Shown piece after piece: positions 1-20,500 of a stretch of DNA of 20,500 nucleotides. Positions within the stretch are counted from its first letter, which is position 1. Each line of letters begins with the position of its first letter. The position numbers and the translations under genes are program-made. The notes beneath the pieces were generated by a model. That model was not told where the DNA came from, made no database searches, and saw nothing but the letters and a program-made list of their open reading frames with translations. The stretch is from a virus (lineage: Duplodnaviria > Heunggongvirae > Uroviricota > Caudoviricetes): the IMG/VR virus record IMGVR_UViG_3300015185_000049. The stretch is one strand, 5' to 3'.

Positions 1-645
<645 letters not shown>

Positions 646-646
<1 letters not shown>

Positions 647-864
647 CAGAACCTCGCCAGCCGGTACCCGGGATGCCCCCGTCGTCGTGTAATCAGAGCC
701 GCAAGGCGGCGCTCCCACTCCTGCCGTCCCTGCCGGATCTCAGATAAGTTTTCCATGGTCATCTGCTGACCATTAAAGGTGACGGATTTTCCGTCCAGCA
801 CCGCCATTTCAGCTTCCGTATAACGCTGAATCATGGCTTCGATATCATTCTGGTTCATAACCAT
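646..864 (-). CDS. Head-tail joining / head completion protein, gpW-like
   Basis: 72-aa ORF directly downstream of the terminase large subunit, with a C-terminal RRRG motif and a size matching lambda W (68 aa). The true start may be the internal Met at 858. Confidence 0.7.
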
Positions 865-2954
865 CCTCCGGAAGTCAGCCAGGGGTTAACATCGTCAGTT
901 ACTGTTTTCTTCCGTTTTTGTTTTTTAACAGGCGTGGATACCGGTTCCGGTGAGGGTGACGGTTCGGTACTGTCCGGGACACACTCCAGCCAGGTTTCCC
1001 GGCTCGCCCATTCCGGTGCATCCGGCCAGCGGATCTTTTCGTATCCATGCAGAATGACCAGAGCCTCGGCATACACCATCAGGTCAAAGGCTTCGTTGGC
1101 ACCGCGACCCGGCTTACTCCATTTCCCGTCACTGCTCCGCTCTTCATACGTCAGTTCGTCGTAAAACCAGCTCCCCAGCCAGTCAGGGAAATGCACATAG
1201 CCGGGACCTGGCGAGTCACGCCATAACGCGTTATTCACCCGGTCTTTCAGTGCATCCGTCTGAAGAAGCCAGAGCGGCACATCACCTGCGGCCTGCGCCC
1301 GTCGGCCCGTTCGTCCGGTGTTATCAGGGAATGTACGGGTGATCAGTTTTGCGCGCCGGATGCTGTCGCCCTTAAACAGGTAAATACGTTTACCAAGGCC
1401 ATCACGACGGCAACGACGCCAGAATTTATAGGCATTATCAGTGACCCCGTCTTCACCGCCGGAGTCCACCGCCATTGCCATCAGTCGCATTTGTTGAGAA
1501 GGATCGGAGGCCAGCGGCCAGCTTTTATGAAAAACATCCGTCAGCAGGACATCCCAGTCTTCCGGATAGCTGGCCGGATCAATTCGCTGGCTCTCCCCGT
1601 CGCAGTCACTGCGCAATGACTGCATGATATTGTAACGATCAATAATCCAGCGTTCGCCACGACTGCCATAGCCCGTTACCTGAACCACAAAACGGCGATG
1701 ACGTCCCGCCTGCACATCCACTGTCGCCACAAGGAAATTAACGCCATCCGGCACACTGCGGGAAGGAACTGGCTCTGCCCGCTGCTCAAGCAGTTCACTT
1801 TTTCGTTGCTCCATGCTGGCACGAGGAAGATAAGGCAATCCCCAGTCGGTGTTGATAACCGCCCTGAGTGTTTCTTCGCTTCCTGTCGCTTCATACTCCT
1901 GTTCTGCAGTCAGTAATTTGTAAACCAGTTGCGCCCAGGTCTGATACGCAGCAGCTGGCCCTTCCATCCAGAAACTGGCGATACGGGAGCGGCGCGGTTC
2001 ACCGGAAACGTTGCCGTTACGATCAATGACCTGACCTTCACGCAACCAGACTCCTGCACTATTGAGCTCACGCTTTTTCTCCGCAGTGATAATGCCGCTG
2101 CAGTGCGGGCAAAGTAGATACGCCGCCTCACTGGCTTTAAAGGGATCCGGTTCATTACGGTAGCCGGTCATGGCATCCATAGCTGGCTGAAAATATTCAC
2201 CGCAGTGCGGACATGGCCAGTACCAGCGGCGGCGGTCACCACGATTGTAAAGGGAAAGAATACCAGTCGTCGGTGGCGCTTCATGAGGCGACTTACGTCG
2301 CCATTTGCTATCGCAGATGTCACGTCCCGGCGAGCTCTCCACCAGAGTCATCCCGGCGGACATAAATGTGGTGGTACGTTTTGAGGCCAGGGAGAAACCA
2401 TCACCCTCGCTGTCGATATTCTCCGGAAAACGGTCGTAATCGGTTAAGGCGACAAACCGGTAATCCGACGACGACATAATGTTGACCGAGGGCCAACCAA
2501 TTTTAAGGAACGAGCCATCCCTGAACGTCTTATCATGGACATTATTGTCGTTACGACGTGGACTCATTCTTTTCTTTACCGCAGCACTGCTTCTGAACGT
2601 TCTGTCGAGGCGCTTTTTAGAATGCTCGCGGGCCTTATCTTCGGTCATCTGCACAACGAGCATGTCCGAAGGATCGCAAACGATGGTATAGACAATCCAT
2701 CCATCGATCAGACCAATGGTCTTCCCTGTTCGCGCAGGACCAACAAAAATCACCGCATCGTATTCACGCGATGCCAGGCAGTTCATGGGCTCAATGATGT
2801 AGGGTGTCAGTTCAGGATCCCATGGCACCGAGTTACCAGCCCCCTTGGGAACACGCATGAATTTTTTAACAGCCTCCGAAATCGGCATGCGACGTGGTGG
2901 GGAAAATCCTGCCGATATGTCCCTTCCCAAATTTCGGGCTGATGAAAAACCCAT
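855..2954 (-). CDS. Terminase large subunit (lambda gpA family)
   Basis: 699-aa uninterrupted ORF directly downstream of the Nu1-like gene, with Cys/His-rich segments (PCPHCGEYF, LCPHCSGI) and an ATPase-like GPARTGKT motif near the N-terminus. Size and synteny fit a lambdoid terminase large subunit. Confidence 0.85.
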   Translation of the reverse strand: MGFSSARNLGRDISAGFSPPRRMPISEAVKKFMRVPKGAGNSVPWDPELTPYIIEPMNCLASREYDAVIFVGPARTGKTIGLIDGWIVYTIVCDPSDMLVVQMTEDKAREHSKKRLDRTFRSSAAVKKRMSPRRNDNNVHDKTFRDGSFLKIGWPSVNIMSSSDYRFVALTDYDRFPENIDSEGDGFSLASKRTTTFMSAGMTLVESSPGRDICDSKWRRKSPHEAPPTTGILSLYNRGDRRRWYWPCPHCGEYFQPAMDAMTGYRNEPDPFKASEAAYLLCPHCSGIITAEKKRELNSAGVWLREGQVIDRNGNVSGEPRRSRIASFWMEGPAAAYQTWAQLVYKLLTAEQEYEATGSEETLRAVINTDWGLPYLPRASMEQRKSELLEQRAEPVPSRSVPDGVNFLVATVDVQAGRHRRFVVQVTGYGSRGERWIIDRYNIMQSLRSDCDGESQRIDPASYPEDWDVLLTDVFHKSWPLASDPSQQMRLMAMAVDSGGEDGVTDNAYKFWRRCRRDGLGKRIYLFKGDSIRRAKLITRTFPDNTGRTGRRAQAAGDVPLWLLQTDALKDRVNNALWRDSPGPGYVHFPDWLGSWFYDELTYEERSSDGKWSKPGRGANEAFDLMVYAEALVILHGYEKIRWPDAPEWASRETWLECVPDSTEPSPSPEPVSTPVKKQKRKKTVTDDVNPWLTSGGWL

Positions 2955-2962
2955 TATTCCTC

Positions 2963-3502
2963 CTAGAGACTCTCTCCTTCCTCATCAGGAATTAATTCAG
3001 CAGCACAAGCCTCGTAGGATTTTTCCTGAAGAGTGTATCGCAGGTCATCAATGGCCTGTTGTACAACGCCGACGGCCTGAGGAGTCAGGGCGCAATCGCG
3101 TTCAAGAACATCCGGAATTGTCTCCAGAACCTGGACGACAGCCTTTCTCATGGACGAATAGACGATGACTACTTCATCAACTGGGATGAGTTTTCGCTGC
3201 TCCTTTTCCAGCTTGATCCTTTCATTTTCAGACTGGTACCAGTCCTTTCTCTCTTTCGGCTCCATACGGGATGGATCATGAACAGAGTCTGCTGCCTCAT
3301 GCTTCACACTAAACAGGGCGGGCCCGACATGCTGCAGGGCGTAAACGGGGTTCCCCCTGACAGTCGCAGCCACAGGAGTGTTGGCCGCGAGGAGCCGTTT
3401 TTTTACTGTGTCCCGGTGAAGCCCAAAGGCCTCGGCGATTTTAAAAACACTCCAGTAATAAGCATCACCGATCCCGCTCACATTTGACATAAGCAACTCC
3501 AT
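2963..3502 (-). CDS. Terminase small subunit (Nu1 / NohA-like DNA packaging protein)
   Basis: 179-aa ORF with an N-terminal HTH-like segment (IAEAFGLHRDTVKKRL) followed by a charged coiled region, ending 9 bp before the large subunit. Architecture and size match the Nu1 / NohA / NohD family. Confidence 0.75.
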   Translation of the reverse strand: MELLMSNVSGIGDAYYWSVFKIAEAFGLHRDTVKKRLLAANTPVAATVRGNPVYALQHVGPALFSVKHEAADSVHDPSRMEPKERKDWYQSENERIKLEKEQRKLIPVDEVVIVYSSMRKAVVQVLETIPDVLERDCALTPQAVGVVQQAIDDLRYTLQEKSYEACAAELIPDEEGESL

Positions 3503-3659
3503 CTGGCAGGTGAAAATCAGGTTTATTTATATATTTCAATTAATTGCAAACTGGTCTAATGACAGGAAGAAAAAAATATTGTACAGGTGAAAAGAGAAAT
3601 AACTTTTAATTATCAATAAATTACCAAACATGCTGCCGCCGCCATGGAAATGCAAAAAC

Positions 3660-3700
3660 TAGCCTTTTTCCGCGACGCTCCCGCCCCGTGGCAGGGACCC
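3660..3700. other. Candidate cos site (cosN-like) upstream of the terminase genes
   Basis: GC-rich island in otherwise AT-rich non-coding DNA about 170-200 bp upstream of the Nu1-like start. Its reverse complement reads GGGGCGGGAGCGTCGCGGAAAAAGG, which resembles lambda cosN (GGGCGGCGACCTCGCGGGTTTTCGC) as I recall it. Confidence 0.3.
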
Positions 3701-4052
3701 CCACTGGGAGGACCCGACAGCCTGACAACCGTGACGAGCATCTGAAACAGAGCTTTACATAATGGCATGGGGATAATTCAGAAGGACATCACAGCATGCC
3801 CACACAAATTAGTGTGAGTGTCCTGTTTCTTACTACGCGCAGGACTGACGAGCATGAGGGGAAAATACGCGAACCGAAATGCCTTATCTTCAGAAATGCA
3901 GCCGGCATCCGAACTGGACGATATTGTAAATTCACCTAAATACGAGGCATTGCTGTAGTTGAATTGCAGTACTGTATTAGCCTTACAGTGACAGAATACG
4001 ATATTGACTCTGTCACTTGTGAAATGGTCAGAATGGTTAGCAGTTATGGTGA

Positions 4053-4259
4053 TCAGTCAACCACCAGGGAATAATCCTTCGTATTCTTATCGTGCTTTAC
4101 TAACGCGGCCTCAATTGCCCTGAATGCTTCCAGAGATACTTGATGTTCTATACATGCAATTACAACATCCGGGTAACCCATCGAAATGGTGCTATTAAGC
4201 ATAGTTTTTACACGAACCTGCTCCTGGGAGGGGGCATCAGTGTATTGATCTTTATGCAT
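4053..4259 (-). CDS. Hypothetical small prophage protein
   Basis: 68-aa ORF in the region between the packaging genes and gnsB; no motif recognised. The start could be an internal Met. Confidence 0.3.
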
Positions 4260-4554
4260 TTTGTCGCTCCATTCGTTTGCTCTTCACTTGCGGCTAAAAA
4301 TATAACGTCAAATCACTCAGCATGAAAGAGTGAAAGTTTCAGCGCGTTTCCCTTACATAATCTGTCGTTTGTATTCTCTTCAGGCATACCGGAAAGACTA
4401 GGTATTGTCACACAACCAATACCATCGACAATCGAGATTTATATCTATTCGGTAATGTTTAAATATAACAAAACCCCGTAAAAACGAGGTTTATGGGTAA
4501 TTTGTATTGTTGAATAGCATCTGATGAGAAATTGATGCTAATACTATAAACATG

Positions 4555-4727
4555 CTAGATTAAATCAATCTTGATATCATAGCTTTCAAGACCAGTCATT
4601 TTTTCCCGTGCAGTAAACTGGATACTGGTAACTTCTTTCCCGGTCTTTTTCTTAAGCTCAATGATTTTTTTGTTATATATTCAGAAATATCTGCTTCTGT
4701 TTTTGTTTTTAACTCTTCAATGTTCAT
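4555..4727 (-). pseudogene. gnsB: gnsB-like gene interrupted by a frameshift in a homopolymer tract
   Basis: N-terminus MNIEELKTKTEADISEYITKK matches the GnsA/GnsB family. After the A7 run (T-run on the plus strand near 4665-4671) the frame gives SLSLRKRPGKK and a stop at 4596, while the adjacent frame continues IELKKKTGKEVTSIQFTAREKMTGLESYDIKIDLI to a stop at 4555-4557, which is the conserved Gns C-terminus. Confidence 0.6.
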
Positions 4728-4899
4728 CATTTCCTCTTTTAGTCTGTTATGACTGTCCTGGTACACAGTAGTGTCAATTATATGGAGCAAACGTATAAAA
4801 GATAAGATGAAACATCGCAATAATCAACATACGACGGTCTAAATTTCACACAAACAGATAAAGATGATTATCATTTATTATCAATGCATTAGAATCAAA

Positions 4900-5055
4900 T
4901 CAATTCAAGAGTCTCATTGCTGCTTCCAGAATTTCTTCTGAAGTTACATGTCGATCCGCTGCTACATAAATGACTTTATGATCTCCGGTCAGAGATGGAA
5001 ACCCTGCAGCCATTACAGTGAGGTGTGTTGTTTCGCCATTTGGATATTCACGCAT
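4900..5055 (-). CDS. YnfN-like small prophage protein
   Basis: Small ORF between gnsB and cspI, the position of ynfN in K-12 Qin. Probable start is the internal Met of MREYPNGETTHLTVMAAGFPSLTGDHKVIYVAADRHV. Confidence 0.45.
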   Translation of the reverse strand: MREYPNGETTHLTVMAAGFPSLTGDHKVIYVAADRHVTSEEILEAAMRLLN

Positions 5056-5400
5056 GATGGTGTTAACTCCGGTCATCACTGGCACTACCATTGCTGGTTC
5101 AGAGTTAAAAAAACTATTATTTTTTTCATAATGTTACCGTAATATGTGAGTATCCATCGACTAGACACTAAGCAAAAAAGCTCCCGAAGGAGCCTTCATT
5201 TTCACTTTCTTAAATCTAACGACAGATGGCTAACATTTAAGTATTGTGAAATATTATCAAATGTAATCATCATTGATTTACAAAAGATACATTTTGCCCC
5301 GAAAGGATTTCTGTCAGAAACATCAAAAGATGATGTTCTATACTGAGAACCATGGCAACACGGGCATCTAAAGTGAATATGGTTTGTAATATTTTCTACC

Positions 5401-5613
5401 TCAAAGTGCCACTACATGAACAGCTGCAGGGCCTTTAGGTCCGTTCTCAATACCAAATTCGACTTCCTGATTCTCAGTTAACGTTTTGAAATCGTTGCTC
5501 TGAATAGCTGAGAAATGCACAAACACATCTTTGCTACCATCTTTCGGCGTGATGAAACCAAAACCTTTTTCAGGGTTAAACCATTTCACTAAACCAGTCA
5601 TTTTGTTAGACAT
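5401..5613 (-). CDS. cspI: Cold shock protein, CspA family (CspI-like)
   Basis: Complete cold-shock domain with RNP1-like motif KGFGFI and RNP2-like VFVHF ([38 protein letters not shown]...), about 70 aa, preceded by a long AT-rich leader as is typical of csp genes. Confidence 0.9.
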
Positions 5614-5976
5614 CATTATTACCTTTTGAAGAAGTTAGCCCTTGGGCAGAATGGTCCGAAAAAAAATATCAGAGAGAAAAACCAACAAGGAAATCTCAAG
5701 AGGTACAAATAATAAAATTATAACAATGACTGCTTCAGATAATTTTGTAACAAACCAGAACACCATTAACGCATGATTAACCAACCATAGCAAGGATTAC
5801 TTTTGTAAAGAAAAACACACGAATGAAACAATAGCTTTATTTATTAATAAAACGTGTCATTCTGTCTAATGACCTTTTATCTTACCCTTAAGATTTCAAG
5901 GATTTTGACTCATGGAAGAGTCCTTTTTATTTAAATTTCACATTCAGCGCTAAAAATAATCCGATTTAATATTAAT

Positions 5977-7000
<1,024 letters not shown>

Positions 7001-7004
<4 letters not shown>

Positions 7005-7312
7005 AGATATTTATGATGAGGACGCTCGTGCTTATTGGCAGGATTTTCAATCTTAAAGGAGTACTGATGCTGCAGATAAGACTCAACTTTTTCTGACAAT
7101 TTTTCTGCTACTTCCAGGAAGACTTGCCGGACGCTCATTCTGGCTGCTGCCTCATAAAACTCCAGCGCAGCTCCTTCAACACGGTCCATGGCGACATCCA
7201 GGCCAAAAATTTCACCGTCAAAGCGTTCTTTGTCCTGTAAGGCTACAGTTACCGTAACTTTATTCTCAAAATTACGGACTCCTTTCACAACCAGTTCATA
7301 GTCTTGAGTCAT
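7001..7312 (-). CDS. YdfR-like protein of unknown function, between holin and endolysin
   Basis: 103-aa ORF with tight overlaps on both sides (4 bp with the endolysin). Same size and position as ydfR in K-12 Qin (recalled). Confidence 0.55.
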
Positions 7313-7316
7313 TGGA

Positions 7317-7532
7317 TTACTCTCCTCTCGCAGCCTTACGCCTGTCTTCTTTAATCTTGAAATAAAGATTTGTCAGATACGTCAGCATGCCAAATACCAG
7401 ACTACCCAATACACCTATTGCCGCCCACTGTGAGGGCGTGACTTTATCGAGCAACTGTAAAAACCAGTAGCCAGCACTGCCTGCAGAGGTGCTGTAGGCG
7501 ATGCCCGTTGTTAACTTATCCATGGATTTCAT
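7317..7532 (-). CDS. Holin, class II (phage 21 S-like pinholin) with dual-start motif
   Basis: Sequence [71 protein letters not shown] has two transmembrane segments, a charged C-terminus and the Met1/Met4 dual-start arrangement of S21-type holins. The ORF track extends it upstream to 7616, but that extension is unlikely to be translated. Confidence 0.85.
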
Positions 7533-7722
7533 AGCCTCACCTCCGCAGATAACGGATGGTGTACACGGTTTGGTTCGAAGAAGGAAAGAAGTTACATTAG
7601 CGTAAGGCCCGAACATCTATTCAAAAAGAAAAACGCCAGCAATTATTCTGGCGTAGCTAAAAATATCGTATAATCTTACACTTCAAAAAATAACTTTATA
7701 AAATGCCATCACATCATATCTT

Positions 7723-8445
7723 CTAAGAAAATCTTGATAAATATTGGTGCGGAGGCACACCAAAATATCCTCTAAAAACACTTACAAAATATGATGCATT
7801 GTCATACCCGCATATTCCCGCCACCTTGCCGACAGTATGGTTACTGTAGATCAATAATCTTTGCGCCATCATCATTCGTTCTTCAAGAATTAATTTACTA
7901 AACGATAATCCTTCGTCTTTTAATTTTCTTTTTAACAAACTCTCGCTCATATATAATCTTGAAGATATATCACAAAGTCTCCATGACGCAGAGATATCCG
8001 AGTGAATAATAGCCTTAACTTTACAACCTAAGCTATTAAGACTTCCGAACAAAAAACTTTGCACTATTTTCTCTGAAGATAAGACAGCAAGACATGCAAG
8101 TGATATTTGATTTCTAACTACATCCACGGTTTTGCTATCACAATTCAAGCATGCAACCAAGTTCTTTAACAATGAAAAATCTTCACATTCTACTATCAAG
8201 TATGACGGATAAAACCTTCTTACAGAAAAAGGTGAGAGTGTGTAGTTTTTAAAGAAATCATTAACTGTTTTCTCCTCAACATCTACGATCATTAGATGAT
8301 CTGTATTTGACGAAAAAAGATCTTTTAAATTGTATTCAATGAGGACAGCATTTCCTTTTTTAAACAAAATATCTTCTTTACCAATTCGGACACCAAACGA
8401 GTTCAACACCAAAATGATAGAACATATGTATGGCATATTATCCAC
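7723..8445 (-). CDS. AraC-family transcriptional regulator (cargo gene)
   Basis: 240 aa with a C-terminal AraC-type double HTH (GKVAGICGYDNASYFVSVFRGYFGVPPHQY). The gene is visibly AT-rich and is flanked by long AT-rich non-coding DNA inside the late operon. Confidence 0.8.
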   Translation of the reverse strand: MDNMPYICSIILVLNSFGVRIGKEDILFKKGNAVLIEYNLKDLFSSNTDHLMIVDVEEKTVNDFFKNYTLSPFSVRRFYPSYLIVECEDFSLLKNLVACLNCDSKTVDVVRNQISLACLAVLSSEKIVQSFLFGSLNSLGCKVKAIIHSDISASWRLCDISSRLYMSESLLKRKLKDEGLSFSKLILEERMMMAQRLLIYSNHTVGKVAGICGYDNASYFVSVFRGYFGVPPHQYLSRFS

Positions 8446-8842
8446 CTGATATCATTGGGGTTACACCAGGTAAGTATAGGTGGAAAATCAATATTCGCCA
8501 GTTCAACAATAAGGAAAATCTCATTGCATCACAACTATAAAACCATGTGTTTAACTCACAAAAAACAAATCATTAAACTAATCTGTTATATTATAATAGC
8601 TGCGTGCAATAATAATATTATATGCTCTTAATATTCACTTGAAATATCTTCATATAAAAACAGATTGAATAAAATCTTTTGGGGCTGGTATGTTTACCAA
8701 CATTAAATTGCATCTCAATGTTTTCTTTAGCGTGAACAGGATTTTTATAAAAACTGACACTATGAGCATCATAGCGTAGTTTTTACGATTGTAAATATCC
8801 TGCATACAGGAACTCATCACTTTCAGATGATATCGCATACAG

Positions 8843-9802
8843 TTAATTCACCATCAGTCTTAGAGCCAGTTCTTCCGGATAGGGATCGAAGTAATTCTGT
8901 GTAAGCAAGTAATCATTAGGATACTCACCCAGATAATGCTTCAGCAGAGTCAACGGCGCAAGAAGAGGCAATGTGCCAAAGCGATAGTTAAGTATAACCT
9001 CGCTCAACTCTTTACGCTGGCGTGTGCTTAAGTAATTACTAAAATACCCCTGTATATGCATCAGCACATTCGTGTGATTTTTACGTGATGCTGGTTTTCT
9101 GAGAATCGCCATCAGATTATCACGATACACCTCAAAGTATGATTCAAGGTCCGCCCACTCGTGTATTGCAGCCACAAATGGTCCCATATCTTTATAGCCT
9201 GCCTGGCTATGCGCCAACAACTGAAGCTTATAACGACTATGAAAAGCTAATAACTCTCTTCTTGATAATTTCTCCTTGTAAAGGTGATTGAGCTCATCCA
9301 AAGCAAAAACTCTTTCAATAAAATTCTCACGAAGCACTGGATCATGTAATCGCCCATCCTCTTCAACCGGTAGCCAGGAAAACTTTTCCATCAAAGTGCT
9401 CGTAAATAGTCCCACTCCATCTTTACGACCTCGATTACCATTTTCATCATAGACACGCACGCGCTCCATGCCACAGCTGGGAGATTTAGCACAAACCACA
9501 AACCCCGATACATCCTTTAATTTGTCCATATAAGAACGACTAAACTCTGTCATTCTCTCTGTCACATCCTCATTCTGGTCGTGGCTGAAACACATCCGTA
9601 TATTTCCTTGCTTCGAGCGCACAAGTCGTAGAGCAGGACGCGGAACTGGCAGCCCTATAGCCATTTCCGGACATACTGGTCTGAATGTTACCCATTCCAC
9701 TAATTTGTCCATTAAAAAGTCATCTCTTTTGTGACCACCATCAAAACGAACAGCAGAACCGCCCAAACAACCGCTGATCCCAATCACAGGTTTTTTTATC
9801 AT
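8843..9802 (-). CDS. YbgA-like protein (DUF523 / TudS-type predicted Fe-S domain fused to DUF1722)
   Basis: 319 aa. The N-terminus GISGCLGG...RPVCPEM...VVCAKSPSCGME carries the conserved cysteine pattern of the DUF523/TudS family, and the C-terminal half is DUF1722-like. Overall architecture matches E. coli YbgA (recalled). Confidence 0.7.
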   Translation of the reverse strand: MIKKPVIGISGCLGGSAVRFDGGHKRDDFLMDKLVEWVTFRPVCPEMAIGLPVPRPALRLVRSKQGNIRMCFSHDQNEDVTERMTEFSRSYMDKLKDVSGFVVCAKSPSCGMERVRVYDENGNRGRKDGVGLFTSTLMEKFSWLPVEEDGRLHDPVLRENFIERVFALDELNHLYKEKLSRRELLAFHSRYKLQLLAHSQAGYKDMGPFVAAIHEWADLESYFEVYRDNLMAILRKPASRKNHTNVLMHIQGYFSNYLSTRQRKELSEVILNYRFGTLPLLAPLTLLKHYLGEYPNDYLLTQNYFDPYPEELALRLMVN

Positions 9803-9994
9803 TTCCTCCCCCTTGACTAATTCATTAACACATAAACTGTGTAGTGCACGGAATAAATTGCCTTTCTGACGTCATCACTGACAATTTTTCTGTTATGGAC
9901 TATTCCTAATATAGTATGAAAGTTCTTTAAGTGATCGGTCGTAATCATCTATCTTTCATACTTACTCTCAACTATCAAAAGTACAGGATTGATT

Positions 9995-10519
9995 ATGAAG
10001 TTATGGCCTGTGTTGACTGGCATTGCACTCTCTTTCACTCTTATAGCATGTAAGGCCCCGACACCACCTAAAGGTGTGCAGCCGATTACAAATTTTGACG
10101 CCAACCGCTACCTCGGAAAATGGTATGAAATAGCTCGCCTCGAGAACCGGTTCGAACGTGGTCTGGAACAGGTCAGCGCTACTTATGGAAAACGGAACGA
10201 CGGAGGGATTCGTGTACTTAACCGTGGATACGATCCAACGAAAAATAAATGGAGCGAGAGCGAAGGTAAAGCATACTTTACTGGAGATACTAAAACTGCA
10301 GCGTTGAAGGTTTCGTTTTTTGGCCCCTTCTATGGTGGCTATAATGTAATCAAACTGGATGATGAGTATAAGTATGCTCTTGTTAGTGGTTCGAACAGAG
10401 AATACCTATGGATTCTGGCAAGGACCCCAACTATTCCAGATAAAGTAAAAGCAGACTATGTGCGAACCGCTCAAAAGTTGGGATTCAATGTCAATGAATT
10501 ATTATGGGTTAAACAATAA
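9995..10519 (+). CDS. blc: Bacterial lipocalin (Blc-like outer-membrane lipoprotein)
   Basis: Lipoprotein signal with lipobox LIAC, then the lipocalin signature FDANRYLGKWYEIARLENRFERG and downstream SFFGPFYGGYNV...YLWILARTP, closely resembling E. coli Blc. The ORF track starts at a TTG at 9989; ATG at 9995 is the likelier start. Confidence 0.85.
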   Translation: MKLWPVLTGIALSFTLIACKAPTPPKGVQPITNFDANRYLGKWYEIARLENRFERGLEQVSATYGKRNDGGIRVLNRGYDPTKNKWSESEGKAYFTGDTKTAALKVSFFGPFYGGYNVIKLDDEYKYALVSGSNREYLWILARTPTIPDKVKADYVRTAQKLGFNVNELLWVKQ

Positions 10520-10546
10520 AATCCCTACCCGAAATGATACTTATTA

Positions 10547-10575
10547 GAAAAAAACCAGCCTTTGGGGAGGCTGGC
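10547..10575 (-). terminator. Rho-independent terminator, candidate tR' downstream of Q
   Basis: Inverted repeat CCAGCCT / AGGCTGG (about 10555-10574) with a 6-nt loop, followed on the minus strand by a run of 7-8 T (the plus-strand A-run at about 10547-10554). Confidence 0.55.
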
Positions 10576-10624
10576 TAAATCAGGAAACAAGCTGTTATAT
10601 GATAATAACTACGTTGCGATTCCA

Positions 10625-10665
10625 ACATTTAAAATGTTAGACTAATGACAATCAGACAGCAACTT
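10625..10665 (-). promoter_or_regulatory. Candidate late promoter PR' with qut region
   Basis: On the minus strand, TTGCTG (-35, plus 10657-10662), a 17-nt spacer and TAACAT (-10, plus 10634-10639), lying between the Q stop and the terminator at 10547-10575. This is the layout expected for a Q-dependent late promoter with a short leader transcript. Confidence 0.35.
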
Positions 10666-10674
10666 TTCCTTTAA

Positions 10675-11052
10675 TTATTTCGAACAATCAGCATCCATCT
10701 CCAATCGGAGATCCAATACCATCAGCATGCCCTCCACTACGCCCTCAGCTTTCTGGAGCATCCTGCCAACCCAACAATCAGATCGCCCATGCTTACGTGC
10801 AAGCGCCATAAAAGTCATGCCGCCGACATAATAGTCCACCAATAAACCATGTAAATCGCTGTTGTTTTTTCTCAGGCGAGCCATACATTCACAAATGATC
10901 ATCGCGTCATCGTCACAGCATTGCGGACGAGATCTTACTTTTGAAGGAATTAATCCCTTAAAACCAGCGGCAATGGACGACCAGGTCACATCTTCATGAT
11001 TATTAGCCGCCCATGCCCCCCAACGCTCAAGAACCATCTGAATATCACGCAT
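10675..11052 (-). CDS. Antitermination protein Q (phage 82 / QuuD-type)
   Basis: [76 protein letters not shown]... closely matches my recollection of the QuuD/QuuQ family, including the Cys-rich segment. The gene is immediately upstream of the promoter/terminator module. Confidence 0.85.
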
Positions 11053-11069
11053 CAACTTACTCCACATAA

Positions 11070-12158
11070 TTAGGCCAGCACACCAATTGCCAGCGCGCGA
11101 TCGATAAATCGAAAAATCAGCTCCAGTTGGGAGCCATACTTCTCTTCAAATGCCACGGTATCCGTATGCAACTCGTCGTGATGCTTTCTGCACAAAGGCA
11201 ACACAAAGAGATCATGTGCTTTGGTTCCCATTCCGCCCTGCCCGTGACCAATCAGATGATGCGGATCGTCGGCTGGCATCCCGCAGCAAGCACACGGCTG
11301 TGTCTTAACCCAGCGTGTGTATTTCTCCTTAACCCAACGGTGACGTTTAGGCAGCTTCATGAAAGATTCCGGAGACTCTGGATCAACGGTGATGCTTACC
11401 ACCGTCTTTTCCTGTGGTGGTTTTTGTTGCTGGTGGGCGTAAGGCAACGGTGCAAGATTTTTTGTGCGTTGTTTCAATATGCTGGTGGCGGCCTGCTCTC
11501 CCGGTACGATGTCGCTCTCGCGGTACACCGAGCAGATTTTTTCCGCTGGTAATCCCAGCGAACGACGTAATACCGCTTCCGGTAGCGCGTCCGCCACCTG
11601 ATTGCGGAGCGCCCACCAGGATAATTCAGCCAGAGATAATTCACGCTCCTGCGTACCGCTTATTGCGTGACCGATGACGTCAATCATCCATGCTGACAGG
11701 TTTTGATGAGCAAGTTGCTCGAGTGATTCGGATGTCTGGTCACGCAGTTGGTTGTCGCAGTGCCAGCACAACACCATTGCGCCGGTACCATAACGGTGAA
11801 TGACGGTTTCGCTGTGATGATAATCGCCGTGCGGCCACTGGCAGGATTTAATATGGCGCAACAGCCAGTCAGACAATGCACCAGCACCACCAGCAGCACG
11901 AATCACCCGTGCGTTACTGAAAAACGGCAGCAATGTTTTGTCTTCCACCAGCGGCTGGCGAACGGCAGGAACGACCCCGGACGGCAGATTACGCATGCTT
12001 TTCGGTTCCGGCTCCACCAGTACCCGGGTATTGTGGAATACCGGCATGGATTCACGGCCTAGTTTAAGGACCACCAGCCCAAGCTCTGGCACCAGAACAG
12101 GTCTAAGTAATACCCGCACGTTACCTCCAGATCCGTTGCTGGAAAGTGCGGGACGCAC
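11070..12158 (-). CDS. DUF968 (YdfU-like) protein with C-terminal HNH-like Cys/His motif
   Basis: 362-aa ORF directly upstream of Q, the position of ydfU in Qin. The C-terminus has CACCG...[32 protein letters not shown], reminiscent of a His-Me finger / HNH zinc motif. The start is uncertain; an internal Met near 12047 would remove the overlap with the upstream ORF. Confidence 0.7.
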
Positions 12159-12399
12159 GTGGTGGGCGTTCGGAATAAGGCAGCCTGACAGAGATTATCC
12201 AGTGCCGATAGTCGAGACTGAGAGCTTTCTTAACCTCGAACCCGCGCCTGCGGTAAGAATGAATCAGCCATTCGGCCTGTTCTTCAGTGCATGGGGGATG
12301 CTGGTACCAATCAGATTTAAATGCGTGAGAGCGCCGCCCGTGCCTGCTGGCAAAGACGGCAGAATCATCAGAATTGTGTAATTTGGTATCGTGCGCCAT
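12121..12399 (-). CDS. Hypothetical protein (rem-position ORF)
   Basis: 92-aa ORF between the cassette terminator and the DUF968 gene. Its identity as the Qin rem homolog is not verified. Confidence 0.35.
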   Translation of the reverse strand: MAHDTKLHNSDDSAVFASRHGRRSHAFKSDWYQHPPCTEEQAEWLIHSYRRRGFEVKKALSLDYRHWIISVRLPYSERPPRASRTFQQRIWR

Positions 12400-12469
12400 C
12401 GGTTGTCTCTGCTGGCGCAGCAGGTGCCAGTTGTTCAGGCTGGCCTGTGGATTGTAAACCAGAATACGT

Positions 12470-12494
12470 AAAACAAAAACCCGCCGAGGCGGGT
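12470..12494 (-). terminator. Rho-independent terminator at the 3' end of the two-gene cassette
   Basis: Hairpin ACCCGCC-GAG-GCGGGT (plus 12479-12494) followed on the minus strand by TTTTTGTTTT (plus A-run 12470-12478), 12 nt after the stop of the 381-aa gene. Confidence 0.6.
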
Positions 12495-12505
12495 ATGAAT
12501 GAGAA

Positions 12506-13651
12506 TTATTTTTGTTTTATGGTAAATGAAATAACATTGTCAGAATGAATCATATCTGATTCTTTAAATCGTGTAATTGCAGATAACTCATTTAAGGGAA
12601 GAGCAAAGATATCAGTTAACTCAGTTACCTTTATGATTGAATGCTTATCAAGAAGTAAAAGTAACTTATTAAGTAACTCAGGCTCTTCTTTTGGGATTGC
12701 ATCATCTAACGGCTCCCTACGATGGAATGGCGCTAATTGCTTAAATATATAGCTTTTCTGATTATCGCTGATTAACTTAAGGCTATGACTCCTCATGGCA
12801 ATACTACCGATAGATGTAATCCAACGTAGTTTTAATCGTTCTAACGCTGATAAATTTGGACTATAAAATTCACGCCCGAAAGTGGTGGCTGGCATTAAAA
12901 AGCTGGAGGCAAAATAATCGGCCTGCAACTCCACCAGGTCGAATAATTCTTTATCATTCAGGTAGTCATCCTCCACTGCCCTATGCATAATTAAATGGCC
13001 AAGTTCATGAGCAAGACTAAATCGCATGCGAACAGCCGTCTTCGAGCTATCTAACATAATTAAAGGCCGCCCATTATGCCAGAACGAAAAGGCATCAACT
13101 TTCTCACCAGAAGGTAAATGAGAAACCACGATTCCTTTATTTTCAACAAGTCTAGTTAAATTGAGTATTGGACCATCACCTAACCCCCAAAAACGCCTTA
13201 ATTGGGTGGACATATCCTCAATATCAGATAGAGACAGAACCTCAAAATCAATAATATCGAATTCAGGCAGAACCACATCTGGTAATTGAGCATATTTTAG
13301 ACATTCATCCAATATTAATGCCGCCCAACGCCCACGTGTTTTCCCTGTAACTCGAGCCTTTTTGGTCGCAGTTGAACGACTTCTAAAATGAATCGCCCCC
13401 TCCAGAGATGGAGAAGCACTGGAGGCTAAGAAAAATCGTTCTGGAAATCCTAACACCTTGGCTATTGCAGAAAGTGTATCAGCAGAGGGAGACTTCAACC
13501 CCTTCTCAAATGACGAAATAGCTTGTCTTGAAATATTGAGCACTCTGGCAAGTTCAGCCATCGTCAACCCTTTTGCCTCTCTTGCCTCCTCAAGGCGACG
13601 AGGATTAAACGATTTATCAGTAAATGGTGTTTGTGCGATATTCATGCTCAT
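12506..13651 (-). CDS. Fusion protein: N-terminal XRE-type HTH plus ImmA/IrrE-family zinc metallopeptidase (HEXXH), with a roughly 130-aa C-terminal extension
   Basis: 381 aa. The N-terminus LTMAELARVLNISRQAISSFEKG is a classic XRE HTH; the central SLAHELGHLIMH is an HExxH zinc-peptidase motif in an ImmA/IrrE (COG2856)-like context. Start overlaps the upstream gene's stop by 4 bp (ATGA). AT-rich. Confidence 0.8.
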   Translation of the reverse strand: MSMNIAQTPFTDKSFNPRRLEEAREAKGLTMAELARVLNISRQAISSFEKGLKSPSADTLSAIAKVLGFPERFFLASSASPSLEGAIHFRSRSTATKKARVTGKTRGRWAALILDECLKYAQLPDVVLPEFDIIDFEVLSLSDIEDMSTQLRRFWGLGDGPILNLTRLVENKGIVVSHLPSGEKVDAFSFWHNGRPLIMLDSSKTAVRMRFSLAHELGHLIMHRAVEDDYLNDKELFDLVELQADYFASSFLMPATTFGREFYSPNLSALERLKLRWITSIGSIAMRSHSLKLISDNQKSYIFKQLAPFHRREPLDDAIPKEEPELLNKLLLLLDKHSIIKVTELTDIFALPLNELSAITRFKESDMIHSDNVISFTIKQK

Positions 13652-14262
13652 GATTGCTGTGATTTAATTATTTGTTCGGTAAGAATCTTGATTTTATCTT
13701 CAATCTCAGAATCCACATTTTCTGCTTCAACTTCTACCATCGTCATAATTGGTAAAGACTCAGTATAAAGAATCCCGTAATTATCCGAAGAAGGAACAGT
13801 TAAATTCAGTTTGGACAAGTGCTGATTACTGCCATCATGTAACATATAAACATGTCCACCAGACGCTCTCCCATCCAGGGAGTCGGCATTTTCATCCCCA
13901 AAATTCAATTCATAATTTTGATTAGCGTAAACAGCTCTATACAATGCCTGCTTAGGAAGTGGCGCATTACCCGATAAATGATGTGCCGTCATTTTCCAGT
14001 TGTTCGAGTGAATCGCAATGTGTTTACAATTTTTAGCAGCATTGCTACCGACTTCAAAATCCAGCCCCACACGCTTAGCCGCATTCTCAAGCAATGCATC
14101 GGCATAAAACCAGCGCAAATATGACTGTGCTTGAGCCCAAAAAGAACCAAACTCTTTTGCCTTCATATGCGAATGAAGATAAGCCTGTGCTAACGCGATC
14201 GAAAGCTCTTTGCGGCACTCCTTGTCATATGCTTCTAACAACTGTTGAGATAAATTCTGCAT
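13648..14262 (-). CDS. Protein of unknown function, first gene of the cassette (candidate toxin or effector partner)
   Basis: 204-aa ORF with an SD-like AAGGA upstream and translational coupling to the HTH-peptidase gene. No motif recognised; acidic C-terminal tail. Confidence 0.65.
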   Translation of the reverse strand: MQNLSQQLLEAYDKECRKELSIALAQAYLHSHMKAKEFGSFWAQAQSYLRWFYADALLENAAKRVGLDFEVGSNAAKNCKHIAIHSNNWKMTAHHLSGNAPLPKQALYRAVYANQNYELNFGDENADSLDGRASGGHVYMLHDGSNQHLSKLNLTVPSSDNYGILYTESLPIMTMVEVEAENVDSEIEDKIKILTEQIIKSQQS

Positions 14263-14279
14263 GACCGTAATATCCTTGT

Positions 14280-14335
14280 TGTTTTGGTGTCAACCATATT
14301 TCCATTTAACATCGACTTTGTCAACCAGATAGATG
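14280..14335 (-). promoter_or_regulatory. Candidate cassette promoter with direct-repeat operator-like sites
   Basis: On the minus strand there are two GGTTGACA elements (plus-strand TGTCAACCA at about 14287-14295 and 14318-14326, 31 bp apart), the first being a perfect -35 hexamer, upstream of AAGGA and the ATG at 14262. Confidence 0.3.
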
Positions 14336-14338
14336 CTA

Positions 14339-14360
14339 GAAAAACCCGCCGAAGCGGGTT
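14339..14360 (-). terminator. Rho-independent terminator (3' end of hok mRNA)
   Basis: Hairpin CCCGCC-GAA-GCGGGT (plus about 14345-14359) followed on the minus strand by TTTTT, about 70 nt downstream of the hok stop. Near-identical to the hairpin at 12479-12494. Confidence 0.6.
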
Positions 14361-14428
14361 AAGCGCGGGTGCATTGAGGATGCCTGACTCATCAGAGGTG
14401 GCGAGGGATTTCTCCCCCGCCTAGTCTC

Positions 14429-14584
14429 TTACTCCTCAGGTTCGTAAGCTGTGAAGACAGCGACCTCCGTCTGGCCGGTTCGGATTCGTACCTCGCAGAG
14501 GTCTTTCCTCGTTACCAGTGCCGTCACTATGACGGTTAAACAGATGACGATCAGGGCGATTAACATCGCCTTTTGCTGCTTCAT
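14429..14584 (-). CDS. hokD: Hok-family type I toxin (HokD/RelF-like)
   Basis: MKQQKAMLIALIVICLTVIVTALVTRKDLCEVRIRTGQTEVAVFTAYEPEE, 51 aa, has the Hok transmembrane and periplasmic pattern and matches HokD as I recall it. Confidence 0.9.
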   Translation of the reverse strand: MKQQKAMLIALIVICLTVIVTALVTRKDLCEVRIRTGQTEVAVFTAYEPEE

Positions 14585-14641
14585 AGCCTGCTTCTCCTTG
14601 CCTTCCGGCACGTAAGAGGCTAACCTACATGTGTCTAGCAT
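14429..14641 (-). CDS. mok: mok (modulator of killing) reading frame overlapping hok
   Basis: In-frame 19-codon upstream extension of hok (MLDTCRLASYVPEGKEKQA...), as in hok/sok loci where mok translation is coupled to hok. Confidence 0.55.
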   Translation of the reverse strand: MLDTCRLASYVPEGKEKQAMKQQKAMLIALIVICLTVIVTALVTRKDLCEVRIRTGQTEVAVFTAYEPEE

Positions 14642-14700
14642 GAAATTGGCCTCAGATTAATGTTAAGCGTCTTGCAGGACGCGTAATGTTAACTGGGGCT
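14598..14700 (+). ncRNA. sok: Candidate Sok-like antisense RNA with promoter
   Basis: Plus-strand TTGCCT (14598-14603), 17-nt spacer, TAACCT (14621-14626), antisense to the mok start region. Boundaries are not determined and no experimental support is available. Confidence 0.3.
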
Positions 14701-14795
14701 TTTCTCTATCTGCCGTTGGTGTTCATGCCTGAGGCAGATAGCCTCAAGCACCCGCAGCAATTCTACTTAACTCACGTCACCTCGCCAATATAAAA

Positions 14796-14885
14796 TCAAT
14801 CAGAAAGGCGATCCGTAAGAACAACAGCAAGACAATAAATTGCCATTACAGCCGCAATAGCTAGCGCACATTTGAGAACCAGCAC
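14796..14885 (-). CDS. Candidate small hydrophobic protein (29 aa), type I toxin-like
   Basis: Not in the ORF track because it is too short. Minus strand has AGGAGG, 5 nt, then a GTG start encoding MLVLKCALAIAAVMAIYCLAVVLTDRLSD and a TGA stop: one predicted transmembrane helix plus a charged tail. Confidence 0.3.
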   Translation of the reverse strand: MLVLKCALAIAAVMAIYCLAVVLTDRLSD

Positions 14886-15207
14886 GACAACCTCCTGAAT
14901 TGGAAGTACACCAGTCCTGATAAATATGAGGCTGTCTCGTCAGTGATTCAATACAACTATTGGGTATAGTTTCTCAGATTTTTTTCTGTGGAAATTGGAC
15001 ACAACACCCGCTCACCACCAGCACTTCTTTAAACACACCTAGTCAGGATCCCGCCTGACCTTTTATAACACGTAACTGTTAACTGACAGGCAATAGCCTG
15101 TCGGATATTACAATGTCAGCTCTTGGTGCGAAGCTGTCGCACTAATTCTGTGAGCGAAGAACGGACATTTTCATTGTTGATACAGGATACATTGAAGTAG
15201 TCAACCA

Positions 15208-15456
15208 ATGGCTTTTCGCATAGTCTATATTCCAGCTGCAACAGTTACTAATGATATTGCTATATTTGCGGATCATCTTGAATCTTTTTTGTCTGAAAAC
15301 TGGGTAGAATGGGGTAAGGCCTGCAACGAAATTGAAGCACTTACAGGAATCAATCTCTCAAAAAATCAACTAGCTTACCGAACAGCAACTATCAATGCTA
15401 AAGGCAACGTACCAGAAATGCTCGAGACTATTCTTGCTAAATCTGCTGGGCGATAA
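15208..15456 (+). CDS. Hypothetical protein, plus-strand orphan in the nin-type region
   Basis: 82-aa ORF with an ATG start, on the opposite strand to all neighbouring phage genes and preceded by about 500 bp of non-coding DNA. No motif recognised. Confidence 0.45.
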   Translation: MAFRIVYIPAATVTNDIAIFADHLESFLSENWVEWGKACNEIEALTGINLSKNQLAYRTATINAKGNVPEMLETILAKSAGR

Positions 15457-15575
15457 GCACGAGTGAAGATACTGTTCCAAAAGCCTTCTATTCAATAAAT
15501 TACGAAGTGCTAACTAATCGACTATGTACAGAGCAAATCACCTTGAATTGCTCTTGATTGAATGGTGAAGAATTA

Positions 15576-15602
15576 TGAGGGTGATAGTCCTTCCCACCCT
15601 CA
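15576..15602. terminator. Candidate bidirectional terminator between convergent genes
   Basis: Inverted repeat TGAGGGTG ... CACCCTCA with an 11-nt loop, flanked by A/T-rich sequence, between the stop of the 15208..15456 ORF and the stop of the KTSC gene. Confidence 0.35.
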
Positions 15603-15609
15603 ATTAAAA

Positions 15610-15837
15610 TTAAAGGTATTTACGTGAGAAATTTTTCTTAACCACACTACTAATAAAACTATTTAGCCCATGCCCAGCCTGGGCTAACTCTTTCATCCTA
15701 GAGACCGTTGAAGCCCCTGGTTTTGTAGAATCGTAAACGTATTTCCATCCATCTTTAAACTGTACTGTGATAGCATCTGGAGTAATCTCATAAAACACTA
15801 TACCCGAATTACCGCCTTTATTAGCATAAGCTGGCAT
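15610..15837 (-). CDS. KTSC-domain-like small phage protein
   Basis: 75 aa. ITVQFKDGWKYVYDSTKPGASTVSRMKELAQAGHGLNSFISSVVKKNF resembles the KTSC domain family (recalled pattern). Assignment is tentative. Confidence 0.5.
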   Translation of the reverse strand: MPAYANKGGNSGIVFYEITPDAITVQFKDGWKYVYDSTKPGASTVSRMKELAQAGHGLNSFISSVVKKNFSRKYL

Positions 15838-16077
15838 TTTTTATCCTTATTAAATTATAGCAGAAAGTTGCTACACTCTAGTCATATGACCCATGCTAAA
15901 CCTAATTGTTGAGCTAAGTCATAATTTCGATCATTTGATGAATGTAAGTTATTTGACAGGCAGAATTAACCATACACTGTAATGTCCGTTTTTGGTACAA
16001 AGATGCCAATCACAGTAGTTCTAGTCTTATGCAACCGAAGTGTCAATTAACATCTGAACTAATGCTCTTTAATCTCG

Positions 16078-16503
16078 TCATTTCAATAAATACCAAACAT
16101 TTCCCTGATAAAATGCCAGTATGCGCTGCATAACTTCGCTCTTCCGGCACTCGCGACAGATTATGTTTAGACGACTGTCGTAGCGACGTATTTCTCCGTC
16201 AGGTAATGACCAGATAAGGTCCGGATCAACCACAGATGTTTTTTTCTTCAGCTTTGCCCTTGAGAGTTTTTTGCGGGCATTTTGCCAGTCCTTACGAGCC
16301 TGTTCAGACGGGAATAATCCGTAACCAGAGTTGTATACATCGCCGCTGGCAACCAGCTCTCTGGCGAGAGTGCTTATGTAATACCTTGATGCACCGGTTT
16401 TAGCCTCCAGAGCCCGTAACGTCTCGCGACCACTCAGACGTACAAGTTCAACAACCTGCCCCTTAATTTTTTCTCGCTCTTCTTGTGTAAAAACTTTTGC
16501 CAC
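16078..16503 (-). CDS. Hypothetical phage protein with HTH-like segment, downstream of the replication initiator
   Basis: 141-aa ORF starting 40 bp after the initiator stop, with an HTH-like TLRALEAKTGASRYYISTLARELVASG and a C-terminal Cys-containing segment. Confidence 0.5.
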   Translation of the reverse strand: MAKVFTQEEREKIKGQVVELVRLSGRETLRALEAKTGASRYYISTLARELVASGDVYNSGYGLFPSEQARKDWQNARKKLSRAKLKKKTSVVDPDLIWSLPDGEIRRYDSRLNIICRECRKSEVMQRILAFYQGNVWYLLK

Positions 16504-16543
16504 AAGTCCTCCTGAAAATTACCTCATGACCTGAAATACACAC

Positions 16544-17620
16544 TTACCCCCTGAAGCCCGGTGGAATTTCGGTATCCGGTTCAGAAATATGATTCACACA
16601 ACGCTGGTTGTTCGTACCGCTTACCGGGAGCAACCAGGGGTTTTCAAAATTCCGGTCCGGTCCAAAAAACGTCGTCGCTCGCTGAACAAATTCCGTTCCC
16701 GTTTTCCCGGTAGCCGCCAGGTATCTTGCGTAACGCCTCACGCCATCCAGCATGGCCTCTGGTGGCACCCCCTCGCGTAATCTGGCCTTCCAGGCACTGA
16801 AAGCGGATTTCTTCGGGTTTGCCCCGGCACGCAACGGGTATTCCCGCCAGACCTGTTCGAACACATCAGGATAATCCACTCGTCCCACAGGCTGCCCGGT
16901 GTTTTCCGGGACTACCCGATCGGCTTCCCGCTGAATGGCGGAATCGGCTTCAGGCTGCTGAAGTTGGTGTGATTGCTCCTGCCTTGCGGTCATCACCTGC
17001 TGCACAGCGCCCGAATCGGCTTTCAGCGCATACGCTGAATCGGCTTCCGGTGTCGTGCCTGCTGGCTGACCAAGATTGACGGTCTGAACATCCCCTGCCT
17101 GGTTCGCGGCGTTTTTTACGCCATGGACCATAGTGTTTTGATCTTCTTGATCTGTATCTTTATCTGTATCTTTATCTGTCGTGACTCGTCGTGACATGTG
17201 CGTGACATTTCGTGACTCGCCGTGACAATCGCCATTTTGTTCCCGCTTTCTTTCCCTCTCTCGCTGCGCCCTCTTGCGCTCTGCCGGAGATTTTGCGGTT
17301 TGCGAAATATTACCGTTGTCCTCTTTCAGCACCTGGCGTTTTTCCCATCCAGTGATTAAATCACCATCAAGTACCCGCCCCTGCATCGTCTGCAAAATTG
17401 AATCAATTACCTCTTCTGTCACGTCGAGCGCACTTGCCAAATCTTCTGTCGTGACATCAATGTGACCTCGCGTGACATTTCGTGACGCGCTCACCAGGAG
17501 GTGGATATACACTGCCATCACTGTTGCAATTGGCTGCCCTGACACCCTGGCAATTGTTCGCCACTTAGGGTCATTTGGCATGTCATGCCATAATCTGAGC
17601 CAGGCGTTAGCCATACTCAC
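16544..17620 (-). CDS. Phage replication initiator / replisome organizer-like protein
   Basis: 358-aa ORF in the position of lambda O, downstream of the cro and cII-like genes. It carries two clusters of 10-11-bp-spaced GTGAC iterons inside its own coding sequence, as lambda O does. The N-terminus WLRLWHDMPNDPKWR resembles replisome-organizer N-terminal domains (recalled). Confidence 0.65.
   Translation of the reverse strand: MSMANAWLRLWHDMPNDPKWRTIARVSGQPIATVMAVYIHLLVSASRNVTRGHIDVTTEDLASALDVTEEVIDSILQTMQGRVLDGDLITGWEKRQVLKEDNGNISQTAKSPAERKRAQRERERKREQNGDCHGESRNVTHMSRRVTTDKDTDKDTDQEDQNTMVHGVKNAANQAGDVQTVNLGQPAGTTPEADSAYALKADSGAVQQVMTARQEQSHQLQQPEADSAIQREADRVVPENTGQPVGRVDYPDVFEQVWREYPLRAGANPKKSAFSAWKARLREGVPPEAMLDGVRRYARYLAATGKTGTEFVQRATTFFGPDRNFENPWLLPVSGTNNQRCVNHISEPDTEIPPGFRG
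17181..17226. repeat. Iteron cluster 1: five (T)CGTGAC repeats at 10-11 bp spacing, candidate origin
   Basis: GTGAC at about 17181, 17191, 17202, 17212 and 17222, preceded by a TATCTTTATCTG tandem repeat at about 17150-17180. Confidence 0.6.
17451..17487. repeat. Iteron cluster 2: four GTGAC repeats at 10-11 bp spacing
   Basis: GTGAC at about 17451, 17462, 17473 and 17483, same core as cluster 1, about 230 bp away and also inside the initiator gene. Confidence 0.55.
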
Positions 17621-17685
17621 CTCTTCTGATACCGAATCTTTTTACTCACGAGTTGCCGGAAGCGATTCGATATGGCTATTGTCAG

Positions 17686-18111
17686 TCAATGTACTGCCAC
17701 AGCATTTCCAGCCGGGCCACCACGGTTCATCTGATTGAAACCGGCGATTGCCACTGCGACAAAATCATCAGCGTCTCTCACCAGTCGCTCCCGCGTCTCC
17801 ACCAGCTCCCGAAAATAAGCTGAACTGTGGCTGCGCATTCTGGCCACCAGCAAAGGTGGCATTGCCTTTTCGATCGCTGGTAACAACGCCTGAATTTTTT
17901 CAACTGCATCAGGGGTGTCTTTCTCTATCCAGCGGAAAATTTTCTGGGTATTGCGAGCCAGGGCTTCCGGATGGCTGTCGTCGTACAGTTTAGGAAACGT
18001 CATACCCAACTCAAAATAAGCCTGGGTTATTCCAGCTGCCGGAACTTTTTCGCCATCAGGACGTGCCCAGGCATTCATCGCCATGCGGATGTGTTCATGC
18101 TTGATTTTCAT
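17686..18111 (-). CDS. YdaT-like protein (CII-position regulator/toxin family of Rac-like prophages)
   Basis: The ORF track extends to 18183; the probable start is MKIKHEHIRMAMNAWARPDG..., matching the MKIKHEHI N-terminus of Rac YdaT (recalled), and it lies directly downstream of the Cro-like gene. Confidence 0.65.
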   Translation of the reverse strand: MKIKHEHIRMAMNAWARPDGEKVPAAGITQAYFELGMTFPKLYDDSHPEALARNTQKIFRWIEKDTPDAVEKIQALLPAIEKAMPPLLVARMRSHSSAYFRELVETRERLVRDADDFVAVAIAGFNQMNRGGPAGNAVAVH

Positions 18112-18337
18112 GAATCCCCCCTTGGTTAGAAGGCGGATTATGATCAGAACCGGGAATGACAACCGTCGGTATGTGTAACTCATATTTGAGCGCCCCGGCA
18201 GTGACTGCCTGAATTAGCAACGCCCATTTCCACGGAACGTCTTCCCCCCACATGCTGACTGTGGTTTTTGACGTTCCTAGAGCGGCGGCTGTTTTAACAA
18301 CTCCGCCAAAATAGCCTAATACTTCTGATTTTTTCAT
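18095..18337 (-). CDS. Cro-like (YdaS-like) HTH regulator
   Basis: About 80 aa starting MKKSEVLGYFGGVVKTAAALGTSKTTVSMWGEDVPWKW, with a short HTH, transcribed divergently from the CI-like repressor. Confidence 0.7.
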   Translation of the reverse strand: MKKSEVLGYFGGVVKTAAALGTSKTTVSMWGEDVPWKWALLIQAVTAGALKYELHIPTVVIPGSDHNPPSNQGGIHENQA

Positions 18338-18428
18338 GATTCGCTCCATAAAACTGAACGCCAAAAGTTTAATAATCAAAACCAAAGAAAGTCAAGAAAC
18401 AAAACCATCTGTGTTTTAAAATCAAAAC

Positions 18429-19067
18429 ATGAACAAGCAAACAATATCTGAACGCATAACCCAACGTATGCATGCGCTAAACTTGAAAGGCAAAGACCTT
18501 GTCAATGCCACTGGCGCATCAAAAGGCTCCGTAAGTCAATGGATGAACGGTGGAGGAGCGCCGTCCTCGCGTTACATAAGCTCACTGGCAAAGATATTGA
18601 AAGTAAACGAAAATTGGCTTCTTAATGGAGGAGAGTTAAATACAGGTGATTCGCTTGATCTATCTTTACCGCCGATAAAAACGGTTCCGCTACTATCACT
18701 TCAGCAGGCAGCAAGCTGGAGTGATTATATGAAAAATTCCTCAATAACCTCTTGTGTGCAGCTTGTCGGAGAAATCCCGGCCAATACCTTTGCTGTTGTT
18801 CTAGAGAGTGACAGTATGTCGACATCTGGTGGTGGAGTTTCCATCCCAAATGGTTCAACAGTTTTTGTTGATCCCGATCGAATCGTACAACCAGGAAATA
18901 TTGTCCTTGCCTTACCCAAAGGGACCACAACGCCTGTCATTCGCAAACTGGAGATAGAAGGGCCGGATATTCTTTTAGTCCCCACGAATCCTCGCTACCC
19001 TTCAATTATGCTGGATGATCTATCTTGCATATTGGGAGTATGCTTTAAAATTCAACAAGATATTTAA
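18429..19067 (+). CDS. CI-like phage repressor (XRE HTH plus LexA-type S24 peptidase domain)
   Basis: 212 aa with an N-terminal HTH (DLVNATGASKGSVSQWMNG) and a C-terminal S24-like domain carrying Ser (LESDSMS) and Lys (VIRKLE) candidates for the autocleavage dyad. Divergent from the Cro-like gene across a roughly 90-bp AT-rich operator region. Confidence 0.85.
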   Translation: MNKQTISERITQRMHALNLKGKDLVNATGASKGSVSQWMNGGGAPSSRYISSLAKILKVNENWLLNGGELNTGDSLDLSLPPIKTVPLLSLQQAASWSDYMKNSSITSCVQLVGEIPANTFAVVLESDSMSTSGGGVSIPNGSTVFVDPDRIVQPGNIVLALPKGTTTPVIRKLEIEGPDILLVPTNPRYPSIMLDDLSCILGVCFKIQQDI

Positions 19068-19359
19068 CCAACCTCATCTATTTGATTAACTGTATGCCAT
19101 CGTAGTGATGGCGTAACAGCTGCCTGCTTAAAATGTTTTGATAAAAAAACATTGACCTTAAATGTTCATTTTTCTAAACTTCATTCATTCCCTCACCCCG
19201 CCCCACAGAATGCAGGGCAATACTTCGAGTTACCAGGCAGTGGTCAGGGGTTAAGTAGCCAGCCCGAGGCGTAAGAACATGACGGCAGGGTTCAACTTTA
19301 ATAACTATGCAGCAGGTTTTTGTTCCGCTACCCCGGCGTTAAGGGGAAATGAGGTCAGC

Positions 19360-19515
19360 ATGGATACTATCGATCTTGGCAACAGCGAATCTCTGGTGTA
19401 CGGCGTGTTTCCCAACCAGGACGGCACGTTCACCGCGATGACGTATACCAAAAGCAAAACGTTTAAAACCGAAAATGGTGCCCGTCGCTGGCTGGAAAGA
19501 AACTCAGGTGAGTGA
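19360..19515 (+). CDS. ydfA: YdfA-like small protein (first gene of dicB-type operon)
   Basis: 51 aa from the internal ATG (MDTIDLGNSESLVYGVFPNQDGTFTAMTYTKSKTFKTENGARRWLERNSGE) with an AAGGGG SD-like upstream. Same size and position as ydfA in K-12 Qin (recalled). Confidence 0.6.
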   Translation: MDTIDLGNSESLVYGVFPNQDGTFTAMTYTKSKTFKTENGARRWLERNSGE

Positions 19516-19516
19516 T

Positions 19517-20092
19517 ATGGATTTCGACACAATCATGGAAAAGGCTTACGAAGAATACTTCGAAGGCCTTGCCGAAGGCGAAGAAGCTCTCAGCTTCAGT
19601 GAGTTTAAACAGGCCCTCAGAATAAGAATGTGCTCTCACAATGACGCGGAGCACAAATATGAGAAGCAAAATCAGACCGCAGAAAATTTTGTTCTGGAAC
19701 CCGGAGAAACGCTTTTCAAAATTCCCGTTACGTGCCCCATTTGCGGTTTTACATCAGAAGAACTTGACGACTCCTGTAACAATCAGGAAACAACCAAGTA
19801 TGTCGAAGATGATACCGAGTGCGCACGAAGAACGATTATATCCACGAGTCCAAACTCCAGGACCAATAAATCTCACTTTGAGAGGGTGATTAATCCACTC
19901 CCCCAAACCAATAAAAAAGATGCCGGAGGACAAAAAACCCAATGGAACAACGGGATATCTGTCAAAAAAAGACGTTCCATTAAAGACAAACAACGCAGCG
20001 CCAACAACTGTAAGCGCTTTATACCAGTAATCAATTTTCATGTTCTTAAGCGGATTTATTGGTGGTTGCGACATTGCTTAATGAATCCTTAA
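19517..20092 (+). CDS. Hypothetical protein (ydfB/ydfC-position ORF, 191 aa, with CPICG motif)
   Basis: Starts MDFDTIMEKAYEEYFEGLAEGEE 2 bp after the ydfA-like stop, so it appears translationally coupled. Contains TCPICGF...DSC. It is longer than the ydfB/ydfC of K-12 as I recall them, so it may be a fused or variant form. Confidence 0.45.
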   Translation: MDFDTIMEKAYEEYFEGLAEGEEALSFSEFKQALRIRMCSHNDAEHKYEKQNQTAENFVLEPGETLFKIPVTCPICGFTSEELDDSCNNQETTKYVEDDTECARRTIISTSPNSRTNKSHFERVINPLPQTNKKDAGGQKTQWNNGISVKKRRSIKDKQRSANNCKRFIPVINFHVLKRIYWWLRHCLMNP

Positions 20093-20351
20093 AACTGTGG
20101 TGATTTTAAGGATACCACCTCGCCTGACGTGGTTAAAAGCAGGCACACAACACGAAAGCGCACGGCGAAGTTCGTCTCACTGTACGGTGTCGTTAAATTT
20201 AATTCGACCGTGCGCTTCCGGTTGTGGCAACCCGCGAAATGGCGCGGCGGTAAGTATGGCGGGGTTATTCCTTCCCCGTTGAGGACACCGGGTTGTCAGG
20301 TTGACCATACGCTTAAGTGACAACCCCGCTGCAACGCCCTCTGTTATCAAT

Positions 20352-20409
20352 TTTCTGGTGACGTTTAGCGGTATCAGTTTTACTCCGTGACTGCTCTGCC
20401 GCCGTTTTT
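20352..20409 (+). ncRNA. dicF: DicF small RNA (cell-division inhibitor sRNA) with 3' terminator hairpin
   Basis: TTTCTGGTGACGTTTAGCGGTATCAGTTTTACTCCGTGACTGCTCTGCCGCCGTTTTT is near-identical to my recollection of K-12 DicF, ending in a GC-rich stem and U-run. Located downstream of the ydfA-like operon as in Qin. Confidence 0.75.
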
Positions 20410-20500
20410 AAAGTGAATTTTGTGATGCGGTGAATGCGGCTGAGCGCACGCGGAACAGTTAAAACCAAAAACAGTGTTATGGGTGGATTCTCTGTATCCG

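What the first reader, a model, noticed from the sequence alone, without database searches (positions are those of the whole stretch)
7620..10540. Roughly 3 kb cargo island between the late terminator and the holin: three host-like genes in two orientations
Seen in sequence: between the Q-associated terminator (about 10547-10575) and the holin (7532) lie an AraC-family regulator (minus), a YbgA/TudS-like gene (minus) and a Blc lipocalin (plus, divergent from the YbgA-like gene), separated by long AT-rich non-coding stretches (8446-8842, 9803-9994). Established knowledge: the Q-to-S interval is a classic moron site in lambdoid phages (for example stx genes), and in K-12 Qin it holds cspB/cspF. 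Inference: Q-antiterminated late transcription must cross the island, sense to the AraC and YbgA-like genes and antisense to blc, so these genes may be differently coupled to prophage induction.
Basis: partly seen in the sequence, partly recalled or inferred. Interest (0 to 1): 0.6.

Follow-up and report, generated by a model that had tools for sequence, protein, structure and literature searches.

The report
Known three-gene prophage cargo island
Between the late-gene switch (Q) and the lysis genes of this defective E. coli prophage sits a real but already catalogued three-gene cargo island: a lipocalin, a tRNA 4-thiouridine eraser (RudS) and an AraC-type regulator, carried by about one in five complete E. 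coli genomes.

Summary
On the minus strand the order is Q (10675-11052), a strong terminator (10576-10546), blc (9995-10519, plus strand), a TudS-DUF1722 gene (8843-9802), an AraC-type regulator (7723-8436), a second terminator (7654-7633) and the P21-type holin (7317-7532).

It is dispensable cargo. The same Q/holin backbone carries a porin in phage 4A7, and K-12 Qin carries cspB/cspF at this site.

The island is not new. It is present at 80% coverage or more in 954 of 5426 complete E. coli genomes and in 12 phage records. Mathieu 2020 lists blc as a lambda moron. The "YbgA-like" gene is 91.5% identical to RudS_vir of phage 1H12, which Jamontas 2024 showed lowers tRNA 4-thiouridine.

What I add:
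- The divergent blc/rudS pair matches a conserved chromosomal locus of Enterobacter, Leclercia and Citrobacter, but lacks that locus's MerR regulator.
- The AraC gene belongs to a narrow prophage family related to AppY and YdeO, and varies independently of blc/rudS.
- All three genes are under purifying selection.

That Q-driven late transcription crosses the island is a sound but untested inference. The late promoter was not mapped. Interest is low to moderate.

The parts
10675..11052 (-). Late antiterminator Q (125 aa; PF06530, the family that includes DLP12 QuuD). It is only distantly similar to the solved Q21 structure.
   Evidence: Pfam E 3.4e-50. PHROG 79. PDB 6P18 Q21 E 4.8e-10. PGAP annotation in the 100%-identical strain CH4796.
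10577..10674 (-). Leader between the Q stop codon and the terminator. The late promoter and Q-utilisation site are presumed to be here but were not mapped.
   Evidence: Only weak sigma-70 consensus matches. The region is about 90% conserved with 1H12 but strongly diverged from the porin-carrying phage 4A7.
10546..10576 (-). Intrinsic terminator (9-bp stem with 5 G-C pairs, 6-nt loop, T-run). It is the candidate late terminator that Q must override. It lies 27-57 nt past the blc stop codon on the other strand.
   Evidence: Terminator scan. Sequence. Conserved in 1H12. RNA fold z = -4.4.
9995..10519 (+). blc paralog: an outer-membrane lipoprotein of the lipocalin family, 174 aa, with a signal peptide ending in the lipobox LIAC. 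It is antisense to the late operon.
   Evidence: Lipocalin_2 E 2.7e-43. NCBIfam Blc 312 bits against a 267 cut-off. E 5e-68 to E. coli Blc structure 3MBT. Sequence. dN/dS 0.07 against 1H12.
9803..9994 (.). 192-bp divergent intergenic region between blc and rudS (GC 0.34). The blc-proximal half is recognisably homologous to the chromosomal blc-merR spacer of Enterobacter and Leclercia.
   Evidence: Alignment A2. Composition.
8843..9802 (-). rudS: a TudS (DUF523) plus DUF1722 fusion, 319 aa, predicted to be a [4Fe-4S] tRNA 4-thiouridine desulfidase. It is sense to the late operon.
   Evidence: PF04463 and PF08349. Cys12, Cys44, Cys110 and the CPE and SPSCG motifs. 91.5% aa identity to 1H12 gp66, which is RudS_vir. 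Activity of RudS_vir is reported in PMC11417400. dN/dS 0.14.
8437..8842 (.). 406-bp AT-rich spacer (GC 0.31). It holds a conserved promoter-like site (TTTACA, 16 nt, TATGAT) at 8795-8768 on the minus strand and a roughly 95-nt indel relative to 1H12. It is the transition between the well-conserved rudS-blc block and the fast-diverging AraC block.
   Evidence: Promoter scan. Three-allele alignment A3. blastn break at 8531-8628.
7723..8436 (-). AraC/XylS-family regulator, 237 aa, GC 0.335, of an E. coli prophage-restricted family (PHROG 1450). It is sense to the late operon.
   Evidence: HTH_18 and HTH_AraC. Best NCBIfam match is YdeO, 112 bits against a 348 cut-off. 30% identity to AppY, 29% to YdeO, 31% to EnvY. 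48% to an O157:H7 prophage regulator. Only 24 clusters found in 5.8 billion proteins; every source name shown is E. coli. dN/dS 0.21.
7624..7654 (-). Intrinsic terminator (7-bp stem with 5 G-C pairs, 8-nt loop, T-run) after the AraC gene and 90 nt before the holin ATG. It is part of the island.
   Evidence: Terminator scan. Conserved in all three island alleles and absent from the porin and K-12 Qin variants.
7317..7532 (-). P21-type holin (71 aa, beginning MKSM). It is the first gene of the lysis cassette and the downstream anchor of the island.
   Evidence: PF04971 E 6e-34. Homology with 4A7 and K-12 Qin resumes at 7552-7561.

Best explanation
The segment is a composite moron (cargo) island in the Q-to-holin interval of a Qin-like defective lambdoid prophage of E. 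coli. It has two modules.

**Module 1: blc and rudS.** This is a divergent gene pair resembling a chromosomal locus of the Enterobacter/Leclercia/Citrobacter group. There the arrangement is blc on one strand and merR, a transthyretin-like gene and rudS on the other. The phage copy lacks the MerR regulator.
- rudS encodes a [4Fe-4S] desulfidase that converts 4-thiouridine at position 8 of tRNA back to uridine. That lowers the cell's UVA-sensitive tRNA cross-linking and growth delay.
- blc encodes an outer-membrane lipocalin lipoprotein.

**Module 2: the AraC-type regulator.** It is a low-GC gene of a prophage-restricted family related to AppY and YdeO, with its own conserved promoter-like site and terminator. 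By analogy it most likely plugs into host stress regulons such as acid resistance.

**Expression logic (inferred).**
- In the lysogen, the terminator next to Q and the terminator before the holin insulate the island, and each gene runs from its own promoter.
- After induction, Q-modified RNA polymerase reads through both terminators.
- That read-through transcribes rudS, the AraC gene and then the lysis genes in sense, and blc in antisense.

**Shown versus inferred.**
- Shown: gene identities, the cargo status of the island, its prevalence, its synteny and purifying selection.
- Inferred: the transcription pattern and the physiological roles.
For: **Cargo status.**
- The same backbone carries a porin.
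- K-12 Qin carries cspB/cspF at this site.
- Island GC is 0.38.

**Prevalence and fixed architecture.**
- 954 of 5426 complete E. coli genomes hold at least 80% of the Q-to-holin segment.
- rudS plus blc is in 1048 genomes and the AraC gene in 996.
- 72 of 80 IMG/VR loci show Q, blc, rudS, AraC and holin in the same order and orientation. Most exceptions are contig ends or IS events.

**RudS.**
- Domains, the three cysteine ligands and the catalytic motifs are present.
- It is 91.5% identical to RudS_vir.
- RudS_vir lowers tRNA 4-thiouridine when overexpressed in E. coli (PMC11417400).
- Overexpressed RudS_KT, a Pseudomonas putida homolog, reduces UVA growth delay.

**Chromosomal origin of the pair.**
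- 41 of 62 non-E. coli loci have blc divergently upstream of the rudS operon.
- C. sedlakii and Citrobacter sp. JGM124 have blc and rudS directly divergent.
- Phage Blc is 76-81% identical to most of these neighbours, against roughly two-thirds identity to E. coli's own Blc in the 3MBT alignment.
- The blc-proximal spacer is alignable.

**AraC family.**
- A 38%-identical paralog sits directly after a lambda-type Q in another prophage.
- AppY, PatE and PsrB are prophage AraC regulators that activate acid-resistance genes (PMC10057817, PMC10877973).

**Independent modules.** The rudS-blc block is 95-99% identical in 994 records. The AraC gene splits into about 330 records at 99% or more and 679 at 80-90%.

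**Selection.** dN/dS is 0.07-0.21.

**Terminators.**
Against: - No transcript data were found for any lysogen.
- The late promoter next to Q could not be located with confidence. Only weak consensus matches exist, and the region is diverged from the porin-carrying relative.
- This prophage is defective: one search shows an IS in the portal region and no tail or head genes. Q-driven read-through may therefore never occur in this genome.
- rudS is disrupted by IS3 in E. coli B strains and the AraC gene is deleted by IS1 in one viral contig, so the genes are dispensable.
- RudS_vir was the least active of the tested RudS enzymes relative to its protein level.
- The highest-scoring chromosomal RudS relatives (Citrobacter braakii, 75%) do not have blc next door. 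The donor lineage is therefore not pinned down.
- No target of the AraC regulator is known.
Confidence: 0.8

Rival explanations
1. The three genes form one regulatory unit. The AraC-type protein has replaced the lost MerR regulator and is the dedicated controller of the blc/rudS divergent promoter, so the island is a self-contained stress module rather than two independent modules.
For: - The MerR regulator found in the chromosomal locus is missing from the phage island.
- The AraC gene accompanies rudS-blc in 72 of 80 viral loci, and the genome counts are nearly equal at 996 and 1048.
- Both spacers are AT-rich, as AraC-family operators often are.
Against: - The AraC block diverges and recombines independently of rudS-blc.
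- Paralogs at 38-48% identity occur in prophages with no rudS or blc nearby.
- Characterised relatives (AppY, PatE, PsrB) act on host genes, not on neighbouring genes.
- No repeated operator motif was seen in the spacers.
Confidence: 0.2
2. The island is neutral hitchhiking DNA in a decaying prophage and does nothing for phage or host.
For: - The prophage is defective.
- IS elements disrupt rudS in E. coli B strains and delete the AraC gene elsewhere.
- The low GC content suggests silencing by H-NS (inference).
Against: - dN/dS is 0.07-0.21 across alleles with synonymous divergence of 0.2-0.6.
- The genes are intact in most of about 1000 genomes and in plaque-forming phages.
- An ortholog is enzymatically active.
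Confidence: 0.1
3. The island serves superinfection exclusion or anti-phage defence. Blc would alter the outer membrane or mask a receptor, and RudS would change the tRNA pool to the disadvantage of incoming phages.
For: - Alternative cargo at this site is a surface protein, a porin.
- Mathieu 2020 notes that lambda morons are mostly membrane proteins.
- A Rosmer defence pair sits 2 kb away in the same prophage.
Against: - None of the three proteins matches any PADLOC model.
- No published exclusion phenotype for Blc or RudS was found in the literature searches.
Confidence: 0.08
4. The genes are conserved core phage functions needed for late gene expression or lysis.
For: They always lie inside the late operon, between Q and the holin.
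Against: - Plaque-forming relatives with the same type of Q and holin carry a porin instead.
- K-12 Qin carries cold-shock genes at this site.
- Close homologs are chromosomal housekeeping or stress genes.
Confidence: 0.02

Closest known systems
Q-to-S island of Escherichia phage 1H12 (NC_049947, gp65-gp67) and the related infant-gut lambda-like phages of Mathieu et al. 2020
   Same: - The gene order and orientation are identical: Q, blc, rudS, AraC-type gene, holin.
- Nucleotide identity is 90% over Q-blc-rudS and 80% over the AraC-holin part.
- gp66 is the experimentally tested RudS_vir.
- blc is listed as a moron present in more than half of those lambda phages.
   Different: - Here the island sits in a defective Qin-type prophage with ydfU upstream of Q, rather than a lambda-type nin region.
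- The AraC allele is only 76-77% identical in protein.
- There is a roughly 95-nt indel in the rudS-AraC spacer.
Other cargo in lambdoid Q-S intervals: nmpC/ompD porin in DLP12 and phage 4A7, cspB/cspF in K-12 Qin, stx genes in Stx phages
   Same: - The position is the same, between Q with its terminator and the holin.
- Composition is foreign.
- The gene next to Q (porin or blc) is antisense to the late operon.
   Different: - The gene content differs.
- This island has three genes in two modules, and it carries a terminator immediately before the holin that the porin and K-12 variants lack.
RudS tRNA 4-thiouridine desulfidases (Jamontas et al. 2024), such as Salmonella STM1389/ORF319
   Same: - The TudS plus DUF1722 architecture, the 319-aa length and Cys12/44/110 match what the paper lists for RudS_ST and RudS_vir.
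   Different: - Chromosomal rudS genes sit beside MerR-family regulators or in other stress-related operons, for example after a cyclopropane-synthase-like gene.
- The phage copy has no MerR and lies inside a Q-controlled late operon.
Prophage-borne AraC/XylS regulators AppY (DLP12), PatE and PsrA/PsrB (O157:H7), plus host YdeO
   Same: - They are small regulators of about 240-250 aa with a C-terminal double helix-turn-helix.
- Similarity runs over the full length: 30% to AppY and 29% to YdeO.
- It is 48% identical to an O157:H7 prophage regulator whose map position fits patE; this identification was not verified.
- They are carried by prophages.
   Different: - It scores below every NCBIfam equivalog cut-off, so it is not an ortholog of any named regulator.
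- It lies in the Q-S interval, whereas appY lies near the tail-fibre end of DLP12.
- Its targets are unknown.
E. coli chromosomal Blc (PDB 3MBT, 1QWD)
   Same: - Same lipocalin fold family and lipoprotein signal; it passes the NCBIfam Blc cut-off.
   Different: - Identity is only about two-thirds, read from the 3MBT alignment.
- It is closer (76-81%) to the rudS-linked blc paralog of Enterobacter and Leclercia.

Membership tests
Lambdoid moron / cargo island in the Q-S interval | Lies between the late antiterminator gene with its terminator and the lysis cassette | tested here: met
   Q is at 10675-11052, the terminator at 10576-10546 and the holin at 7317-7532.
Lambdoid moron / cargo island in the Q-S interval | Dispensable: related phages with the same backbone have other genes or none at this site | tested here: met
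   A porin is at this site in 4A7 and many other phages, and cspB/cspF in K-12 Qin. Homology breaks at about 7552-7561 and about 10693.
Lambdoid moron / cargo island in the Q-S interval | Composition differs from the flanking phage genes | tested here: met
   Island GC is 0.38 (AraC gene 0.335), against 0.47 for both Q and the holin.
Lambdoid moron / cargo island in the Q-S interval | Own promoter and terminator, allowing expression from the repressed prophage | tested here: inconclusive
   A conserved terminator lies at 7654-7633 and a conserved promoter-like site at 8795-8768. The total number of promoter-like sites is no higher than in shuffled sequence (12 found, 12.2 expected). No transcript data exist.
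RudS (TudS-DUF1722 tRNA 4-thiouridine desulfidase) | N-terminal TudS/DUF523 domain followed by a C-terminal DUF1722 domain | tested here: met
   PF04463 covers residues 7-149 and PF08349 covers residues 192-309.
RudS (TudS-DUF1722 tRNA 4-thiouridine desulfidase) | Three conserved cysteines that bind the [4Fe-4S] cluster, plus the catalytic Glu and Ser motifs | tested here: met
   Cys12, Cys44 and Cys110 are present, as are the CPE and SPSCG motifs, which align to TudS structure 6Z92. The same positions are listed for RudS_vir.
RudS (TudS-DUF1722 tRNA 4-thiouridine desulfidase) | Removes 4-thiouridine from tRNA | not testable with these tools
   Shown for the 91.5%-identical RudS_vir by overexpression in E. 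coli (PMC11417400). Not shown for this allele.
Bacterial lipocalin Blc | Lipocalin_2 domain scoring above the curated Blc cut-off | tested here: met
   NCBIfam NF007786 scores 312 bits against a cut-off of 267. PDB 3MBT E 5e-68.
Bacterial lipocalin Blc | Lipoprotein signal peptide with a lipobox cysteine | tested here: met
   The N-terminus reads MKLWPVLTGIALSFTLIAC, with Cys19 and Lys at +2. This was read from the sequence; no predictor was run.
AraC/XylS regulators, AppY/YdeO/PatE group | C-terminal double helix-turn-helix DNA-binding domain | tested here: met
   HTH_18 covers residues 161-237 of the 240-aa GTG-start ORF, E 3e-16. GadX DNA-binding domain 3MKL E 4e-21.
AraC/XylS regulators, AppY/YdeO/PatE group | Orthology to a named member (YdeO, GadX, AppY) | tested here: not met
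   The best match, YdeO, scores 112 bits against a cut-off of 348, and GadX 90 against 500. Identity to AppY, YdeO and EnvY is 29-31%. It is a related but distinct family (PHROG 1450).
AraC/XylS regulators, AppY/YdeO/PatE group | Activates acid-resistance (gadE, hdeA) genes | not testable with these tools
   Known for AppY, PatE and PsrB. No data exist for this protein.
Anti-phage defence systems (PADLOC) | Match to a known defence protein model | tested here: not met
   None of the three island proteins has a hit at E 0.01 or better.

The most novel reading that the evidence does not exclude
The phage has placed a light/UV-stress gene pair under its late switch for its own benefit. When UV damage induces the prophage, Q-driven transcription floods the cell with RudS. 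RudS strips 4-thiouridine from tRNA, which prevents UVA-triggered tRNA cross-linking, uncharged-tRNA accumulation and the stringent response. Translation of late phage proteins would then keep going in sunlight-damaged cells. This would be a phage-encoded tRNA-modification eraser acting as an auxiliary gene for burst size, and it would also mean that about a fifth of E. coli strains differ in UVA physiology because of a prophage.
Probability: 0.2. Interest if true: 0.6.

Novelty: already known. Interest (0 to 1): 0.3.

Why it matters
Mostly this finding is housekeeping: it can be filed as a correctly recognised, common moron island. Three points are still worth a specialist's attention.

1. 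**E. coli is not uniformly RudS-free.** The RudS paper states that E. coli lacks RudS and TudS homologs. In fact about 19% of complete E. coli genomes carry an intact-length rudS-blc block on prophages. The B strain REL606 carries an IS3-disrupted copy, and BL21(DE3), the host used in that paper's assays, shows only a fragment. Strain choice could therefore affect studies of tRNA 4-thiouridine and UVA responses.

2. **blc and rudS are linked across genera.** They are neighbours in many enterobacterial genera and were carried into phages in the same arrangement. This hints at a shared, still unknown, stress role for the lipocalin and the tRNA eraser.

3. **Another prophage AraC regulator.** The island adds one more uncharacterised prophage AraC regulator, present in about 1000 sequenced strains, to the AppY/PatE/PsrB group that rewires host acid-stress networks.

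Tried and rejected
- **RNA elements.** Rfam at gathering thresholds and ARAGORN found nothing inside the island, so there is no tRNA or known sRNA as there is in Stx phages.
- **Defence function.** PADLOC gave no hit for the three proteins.
- **Small ORF.** The 62-codon ORF at 8650-8838, just downstream of rudS, looked like a possible small gene. Its start and reading frame are not kept in 1H12, by my reading of the alignment, so I treat it as non-coding.
- **Late promoter.** I tried to locate it by consensus scan and by aligning the Q-downstream region with the porin-carrying phage 4A7. The two regions are too diverged and only weak hexamer pairs exist. The promoter position is left open.
- **Apparent cassette exchange.** One viral contig (L080) seemed to have swapped out the AraC module. 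It is an IS1 insertion with an adjacent deletion.
- **PatE identity.** I could not verify that the 48%-identical O157:H7 regulator is PatE. The primary papers (PMC3416394, PMC4288888) and the EDL933 record NC_002655.2 are not held. Only the map position fits.
- **Sensitivity limit.** The word-indexed protein search for the AraC protein did not reach AppY or YdeO. Those identities come from direct BLASTP against K-12 sequences.
- **Literature.** Searches for the island as a unit, and for phage links to 4-thiouridine, found nothing beyond the two papers cited.


Full report
**1. Where the window comes from**

The 3.8-kb segment 7300-11100 is 100% identical to the chromosome of E. coli strain CH4796.

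The annotation of that record shows a Qin-type defective lambdoid prophage. On the minus strand of the window the order is:
- dicB and DicF;
- a cI/cro-like pair;
- hokD/sok;
- two genes that turned out to be a Rosmer defence pair;
- ydfU;
- Q;
- the island;
- the holin essD, ydfR, the lysozyme rrrQ and rzpQ;
- cspI;
- terminase genes and a portal gene cut by an IS3-family element.

Rfam confirms sok, DicF and the cspA-type 5' leader of cspI. It finds nothing inside the island. No tRNA gene is present.

**2.

All three genes score far above chance.
- The AraC-type regulator is at 7723-8436 on the minus strand (HTH_18 E 3e-16).
- The TudS-DUF1722 gene is at 8843-9802 on the minus strand (both domains about E 1e-40).
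- blc is at 9995-10519 on the plus strand (Lipocalin_2 E 3e-43). It passes the curated NCBIfam Blc cut-off at 312 bits against 267.

The flanking genes are also as described.
- Q is at 10675-11052 (PF06530, E 3e-50).
- The P21-type holin is at 7317-7532 (PF04971, E 6e-34).

- It is conserved in phage 1H12.
- The 101-nt leader containing it folds much better than shuffled sequence (z = -4.4).

The two AT-rich spacers are real, with GC 0.31 and 0.34. The only sizeable ORF in the longer spacer is not conserved in 1H12, by my reading of the alignment.

**3. It is cargo, and it is common**

Phage 4A7 and many other coliphages share the Q and holin sequences but carry a porin gene between them.
- With 4A7, homology to the window covers only 7316-7552 and 10693-11094.
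- K-12 Qin shares the holin side up to 7561. At this site it carries ynfU, cspB, cspF and ynfS, next to a different type of Q.
- DLP12 has nmpC there.

The island's GC is 0.38, with the AraC gene at 0.335. Both Q and the holin are at 0.47.

The island is widespread.
- The whole Q-to-holin segment is present at 80% coverage or more in 954 of 5426 complete E. coli genomes.
- The rudS-blc block is in 1048 genomes and the AraC gene in 996.
- Twelve deposited phage genomes carry it.
- Of 80 IMG/VR contigs retrieved with RudS, 72 show the identical order and orientation of Q, blc, rudS, AraC and holin. Most of the others are contig ends or IS events.

Among one-genome-per-species representatives, no species other than E. 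coli yielded the phage-type allele. The only two contigs above 90% identity are labelled as an unrelated MAG and are probably contamination.

**4. What the genes are**

*RudS*
- The "YbgA-like" gene is a RudS. It has the TudS and DUF1722 domains, Cys12, Cys44 and Cys110, and the CPE and SPSCG motifs. These align to the TudS crystal structure 6Z92.
- It is 91.5% identical to gp66 of phage 1H12.
- Jamontas et al. 2024 (PMC11417400) cloned that gene as "RudS_vir" and showed it lowers tRNA 4-thiouridine when overexpressed in E. coli. The same paper shows that a Pseudomonas putida homolog, RudS_KT, lessens UVA-induced growth delay.

*Blc*
- Blc is a lipoprotein lipocalin with the lipobox LIAC.
- Mathieu et al. 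2020 (PMC6969025) already list blc as a moron present in more than half of their infant-gut lambda-like phages.

*The AraC-type protein*
- It belongs to a very narrow family. Only 24 clusters were found in 5.8 billion proteins; every source name shown is E. coli. It matches PHROG 1450.
- It aligns over its full length to AppY (30%), YdeO (29%) and EnvY (31%).
- It falls far below every NCBIfam equivalog cut-off.
- It is 48% identical to an O157:H7 prophage regulator at 0.33 Mb, whose position fits patE. I could not verify that identification.
- A 38%-identical paralog sits directly after a lambda-type Q in another E. coli prophage.
- AppY, PatE and PsrB are prophage AraC regulators that activate acid-resistance genes (PMC10057817, PMC10877973).

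**5. New detail: two modules with different histories**

I searched one genome per species with RudS and then looked for the other island proteins around each hit.
- In 41 of 62 non-E. coli loci, a blc paralog lies divergently upstream of the rudS operon. Most are 76-81% identical to the phage Blc; two Citrobacter-related loci are 68-72%.
- By contrast, identity to E. coli's own Blc is only about two-thirds, read from the 3MBT alignment.
- The usual form, in Enterobacter and Leclercia, is blc on one strand, with an MlrA-like MerR regulator, a transthyretin-like gene and rudS on the other.
- Citrobacter sedlakii and Citrobacter sp. JGM124 have blc and rudS directly divergent. The spacer is about 180 bp in C. 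sedlakii and about 230 bp in JGM124, against 192 bp in the window.
- The blc-proximal half of the phage spacer still aligns with the chromosomal blc-merR spacer.

The phage arrangement therefore matches a pre-existing chromosomal gene pair, but without its MerR regulator.

The AraC block behaves separately.
- Against 1H12, nucleotide identity is 90% from Q through rudS but 80% from the spacer at about 8530 to the holin, with an indel between the two parts.
- Across E. coli genomes the rudS-blc block is 95-99% identical in 994 records. The AraC gene splits into about 330 records at 99% or more and 679 at 80-90%.

All three genes are under purifying selection between the window and 1H12 alleles. 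dN/dS is 0.07 for blc, 0.14 for rudS and 0.21 for the AraC gene.

**6. How it most likely works**

*Shown*
- The island is bracketed by two intrinsic terminators on the late-operon strand.
- The terminator before the holin is conserved in all three island alleles and absent from the porin and K-12 variants.
- A promoter-like site (TTTACA, 16 nt, TATGAT) at 8795-8768 is one of the few conserved blocks in the long spacer.

*Inferred*
- In a lysogen, the short transcript from the Q-proximal late promoter stops at 10546. blc, rudS and the AraC gene run from their own promoters, and the AraC transcript stops at about 7633, so the holin stays silent.
- After induction, Q-modified polymerase ignores both terminators. 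It transcribes rudS, the AraC gene and the lysis cassette in sense, and collides with blc transcription.

*Caveats*
- The late promoter itself could not be mapped.
- The total number of promoter-like matches is no more than chance.
- No transcript data were found.
- This particular prophage is defective, so induction-coupled expression may apply only to the intact phage relatives.

**7. Rivals**

- **One module under AraC control.** A single stress module, with the AraC protein standing in for the lost MerR, is possible. The independent divergence of the AraC block and the existence of stand-alone paralogs count against it.
- **Neutral hitchhiking.** The dN/dS values and the intactness of the genes in plaque-forming phages argue against it. 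IS disruptions do show that the genes are dispensable.
- **Defence or exclusion.** This role has no support from PADLOC.
- **Core phage function.** The alternative-cargo genomes contradict it.

**8. Verdict**

The finding is real and correctly interpreted, but it describes a known kind of element. This very island is already in published phage genomes, with one gene characterised and another named as a moron.

The modest additions are the shared chromosomal origin of blc and rudS, the independent AraC module, the prevalence figures, and a correction to the literature. The statement that "E. coli lacks RudS" does not hold for about a fifth of sequenced strains. E. coli B carries an IS3-disrupted copy in REL606, and BL21(DE3) shows only a fragment.

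Noticed in passing
window 12506-14262 (minus strand): A Rosmer-type anti-phage defence pair lies between ydfU and hokD, roughly where K-12 Qin has rem. The 381-aa protein has an HTH domain plus a Peptidase_M78/IrrE domain and matches PADLOC RmrA at E 5.5e-102. The adjacent 204-aa protein matches RmrT only weakly (E 7.5e-10).
   Followed up: partly
L002 (E. coli B REL606) 5425-6587; corresponds to window 9656-9658: In E. coli B REL606 an IS3 element splits rudS at about codon 49, leaving two pseudogene fragments. The BL21(DE3) record shows only a rudS fragment next to blc. BL21(DE3) is the host used for the published RudS assays, so it carries a disrupted prophage copy of the gene under study.
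   Followed up: partly
window 8843-10519, against the literature: Jamontas et al. 2024 state that E. coli lacks RudS and TudS homologs. However, 1048 of 5426 complete E. coli genomes hold at least 80% of the rudS-blc block on prophages.
   Followed up: yes
window 10546-10674 (minus strand): The segment between the Q stop codon and the terminator is strongly structured (z = -4.4). If the late promoter lies here, it would give a short constitutive RNA in lysogens, comparable to lambda 6S RNA. No Rfam family matches it.
   Followed up: partly
L006 6001-6714: A 38%-identical paralog of the AraC-type regulator lies immediately downstream of a lambda-type Q (PF03589) in another E. coli prophage. A DUF1737/SASA esterase-like gene and a holin follow it. 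This regulator family therefore recurs in Q-S intervals with different Q types.
   Followed up: partly
window 14429-14753 (minus strand): A hokD toxin ORF with a full-length sok antisense RNA (Rfam RF01794, 115.8 bits).
   Followed up: no
window 5355-5771 (minus strand): A cspA-type thermoregulator leader (RF01766, 110 bits) precedes the cspI cold-shock gene, just downstream of the lysis cassette.
   Followed up: no
window 20353-20404 (+) and 1-73 (-): A DicF antisense sRNA (RF00039, 64.8 bits) lies near the right end of the window. A 5' fragment of the isrC family (RF01387), cut by the window edge, lies at the left end.
   Followed up: no
window 6471-7532 (minus strand): The holin begins MKSM, a possible dual start as in the phage 21 pinholin. 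The lysozyme has a hydrophobic N-terminus ([21 protein letters not shown]) suggestive of a signal-anchor-release endolysin. A DUF1327 gene (ydfR) is wedged between them.
   Followed up: no
L013 2234-5960 (Citrobacter braakii, second rudS copy): C. braakii has two rudS genes. One lies directly after a run of same-strand ORFs: a cyclopropane-synthase-like gene, DUF2878 and DUF3833. This is a different chromosomal context from the blc-merR one.
   Followed up: partly
L080 6063-6832: In one IMG/VR prophage contig an IS1 element, with an adjacent deletion, has removed the AraC module from about 100 nt past rudS to about 60 nt before the holin. blc and rudS remain intact.
   Followed up: yes

What the first reader, a model, noticed from the sequence alone, without database searches (positions are those of the whole stretch)
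7723..8445. AT-rich AraC-family regulator inside the late operon: candidate prophage-encoded regulator of host genes
Seen in sequence: 240-aa protein with a C-terminal AraC double HTH and an N-terminal domain of unknown specificity. The gene is markedly AT-rich and preceded by about 400 bp of AT-rich non-coding DNA. Established knowledge: prophage-borne AraC-like regulators in E. coli (AppY in DLP12, PatE/PsrA/PsrB-type regulators in EHEC prophages) cross-regulate host acid-resistance and virulence genes. Inference: this may be another member of that class; I cannot tell which from sequence reading alone.
Basis: partly seen in the sequence, partly recalled or inferred. Interest (0 to 1): 0.5.

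Follow-up and report, generated by a model that had tools for sequence, protein, structure and literature searches.

The report
Prophage PatE-like AraC regulator gene
This is an intact, AT-rich gene for an uncharacterised AraC-type regulator carried as extra cargo between the Q antiterminator and the lysis genes of a lambda-like E. coli prophage; its closest studied relatives (PatE, PsrA/B, AppY, GadW, YdeO) switch on the host's acid-resistance genes, so it is a new member of a known class, not a new kind of system.

Summary
Window 7723-8445 (minus strand) is an intact ORF with a C-terminal AraC double helix-turn-helix. The gene has 33.5% GC and follows 406 bp of 31%-GC DNA, against 45% for the window. 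The start is more likely ATG 8436 (237 aa) than GTG 8445.

The protein is homologous over its full length to PatE of O157:H7 (48% identity, E 3e-76), PsrA (38%), GadW (33%), AppY (30%) and YdeO (29%). A neighbour-joining tree puts it in a sister clade of PatE. The first recognition helix is nearly identical to PatE's, and the lysine needed for AppY DNA binding (K170) is conserved.

The gene lies in a conserved three-gene cargo cassette (lipocalin, YbgA-family, AraC) between Q and the holin. That cassette occurs in several lambdoid prophage backgrounds and in an isolated phage. The gene is under purifying selection (omega about 0.2; DNA-binding half about 0.1).

It is an orthologue of no characterised regulator, and I found no paper on it. 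The most likely function, inferred and untested, is trans-activation of the gadE/hdeA acid-resistance regulon. This is a new member of a known kind, of modest interest.

The parts
7723..8436 (-). CDS for a 237-aa AraC/XylS-family regulator of the PatE/Psr/AppY/GadW/YdeO clade. N-terminal domain about residues 1-134; two-HTH DNA-binding domain about 135-237.
   Evidence: ORF; Pfam HTH_18 and HTH_AraC; NCBIfam YdeO model aligned full length; BLASTP to PatE, PsrA, GadW, AppY, YdeO; RefSeq WP_001146314.1 at the identical locus; omega about 0.2.
8437..8445 (-). Probably untranslated: the GTG lies within the Shine-Dalgarno-like GGTGGA (8446-8441).
   Evidence: Sequence; homologue alignments begin at residue 4; SD and ATG invariant in four variant loci.
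8437..8842 (-). 406-bp AT-rich (31% GC) non-coding leader/promoter region between the YbgA-family gene and the regulator gene.
   Evidence: GC; alignment of four variant loci showing conserved and deleted blocks.
8473..8500 (-). Candidate proximal promoter: TGGCGA (8500-8495), 16 nt, TATACT (8478-8473). It overlaps a block that is invariant in all variants, TTTCCACCTATACTTAC (8486-8470).
   Evidence: Read from sequence; conservation. Consensus match only; not flagged by the promoter scan.
8768..8795 (-). Candidate distal promoter TTTACA-16-TATGAT (10 of 12 matches), invariant in all four variant loci. It overlaps a hairpin just after the YbgA stop codon, which could instead be the YbgA terminator.
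   Evidence: Promoter and terminator scan; conservation.
8580..8605 (-). 26-nt block in the leader (ACGCAGCTATTATAATATAACAGATT), homologous to a block just downstream of the Q gene.
   Evidence: the repeat finder family D1; alignment; 22 of 26 identical, score 16 against shuffles 9.0 +/- 1.0, 0 of 300 shuffles reach it.
10589..10614 (-). Partner copy of the 26-nt block. It lies between the Q stop codon (10675) and the tR'-like hairpin, where a lambdoid late promoter/qut region is expected.
7633..7654 (-). Intrinsic-terminator-like hairpin plus T-run (ACGCCAGAATAATTGCTGGCGT TTTTCTTTTT) between the regulator's stop codon and the holin gene.
   Evidence: sequence.
10553..10576 (-). Terminator-like hairpin about 100 nt downstream of Q (tR'-like), preceding the cargo cassette.
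8843..9802 (-). YbgA-family gene (2-thiouracil desulfurase domain plus DUF1722); cassette neighbour immediately upstream.
   Evidence: Pfam; RefSeq annotation; conserved synteny.
9995..10519 (+). Blc-like lipocalin gene; first gene of the cassette, on the strand opposite to the late genes.
   Evidence: Pfam Lipocalin_2 2.6e-43; annotation.
10675..11052 (-). Q antiterminator gene: upstream boundary of the cargo site.
   Evidence: Pfam Phage_antitermQ 3e-50.
7317..7532 (-). Holin gene essD: downstream boundary of the cargo site. It is followed by ydfR, rrrQ and rzpQ.
   Evidence: Pfam Phage_holin_2_1; annotation.

Best explanation
The gene encodes a trans-acting AraC/XylS-type transcription factor. 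It belongs to the small enterobacterial clade that contains the prophage regulators PatE, PsrA/PsrB and AppY and the chromosomal acid-resistance regulators GadW and YdeO.

It is phage cargo (a moron). It sits in a lipocalin / YbgA-family / AraC cassette inserted between the Q antiterminator gene and the lysis genes of a Qin-like lambdoid prophage.

Shown here: family and clade membership, an intact ORF, purifying selection, conserved DNA-contact residues, the cassette's anatomy, and its spread.

Inferred from relatives:
- In the lysogen the AT-rich gene is expressed at a low, conditionally de-repressed level from its own promoter(s), probably subject to H-NS silencing like other AT-rich acquired genes.
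- The protein binds AT-rich sites in host promoters such as gadE and hdeA, activates the glutamate-dependent acid-resistance regulon, and so increases acid survival of the lysogen.
- In LEE-positive hosts the same pathway would indirectly repress type III secretion through GadE.
- After induction, Q-modified RNA polymerase would also read through the gene on its way to the lysis genes.
For: Family:
- Pfam HTH_18 and HTH_AraC score above their cut-offs.

Clade:
- Full-length BLASTP hits to PatE (47.7%, E 3e-76), PsrA (38%), GadW (33%), AppY (30%) and YdeO (29%).
- The NCBIfam YdeO model aligns over residues 4-234 against model positions 1-229 of 253.
- The neighbour-joining tree puts the window clade sister to PatE, with Psr next.
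- Only 9 representatives of 50%-identity clusters reach E <= 1e-30 among 1.84 billion proteins, so this is a narrow family.

DNA-binding determinants:
- The C-terminal domain is 65% identical to PatE.
- The first recognition helix is SESLLKRKLKDEG, against SESLLKRKLKEEG in PatE.
- AppY K170, whose K170E change abolishes DNA binding (PMC10057817), corresponds to K169 here and is invariant in all 12 clade members aligned.

Selection:
- dN/dS is 0.20-0.21 overall, 0.10-0.11 in the DNA-binding half and 0.34-0.56 in the N-terminal half.

Anatomy and spread:
- The same cassette lies between Q and the holin in three other prophage backgrounds and in the isolated phage IdasGreatGrand.
- 330 of 5426 complete E. 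coli genomes carry the gene at >=99% nucleotide identity, and 996 carry a copy covering at least 80% of it.
- PsrA of Sakai Sp4 occupies the same Q-to-lysis position.
- There is a terminator-like hairpin after the gene.
- Low GC is shared with patE (0.35) and appY (0.32).

Function of relatives:
- PatE and PsrB activate gadE and hdeA; PsrA/B repress T3SS through GadE (review PMC10877973).
- AppY directly activates gadE and gadY and raises acid resistance (PMC10057817).
Against: - No experiment or published dataset on this protein was found.
- Identity to any characterised regulator is at most 48% overall and 34% in the N-terminal domain, so targets and signals may differ.
- The YdeO equivalog cut-off is not met: 112 bits against 348.
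- The tight, conserved linkage with the YbgA-family and lipocalin genes would also fit a local regulator.
- The promoter-like matches are no more frequent than in shuffled sequence: 12 found, 12.2 expected.
- Some alleles are truncated or disrupted by IS1 (H40; P0012 and P0013), so the gene is dispensable in some lineages.
- The structure model is of low confidence, mean pLDDT 66.7.
Confidence: 0.6

Rival explanations
1. The protein is a local regulator of the cargo cassette. It controls the adjacent YbgA-family (TudS-like desulfidase) and/or lipocalin genes in response to a small-molecule signal, and has no significant role at host promoters.
For: The lipocalin / YbgA / AraC trio is kept together in four prophage backgrounds and in one isolated phage. 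839 genomes keep the YbgA-AraC junction. Many AraC-family members regulate neighbouring genes (established knowledge). The fold search gives full-length similarity to the ligand-binding regulators Rns, CsvR and ToxT.
Against: The closest clades have unrelated neighbours: PatE follows tail-fibre genes next to an IS fragment; PsrA sits next to a CAAX protease gene and tRNA genes; AppY follows tfaX. All characterised members act on distant host promoters. The regulator gene and YbgA have different histories: dS is 0.045 for YbgA against 0.74-0.79 for the regulator's C-terminal half. No repeated operator-like motif links the YbgA/lipocalin intergenic region with the regulator's leader.
Confidence: 0.15
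2. The protein regulates the phage itself. Being inside the late transcription unit, it modulates late-gene or lysis expression, or lysogeny maintenance, rather than host physiology.
For: It lies on the late strand between Q and the holin. A 26-nt block from the Q-downstream (late-promoter) region is duplicated in its leader. Some prophage transcription factors control both phage and host operons (title and abstract of PMC11879457).
Against: Related lambdoid prophages work with other cargo, or none, at this site: nmpC in DLP12, and a CAAX protease, PsrA and tRNAs in Sp4. No clade member is known to regulate phage late genes. The gene has atypical composition and its own terminator-like hairpin, as expected for an add-on rather than a core phage function.
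Confidence: 0.1
3. The gene is a silent, functionally irrelevant passenger. It is permanently silenced in lysogens and hitch-hikes with the phage.
For: AT-rich gene and leader. Truncated and IS1-interrupted alleles exist. Most prophage genes are silent (abstract of PMC10057817).
Against: dN/dS of about 0.2 overall and about 0.1 in the DNA-binding domain, over dS up to 0.8, shows sustained purifying selection. The ORF is intact in about 1000 complete genomes and in isolated phages. The Shine-Dalgarno, ATG and leader blocks are invariant across diverged variants.
Confidence: 0.1

Closest known systems
PatE (Z0321, OI-8 / CP-933I of E. coli O157:H7 EDL933)
   Same: Closest characterised relative. 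47.7% identity over the full 237 aa and 65% in the DNA-binding domain, with a near-identical first recognition helix. Sister clade in the tree. Prophage-borne and AT-rich (GC 0.35). A PatE orthologue is also present in isolated phages such as mEp332 (98.8% to PatE); other phage records match the window protein at the same 46.8% (PhiR70_1, ev099).
   Different: Not an orthologue: only 34% identity in the N-terminal domain. The genomic position differs: PatE follows the tail-fibre genes next to an IS remnant, whereas this gene lies between Q and the holin in a YbgA/lipocalin cassette. PatE's activation of gadE and hdeA and repression of LEE genes is experimental; nothing has been tested for this protein.
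PsrA / PsrB (Z1789 and Z2104; ECs_1087 in Sakai Sp4)
   Same: Same clade, 38% identity over the full length. PsrA occupies the same kind of site, downstream of the Q antiterminator and upstream of the lysis genes of a lambdoid prophage. Both act through gadE/yhiF.
   Different: More distant than PatE. Different cargo neighbours (CAAX protease, ileZ-argN-argO tRNAs, Pch regulators, effector loci). No tRNA genes in this window.
AppY (DLP12 prophage, E. coli K-12)
   Same: Prophage-encoded, very AT-rich (GC 0.32), with 30% full-length identity. The DNA-binding lysine K170 is conserved. AppY directly activates gadE and gadY and raises acid resistance.
   Different: AppY groups with GadW in the tree, not with this protein. 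It is located at the prophage end after tfaX. Its 8-bp motif ATGSCWGM cannot be assumed to apply here.
GadW and YdeO (chromosomal acid-resistance regulators); GadX
   Same: Full-length homology to GadW (33%) and YdeO (29%). YdeO is the best-scoring NCBIfam model. The solved GadX DNA-binding domain (3mkl) is the best PDB sequence hit (4e-21) and superposes on the model with TM 0.77-0.80.
   Different: Below every equivalog cut-off. GadX matches only in the C-terminal domain. These are core-genome genes, not phage cargo.
Rns / CsvR / ToxT (fatty-acid-responsive virulence AraC regulators)
   Same: Same overall architecture: a small beta-rich N-terminal domain, a helical linker and two HTH motifs. 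Foldseek gives E 1e-10 to 1e-6 over the full length. PDB sequence hits to CsvR and Rns (E about 1e-18 to 1e-17) cover residues 99/118-236; those to ToxT (E about 1e-11) cover residues 19-234.
   Different: Only about 20% identity. TM is only about 0.38 and rmsd about 18 A, because the model is of low confidence (pLDDT 66.7). No evidence of a fatty-acid pocket. Different gene contexts and targets.

Membership tests
AraC/XylS family of transcription factors | C-terminal about 100-residue domain with two helix-turn-helix motifs | tested here: met
   Pfam HTH_18 at residues 161-237, 59.9 bits (cut-off 33.6); HTH_AraC 42.6 bits (cut-off 26.6). The GadX DNA-binding domain 3mkl matches residues 138-235, E 4e-21.
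GadW / YdeO / AppY / PatE / Psr clade (acid-resistance-type AraC regulators) | Homology over the whole length, including the clade-specific N-terminal domain (about 240-aa proteins beginning M-x-x-x-C-S) | tested here: met
   BLASTP alignments cover residues 4-240 of the 240-aa ORF for PatE, PsrA, GadW, AppY and YdeO. M1 and C5 are invariant and S6 nearly invariant (11 of 12) in the 12-sequence alignment. The YdeO model aligns at positions 1-229 of 253.
GadW / YdeO / AppY / PatE / Psr clade (acid-resistance-type AraC regulators) | Conserved DNA-contact residues of the first recognition helix, including the lysine equivalent to AppY K170 | tested here: met
   K169 aligns with AppY K170 and is invariant in all 12 sequences. 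The helix SESLLKRKLKDEG differs from PatE's at one position. The K170E phenotype is from PMC10057817.
GadW / YdeO / AppY / PatE / Psr clade (acid-resistance-type AraC regulators) | Binds and activates gadE / hdeA / gadY-type promoters and raises acid resistance | not testable with these tools
   Requires expression, ChIP or EMSA, and acid-challenge experiments. A search for the 20-bp GAD box in the window found nothing, which says nothing about host targets.
PatE orthologue | High identity to Z0321 and the same locus (after tail-fibre genes of a CP-933I-type prophage) | tested here: not met
   47.7% identity, whereas a true orthologue in phage mEp332 is 98.8% identical to PatE. The position also differs.
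PsrA / PsrB orthologue | High identity to Z1789/Z2104 (which are 90% identical to each other) and association with effector and Pch loci | tested here: not met
   38% identity to Sakai PsrA. No pch or effector genes in the window. Only the Q-to-lysis position is shared.
YdeO (NCBIfam NF007407 equivalog) | Score at or above the curated cut-off of 348 bits | tested here: not met
   112.3 bits.
Lambdoid-phage moron (cargo gene) | A non-essential insert between conserved phage genes, with atypical base composition | tested here: met
   It lies between Q and the holin. Other phages carry different cargo at that site (nmpC in DLP12; CAAX protease, PsrA and tRNAs in Sp4). GC is 0.335 against 0.47 for the flanking phage genes.
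Lambdoid-phage moron (cargo gene) | Its own promoter and its own terminator | tested here: inconclusive
   A terminator-like hairpin with a T-run lies at 7654-7633. Promoter-like hexamers at 8795-8768 and 8500-8473 fall in blocks invariant across variants, but such matches are no more frequent than in shuffles. No transcript mapping is available.

The most novel reading that the evidence does not exclude
The regulator gene is wired into the phage's late-transcription logic. A roughly 26-40-nt copy of the sequence that lies immediately downstream of Q, where a lambdoid late promoter and Q-loading site normally sit, is duplicated in the regulator's leader. This copy lacks the terminator hairpin that follows the original. 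If the copy is an active, terminator-less late-type promoter or Q-utilisation element, the phage would express a host acid-resistance master activator constitutively in lysogens, or in a Q-coupled burst at induction. Together with the conserved lipocalin and TudS-like YbgA partners, the cassette would then be a coordinated host-reprogramming module rather than three unrelated cargo genes.
Probability: 0.1. Interest if true: 0.6.

Novelty: new member of a known kind. Interest (0 to 1): 0.3.

Why it matters
Prophage-borne AraC-like regulators (AppY, PatE, PsrA/B) are the best-documented cases of phage cargo rewiring a core stress regulon, the GAD acid-resistance system. In EHEC they also affect type III secretion.

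This gene defines an uncharacterised sister clade of PatE. The clade is present in about 18% of complete E. coli genomes (996 of 5426 with a near-full-length copy). It also travels on viable temperate phages.

If it acts like its relatives, it is a common, phage-transmissible modifier of acid survival, and hence of gastric passage and colonisation, in commensal, ETEC and animal-associated E. coli, well beyond O157. It would also explain strain-to-strain variation in acid-resistance phenotypes.

It opens no new mechanistic category.

Tried and rejected
- The primary papers on PatE (PMC3416394), PsrB (PMC4288888) and Psr (Tree 2011, by DOI) are not held. I relied on the review PMC10877973. I could not check whether this protein is one of the 'six additional Psr homologs' mentioned there.
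- Searches for the RefSeq accessions of this protein and its variants, and for the cassette's gene combination, found no relevant paper.
- A 2025 preprint overexpresses a 'PatE' (CIW80_12240) of E. coli Nissle and finds higher acid survival. I tried to map that tag in NZ_CP022686.1. The RefSeq tag with that number is bcsZ, near the gad/bcs region and not in a prophage. The gene's identity is unresolved, so I did not use the preprint as evidence.
- A search for the GAD box (TTAGGATTTTGTTATTTAAA, up to 3 mismatches) gave 0 matches in the window.
- Rfam found no RNA family in 7500-11100, and ARAGORN found no tRNA in the window.
- An alignment of the Q-downstream region with K-12 DLP12 and Sakai Sp4 was uninformative. 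I could therefore not identify the late promoter itself.
- The AlphaFold model from an 11-sequence alignment had mean pLDDT 66.7 and pTM 0.46. Its PDB matches support only the general architecture and the DNA-binding domain, so I drew no conclusion about a ligand pocket.
- The 62-aa ORF (8650-8838) in the leader was rejected as a gene, because it is not frame-conserved in the variants.

Full report
**1. What is there**

The minus strand of the window carries an uninterrupted ORF at 7723-8445: 240 aa if started at GTG. Pfam places an AraC-type double helix-turn-helix at residues 161-237. HTH_18 scores 59.9 bits against a cut-off of 33.6, and HTH_AraC 42.6 against 26.6.

The start is more likely ATG 8436, giving 237 aa, for three reasons:
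- Every homologue aligns from residue 4.
- RefSeq annotates the identical gene as 714 bp (WP_001146314.1).
- The GTG lies inside a GGTGGA Shine-Dalgarno-like hexamer four bases before the ATG. The hexamer and the ATG are invariant in diverged copies.

The gene has 33.5% GC. The 406 bp upstream of it (8437-8842) has 31.0% GC. The window as a whole has 45.3%, and the flanking phage genes about 47%. A 62-aa ORF in the upstream stretch is not frame-conserved in variant loci and has no family match, so the stretch is best read as non-coding.

**2. Context**

The window is 100% identical over the queried 1.3 kb (7600-8900) to a Qin-like lambdoid prophage of E. coli strain PD23 and several other strains. 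On the late (minus) strand the order is:
- Q antiterminator (10675-11052)
- a terminator-like hairpin about 100 nt downstream of Q (10576-10553)
- a Blc-like lipocalin gene on the opposite strand (9995-10519)
- a YbgA-family gene with 2-thiouracil-desulfurase and DUF1722 domains (8843-9802)
- the AT-rich leader, then the regulator gene
- a terminator-like hairpin with a T-run (7654-7633)
- the lysis genes essD, ydfR, rrrQ and rzpQ

The gene is thus physically inside the late transcription unit, at the classic cargo site of lambdoid phages. Other phages carry different cargo there. DLP12 has nmpC. Sakai Sp4 has a CAAX protease gene, psrA and three tRNA genes.

The lipocalin / YbgA / AraC trio is conserved as a unit in three other prophage backgrounds: a remnant next to ybhC in an O6:H16 strain, and two DLP12-like prophages that also carry iss. 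It is also present in the isolated phage IdasGreatGrand.

**3. Which regulator it is**

BLASTP against sequences taken from annotated records gives full-length matches:

| Protein | Source | Identity | E-value |
|---|---|---|---|
| PatE | O157:H7, L002:5664-6407 | 47.7% over 237 aa | 3e-76 |
| PsrA | Sakai ECs_1087, extended ORF L003:18678-19391 | 38% | 4e-47 |
| GadW | K-12 | 33% | 6e-45 |
| AppY | K-12 | 30% | 4e-41 |
| YdeO | K-12 | 29% | 3e-32 |
| GadX | K-12 | 41% over 101 aa (DNA-binding domain only) | 2e-24 |

Further points:
- The best NCBIfam model is YdeO, aligned end to end but far below the equivalog cut-off (112 bits against 348). Sugar-operon regulators (RhaS/R, AraC) score much lower and only over the HTH domain.
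- In a neighbour-joining tree, the window protein, its E. coli variants (85% and 76% identical), the IdasGreatGrand copy and a 60%-identical representative form a clade. That clade is sister to PatE plus its phage mEp332 orthologue. The Psr clade is next, and the GadW/AppY and YdeO groups lie further out.
- An exhaustive profile-free search of 1.84 billion cluster representatives found only 9 at E <= 1e-30. The full-length family is therefore narrow.
- Identity to PatE is 65% in the DNA-binding half and 34% in the N-terminal half.
- The first recognition helix (SESLLKRKLKDEG) differs from PatE's at one position.
- The lysine whose K170E substitution abolishes AppY DNA binding (PMC10057817) corresponds to K169 here. 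It is invariant in all twelve aligned clade members.

**4. Is it functional?**

Against three variant loci, dN/dS is 0.20-0.21 overall. It is 0.10-0.11 in the DNA-binding half and 0.34-0.56 in the N-terminal half. This is clear purifying selection, strongest on DNA binding.

The gene is mosaic. Against L007 and L009, synonymous divergence is 0.096 in the N-terminal half, close to YbgA's 0.045, but 0.74-0.79 in the C-terminal half. A recombination junction therefore lies inside the gene. The C-terminal end also differs: 237 aa here against 243 aa in the variants.

Distribution:
- 330 of 5426 complete E. coli genomes carry the gene at >=99% nucleotide identity.
- 996 carry a copy covering at least 80% of it.
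- 1605 have some match.
- Homologues of 76-86% identity are on isolated lambdoid phages.

Some alleles are disrupted: an IS1 insertion (H40) and 133-aa and 195-aa forms. The gene is therefore dispensable in some lineages.

**5. Expression signals (weak evidence)**

Two promoter-like elements lie in blocks that are invariant across diverged variants:
- TTTACA-16-TATGAT at 8795-8768. It overlaps a hairpin that might instead terminate YbgA.
- TGGCGA-16-TATACT at 8500-8473, about 35 nt before the ATG.

Such consensus matches are no more frequent than in shuffled sequence, so they are only candidates. The hairpin at 7654-7633 gives the gene a terminator of its own. Q-modified polymerase would be expected to read through it (established knowledge of lambdoid antitermination).

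The low GC of gene and leader is shared with patE and appY. By established knowledge of xenogeneic silencing, it makes H-NS repression likely. This is inferred, not shown.

**6. An unexplained detail**

A 26-nt block in the leader (8605-8580) is 22/26 identical to a block between the Q stop codon and the tR'-like hairpin (10614-10589). The ungapped score is 16, against 9.0 +/- 1.0 in 300 dinucleotide shuffles, none of which reaches it. With gaps the similarity extends to about 40 nt.

The block is present in the same two places in L009 and in IdasGreatGrand, and is deleted from the leader in L008. The Q-proximal copy is followed by the terminator hairpin; the leader copy is not. It may be a scar of the recombination that assembled the cassette, or a second late-promoter-like element. 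I could not identify the late promoter itself, so this stays open.

**7. Mechanism proposed**

Shown: an intact, selected, phage-transmissible gene for an AraC/XylS regulator of the PatE/Psr/AppY/GadW/YdeO clade, with conserved DNA-contact residues, in a cargo cassette.

Inferred from relatives: PatE and PsrB activate gadE and hdeA, PsrA/B repress type III secretion through GadE, and AppY directly activates gadE and gadY and raises acid survival. On that basis the protein would act in trans on AT-rich host promoters of the GAD regulon and increase acid resistance of the lysogen. I put this at about 0.6.

Rivals:
- a local regulator of the YbgA/lipocalin cassette (0.15)
- a regulator of phage functions (0.1)
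- a silent passenger (0.1)

The arguments for and against each are given in the Rival explanations section.

**8. Structure**

An AlphaFold model from an 11-sequence alignment was of low confidence (pLDDT 66.7, pTM 0.46). Foldseek matched the whole chain to CsvR, Rns and ToxT (E 1e-10 to 1e-6, but TM about 0.38). It matched the C-terminal domain to the solved GadX DNA-binding domain (TM 0.77-0.80, 40% identity). This supports the general two-domain architecture and nothing more.

**9. Novelty and verdict**

No paper on this protein or cassette was found. The primary Psr and PatE papers are not held, so I cannot exclude that the clade was listed among unnamed 'Psr homologs'.

It is a new, widespread, uncharacterised member of a known kind of prophage-encoded regulator. 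Interest is modest (0.3): a specialist would not be surprised, but the clade is common enough to be worth one overexpression, ChIP and acid-challenge experiment.

Noticed in passing
window 12506-14262 (- strand): Two adjacent genes match the Rosmer anti-phage defence system. The 381-aa HTH_3 + Peptidase_M78 protein matches RmrA full length (PADLOC 5.5e-102). The upstream 204-aa protein matches RmrT weakly (7.5e-10). They sit in the prophage early-right region between hokD and the DUF968/Q genes.
   Followed up: partly
window 8843-10519; L007, L008, L009, L010: A Blc-like lipocalin gene and a YbgA-family gene (2-thiouracil desulfurase domain plus DUF1722) travel with the regulator as a conserved three-gene cargo cassette in several lambdoid prophages and in phage IdasGreatGrand. 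What a phage gains from a TudS-like desulfidase and a lipocalin is not obvious.
   Followed up: partly
window 7723-8436 compared with L007:5010-5741 and L009:5010-5741: There is a recombination junction inside the regulator gene. Synonymous divergence is 0.096 in the N-terminal half and 0.74-0.79 in the C-terminal half, and the C-terminal ends differ (237 against 243 aa).
   Followed up: yes
window 8580-8605 and 10589-10614 (- strand): A 26-nt block (22/26 identical; 0 of 300 shuffles reach its score) is shared between the regulator's leader and the region just downstream of Q. Only the Q-proximal copy is followed by a terminator hairpin.
   Followed up: partly
window 14579-14753 (-), 5355-5771 (-), 1-73 (-), 20353-20404 (+): Rfam matches above gathering score: sok antitoxin RNA (next to hokD), the cspA-type thermoregulator leader (upstream of cspI), isrC (cut off by the window end) and DicF. 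These are typical of Qin-like prophages.
   Followed up: no
NZ_LS483297.1 (H40); proteins P0012, P0013: Some alleles of the regulator are interrupted by IS1 or occur as 195-aa and 133-aa forms. The 195-aa form stands for 623 member sequences and may be a gene-calling choice, as for Sakai ECs_1087, which is annotated at 195 aa although a 237-aa ORF is open.
   Followed up: partly
L003:18678-19391 (Sakai Sp4): psrA (ECs_1087) is annotated from an internal start (588 bp). The ORF is open from an ATG 126 bp further upstream, and the longer 237-aa product aligns from residue 1 with all clade members.
   Followed up: partly

What the first reader, a model, noticed from the sequence alone, without database searches (positions are those of the whole stretch)
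8843..9802. Prophage-borne YbgA/TudS-like protein (DUF523 plus DUF1722): a possible thionucleotide-modifying enzyme carried as phage cargo
Seen in sequence: N-terminal cysteines in the pattern GISGCLGG / RPVCPEM / VVCAKSPSCG, consistent with the DUF523 cluster-binding residues, fused to a DUF1722-like C-terminal half. Established knowledge: DUF523 proteins (TudS) have been described as Fe-S desulfidases acting on thiouracil compounds, and E. coli YbgA has this fused architecture next to the photolyase gene. Inference: a phage-encoded copy could act on thiolated nucleotides, for example tRNA s4U or sulfur-modified nucleic acids, during infection or stress. I do not know of an established phage role for this family.
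Basis: partly seen in the sequence, partly recalled or inferred. Interest (0 to 1): 0.6.

Follow-up and report, generated by a model that had tools for sequence, protein, structure and literature searches.

The report
Prophage-borne RudS tRNA thiouridine eraser
This gene in a defective E. coli prophage encodes RudS, an iron-sulfur enzyme that removes the UV-sensitive sulfur from 4-thiouridine in tRNA; a 92%-identical copy from a cultured coliphage has already been tested in the laboratory, so the reading is right but the enzyme is not new.

Summary
The ORF at 8843-9802 (minus strand, 319 aa) is real. It has a TudS/DUF523 domain fused to DUF1722, each about 137 bits in Pfam. The three cluster cysteines (C12, C44, C110) and catalytic E46, R55, S107, S109 align with TudS. 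This architecture is the published RudS family (Jamontas et al. 2024, PMC11417400), which desulfurises tRNA 4-thiouridine. [quoted passage not shown] The window protein is 92% identical to it, without gaps.

The gene lies in a Qin-type defective prophage, in the cargo slot between antiterminator Q and the holin. Its neighbours are a divergent lipocalin (Blc) and an AraC-like regulator.

Three points go beyond the literature:
- The gene is in about 20% (1064/5426) of complete E. coli genomes, although papers say E. coli lacks RudS.
- blc and rudS were probably captured together from an Enterobacteriaceae chromosome, without the MerR-type regulator that precedes rudS there.
- A Proteus prophage acquired a different rudS lineage independently.

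The role for the phage or lysogen is still untested. Verdict: already known, modest interest.

The parts
8843..9802 (-). rudS coding sequence (319 aa), a TudS-DUF1722 fusion annotated by PGAP as 'YbgA family protein'
   Evidence: ORF. Pfam PF04463 plus PF08349. 92% identical to the tested RudS_vir. RefSeq annotation WP_072721588.1.
9356..9784 (-). TudS / 2-thiouracil desulfurase domain (residues 7-149), with cluster ligands C12, C44, C110 and catalytic E46, R55, S107, S109
   Evidence: Pfam. Alignment to TudS 6Z92. Residues invariant in 83 homologues, except S109, which is T in 5. The AF2 model matches only TudS structures in the PDB.
8876..9229 (-). DUF1722 domain (residues 192-309), which the literature proposes binds the tRNA anticodon arm
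   Evidence: Pfam. 48% identical to K-12 YbgA. The tRNA-binding role comes from PMC11417400.
9805..9812 (-). Shine-Dalgarno sequence GGGGGAGG ahead of the rudS ATG
   Evidence: Read from the sequence. Partly conserved in phages 1H12 and IdasGreatGrand.
9944..9971 (-). Candidate sigma-70 promoter for rudS (TTGAGA-16-GATGAT, 9/12) in the 186-bp divergent blc/rudS intergenic region
   Evidence: Consensus scan only; the promoter count does not exceed the shuffles. The distal intergenic region is highly conserved among carriers.
9995..10519 (+). blc-like outer-membrane lipocalin gene, divergent from rudS; the co-captured partner
   Evidence: Pfam Lipocalin_2 and NCBIfam Blc at 312 bits, above cutoff. 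74-81% identical Blc lies divergent from rudS in Enterobacter, Kluyvera and related chromosomes. Found in 1045 E. coli genomes.
10675..11067 (-). Antiterminator Q gene. The late promoter pR' is expected just downstream, so rudS lies on the late transcript.
   Evidence: Pfam Phage_antitermQ, 169 bits. The module boundary versus K-12 Qin falls at 11069/11070.
10553..10576 (-). Intrinsic terminator hairpin plus T-run about 100 nt downstream of Q. It is a candidate tR' and also lies behind the convergent blc.
   Evidence: Terminator scan. Hairpin identical and T-run conserved in the window, 1H12 and IdasGreatGrand.
7723..8445 (-). AraC-family (YdeO/GadX-like) regulator gene downstream of rudS; an optional third member of the cassette
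   Evidence: Pfam HTH_18 / HTH_AraC and NCBIfam YdeO-like, below cutoff. Replaced by IS1 in strain GSH8M-2.
7633..7654 (-). Terminator-like hairpin between the cassette and the holin gene
   Evidence: Terminator scan.
7317..7616 (-). Holin (essD/S-type), the first lysis gene and downstream border of the cargo slot
   Evidence: Pfam Phage_holin_2_1. PGAP names it essD.

Best explanation
The gene encodes RudS, a [4Fe-4S] desulfidase that converts 4-thiouridine at position 8/9 of tRNA back to uridine.

Enzyme mechanism (taken from the literature on the family). The N-terminal TudS domain holds the cluster through C12, C44 and C110. The free fourth iron binds the thiocarbonyl sulfur. E46, oriented by R55, S107 and S109, activates water. 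The C-terminal DUF1722 domain docks the tRNA.

Genomic setting (shown here). The gene is cargo in the Q-to-holin slot of a lambdoid (Qin-type, defective) prophage. It forms a conserved pair with a divergent blc lipocalin gene.

Origin (inferred). The blc-rudS pair was most likely captured from an Enterobacteriaceae chromosome where blc, a MerR/MlrA-type regulator, a transthyretin-like gene and rudS lie together. The phage copy has lost the regulator. It is therefore probably uncoupled from its native, presumably light-responsive, control. Instead it would be read from its own weak promoter in the lysogen and from the Q-dependent late transcript after induction.

Physiology (inferred). It lowers the host's tRNA s4U content. 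That blunts the near-UV (UVA) tRNA crosslinking, growth delay and stringent response, in E. coli strains whose chromosome keeps only a truncated, inactive DUF1722 relic (YbgA).

My confidence by step is about 0.9 for the enzyme identity, about 0.6 for the capture history and about 0.35 for the physiological role. The overall figure given is weighted towards the enzyme identity and setting.
For: Identity:
- Both Pfam domains match over their full profiles at about 137 bits each.
- The Cys ligands and catalytic Ser residues align to solved TudS.
- C12, C44, E46, R55, S107 and C110 are invariant in 83 homologues, and S109 is S in 78 and T in 5.
- The AF2 model (pLDDT 75) matches only TudS 6Z92-6ZW9 in the PDB, with probability 1.0 and target-normalised TM 0.58.
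- The protein is 92% identical, without gaps, to RudS_vir of phage 1H12. An E. coli prophage (strain KE47) carries an allele 100% identical to RudS_vir.
- PMC11417400 reports that all tested RudS proteins, including RudS_vir, lowered tRNA s4U in E. coli. Cys, Glu, Ser and Arg mutants lost activity, and RudS_KT shortened the UVA growth delay from about 105 to about 60 min.

Selection: dN/dS is 0.11-0.14 at dS about 0.30 between phage-borne alleles, similar to Q and blc.

Setting:
- The order Q, blc, rudS, AraC-like gene, holin is seen in the window, 1H12, IdasGreatGrand and KE47.
- The module 7562-11069 replaces K-12 Qin's Q-cspF-cspB segment.
- GC content is 30-45% in the cassette against about 50% in the flanks.
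- A conserved terminator lies just after Q.

Origin:
- Blc at 74-81% identity lies divergent from rudS in 13 Enterobacter, Leclercia, Kluyvera, Raoultella and related genomes.
- A MerR/MlrA-like regulator lies directly upstream of rudS in 13 chromosomal loci and in no phage or prophage locus.

Host background: K-12 YbgA is DUF1722 only. It is closest to the phr-linked lineage, at 61-62% against 48% for the window protein.

Recurrence: a Proteus lambdoid prophage carries rudS of the other paralogue clade downstream of its Q. A Salmonella copy sits in a prophage remnant next to ttcA.
Against: - No activity, Fe-S cluster or expression data exist for this allele. It differs from RudS_vir at 27 positions.
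- In the paper RudS_vir was less active on tRNA than RudS_ST or RudS_KT despite good expression, and it gave the quickest (though still delayed) growth on 4-thiouracil. Its substrate preference may therefore be shifted.
- The UVA phenotype was shown only for overexpressed Pseudomonas RudS_KT, not for the phage enzyme or at native expression.
- The promoter-like sites are no more frequent than in shuffled sequence: 12 found against 12.2 expected. No LexA box lies at rudS. Expression in lysogens is therefore unproven.
- The AT-rich flanks could be silenced.
- The window's prophage is defective: its portal gene is truncated next to an adjacent IS3-family element. Late transcription may therefore never occur here.
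- The NJ tree has no support values. The phage clade sits on a long branch with no close donor, at most 75% identity, so the capture scenario rests on synteny alone.
- Mapping of the residues to RudS_KT numbering was done by offset, not by aligning the KT sequence.
Confidence: 0.72

Rival explanations
1. The phage enzyme works mainly like stand-alone TudS. It would salvage free thiolated pyrimidines (4-thiouracil, 4-thio-UMP released by tRNA turnover) into the uracil pool, supplying nucleotides during phage replication rather than editing intact tRNA.
For: The catalytic domain is a bona fide TudS domain. Among the RudS proteins tested, RudS_vir gave the shortest lag for growth of a uracil auxotroph on 4-thiouracil, and it was less active on tRNA than expected from its protein level.
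Against: No RudS, including RudS_vir, supported growth the way TudS did, and none used 2-thiouracil. RudS_vir did lower tRNA s4U, whereas stand-alone TudS did not. The DUF1722 half is under the same purifying selection and is fully retained. That would be unnecessary for a free-base enzyme. The amount of pyrimidine recoverable from s4U is very small.
Confidence: 0.08
2. The gene is a neutral passenger. It was picked up by illegitimate recombination into the promiscuous Q-to-holin slot and persists by hitch-hiking in common prophages, with no benefit to phage or host.
For: The slot holds unrelated cargo in relatives: cspB/cspF in K-12 Qin and porins in other phages. The cassette is hit by IS elements in some strains: IS3 in ATCC 8739 and others, IS1 splitting the gene in YSP8-1, and IS1 replacing the AraC-like gene in GSH8M-2. 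BL21-type strains keep only a 147-nt fragment. The window's prophage is itself defective.
Against: dN/dS of 0.11-0.14 over dS about 0.30 shows sustained purifying selection within phage-borne alleles. All catalytic residues are intact. About 24 of 30 evenly sampled E. coli hits are full-length, uninterrupted genes. The blc-rudS pair is kept even where the neighbouring gene is lost. A different rudS lineage was acquired independently in the same late-region position by a Proteus prophage.
Confidence: 0.15
3. The enzyme targets another thiolated nucleic acid or serves in phage-host conflict. For example, it might erase s4U to evade or disarm a host tRNA-directed defence, to reprogramme tRNA stability, or to act on sulfur-modified DNA.
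For: Only circumstantial. Loss of s4U changes the stability of some tRNAs: tRNA-Tyr and tRNA-Ser levels dropped about 2-fold on RudS_KT overexpression. The prophage also carries a defence-type RmrA/RmrT pair, so the element is engaged in phage-phage conflict.
Against: There is no PADLOC hit for RudS, Blc or the AraC-like protein. The paper found no effect on 2-thiocytidine. The chemistry is specific for a C4 thiocarbonyl on uracil, not for phosphorothioate. No defence system known to me reads s4U8 (my own knowledge, unverified).
Confidence: 0.04

Closest known systems
RudS_vir (Escherichia phage 1H12 gp66, H3V29_gp66), assayed in Jamontas et al. 2024, NAR 52:10543 (PMC11417400)
   Same: Same length (319 aa), 92% identical without gaps, and all ligand and catalytic residues identical. 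Same cassette: Q, blc, rudS, AraC-like gene, holin. An allele 100% identical to RudS_vir occurs in an E. coli prophage, strain KE47.
   Different: There are 27 substitutions, 91.4% nucleotide identity and dS 0.30. The window copy sits in a defective Qin-type prophage with ydfU upstream of Q, rather than in a viable lambda-like phage with a nin region. This allele is closer to phage IdasGreatGrand, at 97%.
Chromosomal RudS of Enterobacteriaceae, non-phr lineage: Salmonella ORF319/STM1389 (RudS_ST), Enterobacter, Citrobacter
   Same: 319 aa, 68-75% identical, same domains and residues. In Enterobacter and Kluyvera a Blc homologue lies divergent from rudS, as in the phage.
   Different: The chromosomal copies follow a MerR/MlrA-type regulator, with or without a transthyretin-like gene, or end a CFA-synthase/DUF3833 operon. 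The phage copy has neither and lies on the phage late transcript instead.
TudS (stand-alone DUF523 thiouracil / 4-thio-UMP desulfidase; PDB 6Z92-6ZW9)
   Same: Same catalytic fold, three-Cys [4Fe-4S] site and Glu/Ser/Ser residues.
   Different: TudS is a single domain of about 150-166 aa that acts on free bases and nucleotides and does not lower tRNA s4U. The window protein carries the extra DUF1722 tRNA-binding half and shares only about 27% identity.
E. coli K-12 YbgA (b0707)
   Same: It shares the DUF1722 domain, 48% identity over 152 residues. PGAP names the window protein 'YbgA family protein'.
   Different: YbgA is 169 aa, has no TudS domain, lies upstream of phr and had no effect on s4U. 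It descends from the phr-linked paralogue lineage, at 61-62% identity. The window protein scores 188.5 bits against the 237-bit cutoff of the YbgA equivalog model.
Lambdoid 'moron' cargo between Q/pR' and the lysis genes (stx in Stx phages; cspB/cspF in Qin)
   Same: Same slot, atypical GC content, flanked by terminators, and co-oriented with late transcription.
   Different: The cargo here is a tRNA de-modification enzyme plus a lipocalin and a regulator, not a toxin, porin or cold-shock protein. That stx-type cargo depends on Q read-through is established knowledge, not tested here.

Membership tests
RudS (TudS-DUF1722 tRNA s4U desulfidase) | N-terminal TudS/DUF523 domain followed by C-terminal DUF1722 in one polypeptide. 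The paper's criterion is both domains at E<0.001, more than 80 aa aligned, in this order. | tested here: met
   PF04463 over residues 7-149 (E 5.8e-40) and PF08349 over residues 192-309 (E 9.4e-40). Criterion quoted.
RudS (TudS-DUF1722 tRNA s4U desulfidase) | Three conserved cysteines that ligate the [4Fe-4S] cluster (TudS C10/C43/C104; RudS_vir C12/C44/C110) | tested here: met
   C12, C44 and C110 align to the TudS ligands. They are identical in RudS_vir and invariant in 83 homologues. Table 1 of PMC11417400.
RudS (TudS-DUF1722 tRNA s4U desulfidase) | Catalytic Glu, two Ser and Arg (RudS_KT E51, S111, S113, R60) | tested here: met
   E46, S107, S109 and R55 are present. Each keeps the same spacing from the catalytic Glu as in KT: R is at +9 in both, and the S-x-S-C motif is conserved. 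They are conserved in 83 homologues. The KT sequence itself was not aligned, so the numbering match is inferred.
RudS (TudS-DUF1722 tRNA s4U desulfidase) | TudS-like fold of the catalytic half | tested here: met
   The AF2 model has pLDDT 75. Foldseek against the PDB finds only TudS entries, with probability 1.00 and target-normalised TM 0.57-0.59. The cluster loops are low-confidence, as expected without the cofactor.
RudS (TudS-DUF1722 tRNA s4U desulfidase) | Desulfidation of s4U in tRNA; presence of an Fe-S cluster | not testable with these tools
   Shown experimentally for the 92%-identical RudS_vir and five other RudS proteins (PMC11417400), but not for this allele.
Stand-alone TudS | Single-domain protein of about 150 aa that supports growth on 2- and 4-thiouracil | tested here: not met
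   The window protein is a 319-aa two-domain fusion. The literature reports that RudS_vir gives only delayed growth on 4-thiouracil and none on 2-thiouracil.
E. coli YbgA (NCBIfam NF007549 equivalog) | Score above the curated cutoff; DUF1722-only protein encoded upstream of phr | tested here: not met
   188.5 bits against a cutoff of 237. K-12 YbgA is 169 aa and lies next to phr. The window gene is in a prophage and has a TudS domain.
Lambdoid phage moron (lysogenic-conversion cargo) | Located between conserved phage modules, with deviant base composition and different cargo in related phages | tested here: met
   Lies between Q and the holin. The module 7562-11069 replaces K-12 Qin's Q/cspF/cspB segment. 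GC is 30-45% against about 50% in the flanks.
Lambdoid phage moron (lysogenic-conversion cargo) | Own promoter and terminator allowing expression from the repressed prophage | tested here: inconclusive
   Promoter-like sites exist upstream of rudS (9971..9944), but their number equals the shuffled expectation. Terminator-like sites number 6 against 2.5 expected. There are no expression data.

The most novel reading that the evidence does not exclude
Prophage-borne RudS is a true lysogenic-conversion factor. It would rewrite the host tRNA epitranscriptome in about one fifth of E. coli strains. By erasing the s4U8 near-UV sensor, it would weaken the UVA growth delay and stringent response in lysogens. 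It would also keep translation running when sunlight or UV induces the prophage. The gene has been uncoupled from its native MerR-type control and placed under Q-dependent late transcription. Lambdoid prophages of E. coli and Proteus acquired different rudS lineages independently at the same position, which would point to selection for this arrangement.
Probability: 0.3. Interest if true: 0.55.

Novelty: already known. Interest (0 to 1): 0.3.

Why it matters
The enzyme family and its phage representative are already published, so the finding adds no new biochemistry. Three things still make it useful.

1. It corrects a statement repeated in the primary paper and in a 2026 review, that E. coli lacks RudS. 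About 20% of complete E. coli genomes carry an apparently intact prophage copy. UVA and s4U physiology measured in K-12 or BL21 may therefore not hold for many natural isolates.

2. It identifies a natural experiment. The same enzyme has lost its MerR-type regulator and sits on a phage late transcript. That makes the question of what a tRNA-modification eraser does for a virus or its lysogen directly testable, using existing phages (1H12, IdasGreatGrand) and their lysogens.

3. It explains K-12 YbgA as a truncated relic of a second, photolyase-linked RudS lineage.

Tried and rejected
1. SOS control of rudS. A LexA-box search (CTGT-N8-ACAG, up to 1 mismatch) gave 8 hits against 6.3 expected. 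The only one near rudS lies inside the coding region. Rejected.

2. The unassigned 175-aa protein of the Citrobacter rudS operon as a Blc relative. BLASTP found no similarity and Pfam gave only a weak chalcone-isomerase-like hit. Rejected for that lineage. The Blc link was later found in a different lineage, Enterobacter and Kluyvera.

3. Anti-phage defence role. There were no PADLOC hits for RudS, Blc or the AraC-like protein.

4. Known RNA elements or tRNA genes in the cassette. Rfam at gathering thresholds and ARAGORN found none between Q and the holin.

5. A solved structure for DUF1722. Neither sequence search nor Foldseek against the PDB matched the C-terminal half.

6. A literature search for an established phage role of RudS or DUF1722 found none beyond the enzyme assay of RudS_vir.

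7. Mapping of the DUF1722 tRNA-contact residues of RudS_KT (N202, N203, S243, R244, T246) was not done, because the KT sequence could not be fetched.

8. Whether the AraC-like neighbour is a PsrA/PsrB/PatE orthologue was not resolved. No EHEC sequences were retrieved. The only evidence is YdeO/GadX-like NCBIfam hits below cutoff.

9. Plasmid carriage. Four records matched, but all are non-mobilizable, two are chromosome-sized (4.8-4.9 Mb) and two are unusually large (0.28 and 0.73 Mb), so there is no good evidence of plasmid carriage.
Full report
OBSERVATION. The ORF listing finds a 319-aa ATG-to-stop ORF at exactly 8843..9802 on the minus strand. A strong Shine-Dalgarno sequence, GGGGGAGG, ends 2 nt upstream of the ATG. 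Pfam assigns residues 7-149 to PF04463 (2-thiouracil desulfurase, formerly DUF523; E 5.8e-40, 137 bits). It assigns residues 192-309 to PF08349 (DUF1722; E 9.4e-40, 136 bits). Both matches span the full profile. A phmmer search of PDB sequences returns only TudS (6Z92 and its sister entries). That alignment places C12, C44 and C110 on the published TudS ligands C10, C43 and C104, and S107/S109 on S101/S103.

WHERE IT IS. The window is E. coli DNA. The 3.9-kb stretch around the gene is 100% identical to strain CH4796. Annotation of that record shows a Qin-type prophage carrying pinQ, a portal gene truncated next to an adjacent IS3-family element (ISEc31), terminase, cspI, rzpQ, rrrQ, ydfR, essD, ydfU, hokD and ydfA. 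Rfam adds sok, DicF and a cspA-type thermoregulator. The prophage is therefore defective. The gene order on the minus strand is Q antiterminator (10675..11067), then blc lipocalin on the opposite strand (9995..10519), then the gene of interest, then an AraC-family regulator (7723..8445), then holin, DUF1327, endolysin and Rz. Compared with K-12 Qin, homology runs through 4946-7561 and resumes at 11070. The module 7562-11069 therefore replaces K-12's ydfT(Q)-ynfS-cspF-cspB-ynfU segment. The cassette has low GC content, 30-45% against about 50% in the flanks. This is the classical cargo ("moron") slot of lambdoid phages.

WHAT IT IS. The TudS-DUF1722 fusion has a published name and function. Jamontas et al. 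2024 (PMC11417400) called it RudS. They showed that six orthologues lower tRNA 4-thiouridine 4.7- to 26-fold when expressed in E. coli. Purified RudS_KT desulfurises tRNA s4U in vitro. Mutating the cluster cysteines abolishes activity in most variants, and mutating E51, S111, S113 or R60 of RudS_KT essentially abolishes it. Modelling and mutagenesis indicate that DUF1722 contacts the anticodon region. RudS_KT overexpression shortens the UVA-induced growth delay from about 105 to about 60 min. Stand-alone TudS and E. coli YbgA had no effect on tRNA s4U. One of the six tested enzymes was "RudS_vir", gp66 of Escherichia phage 1H12. That phage is among my hits and carries the same cassette of Q, Blc, gp66, an AraC-like gp67 and holin. 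The window protein is 292/319 (92%) identical to RudS_vir, without gaps, and every ligand and catalytic residue is identical. It is 97% identical to the homologue in phage IdasGreatGrand. An E. coli prophage (strain KE47) carries an allele 100% identical to RudS_vir at the nucleotide level. By spacing from the catalytic Glu, the RudS_KT catalytic residues correspond to E46, R55, S107 and S109 here. These residues and the three cysteines are invariant in an 83-sequence alignment, except S109, which is T in five sequences. An AlphaFold2 model (pLDDT 75, pTM 0.77) matches only the TudS structures in the PDB, with probability 1.0 and target-normalised TM about 0.58. The helical DUF1722 half has no solved relative. 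I therefore file the protein as a RudS with high confidence. Activity and cofactor cannot be tested with these tools.

E. coli K-12 YbgA is not a fusion. It is a 169-aa DUF1722-only protein immediately upstream of phr. It is 48% identical to the C-terminal half of the window protein, and the window protein fails the curated cutoff of the YbgA equivalog model, at 188.5 against 237 bits. Free thiouracils are poor substrates for RudS enzymes. RudS_vir gave the shortest but still delayed growth on 4-thiouracil and none on 2-thiouracil. The phage enzyme has already been cloned and assayed, so the biochemical novelty is gone.

DISTRIBUTION. The gene alone, at 80% coverage or more and 90% nucleotide identity or more, is in 1064 of 5426 complete E. 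coli genomes. Identity is at least 99% in 406 records, 95-99% in 620 and 90-95% in 110. Of 30 evenly spaced hits, about 24 are full-length single-piece genes annotated 'YbgA family protein'. Some copies are interrupted by IS1, and BL21-type strains retain only a 147-nt fragment. The whole cassette is in 951 genomes and the phage-type blc is in 1045. The 90%-identity protein cluster has 2556 member sequences. By contrast, only 12 of 50,697 phage records encode a full-length RudS. All 12 are E. coli lambdoid phages, and 11 belong to the 1H12/Lambda_ev group. Both the RudS paper and a 2026 review state that E. coli lacks RudS. That holds for K-12 and B strains but not for roughly one strain in five.

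SELECTION. Between the window allele and 1H12, dS is 0.30 and dN is 0.042, giving dN/dS 0.14. Between IdasGreatGrand and 1H12, dN/dS is 0.11. Q (0.06-0.11) and blc (0.07-0.08) behave similarly. Both alleles lie in the same cassette, so this divergence accumulated in the phage-borne state under purifying selection. This argues against a decaying passenger.

ORIGIN. The nearest non-E. coli proteins are 319-aa chromosomal RudS of Citrobacter, Serratia, Klebsiella, Salmonella and Enterobacter at 68-75% identity. Classifying 80 representative genomes by neighbours gives three contexts.
- In 48 loci, at 56-63% identity, rudS lies directly upstream of photolyase phr. K-12 YbgA is 61-62% identical to the DUF1722 half of this lineage, and no TudS remnant lies upstream of it. 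YbgA is therefore a truncated relic of the phr-linked paralogue.
- In Citrobacter, Klebsiella michiganensis, Serratia and Kosakonia, rudS ends an operon encoding SDR, amine oxidase, DUF1365, CFA synthase, DUF2878 and DUF3833.
- In Enterobacter, Leclercia, Raoultella, Lelliottia, Huaxiibacter, Buttiauxella izardii and Kluyvera, a Blc homologue 74-81% identical to the phage Blc lies upstream on the opposite strand.

In Enterobacter the interval between blc and rudS holds a MerR/MlrA-type regulator (241 aa) and a transthyretin-like gene. In Kluyvera, blc and rudS are directly divergent with a 112-bp gap, as in the phage (186 bp). The MerR/MlrA-like regulator precedes rudS in 13 chromosomal loci, including Salmonella enterica diarizonae. 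That fits the paper's note that Salmonella ORF319 is under a MerR-family regulator. The regulator is absent from the window and from every phage or prophage locus examined. An unsupported NJ tree places the E. coli phage alleles on a long branch, sister to the whole non-phr clade. My inference is that blc and rudS entered a lambdoid phage together from an Enterobacteriaceae chromosome and the regulator was left behind. In strain GSH8M-2, IS1 has replaced the AraC-like gene while blc and rudS remain intact. The conserved core is therefore the blc-rudS pair.

RECURRENCE. Proteus myxofaciens carries a lambdoid prophage segment with a DUF968 protein, Q (43% identical to the window's Q), a phage lysozyme, rudS (57% identical) and an ADP-ribosyltransferase toxin. 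Its RudS falls in the other, phr-linked clade, so this looks like an independent capture into the same late-region position. A Salmonella Derby copy (73% identical) lies between ttcA, integrase fragments and a DUF1367 phage gene, which is a prophage remnant.

HOW IT IS PROBABLY EXPRESSED. A strong intrinsic terminator (10576..10553) lies about 100 nt after the Q stop codon. Its hairpin is identical and its T-run conserved in the window, 1H12 and IdasGreatGrand, within a 97%-conserved interval. This fits a pR'-tR' unit, which also closes the convergent blc. rudS and the AraC-like gene point the same way as Q and the lysis genes, so Q-modified polymerase must traverse them to reach the holin. 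A second terminator-like hairpin lies just before the holin (7654..7633). By analogy with stx genes in the same slot (established knowledge, not tested here), induction should boost rudS expression. Promoter-like hexamers precede rudS (9971..9944) and the AraC-like gene (8795..8768), but their number does not exceed the shuffled expectation. No LexA box is present. Expression in the repressed lysogen is plausible but unproven.

MECHANISM AND ROLE. The chemistry is taken from the literature on the family. The three-Cys [4Fe-4S] cluster binds the C4 sulfur of s4U8/9 through its free iron. E46, positioned by R55, S107 and S109, activates water. Sulfide leaves and uridine remains. DUF1722 holds the anticodon arm. 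The inferred consequence is a lower s4U content in lysogens, and therefore less s4U8-C13 photocrosslinking, a shorter UVA growth delay and a smaller ppGpp burst. The possible cost is destabilisation of tRNA-Tyr and tRNA-Ser. Crosslinked tRNA is not repaired, so any protection must be pre-emptive. That favours expression in the lysogen as the relevant mode. Late-transcript expression may additionally help translation during UV- or sunlight-triggered induction. These physiological steps are untested. The UVA phenotype in the paper used overexpressed Pseudomonas RudS_KT, and RudS_vir was the less active enzyme on tRNA.

RIVALS.
- TudS-like salvage of free thiopyrimidines has some support from RudS_vir's relatively quick growth on 4-thiouracil. 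It is contradicted by its tRNA activity, the retained DUF1722 domain and the very small amount of pyrimidine involved.
- A neutral passenger is supported by IS hits and the promiscuity of the slot. It is contradicted by dN/dS, intactness, retention of the blc-rudS pair and independent capture.
- An anti-defence or other nucleic-acid target has no PADLOC support and no known s4U-reading defence system.

VERDICT. The object is a member of an already characterised family whose phage representative has been assayed, so novelty is 'already known'. The residual interest is about 0.3 and rests on three points. The first is the unrecognised prevalence in E. coli. The second is the loss of the MerR-type regulator and relocation to the phage late region. 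The third is the open and now readily testable question of what a tRNA-modification eraser does for a temperate phage or its host.

Noticed in passing
window 12506..13651 (-) and 13648..14262 (-): The 381-aa HTH plus M78-peptidase protein matches PADLOC RmrA strongly (339 bits, E 5.5e-102). The overlapping upstream 204-aa protein matches RmrT weakly (36.8 bits). This is a RosmerTA-type anti-phage defence pair inside the prophage, lying between ydfU and hokD, where K-12 Qin has only rem.
   Followed up: partly
window 7723..8445 (-): AT-rich (about 32% GC) AraC-family regulator just downstream of rudS. Its best NCBIfam matches are YdeO, HilD and GadX, far below cutoff. It recalls the prophage-encoded acid-resistance and T3SS regulators PatE, PsrA and PsrB of EHEC (PMC10877973), but no direct comparison was made. 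Its C-terminus differs from the 1H12 and IdasGreatGrand alleles (237 vs 243 aa), and IS1 replaces it in strain GSH8M-2.
   Followed up: partly
window 9995..10519 (+): A second, phage-borne Blc outer-membrane lipocalin (NCBIfam 312 bits, above cutoff). It occurs in 1045 E. coli genomes and always travels with rudS. It is 74-81% identical to the chromosomal Blc that sits next to rudS in Enterobacter and Kluyvera. Its function in the cassette is unknown.
   Followed up: partly
L080 (Proteus myxofaciens ATCC 19692) 373..6059: A separate lambdoid prophage late region: DUF968, Q, a 475-aa phage lysozyme/amidase, rudS (57% identical, from the other paralogue clade), then a pertussis-S1/enterotoxin-A-like ADP-ribosyltransferase. 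Here rudS sits beside a toxin moron.
   Followed up: partly
L002 (K-12 MG1655) 4002..4511 and loci L041-L092: K-12 ybgA is a DUF1722-only relic of a rudS-phr operon that is intact in 48 other Enterobacterales genomes. An H-repeat/Rhs-associated gene (ybfD) lies directly upstream, and no TudS remnant was detected.
   Followed up: yes
L007-L009 (Salmonella enterica serovar Derby and metagenomes): A 73%-identical rudS lies next to ttcA, flanked by two phage-integrase fragments and a DUF1367 phage gene. This is another prophage-remnant copy, distinct from SPI-2 ORF319.
   Followed up: partly
L040 (contig labelled 'Candidatus Nanosynbacter sp.' MAG): A 3.2-kb contig carrying RudS (92% identical), the AraC-like gene (85%) and the holin (94%) of the E. 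coli cassette. It is almost certainly an E. coli prophage fragment mis-binned into a Saccharibacteria MAG.
   Followed up: no
H59, E. coli Nico21(DE3), a BL21 derivative: This B-strain derivative retains only the first 147 nt of rudS, annotated '2-thiouracil desulfurase family protein'. It descends from the BL21(DE3) background used as the RudS-free host in the published assays.
   Followed up: no
window 14579..14753 (-), 5355..5771 (-), 20353..20404 (+), 1..73 (-): Rfam gathering-level hits typical of Qin: sok antitoxin RNA next to hokD, a cspA-type thermoregulator leader ahead of cspI, DicF sRNA, and a truncated isrC match at the window edge.
   Followed up: no
window 10520..10700 (-): The non-coding interval after Q is more conserved among cassette carriers (97%) than the flanking genes (91-95%). 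It ends in a perfect hairpin plus T-run. This is probably the pR'/Q-utilisation/tR' unit of this Q type, but the promoter itself was not pinpointed.
   Followed up: partly

What the first reader, a model, noticed from the sequence alone, without database searches (positions are those of the whole stretch)
12470..14360. Near-identical terminator hairpins bracket the cassette, suggesting insertion by recombination at a terminator
Seen in sequence: AAAAACCCGCCGAGGCGGGT (12476-12494) and AAAAACCCGCCGAAGCGGGT (14340-14359) are the same roughly 20-nt terminator core in the same orientation, one after the cassette and one after hok. Inference: a duplicated terminator flanking AT-rich cargo is a classic moron footprint. 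The ancestral arrangement was probably hok, terminator, then the rem-like ORF, and the cassette arrived carrying or copying the terminator.
Basis: partly seen in the sequence, partly recalled or inferred. Interest (0 to 1): 0.5.

Follow-up and report, generated by a model that had tools for sequence, protein, structure and literature searches.

The report
Terminator hairpin duplicated around defence moron
Two copies of the terminator hairpin that ends the hok toxin gene bracket a 1.8-kb anti-phage toxin-antitoxin cassette inserted in a lambda-like E. coli prophage, and several other cargo genes sit at the same spot bracketed the same way, so this hairpin acts as a recurrent joint for gene insertion.

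Summary
AAAAACCCGCCGAGGCGGGT (12475-12494, not 12476) and AAAAACCCGCCGAAGCGGGT (14340-14359) are 19/20 identical direct repeats, with none expected by chance. All genes here are on the minus strand. The right copy (H1) is the intrinsic terminator of hok mRNA. The left copy (H2) follows a two-gene operon with its own promoter and 40% GC, against 52-55% in the flanks. PADLOC calls the operon RosmerTA (RmrT, 204 aa; RmrA, 381 aa, HTH plus M78 peptidase).

The downstream ORF is not rem-like; rem is another cargo of this slot in K-12.

At least five other cargos occupy the slot bracketed by the same hairpin: two more RosmerTA variants, a Fic/Doc module, an HTH plus ImmA pair, and a lipoprotein. In 1.37 Mb of hok-linked lambdoid DNA the hairpin occurs only as H1 or H2. 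A second site with a TGCG-loop hairpin behaves the same, and there H2 copies the local loop.

The hairpin is therefore the recombination joint. Whether it is copied or exchanged by short homology is unresolved. This is a moron footprint resembling the PeSL cassettes of T4-type phages.

The parts
12475..12494 (-). H2, the distal hairpin copy. Minus strand ACCCGC-CTCG-GCGGGT-TTTTT, 11 nt after the rmrA stop codon. Terminates the cassette operon ahead of the 92-aa ORF, DUF968 and Q genes.
   Evidence: terminator scan; -12.1 kcal/mol
12506..13651 (-). rmrA-like antitoxin and regulator, 381 aa, with an XRE helix-turn-helix and a Peptidase_M78 (ImmA/IrrE) domain.
   Evidence: Pfam HTH_3 2.4e-16 and Peptidase_M78 9.7e-19; PADLOC RmrA 5.5e-102; PHROG 2439
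13648..14262 (-). rmrT-like toxin candidate, 204 aa, no Pfam domain. Overlaps rmrA by 4 nt (ATGA).
   Evidence: PADLOC RmrT 7.5e-10, a weak match; PHROG 35814 full length
14288..14329 (-). Cassette promoter and operator region: -35 TTGACA at 14324..14319, 17-nt spacer, -10 AAATAT at 14301..14296, and two GGTTGACA boxes (14326..14319 and 14295..14288). The layout is conserved in RmrT homologues of 51-93% identity in other contexts.
   Evidence: sequence; conservation across L139-L143, L012 and L173; transcribed in the Tritos lysogen (PMC9928086). The promoter assignment is an inference.
14340..14359 (-). H1, the hok-proximal hairpin copy. Minus strand ACCCGC-TTCG-GCGGGT-TTTTT. It is the intrinsic terminator of hok mRNA and the only copy present at empty sites.
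14367..14379 (-). Putative fbi element of hok mRNA, CCUCAAUGCACCC, complementary to the 5' end GGGUGCUUGAGG at 14753..14742. It places H1 as the 3'-terminal stem-loop of hok mRNA.
   Evidence: sequence read against the hok/sok architecture from established knowledge; an inference
14429..14584 (-). hokD-type toxin gene, 51 aa.
   Evidence: Pfam HOK_GEF 3e-23; RefSeq annotation of homologues
14579..14753 (-). hok leader and sok regulatory region.
   Evidence: Rfam RF01794, 115.8 bits, E 6.6e-27
12121..12399 (-). Conserved 92-aa ORF (PHROG 1212), the first backbone gene after the slot. It is not Rem.
   Evidence: annotated as a hypothetical protein in all compared genomes
12452..12463 (-). Native box TCTGGTTTACAA, 11 nt after the T-run of H2. 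It is 11/12 identical to the cassette's -35 box TCTGGTTGACAA (14329..14318), which lies 10 nt after the T-run of H1. This may extend the flanking repeat.
   Evidence: 5 of 2000 shuffles reach the score; unexplained
11070..12158 (-). DUF968 protein (YdfU-like, HNH-like motif), part of the backbone.
   Evidence: Pfam DUF968 1.4e-76; sub-threshold HNHc_6 and RecA_dep_nuc matches
10675..11067 (-). Late-gene antiterminator Q, the downstream gene that H2 insulates from cassette transcription.
   Evidence: Pfam Phage_antitermQ 3.4e-50; the insulation role is an inference

Best explanation
H1 (14340-14359) is the intrinsic terminator that ends hok mRNA in a lambdoid prophage. A 1,845-bp moron carrying its own promoter and a RosmerTA-type toxin-antitoxin defence operon (rmrT-rmrA) lies immediately after the T-run of H1. 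It is followed by H2 (12475-12494), a second copy of the same terminator. The insertion unit is the cassette plus one hairpin, 1,865 bp, and related prophages without it have a single hairpin.

The hairpin itself is the recombination joint. The same bracketed structure recurs with at least five other cargos at this hok terminator and with three cargos at a second site that has a slightly different hairpin. In each case the distal copy resembles the local hairpin.

The most likely route is recombination or template switching at the hairpin plus T-run, carried out by general phage or host recombination functions rather than by a cassette-encoded enzyme. The arrangement is analogous to PeSL-mediated cassette shuffling in T4-type phages. 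That route is inferred, not shown.

The arrangement also makes functional sense, again by inference. H1 preserves the 3' end that hok mRNA regulation needs. H2 stops transcription from the constitutively active cassette from running into the 92-aa ORF, DUF968 and Q genes of the repressed prophage.
For: Shown here:
- The two copies are 19/20 identical and in direct orientation, with none expected by chance.
- Empty sites have one hairpin with matching flanks.
- The cassette is 40% GC against 52-56% in the flanks.
- The cassette proteins match RmrA at 5.5e-102 and RmrT at 7.5e-10.
- The promoter layout is conserved in distant homologues.
- The identical cassette in phage Tritos is transcribed 14- to 30-fold above prophage background in the lysogen (PMC9928086).
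- In 138 hok-anchored loci (1.37 Mb) the 17-mer occurs 124 times as H1, 28 times as H2 and never elsewhere on either strand.
- Six cargo types are bracketed by H1 and H2: three RosmerTA variants, a Fic/Doc module, an HTH plus M78 pair and a lipoprotein.
- At site B there are 29 empty loci with one TGCG-loop hairpin and three cargo types bracketed by that hairpin. One of these cargos is an 87%-identical relative of this cassette.
- No transposase, integrase or terminal inverted repeat lies within the cassette.
Against: - The exact 20-mer is a generic terminator found in about 100 unrelated phage contexts, so independent acquisition of a similar terminator cannot be strictly excluded.
- The loop of H2 in this window (CTCG) differs from H1 (TTCG), as expected if the cassette brought its own copy.
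- Homology with the L139 relative includes the upstream hairpin but stops at the rmrA stop codon, so what travels with the cassette is ambiguous.
- Some cargos of the same slot (rem, L002 type, L011 type) have no second copy.
- Polarity (insertion or deletion) cannot be read from the sequence alone.
- IMG/VR sampling was truncated at 120 rows, and many loci are near-identical prophages.
- Site B may be homologous to the hok site rather than independent (weak isrK-like matches at both).
Confidence: 0.7

Rival explanations
1. Convergence with no causal role for the hairpin. The cassette arrived by illegitimate recombination with its own, independently evolved terminator. That terminator resembles the hok terminator only because ACCCGC-UUCG-GCGGGU-U5 is a generic near-optimal terminator. 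Only insertions that kept both terminators survived selection.
For: The 20-mer occurs in more than 120 IMG/VR contigs, about 100 of them unrelated to hok. H2 here has a different loop base from H1. Relatives of the cassette in other contexts carry other terminators at the same position (L139 ACCCGC-TTTAT-GCGGGT, L141, L143). There is a strong functional need for a terminator ahead of Q.
Against: There are no copies elsewhere in 1.37 Mb of lambdoid DNA, yet 28 copies lie exactly at cargo ends. Six unrelated cargos all end in the hok-type hairpin, five of them identical to H1 in the 17-mer. At site B the cargos end in the site-B loop variant instead. The cassette boundaries coincide with the hairpin edges to the nucleotide.
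Confidence: 0.12
2. Reversed polarity. The two-hairpin, cargo-bearing state is older in this backbone, and the single-hairpin 'empty' sites arose by deletion through recombination between H1 and H2. The hairpin pair would then be a deletion substrate rather than an insertion scar.
For: Direct repeats of 20 nt promote deletion. Empty sites retain TCTGGTTTACAA, 11/12 identical to the RosmerTA -35 box, at a similar offset from the hairpin; this could be a promoter scar. The window's distal-flank variant (AATACGTAAAAC) was seen only with cargo, in the window and in L173.
Against: The cargos are AT-rich relative to the backbone and mutually unrelated, so each had to enter at some point. The empty state is far more common and more diverse, whereas this cassette is at least 99.6% identical in all 41 genomes that carry it, which suggests recent spread. 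This reading complements the main explanation more than it excludes it.
Confidence: 0.1
3. Dedicated site-specific capture. The hairpin ACCCGC-N4-GCGGGT is an attachment site recognised by a phage enzyme acting in trans, for example a structure-specific nuclease of the nin region such as RusA or the HNH-like DUF968 protein. The enzyme cuts at the base of the extruded hairpin or cruciform, so that repair duplicates the palindrome around incoming DNA. This would be an integron-like cassette system.
For: The joints are precise and recurrent at two sites sharing the same stem. At site B some duplications equal the palindrome alone, with no T-run after H1 (L264, L280). A 24-nt mini-insert is bracketed by hairpin copies (L287). 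The DUF968 gene lies directly downstream of the slot and has sub-threshold HNH and Ref-like matches.
Against: No recombinase was identified. The duplicated length varies from 16 to 23 nt. Several cargos in the same slot lack a second copy. Short-homology recombination explains the same data without a new enzyme.
Confidence: 0.08

Closest known systems
Morons of lambdoid phages (HK97 gene 15 type; reviewed in PMC3594210)
   Same: An extra transcription unit between backbone genes. It has deviating GC, its own promoter and terminator, is expressed from the repressed prophage, and is absent from close relatives.
   Different: Here the terminator is a second copy of the upstream gene's terminator, and the same joint is reused by many cargos. 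Moron regulatory sequences were classically not thought to mediate mobility (PMC2839356, discussion).
PeSL (promoter-early stem-loop) mobile regulatory cassettes of T4-type phages RB49 and phi1 (PMC2839356)
   Same: Small ORF cassettes bracketed by repeated copies of a terminator stem-loop next to a sigma-70 promoter. Insertion, deletion and replacement map to these repeats, and no dedicated recombinase is known. In the three RosmerTA variants the hairpin sits directly upstream of a conserved promoter box.
   Different: The phage group differs (temperate lambdoid prophages rather than T4-type). The repeat is about 20 nt (terminator only) rather than a roughly 50-nt promoter-plus-stem-loop composite. 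The site is the terminator of a type I toxin gene. No mini-circles have been shown.
RosmerTA anti-phage toxin-antitoxin system (Millman et al., bioRxiv 10.1101/2022.05.11.491447)
   Same: A two-gene operon: a toxin of unknown function followed by an antitoxin with a Zn-peptidase domain. Both proteins match PADLOC RmrT and RmrA models.
   Different: The RmrT match is weak (7.5e-10, partial). Neither defence nor toxicity was tested for this variant.
K-12 Qin prophage hokD-rem-ydfU region
   Same: The same backbone: hokD, its hairpin, a variable slot, the 92-aa ORF, DUF968 (ydfU) and Q.
   Different: In K-12 the slot holds rem and has only one hairpin copy. K-12 hokD lies next to relBE.
Integron gene cassettes with attC hairpin sites (own knowledge)
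   Same: Promoter-proximal capture of single cassettes bounded by a folded palindromic site. The unit is the cargo plus one site.
   Different: No integrase is present. The hairpin is a plain intrinsic terminator, the cassettes bring their own promoters, and there are no arrays.
Defence hotspots in P2-like prophages and P4-like satellites (PMC9122126)
   Same: A fixed position in a prophage backbone where diverse defence or TA systems replace one another.
   Different: The phage family and the position differ. Those hotspots are defined by flanking core genes, not by a duplicated terminator.

Membership tests
Moron (lambdoid phage accessory transcription unit) | Present in some genomes and absent at the same position in close relatives | tested here: met
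   41 genomes carry the cassette. Up to 2138 genomes have the contiguous empty junction (an upper bound, because nearby pieces are merged). Flank-only matches occur in 4819 of 5426 genomes. Empty loci are aligned.
Moron (lambdoid phage accessory transcription unit) | Base composition different from the neighbouring genes | tested here: met
   GC is 0.40 in the cassette against 0.52-0.56 in the flanks.
Moron (lambdoid phage accessory transcription unit) | Own promoter, expressed from the repressed prophage | tested here: met
   A TTGACA-17 nt-AAATAT layout with GGTTGACA boxes is conserved in homologues. The identical cassette in Tritos is transcribed 14- to 30-fold above prophage background (PMC9928086). 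The transcription start was not mapped.
Moron (lambdoid phage accessory transcription unit) | Own terminator | tested here: met
   H2 is a hairpin plus T-run 11 nt after the rmrA stop. Termination in vivo was not tested.
RosmerTA | Antitoxin RmrA with an HTH and a Zn-metallopeptidase (M78) domain | tested here: met
   PADLOC RmrA 5.5e-102 over the full length; Pfam HTH_3 and Peptidase_M78; HELGH motif.
RosmerTA | Adjacent upstream toxin RmrT in one operon | tested here: met
   A 204-aa ORF overlaps rmrA by 4 nt. PADLOC RmrT 7.5e-10, weak, covering residues 47-161.
RosmerTA | Toxicity neutralised by the antitoxin, and protection against phage | not testable with these tools
   Requires expression and plaque assays.
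hok/sok type I toxin-antitoxin locus | Hok-family toxin with a sok/leader RNA region, a 3' fbi element and a terminal stem-loop | tested here: met
   Pfam HOK_GEF 3e-23. Rfam sok 115.8 bits. The sequence at 14367-14379 is complementary to the mRNA 5' end and is followed by H1 (sequence; an inference).
PeSL-type mobile regulatory cassette | Repeated stem-loop terminator adjacent to a promoter, bracketing facultative ORFs, with indels mapping to the repeats | tested here: met
   Six cargo types at the hok site and three at site B are bracketed by the local hairpin, and empty sites have one copy.
PeSL-type mobile regulatory cassette | Homology to the PeSL consensus of T4-type phages, and occurrence in T4-type hyperplastic regions | tested here: not met
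   The host element is a lambdoid prophage (Q, DUF968 and hok; Tritos). The repeat is a different 20-nt terminator. The relation is therefore an analogue, not membership.
PeSL-type mobile regulatory cassette | Circular excision products | not testable with these tools
   Needs outward-facing PCR or long-read data from induced lysogens.
Transposable element with target-site duplication | Element-encoded transposase or integrase, and terminal inverted repeats | tested here: not met
   Only rmrT and rmrA are encoded between the hairpins. No terminal inverted repeat pairs the cassette ends.

The most novel reading that the evidence does not exclude
The terminator hairpin ACCCGC-N4-GCGGGT may be a dedicated capture site rather than a passive patch of homology. 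Under this reading lambdoid phages run an integron-like cassette system. A nin-region structure-specific nuclease (the HNH-like DUF968 protein next to the slot, or RusA/Rap) would cut the extruded hairpin, so that incoming TA or defence cassettes are inserted with duplication of the palindrome. That would explain why cargos at two sites are bracketed by copies of the local hairpin.
Probability: 0.1. Interest if true: 0.8.

Novelty: new variant of a known kind. Interest (0 to 1): 0.45.

Why it matters
The mechanism of moron acquisition in temperate phages has remained undefined and is usually attributed to rare illegitimate recombination. Here a single 20-nt terminator is the reproducible joint for at least six different cargos, most of them toxin-antitoxin or defence modules, in prophages present in most E. 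coli genomes. A second site behaves the same way.

This gives a concrete, testable handle on how defence genes are shuffled between lambdoid prophages. The tests are hairpin-dependent excision and capture, and dependence on the phage recombination genes. It also gives a practical rule for finding new accessory or defence genes: look between duplicated copies of the hok terminator. For this window alone the result is modest: a RosmerTA moron, already known to be expressed in phage Tritos, with a clear insertion footprint.

Tried and rejected
- A genome-contig scan for relatives of RmrT found 27 pattern hits, none confirmed by tblastn. No additional bacterial contexts were obtained.
- The Rfam match to a plastid group II intron at 12474-12629 (27 bits against a gathering score of 140) was rejected as noise.
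- The Rfam isrK matches at the hok 3' UTR plus H1 (26 bits) and at site B (21 bits) are both far below the gathering score of 50. They are treated as an architectural resemblance only.
- The 'rem-like' label for the 92-aa ORF was rejected: BLASTP finds no alignment to K-12 Rem.
- A transposon or IS explanation was rejected: no transposase and no terminal inverted repeats.
- REP/BIME-type dispersed repeats were considered from memory. This idea was rejected because the hairpin never occurs elsewhere in 1.37 Mb of lambdoid DNA.
- Retro-insertion of the cassette's own transcript was rejected because the inserted unit includes the -35 region, which lies upstream of the transcript.
- Literature searches found no description of this joint (hok with moron, terminator and lambdoid; hokD with defence hotspot; morons with duplicated hairpin). 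The library is limited to open-access papers, so absence is weak evidence.
- PADLOC gave no hit for the Fic/Doc, M78-only and lipoprotein cargos, so 'defence hotspot' is shown only for the RosmerTA variants.
Full report
**1. Observation**

The two sequences exist as described. The pattern AAAAACCCGCCGARGCGGGT, searched with up to three mismatches on both strands, matches only 12475-12494 and 14340-14359. Shuffled sequence gave no matches. The repeat finder reports them as a 20-nt direct repeat, 95% identical, 1865 nt apart.

All genes in the region are on the minus strand. On that strand both copies read ACCCGC-YTCG-GCGGGT-TTTTT, a classic intrinsic terminator.

**2. Anatomy**

Reading along the minus strand, the order is as follows.

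| Feature | Coordinates | Evidence |
|---|---|---|
| hok leader / sok region | 14753..14579 | Rfam sok, 115.8 bits |
| hokD-type toxin gene | 14584..14429 | Pfam HOK_GEF 3e-23 |
| 3' UTR element complementary to the mRNA 5' end (fbi-like) | 14379..14367 | sequence; inference |
| Hairpin H1 | 14359..14340 | |
| Promoter with two GGTTGACA boxes | 14329..14288 | |
| 204-aa ORF | 14262..13648 | |
| 381-aa ORF (HTH_3 plus Peptidase_M78), overlapping the 204-aa ORF by 4 nt | 13651..12506 | |
| Hairpin H2, 11 nt after the stop codon | 12494..12475 | |
| Conserved 92-aa ORF | 12399..12121 | |
| DUF968 protein | 12158..11070 | |
| Antiterminator Q | 11067..10675 | |

PADLOC assigns the two cassette proteins to RosmerTA: RmrA at 5.5e-102 over the full length, and RmrT at 7.5e-10, a weak match. 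[quoted passage not shown]

The cassette is 40% GC, against 52-56% in the flanks.

**3.

The flanks of the cassette match 4819 of 5426 complete E. coli genomes, but only 41 carry the cassette. It is always in this context and always at least 99.6% identical.

Prophages without it (L001, L004) read left flank, one hairpin, right flank. Each flank aligns with the corresponding flank in the window. The contiguous empty junction is present in up to 2138 genomes. This is an upper bound, because nearby pieces are merged.

The 92-aa ORF is not Rem: BLASTP finds no alignment. In K-12 Qin, rem is a separate cargo lying between hok's hairpin and this ORF, with only one hairpin copy.

**4. Is the hairpin a common dispersed repeat?**

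The answer depends on where one looks.

- The exact 20-mer is a generic terminator. Identity of the two copies alone is therefore weak evidence.
- Within lambdoid DNA the picture is different. I examined 138 loci anchored on the hok 3' UTR, 1.37 Mb in total. The 17-mer AACCCGCCGAAGCGGGT (up to one mismatch, both strands) occurs 124 times as H1 and 28 times as a second copy within 4 kb downstream of hok. It occurs nowhere else.

**5. A recurrent joint**

The second copies bracket at least six different cargos, all 39-43% GC:

- this RosmerTA cassette;
- a second RosmerTA variant (L012), inserted between hok and rem;
- a third RosmerTA variant (L173), on the same backbone variant as the window;
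- an 820-bp Fic/Doc module with a small upstream ORF (L125, L209, L115), which has three different distal flanks;
- an HTH plus M78 pair (L155);
- a 130-aa lipoprotein (L005 type).

Other cargos of the slot (rem, the L002 type, the L011 type) have a single copy. The duplicated stretch is the hairpin plus the A/T-run and varies from about 20 to 23 nt.

**6. A second site**

An 87%-identical relative of this cassette (L139) lies in a nin region that lacks hok. Homology to the window runs from 2 nt before H1 to the rmrA stop codon.

That relative is bracketed by two copies of AACCCGCTGCGGCGGGTTTTT, the same stem with a TGCG loop. Twenty-nine loci have the same two flanks joined by one TGCG hairpin. 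Two further cargo types there are also bracketed by this local hairpin, and a 24-nt mini-insert is as well.

The distal copy therefore follows the local hairpin: TTCG-type at hok and TGCG-type at site B, even for the same cassette family. This favours a target-derived or homology-exchanged H2 over an independently carried terminator.

Three caveats apply:

- In the window the loop of H2 is CTCG rather than TTCG.
- Site B may be evolutionarily related to the hok site, since both give sub-threshold isrK-like matches.
- The loci are not independent samples.

**7. Mechanism**

These points are shown:

- the joint lies at the hairpin;
- the cassette is an autonomous unit with a promoter layout conserved across homologues of 51-93% identity;
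- the identical cassette in phage Tritos of strain LF82 (100% over 2051 nt) is transcribed 14- to 30-fold above prophage background in the lysogen, next to a very highly expressed hokD (PMC9928086, Table 1).

These points are inferred:

- Cargo enters or leaves by recombination or template switching at the hairpin plus T-run, using general phage or host functions. The cassette encodes no recombinase and has no terminal inverted repeats.
- H1 must be kept because hok mRNA needs its 3' end.
- H2 is selected because it prevents read-through from a constitutively active promoter into Q.

The closest precedent is the PeSL cassette system of T4-type phages. There, repeated promoter-plus-stem-loop units bracket ORFans and yield mini-circles (PMC2839356). 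That paper contrasts PeSLs with lambdoid morons, whose regulatory sequences were not thought to drive mobility. The present data suggest that, at this site at least, they do.

**8. Rivals**

- Convergent generic terminators with selection only (0.12).
- Reversed polarity, in which empty sites are deletions between H1 and H2 (0.10). This is partly complementary to the main explanation. It is supported by a 12-nt box in the native flank that is 11/12 identical to the cassette's -35 box at a similar offset.
- A dedicated hairpin-specific capture enzyme (0.08).

**9. Verdict**

The window itself shows an ordinary but unusually clean moron footprint around a known type of defence system.

The broader pattern is a terminator hairpin serving as a reusable joint for TA and defence cassettes in very common E. 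coli prophages. I did not find this described in the searchable literature. I rate it a new variant of a known kind, of moderate interest.

Noticed in passing
window 12452-12463 and 14318-14329: A 12-nt box, TCTGGTT(T/G)ACAA on the minus strand, lies 10-11 nt after the T-run of both hairpins. One copy is the cassette's -35 box or operator. The other is native sequence upstream of the 92-aa ORF and is also present in empty sites. The match is 11/12, and 5 of 2000 shuffles reach the score. It may be a scar of an earlier RosmerTA promoter, or extra homology used for insertion.
   Followed up: partly
window 14339-14420 (minus strand); L139 3867-3923: There are sub-threshold Rfam matches to the Salmonella prophage sRNA IsrK (26 and 21 bits, gathering score 50). 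They fall over the hok 3' UTR plus H1 and over the sequence upstream of the site-B hairpin. This hints that the two insertion sites, and perhaps IsrK, share an origin in a hok 3' end.
   Followed up: partly
L142 (IMG/VR 2713896789_000013), flanks of the rmrTA homologue: A RosmerTA homologue whose RmrT is 56% identical is bracketed by a diverged direct repeat of about 45 nt. The repeat consists of a different terminator plus about 25 nt of downstream sequence (CCTTTTTTRTWTCCGCGCCACRCCCGGC). This is a third context with terminator duplication.
   Followed up: partly
L182, L217 and L225 (hok terminator); L287 (site B): Small inserts lie inside or beside the hairpin itself. In L182, L217 and L225 the hok terminator is interrupted in its loop or stem by about 30 nt. 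In L287 a 24-nt insert is bracketed by two copies of CCCGCTGCGGCGGGT.
   Followed up: no
L139 5790-5945: The cargo at site B carries, after rmrA, a second hairpin (ACCCGC-TTTAT-GCGGGT). This is followed by what looks like the 3' end of a C5 cytosine methyltransferase gene (peptide ...IPPPFAEALVRANLP..., identified by eye only). The cassette therefore appears to have travelled with a fragment of a neighbouring gene.
   Followed up: no
window 9989-10519 (+ strand): A 176-aa ORF with a lipoprotein signal and a bacterial lipocalin (Blc)-like sequence lies just beyond Q, in the opposite orientation and in a low-GC stretch (0.37-0.47). It may be another moron. The identification is by eye only.
   Followed up: no
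window 11070-12158 (minus strand): The DUF968 protein directly downstream of the insertion slot has sub-threshold matches to HNH nuclease (HNHc_6, 3.3e-5) and to the RecA-dependent nuclease Ref (0.005). It is a candidate recombination-stimulating function next to a recombination hotspot.
   Followed up: no
window 10675-11067 compared with L290 (phage Tritos) 3905-4657: The window's Q antiterminator is 130 aa. Phage Tritos carries the identical cassette and flanks but has a 250-aa Q. The cassette-bearing segment therefore sits in mosaic backbones.
   Followed up: no
L264 and L139, last bases before the distal hairpin: Two unrelated cargos at site B both end in ATTCA immediately before H2. The distal repeat copy may therefore extend a few bases upstream of the hairpin.
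   Followed up: no

What the first reader, a model, noticed from the sequence alone, without database searches (positions are those of the whole stretch)
12506..14262. AT-rich two-gene cassette: unknown 204-aa protein coupled to an HTH-XRE/ImmA-IrrE zinc-peptidase fusion; candidate toxin-antitoxin or abortive-infection defence module
Seen in sequence: two minus-strand genes overlap by ATGA (13648-13651), so they are translationally coupled. The second encodes an XRE HTH (LTMAELARVLNISRQAISSFEKG) fused to an HExxH metallopeptidase (SLAHELGHLIMH); the first (204 aa) has no recognisable motif. The cassette is more AT-rich than the flanking phage genes and has its own promoter-like region and terminator. 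Established knowledge: HTH plus COG2856/ImmA-IrrE peptidase proteins paired with a variable partner are a recurring architecture in predicted TA and anti-phage modules (RosmerTA-like systems, ImmR/ImmA-type switches), and the nin region of lambdoid phages is a known hotspot for such cargo. Inference: this cassette sits where K-12 Qin carries relBE next to hokD, so one TA module appears to have been swapped for another. The 204-aa partner matches no toxin family I know and may be a new effector.
Basis: partly seen in the sequence, partly recalled or inferred. Interest (0 to 1): 0.85.

Follow-up and report, generated by a model that had tools for sequence, protein, structure and literature searches.

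The report
RosmerTA toxin-antitoxin cassette in a prophage
This is a two-gene toxin-antitoxin and likely anti-phage cassette of the already described RosmerTA family, carried as cargo by a Qin-like E. coli prophage; it is an ordinary member, although how its type of toxin works has not been studied.

Summary
Two minus-strand genes, of 204 aa and 381 aa, overlap by ATGA inside a 1.9-kb block with 40% GC, against 53-54% in the flanks.

The 381-aa protein is a full-length RmrA (PADLOC E=5.5e-102). It has an XRE HTH and an M78 zinc peptidase with an intact HELGH...E site, and its model matches ImmR, CapP and IrrE.

The 204-aa protein is not a new effector. It is a divergent member of the commonest RmrT toxin family. 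All 66 aligned relatives hit PADLOC RmrT models, and 38 of 80 RmrA loci across many phyla carry this family directly upstream.

So the locus is a RosmerTA module (Millman 2022). It is 100% identical in phage Tritos of E. coli LF82, where published RNA-seq shows both genes expressed in the lysogen. It occurs in 41 of 5426 complete E. coli genomes.

It replaces rem of K-12 Qin, not relBE.

New details:
- Two invariant TGGTTGACA direct repeats lie in the promoter and are probably the RmrA operator.
- The toxin is soluble, with a weak resemblance to the restriction-endonuclease fold but no catalytic triad.
- It is unrelated in sequence to the one RmrT verified for defence.

Toxicity and defence were not tested for this toxin type.

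The parts
12417..14339 (-). Whole inserted cassette (moron): promoter/operator, rmrT, rmrA and terminator. It replaces the 428-bp rem segment of K-12 Qin.
   Evidence: blastn against K-12 Qin: homology ends at 12416 and resumes at 14340. GC is 0.404 against 0.53-0.54 in the flanks.
13648..14262 (-). rmrT: 204-aa predicted toxin. Soluble and acidic, it belongs to the commonest RmrT family (here called T1).
   Evidence: ORF. PADLOC RmrT PDLC03933 E=7.5e-10 and PDLC03934 E=6e-8. 66/66 relatives hit RmrT. phrog_35814 full length. AF2 pLDDT 87.5. No TM segment, pI 5.7.
12506..13651 (-). rmrA: 381-aa predicted antitoxin/autorepressor. XRE HTH (aa 18-73), M78 zinc peptidase (aa 170-287) and a helical C-terminal region.
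13648..13651 (-). ATGA stop/start overlap (translational coupling of rmrT and rmrA)
   Evidence: The same 4-nt overlap is in L004 and L006; the junction is also tight in L007, L008 and L090.
13433..13600 (-). Coding region of the XRE helix-turn-helix domain of RmrA (aa 18-73)
12995..13009 (-). HELGH zinc-binding/catalytic motif of RmrA (aa 215-219). The third ligand, Glu241, lies in VELQAD.
   Evidence: H215, E216 and H219 are invariant and E241 is >=90% conserved in 79 homologues. The motif aligns to HELGH...EAQAD of CapP 7t5t.
14319..14327 (-). Direct repeat 1, TGGTTGACA. It contains the -35 hexamer TTGACA (14324-14319) and is a putative RmrA operator half-site.
   Evidence: Invariant in four cassettes with unrelated flanks. 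The 9-mer occurs only twice in the 20.5-kb window, both here.
14288..14296 (-). Direct repeat 2, TGGTTGACA, 31 bp downstream of repeat 1 and overlapping the end of the -10 and the expected transcription start. Putative RmrA operator half-site.
   Evidence: In the distant cassette L007 both copies are changed together (TTACTTGAC / TTACTTTAC).
14296..14301 (-). Putative -10 hexamer AAATAT, preceded by TGG (extended -10), 17 nt after TTGACA
   Evidence: Read from the sequence. The position is conserved as AAAATT/AAACAT/AAAATC in L004/L006/L090. It was not called by the generic scan.
14273..14277 (-). Shine-Dalgarno-like AAGGA, 10 nt before the rmrT ATG
   Evidence: Read from the sequence
12469..12494 (-). 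Intrinsic terminator after rmrA (ACCCGCCTCGGCGGGT + TTTTGTTTTA)
   Evidence: Terminator scan. In LF82 RNA-seq the next gene, TRITO_42, is at background while rmrA is 14-fold above it.

Best explanation
The cassette is a RosmerTA-family toxin-antitoxin module carried as a moron by a Qin/Tritos-like lambdoid prophage.

Shown here:
- rmrT (204 aa) and rmrA (381 aa) form one tightly coupled, toxin-first operon with its own conserved promoter region and terminator.
- RmrA is a full-length member of the RmrA family, with an XRE HTH and an intact M78 zinc-peptidase site.
- RmrT belongs to the commonest RmrT family.
- The 100%-identical operon is transcribed in LF82 lysogens.

Inferred mechanism:
1. 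RmrA binds the two TGGTTGACA direct repeats, which cover the -35 and the transcription start, through its HTH. This autoregulates the operon.
2. RmrA neutralises RmrT after translation. This most likely needs its peptidase domain and the host ClpX(P) machinery, as reported for other Rosmer systems.
3. When RmrA or ClpXP function is lost or overwhelmed, for example by an infecting phage, free RmrT stops growth and aborts the infection.
4. RmrT is soluble, has no membrane segment, and has a weak restriction-endonuclease-like fold that lacks the catalytic D...(D/E)xK residues. I therefore expect it to act in the cytoplasm on DNA or the replication machinery, by binding rather than by classical nuclease chemistry. 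The precedent is the Rosmer toxin RipA, which targets DnaN. I do not expect membrane depolarisation.
For: Family assignment: PADLOC RmrA 5.5e-102 full length and RmrT 7.5e-10. All 66 relatives of the toxin hit RmrT models, best 1.8e-53.

RmrA domains and fold: Pfam HTH_3 and Peptidase_M78. H215/E216/H219 are invariant. The model matches ImmR, CapP and IrrE.

Conserved pairing: a toxin-first, abutting gene pair in 78/80 RmrA loci, 38 of them with this toxin family. The same pair is in four other phage contexts.

Co-divergence of T and A identities: (72,80), (65,70), (55.5,66), (38,47), (27,42).

Operator/promoter: invariant TGGTTGACA x2.

Expression in lysogens and termination after rmrA: PMC9928086 Table 1 and S1 Table.

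Literature on the family:
- RosmerTA defends E. coli, and a delta-rmrA mutant could not be transformed (10.1101/2022.05.11.491447).
- Vmi480/Vmi470, with the same architecture, is a validated TA pair (PMC4671572).
- rmrA is essential and clpX co-essential in three Pectobacteriaceae strains.
- clpP essentiality in E. coli E101 depends on a prophage toxin of this kind of pair.
- RipA/RipB is a Rosmer TA whose toxin targets DnaN and depends on ClpX.

Against: - No experiment exists for this toxin family as far as I could establish. The only RmrT verified for defence (E. coli OLC-716) is not detectably homologous: BLASTP E=2.3, hhalign 0.2% and 4.3%.
- I could not test homology to RipA, Vmi480 or the E101 toxin, because their sequences were not retrievable.
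- The single-sequence PADLOC hit of the window toxin is modest and partial (36.8 bits, residues 47-161).
- The role of the peptidase, the operator function of the repeats, the trigger and the target are all inferences.
- hokD, just upstream, is transcribed about 125-fold more strongly in LF82. About 1% read-through could therefore account for part of the operon's RNA.
Confidence: 0.8

Rival explanations
1. The pair is a toxin-antitoxin module whose main role is not anti-phage defence. It could instead stabilise the prophage (addiction), or act as a stress or physiology switch in the way pneumococcal RipAB drives competence. Expression changes in the host niche, not phage infection, would then be the relevant trigger.
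For: RipAB, a Rosmer TA, has a documented non-defence phenotype. In LF82 the operon's RNA rises from log2 about 8 in LB to about 12.5 inside macrophages, and the rmrT:rmrA RNA ratio rises from about 2 to about 6. Only 41 of 5426 complete E. coli genomes carry the cassette, always as prophage cargo next to hokD in the top matches listed.
Against: Two other RosmerTA systems protect E. coli against phages. The family is enriched in phage genomes and defence contexts. The two roles are not mutually exclusive.
Confidence: 0.25
2. The 381-aa protein is an ImmA/ImmR-like or IrrE/DdrO-like regulatory switch for the prophage. A protease would cleave a repressor to control induction or a damage response, and the 204-aa protein would be an accessory sensor rather than a toxin.
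For: The HTH domain resembles ImmR, DdrO and CapH, and the protease resembles CapP and IrrE. All of these work by repressor cleavage.
Against: - The HTH and protease are fused in one chain.
- The whole protein matches RmrA models end to end.
- The cassette lies about 4-5 kb from the prophage immunity region and is absent from otherwise similar prophages such as K-12 Qin.
- It moves as a unit between unrelated phage backbones.
- Antitoxin genes of this architecture are essential only when the upstream gene is present.
Confidence: 0.05
3. RmrT of this family is an active nuclease with an unusual active site built on the restriction-endonuclease fold. It would kill by cutting DNA or RNA.
Confidence: 0.3

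Closest known systems
RosmerTA (RmrT/RmrA) of E. coli OLC-716, the system verified for phage defence by Millman et al. 2022
   Same: Two-gene, toxin-first operon. The antitoxin has an XRE HTH plus an M78 zinc peptidase of about 380 aa, and the toxin is about 200-240 aa of unknown function. It is found in E. coli. The window RmrA matches the same set of RmrA models.
   Different: The toxins are not detectably homologous: BLASTP E=2.3, and profile-profile probability 0.2% and 4.3%. They hit different PADLOC RmrT models, PDLC03935/03932 for OLC-716 against PDLC03933/34/37/40 for the window toxin.
RipA/RipB (Spr1630/Spr1629) of Streptococcus pneumoniae
   Same: A Rosmer-type pair. The antitoxin is an XRE plus ImmA-like protein, essential only when the toxin is present, and the system depends on ClpX. 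The window RmrA matches the spr1629 family model with 187 bits over residues 15-364.
   Different: The score is below the family's 335-bit cut-off, so RmrA is a homologue, not an equivalog. I could not test the relation of RipA to the window toxin. RipA's target (DnaN) and its phenotype (competence) are known, whereas nothing is known for this toxin.
Vmi480/Vmi470 of Vibrio mimicus MGIVmi1, and the related E. coli E101 prophage pair (WP_001179380.1/WP_000481765.1)
   Same: A 198-aa toxin is encoded first, with a tight junction to a 362-aa HTH plus zinc-peptidase antitoxin. It is carried on a mobile element. Toxicity and neutralisation were validated, and the E101 pair makes clpP essential.
RmrT(D5)/RmrA(D25) of Gordonia phage Kita
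   Same: A phage-borne RosmerTA with an ImmA-type antitoxin, validated for defence.
   Different: The Kita toxin has predicted transmembrane regions and depolarises the membrane. The window toxin has no hydrophobic segment (maximum 19-residue Kyte-Doolittle hydropathy 0.70) and is predicted to be a soluble alpha/beta protein.
ImmR/ImmA (ICEBs1), DdrO/IrrE (Deinococcus) and CapH/CapP (CBASS)
   Same: The same two folds are present, an XRE HTH and an M78 protease with HExxH...E.
   Different: In those systems the two domains are separate proteins and the protease cleaves the repressor to switch on genes. Here they are fused and paired with a toxin.

Membership tests
RosmerTA (DefenseFinder/PADLOC definition) | RmrA: one protein with an N-terminal XRE HTH and an M78 (ImmA/IrrE) zinc peptidase, matching an RmrA profile | tested here: met
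   PDLC03947 E=5.5e-102, residues 11-380 of 381, and 13 further RmrA models. Pfam HTH_3 and Peptidase_M78 are above their cut-offs. The model matches ImmR, CapP and IrrE.
RosmerTA (DefenseFinder/PADLOC definition) | An adjacent, co-oriented gene matching an RmrT profile | tested here: met
   PDLC03933 E=7.5e-10 (residues 47-161), PDLC03934 E=6e-8, and two weaker models. All 66 aligned relatives hit PDLC03933, best 1.8e-53. I did not run the PADLOC or DefenseFinder programs themselves, so their coverage rules were not applied.
RosmerTA (DefenseFinder/PADLOC definition) | Intact metallopeptidase site (HExxH plus a downstream Glu) | tested here: met
   HELGH at aa 215-219. H215, E216 and H219 are invariant and E241 is >=90% conserved in 79 homologues. 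The site aligns with that of CapP.
RosmerTA (functional definition) | RmrT is toxic and RmrA neutralises it | not testable with these tools
   Only indirect evidence: conserved tight pairing in 78/80 loci, co-divergence, and the literature on other Rosmer pairs.
RosmerTA (functional definition) | Protection against phage infection | not testable with these tools
   Shown for the OLC-716 and Kita systems only. Both have unrelated toxins.
Toxin family of the verified OLC-716 RmrT | Sequence homology to the verified toxin | tested here: not met
   BLASTP E=2.3. hhalign probability 0.2% and 4.3% with enlarged profiles.
PD-(D/E)xK restriction-endonuclease-like nucleases (for RmrT) | alpha-beta-beta-beta-alpha-beta core fold | tested here: inconclusive
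PD-(D/E)xK restriction-endonuclease-like nucleases (for RmrT) | Conserved catalytic Asp ... (Asp/Glu)-x-Lys | tested here: not met
   Residues conserved family-wide are Y28, N74, A76, N78, H81, T92, A106, R109, N116, F121, H142, P157 and E181. There is no acidic/Lys triad.
Membrane-depolarising RmrT (Kita D5 type) | Predicted transmembrane segment | tested here: not met
   Maximum 19-residue Kyte-Doolittle hydropathy 0.70, GRAVY -0.47.
spr1629 family repressor/antitoxin (NCBIfam NF052239, equivalog) | Score at or above the curated cut-off of 335 bits | tested here: not met
   187.2 bits. RmrA is a homologue, not an equivalog.
ImmR/ImmA-type two-protein switch | A separate repressor substrate and protease that control the mobile element's own induction | tested here: not met
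   The domains are fused in one ORF. The cassette is absent from K-12 Qin and lies outside the cI/cro region.

The most novel reading that the evidence does not exclude
The commonest RmrT family (T1), to which this toxin belongs, would be a new kind of cytoplasmic effector. It would use a degenerate restriction-endonuclease fold with a conserved Asn/Asn/His/Thr/Arg/His surface, and poison DNA replication or another nucleic-acid process by binding rather than cutting. It would be held in check jointly by the RmrA zinc peptidase and ClpX(P). That makes it a protease-plus-unfoldase antitoxin mechanism, different from classical type II sequestration. The TGGTTGACA repeats would be the RmrA operator.
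Probability: 0.3. Interest if true: 0.55.

Novelty: new member of a known kind. Interest (0 to 1): 0.27.

Why it matters
As a locus it matters little. Standard defence-annotation profiles already recognise both genes, and the family was named in 2022.

Its modest value lies in four points:
- It corrects the annotation of 'hypothetical protein' plus 'ImmA/IrrE metallo-endopeptidase' in phage Tritos/LF82 and about 40 other complete E. coli genomes. The LF82 prophage paper listed both genes as expressed morons but did not recognise them as a TA pair.
- It shows that the best-sampled RmrT family is unrelated in sequence to the only toxin verified for defence, and has no studied mechanism.
- It offers a tractable E. 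coli example, with native expression data, a candidate operator and a clean insertion point, for asking how a zinc-peptidase antitoxin and ClpXP together control a toxin.
- The rise of the operon's RNA inside macrophages in an adherent-invasive E. coli strain may deserve a look.

Tried and rejected
1. Pfam and NCBIfam on the toxin gave no hit.
2. A profile of the toxin family against PDB sequences gave nothing.
3. Foldseek against PDB gave nothing significant. The afdb50 library was unavailable.
4. The search for related loci on genome contigs with the toxin alignments failed. A2 had no conserved stretch, and A3 gave 20 pattern matches, none confirmed. I used RmrA as the anchor instead.
5. tblastn of the toxin found no plasmid record and only Tritos among 50,697 phage records.
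6. I tried to connect the toxin to the experimentally studied Rosmer toxins:
   - Full-text search for WP_000062344 or WP_001180546 found no paper.
   - Cluster look-ups of distant homologues gave almost no names.
   - A profile of Firmicutes members found no Streptococcus protein.
   Homology to RipA, Vmi480 and E101_02645 therefore stays untested.
7. The idea that the verified OLC-716 toxin is a remote relative was rejected at the sequence level. One upstream ORF (L057) hits both profiles, which I left unexplained.
8. The 'relBE swapped out' reading was rejected from the K-12 comparison.
9. I looked for a beta-clamp-binding motif by eye. The conserved N-terminal QQLLxA(F/Y) does not fit the QL[SD]LF or QLxLxL consensus (my own knowledge), so I make no claim.
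10. The supplement of the LF82 CRISPRi preprint holds no data on these genes.
Full report
**1. The observation**

The two minus-strand ORFs are exactly as described: 13648..14262 (204 aa) and 12506..13651 (381 aa), sharing ATGA at 13648-13651. The quoted HTH and HExxH peptides are in the translation, and HELGH is aa 215-219.

The block is AT-rich. GC is 0.404 for 12417-14339, against 0.539 and 0.529 for the flanks. A hairpin plus T-run terminator follows the second gene at 12494-12469.

The generic promoter scan found nothing on the right strand upstream of 14262. The sequence nevertheless has a perfect TTGACA, a 17-nt spacer ending in TGG, and AAATAT. Section 5 shows that this element is conserved.

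**2. What the proteins are**

*The 381-aa protein.* It has Pfam HTH_3 (aa 20-73, E=2.4e-16) and Peptidase_M78 (aa 170-287, E=9.7e-19). Against PADLOC it matches RmrA end to end (PDLC03947, E=5.5e-102, residues 11-380), plus 13 more RmrA models. NCBIfam's spr1629 repressor/antitoxin model scores 187 bits, below its 335-bit cut-off.

In an alignment of 79 homologues, H215, E216 and H219 are invariant and E241 is nearly so. These residues align with the HELGH...EAQAD site of CapP.

*The 204-aa protein.* It has no Pfam or NCBIfam hit. It does hit four PADLOC RmrT models (best PDLC03933, E=7.5e-10, residues 47-161) and phrog_35814 over its full length.

An exhaustive profile search found 78 representative clusters, nearly all of 200-220 aa. 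All 66 that I aligned hit RmrT PDLC03933, best E=1.8e-53. The protein is therefore a divergent member of a known RmrT family, not a new effector.

**3. Is the pairing real?**

Close and distant homologues of the toxin are each followed by an RmrA gene:
- L004, next to a DUF927 primase
- L006, a lambdoid phage, between Ead/Ea22 and RusA/Q
- L007
- L008, near cII
- L090, a second E. coli allele next to a TerB gene

The junctions are a 4-nt overlap, a 1-nt overlap, a 14-nt overlap or a 10-nt gap.

I then anchored on RmrA and fetched 80 loci from species-representative genomes of many phyla. In 78 of them a same-strand ORF abuts the RmrA start.
- 38 belong to the window's toxin family, which I call T1.
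- 24 belong to the family of the verified OLC-716 toxin, T2.
- 17 belong to other groups (the L057 ORF hits both the T1 and T2 profiles and is counted in both).

T1 and T2 are not detectably related: BLASTP E=2.3, and hhalign probability 0.2% and 4.3%.

Toxin and antitoxin diverge together, the toxin faster. Identities to the window pair are (72,80), (65,70), (55.5,66), (38,47) and (27,42).

**4. Where it sits**

The cassette is 100% identical in Escherichia phage Tritos (OV696610.1, TRITO_40/41), which is a prophage of E. coli LF82. At least 80% of the query is present in 41 of 5426 complete E. coli genomes. RefSeq calls the two proteins 'hypothetical protein' (WP_001180546.1) and 'ImmA/IrrE family metallo-endopeptidase' or 'helix-turn-helix domain-containing protein' (WP_000062344.1).

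K-12 Qin has the order relB-relE-hokD-rem-ydfU-ydfT on this strand. blastn shows that window homology to K-12 stops at 12416 and resumes at 14340. So 1923 bp replace the 428 bp that hold rem, downstream of hokD.

The cassette starts immediately after the hokD terminator. That terminator (ACCCGCTTCGGCGGGTTTTT) is nearly identical to the cassette's own (ACCCGCCTCGGCGGGTTTTT).

**5. Control region**

I aligned the 100 nt upstream of rmrT from the window, L004, L006 and L090. Their flanks are unrelated and their proteins are 56-73% identical. The alignment shows two invariant copies of (T)GGTTGACA, 31 bp apart.
- The first copy carries the -35.
- The second copy overlaps the end of the -10 and the expected transcription start.
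- The 9-mer occurs nowhere else in the window.
- In the more distant L007, both copies read TTACTTGAC / TTACTTTAC, so they changed together.

I infer that these are the operator half-sites of the RmrA HTH. Binding was not tested.

**6. Expression**

Published RNA-seq of LF82 lists LF82_281 (rmrT) at 30-fold and LF82_280 (rmrA) at 14-fold above the Tritos background in LB. The paper classes both as morons but does not recognise them as a TA pair (PMC9928086).

Its S1 Table gives these log2 values:

| Gene | LB | Inside macrophages |
|---|---|---|
| rmrT | 8.75 / 7.6 | 12.2-12.8 |
| rmrA | 7.6 / 6.5 | 9.6-11.0 |
| TRITO_42 (downstream) | 2.3 | 3.0-4.8 |
| hokD (upstream) | 14.8-15.6 | 16.4-16.6 |

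The terminator therefore works. A contribution from hokD read-through of around 1% cannot be excluded in this context.

**7. The toxin itself**

The AlphaFold model is confident (pLDDT 87.5, pTM 0.78). It has a long N-terminal helix, three strands, a helix, three strands and a C-terminal helix.

The residues conserved across the family are Y28, N74, A76, N78, H81, T92, A106, R109, N116, F121, H142, P157 and E181. They include no acidic/Lys catalytic triad.

The protein is acidic and has no hydrophobic segment. This sets it apart from the membrane-depolarising toxin of Gordonia phage Kita.

**8. What the literature adds**

- RosmerTA was defined as a zinc-peptidase antitoxin with a toxin of unknown function. 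The OLC-716 system defends E. coli, and a delta-rmrA mutant could not be obtained (10.1101/2022.05.11.491447).
- The ImmA-type antitoxin node pairs with many toxins (PMC10440598).
- Vmi480/Vmi470 is a validated TA pair with a 198-aa toxin encoded first (PMC4671572).
- A prophage pair in E. coli E101 makes clpP essential (10.1101/2020.05.25.114553).
- rmrA and clpX are essential together in three Pectobacteriaceae strains.
- RipA/RipB of S. pneumoniae is a Rosmer TA whose toxin interacts with DnaN and is restrained by both RipB and ClpX (10.1101/2025.09.02.673660).
- I could not obtain the sequences of RipA, Vmi480 or the E101 toxin, so their relation to T1 is unknown.

**9. Verdict**

This is a bona fide RosmerTA cassette by every sequence criterion I could test. 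It is an autonomous moron of a Qin/Tritos-like prophage and is expressed in the lysogen.

The most likely mechanism has three parts, all inferred. RmrA autorepresses the operon through the TGGTTGACA repeats. RmrA, with ClpX(P), neutralises the toxin after translation. Released toxin acts in the cytoplasm on DNA or replication.

The finding is a new member of a known kind. What is open is the biochemistry of the T1 toxin and the role of the peptidase.

Noticed in passing
window 14340-14359 and 12475-12494 (- strand): The terminator hairpin after hokD (ACCCGCTTCGGCGGGTTTTT) and the one after rmrA (ACCCGCCTCGGCGGGTTTTT) differ by one base and bracket the inserted cassette exactly. They may be the homology used to swap morons at this site.
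   Followed up: partly
window 7561-11070: This stretch has no counterpart in Tritos, strain GABEEC10 or K-12 Qin. It encodes an AraC-family regulator (7723-8445), a 2-thiouracil desulfurase/DUF1722 protein (8843-9802), a lipocalin on the other strand (9989-10519) and a different Q antiterminator (PF06530, 10675-11067). Much of it is very AT-rich, with GC down to 0.30. It looks like a second cargo island downstream of Q.
   Followed up: partly
window about 14930-16100: The segment upstream of hokD differs between the window, Tritos and GABEEC10 and is not relBE. Its two small ORFs, 15208-15456 (+) and 15610-15837 (-), have no Pfam match.
   Followed up: partly
window 12506-14262 (LF82_280/281 in PMC9928086 S1 Table): In LF82 the operon's RNA is about 16-30 times higher inside macrophages than in overnight LB. 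The rmrT:rmrA RNA ratio rises from about 2 to about 6. The authors did not comment on this.
   Followed up: partly
window 12121-12399 (- strand): A 92-aa ORF lies between the cassette and ydfU and overlaps the listed GTG ORF start of ydfU. It is 92% conserved at the DNA level in K-12, where it is not annotated. RefSeq elsewhere calls it a hypothetical protein (WP_015912508.1). It has no Pfam hit and is at RNA background in LF82.
   Followed up: partly
L057:2153-2965 (+): The 270-aa ORF upstream of this RmrA hits both the T1 profile (E=8.9e-10) and the profile of the verified OLC-716 toxin family (E=2.2e-17). The two families otherwise show no profile-profile similarity. It could be a hybrid or a bridging sequence.
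   Followed up: no
L090:2396-4152: A second E. coli allele of the same system (toxin 56% and antitoxin 66% identical) sits in a different prophage context, after an N6/N4 DNA methyltransferase gene and before a TerB-domain gene. It keeps the same promoter repeats.
   Followed up: partly
RmrA aa 84-96 (window about 13364-13402, - strand): Between the HTH and the peptidase lies a conserved motif, consensus A-x-x-F-R-S-x-x-x-A-T-K-K-x-R, with invariant R90. It is modelled as a beta-strand (aa 84-89) at lower confidence than its surroundings. It could be an internal substrate-like or autoinhibitory segment. I could not inspect coordinates.
   Followed up: no
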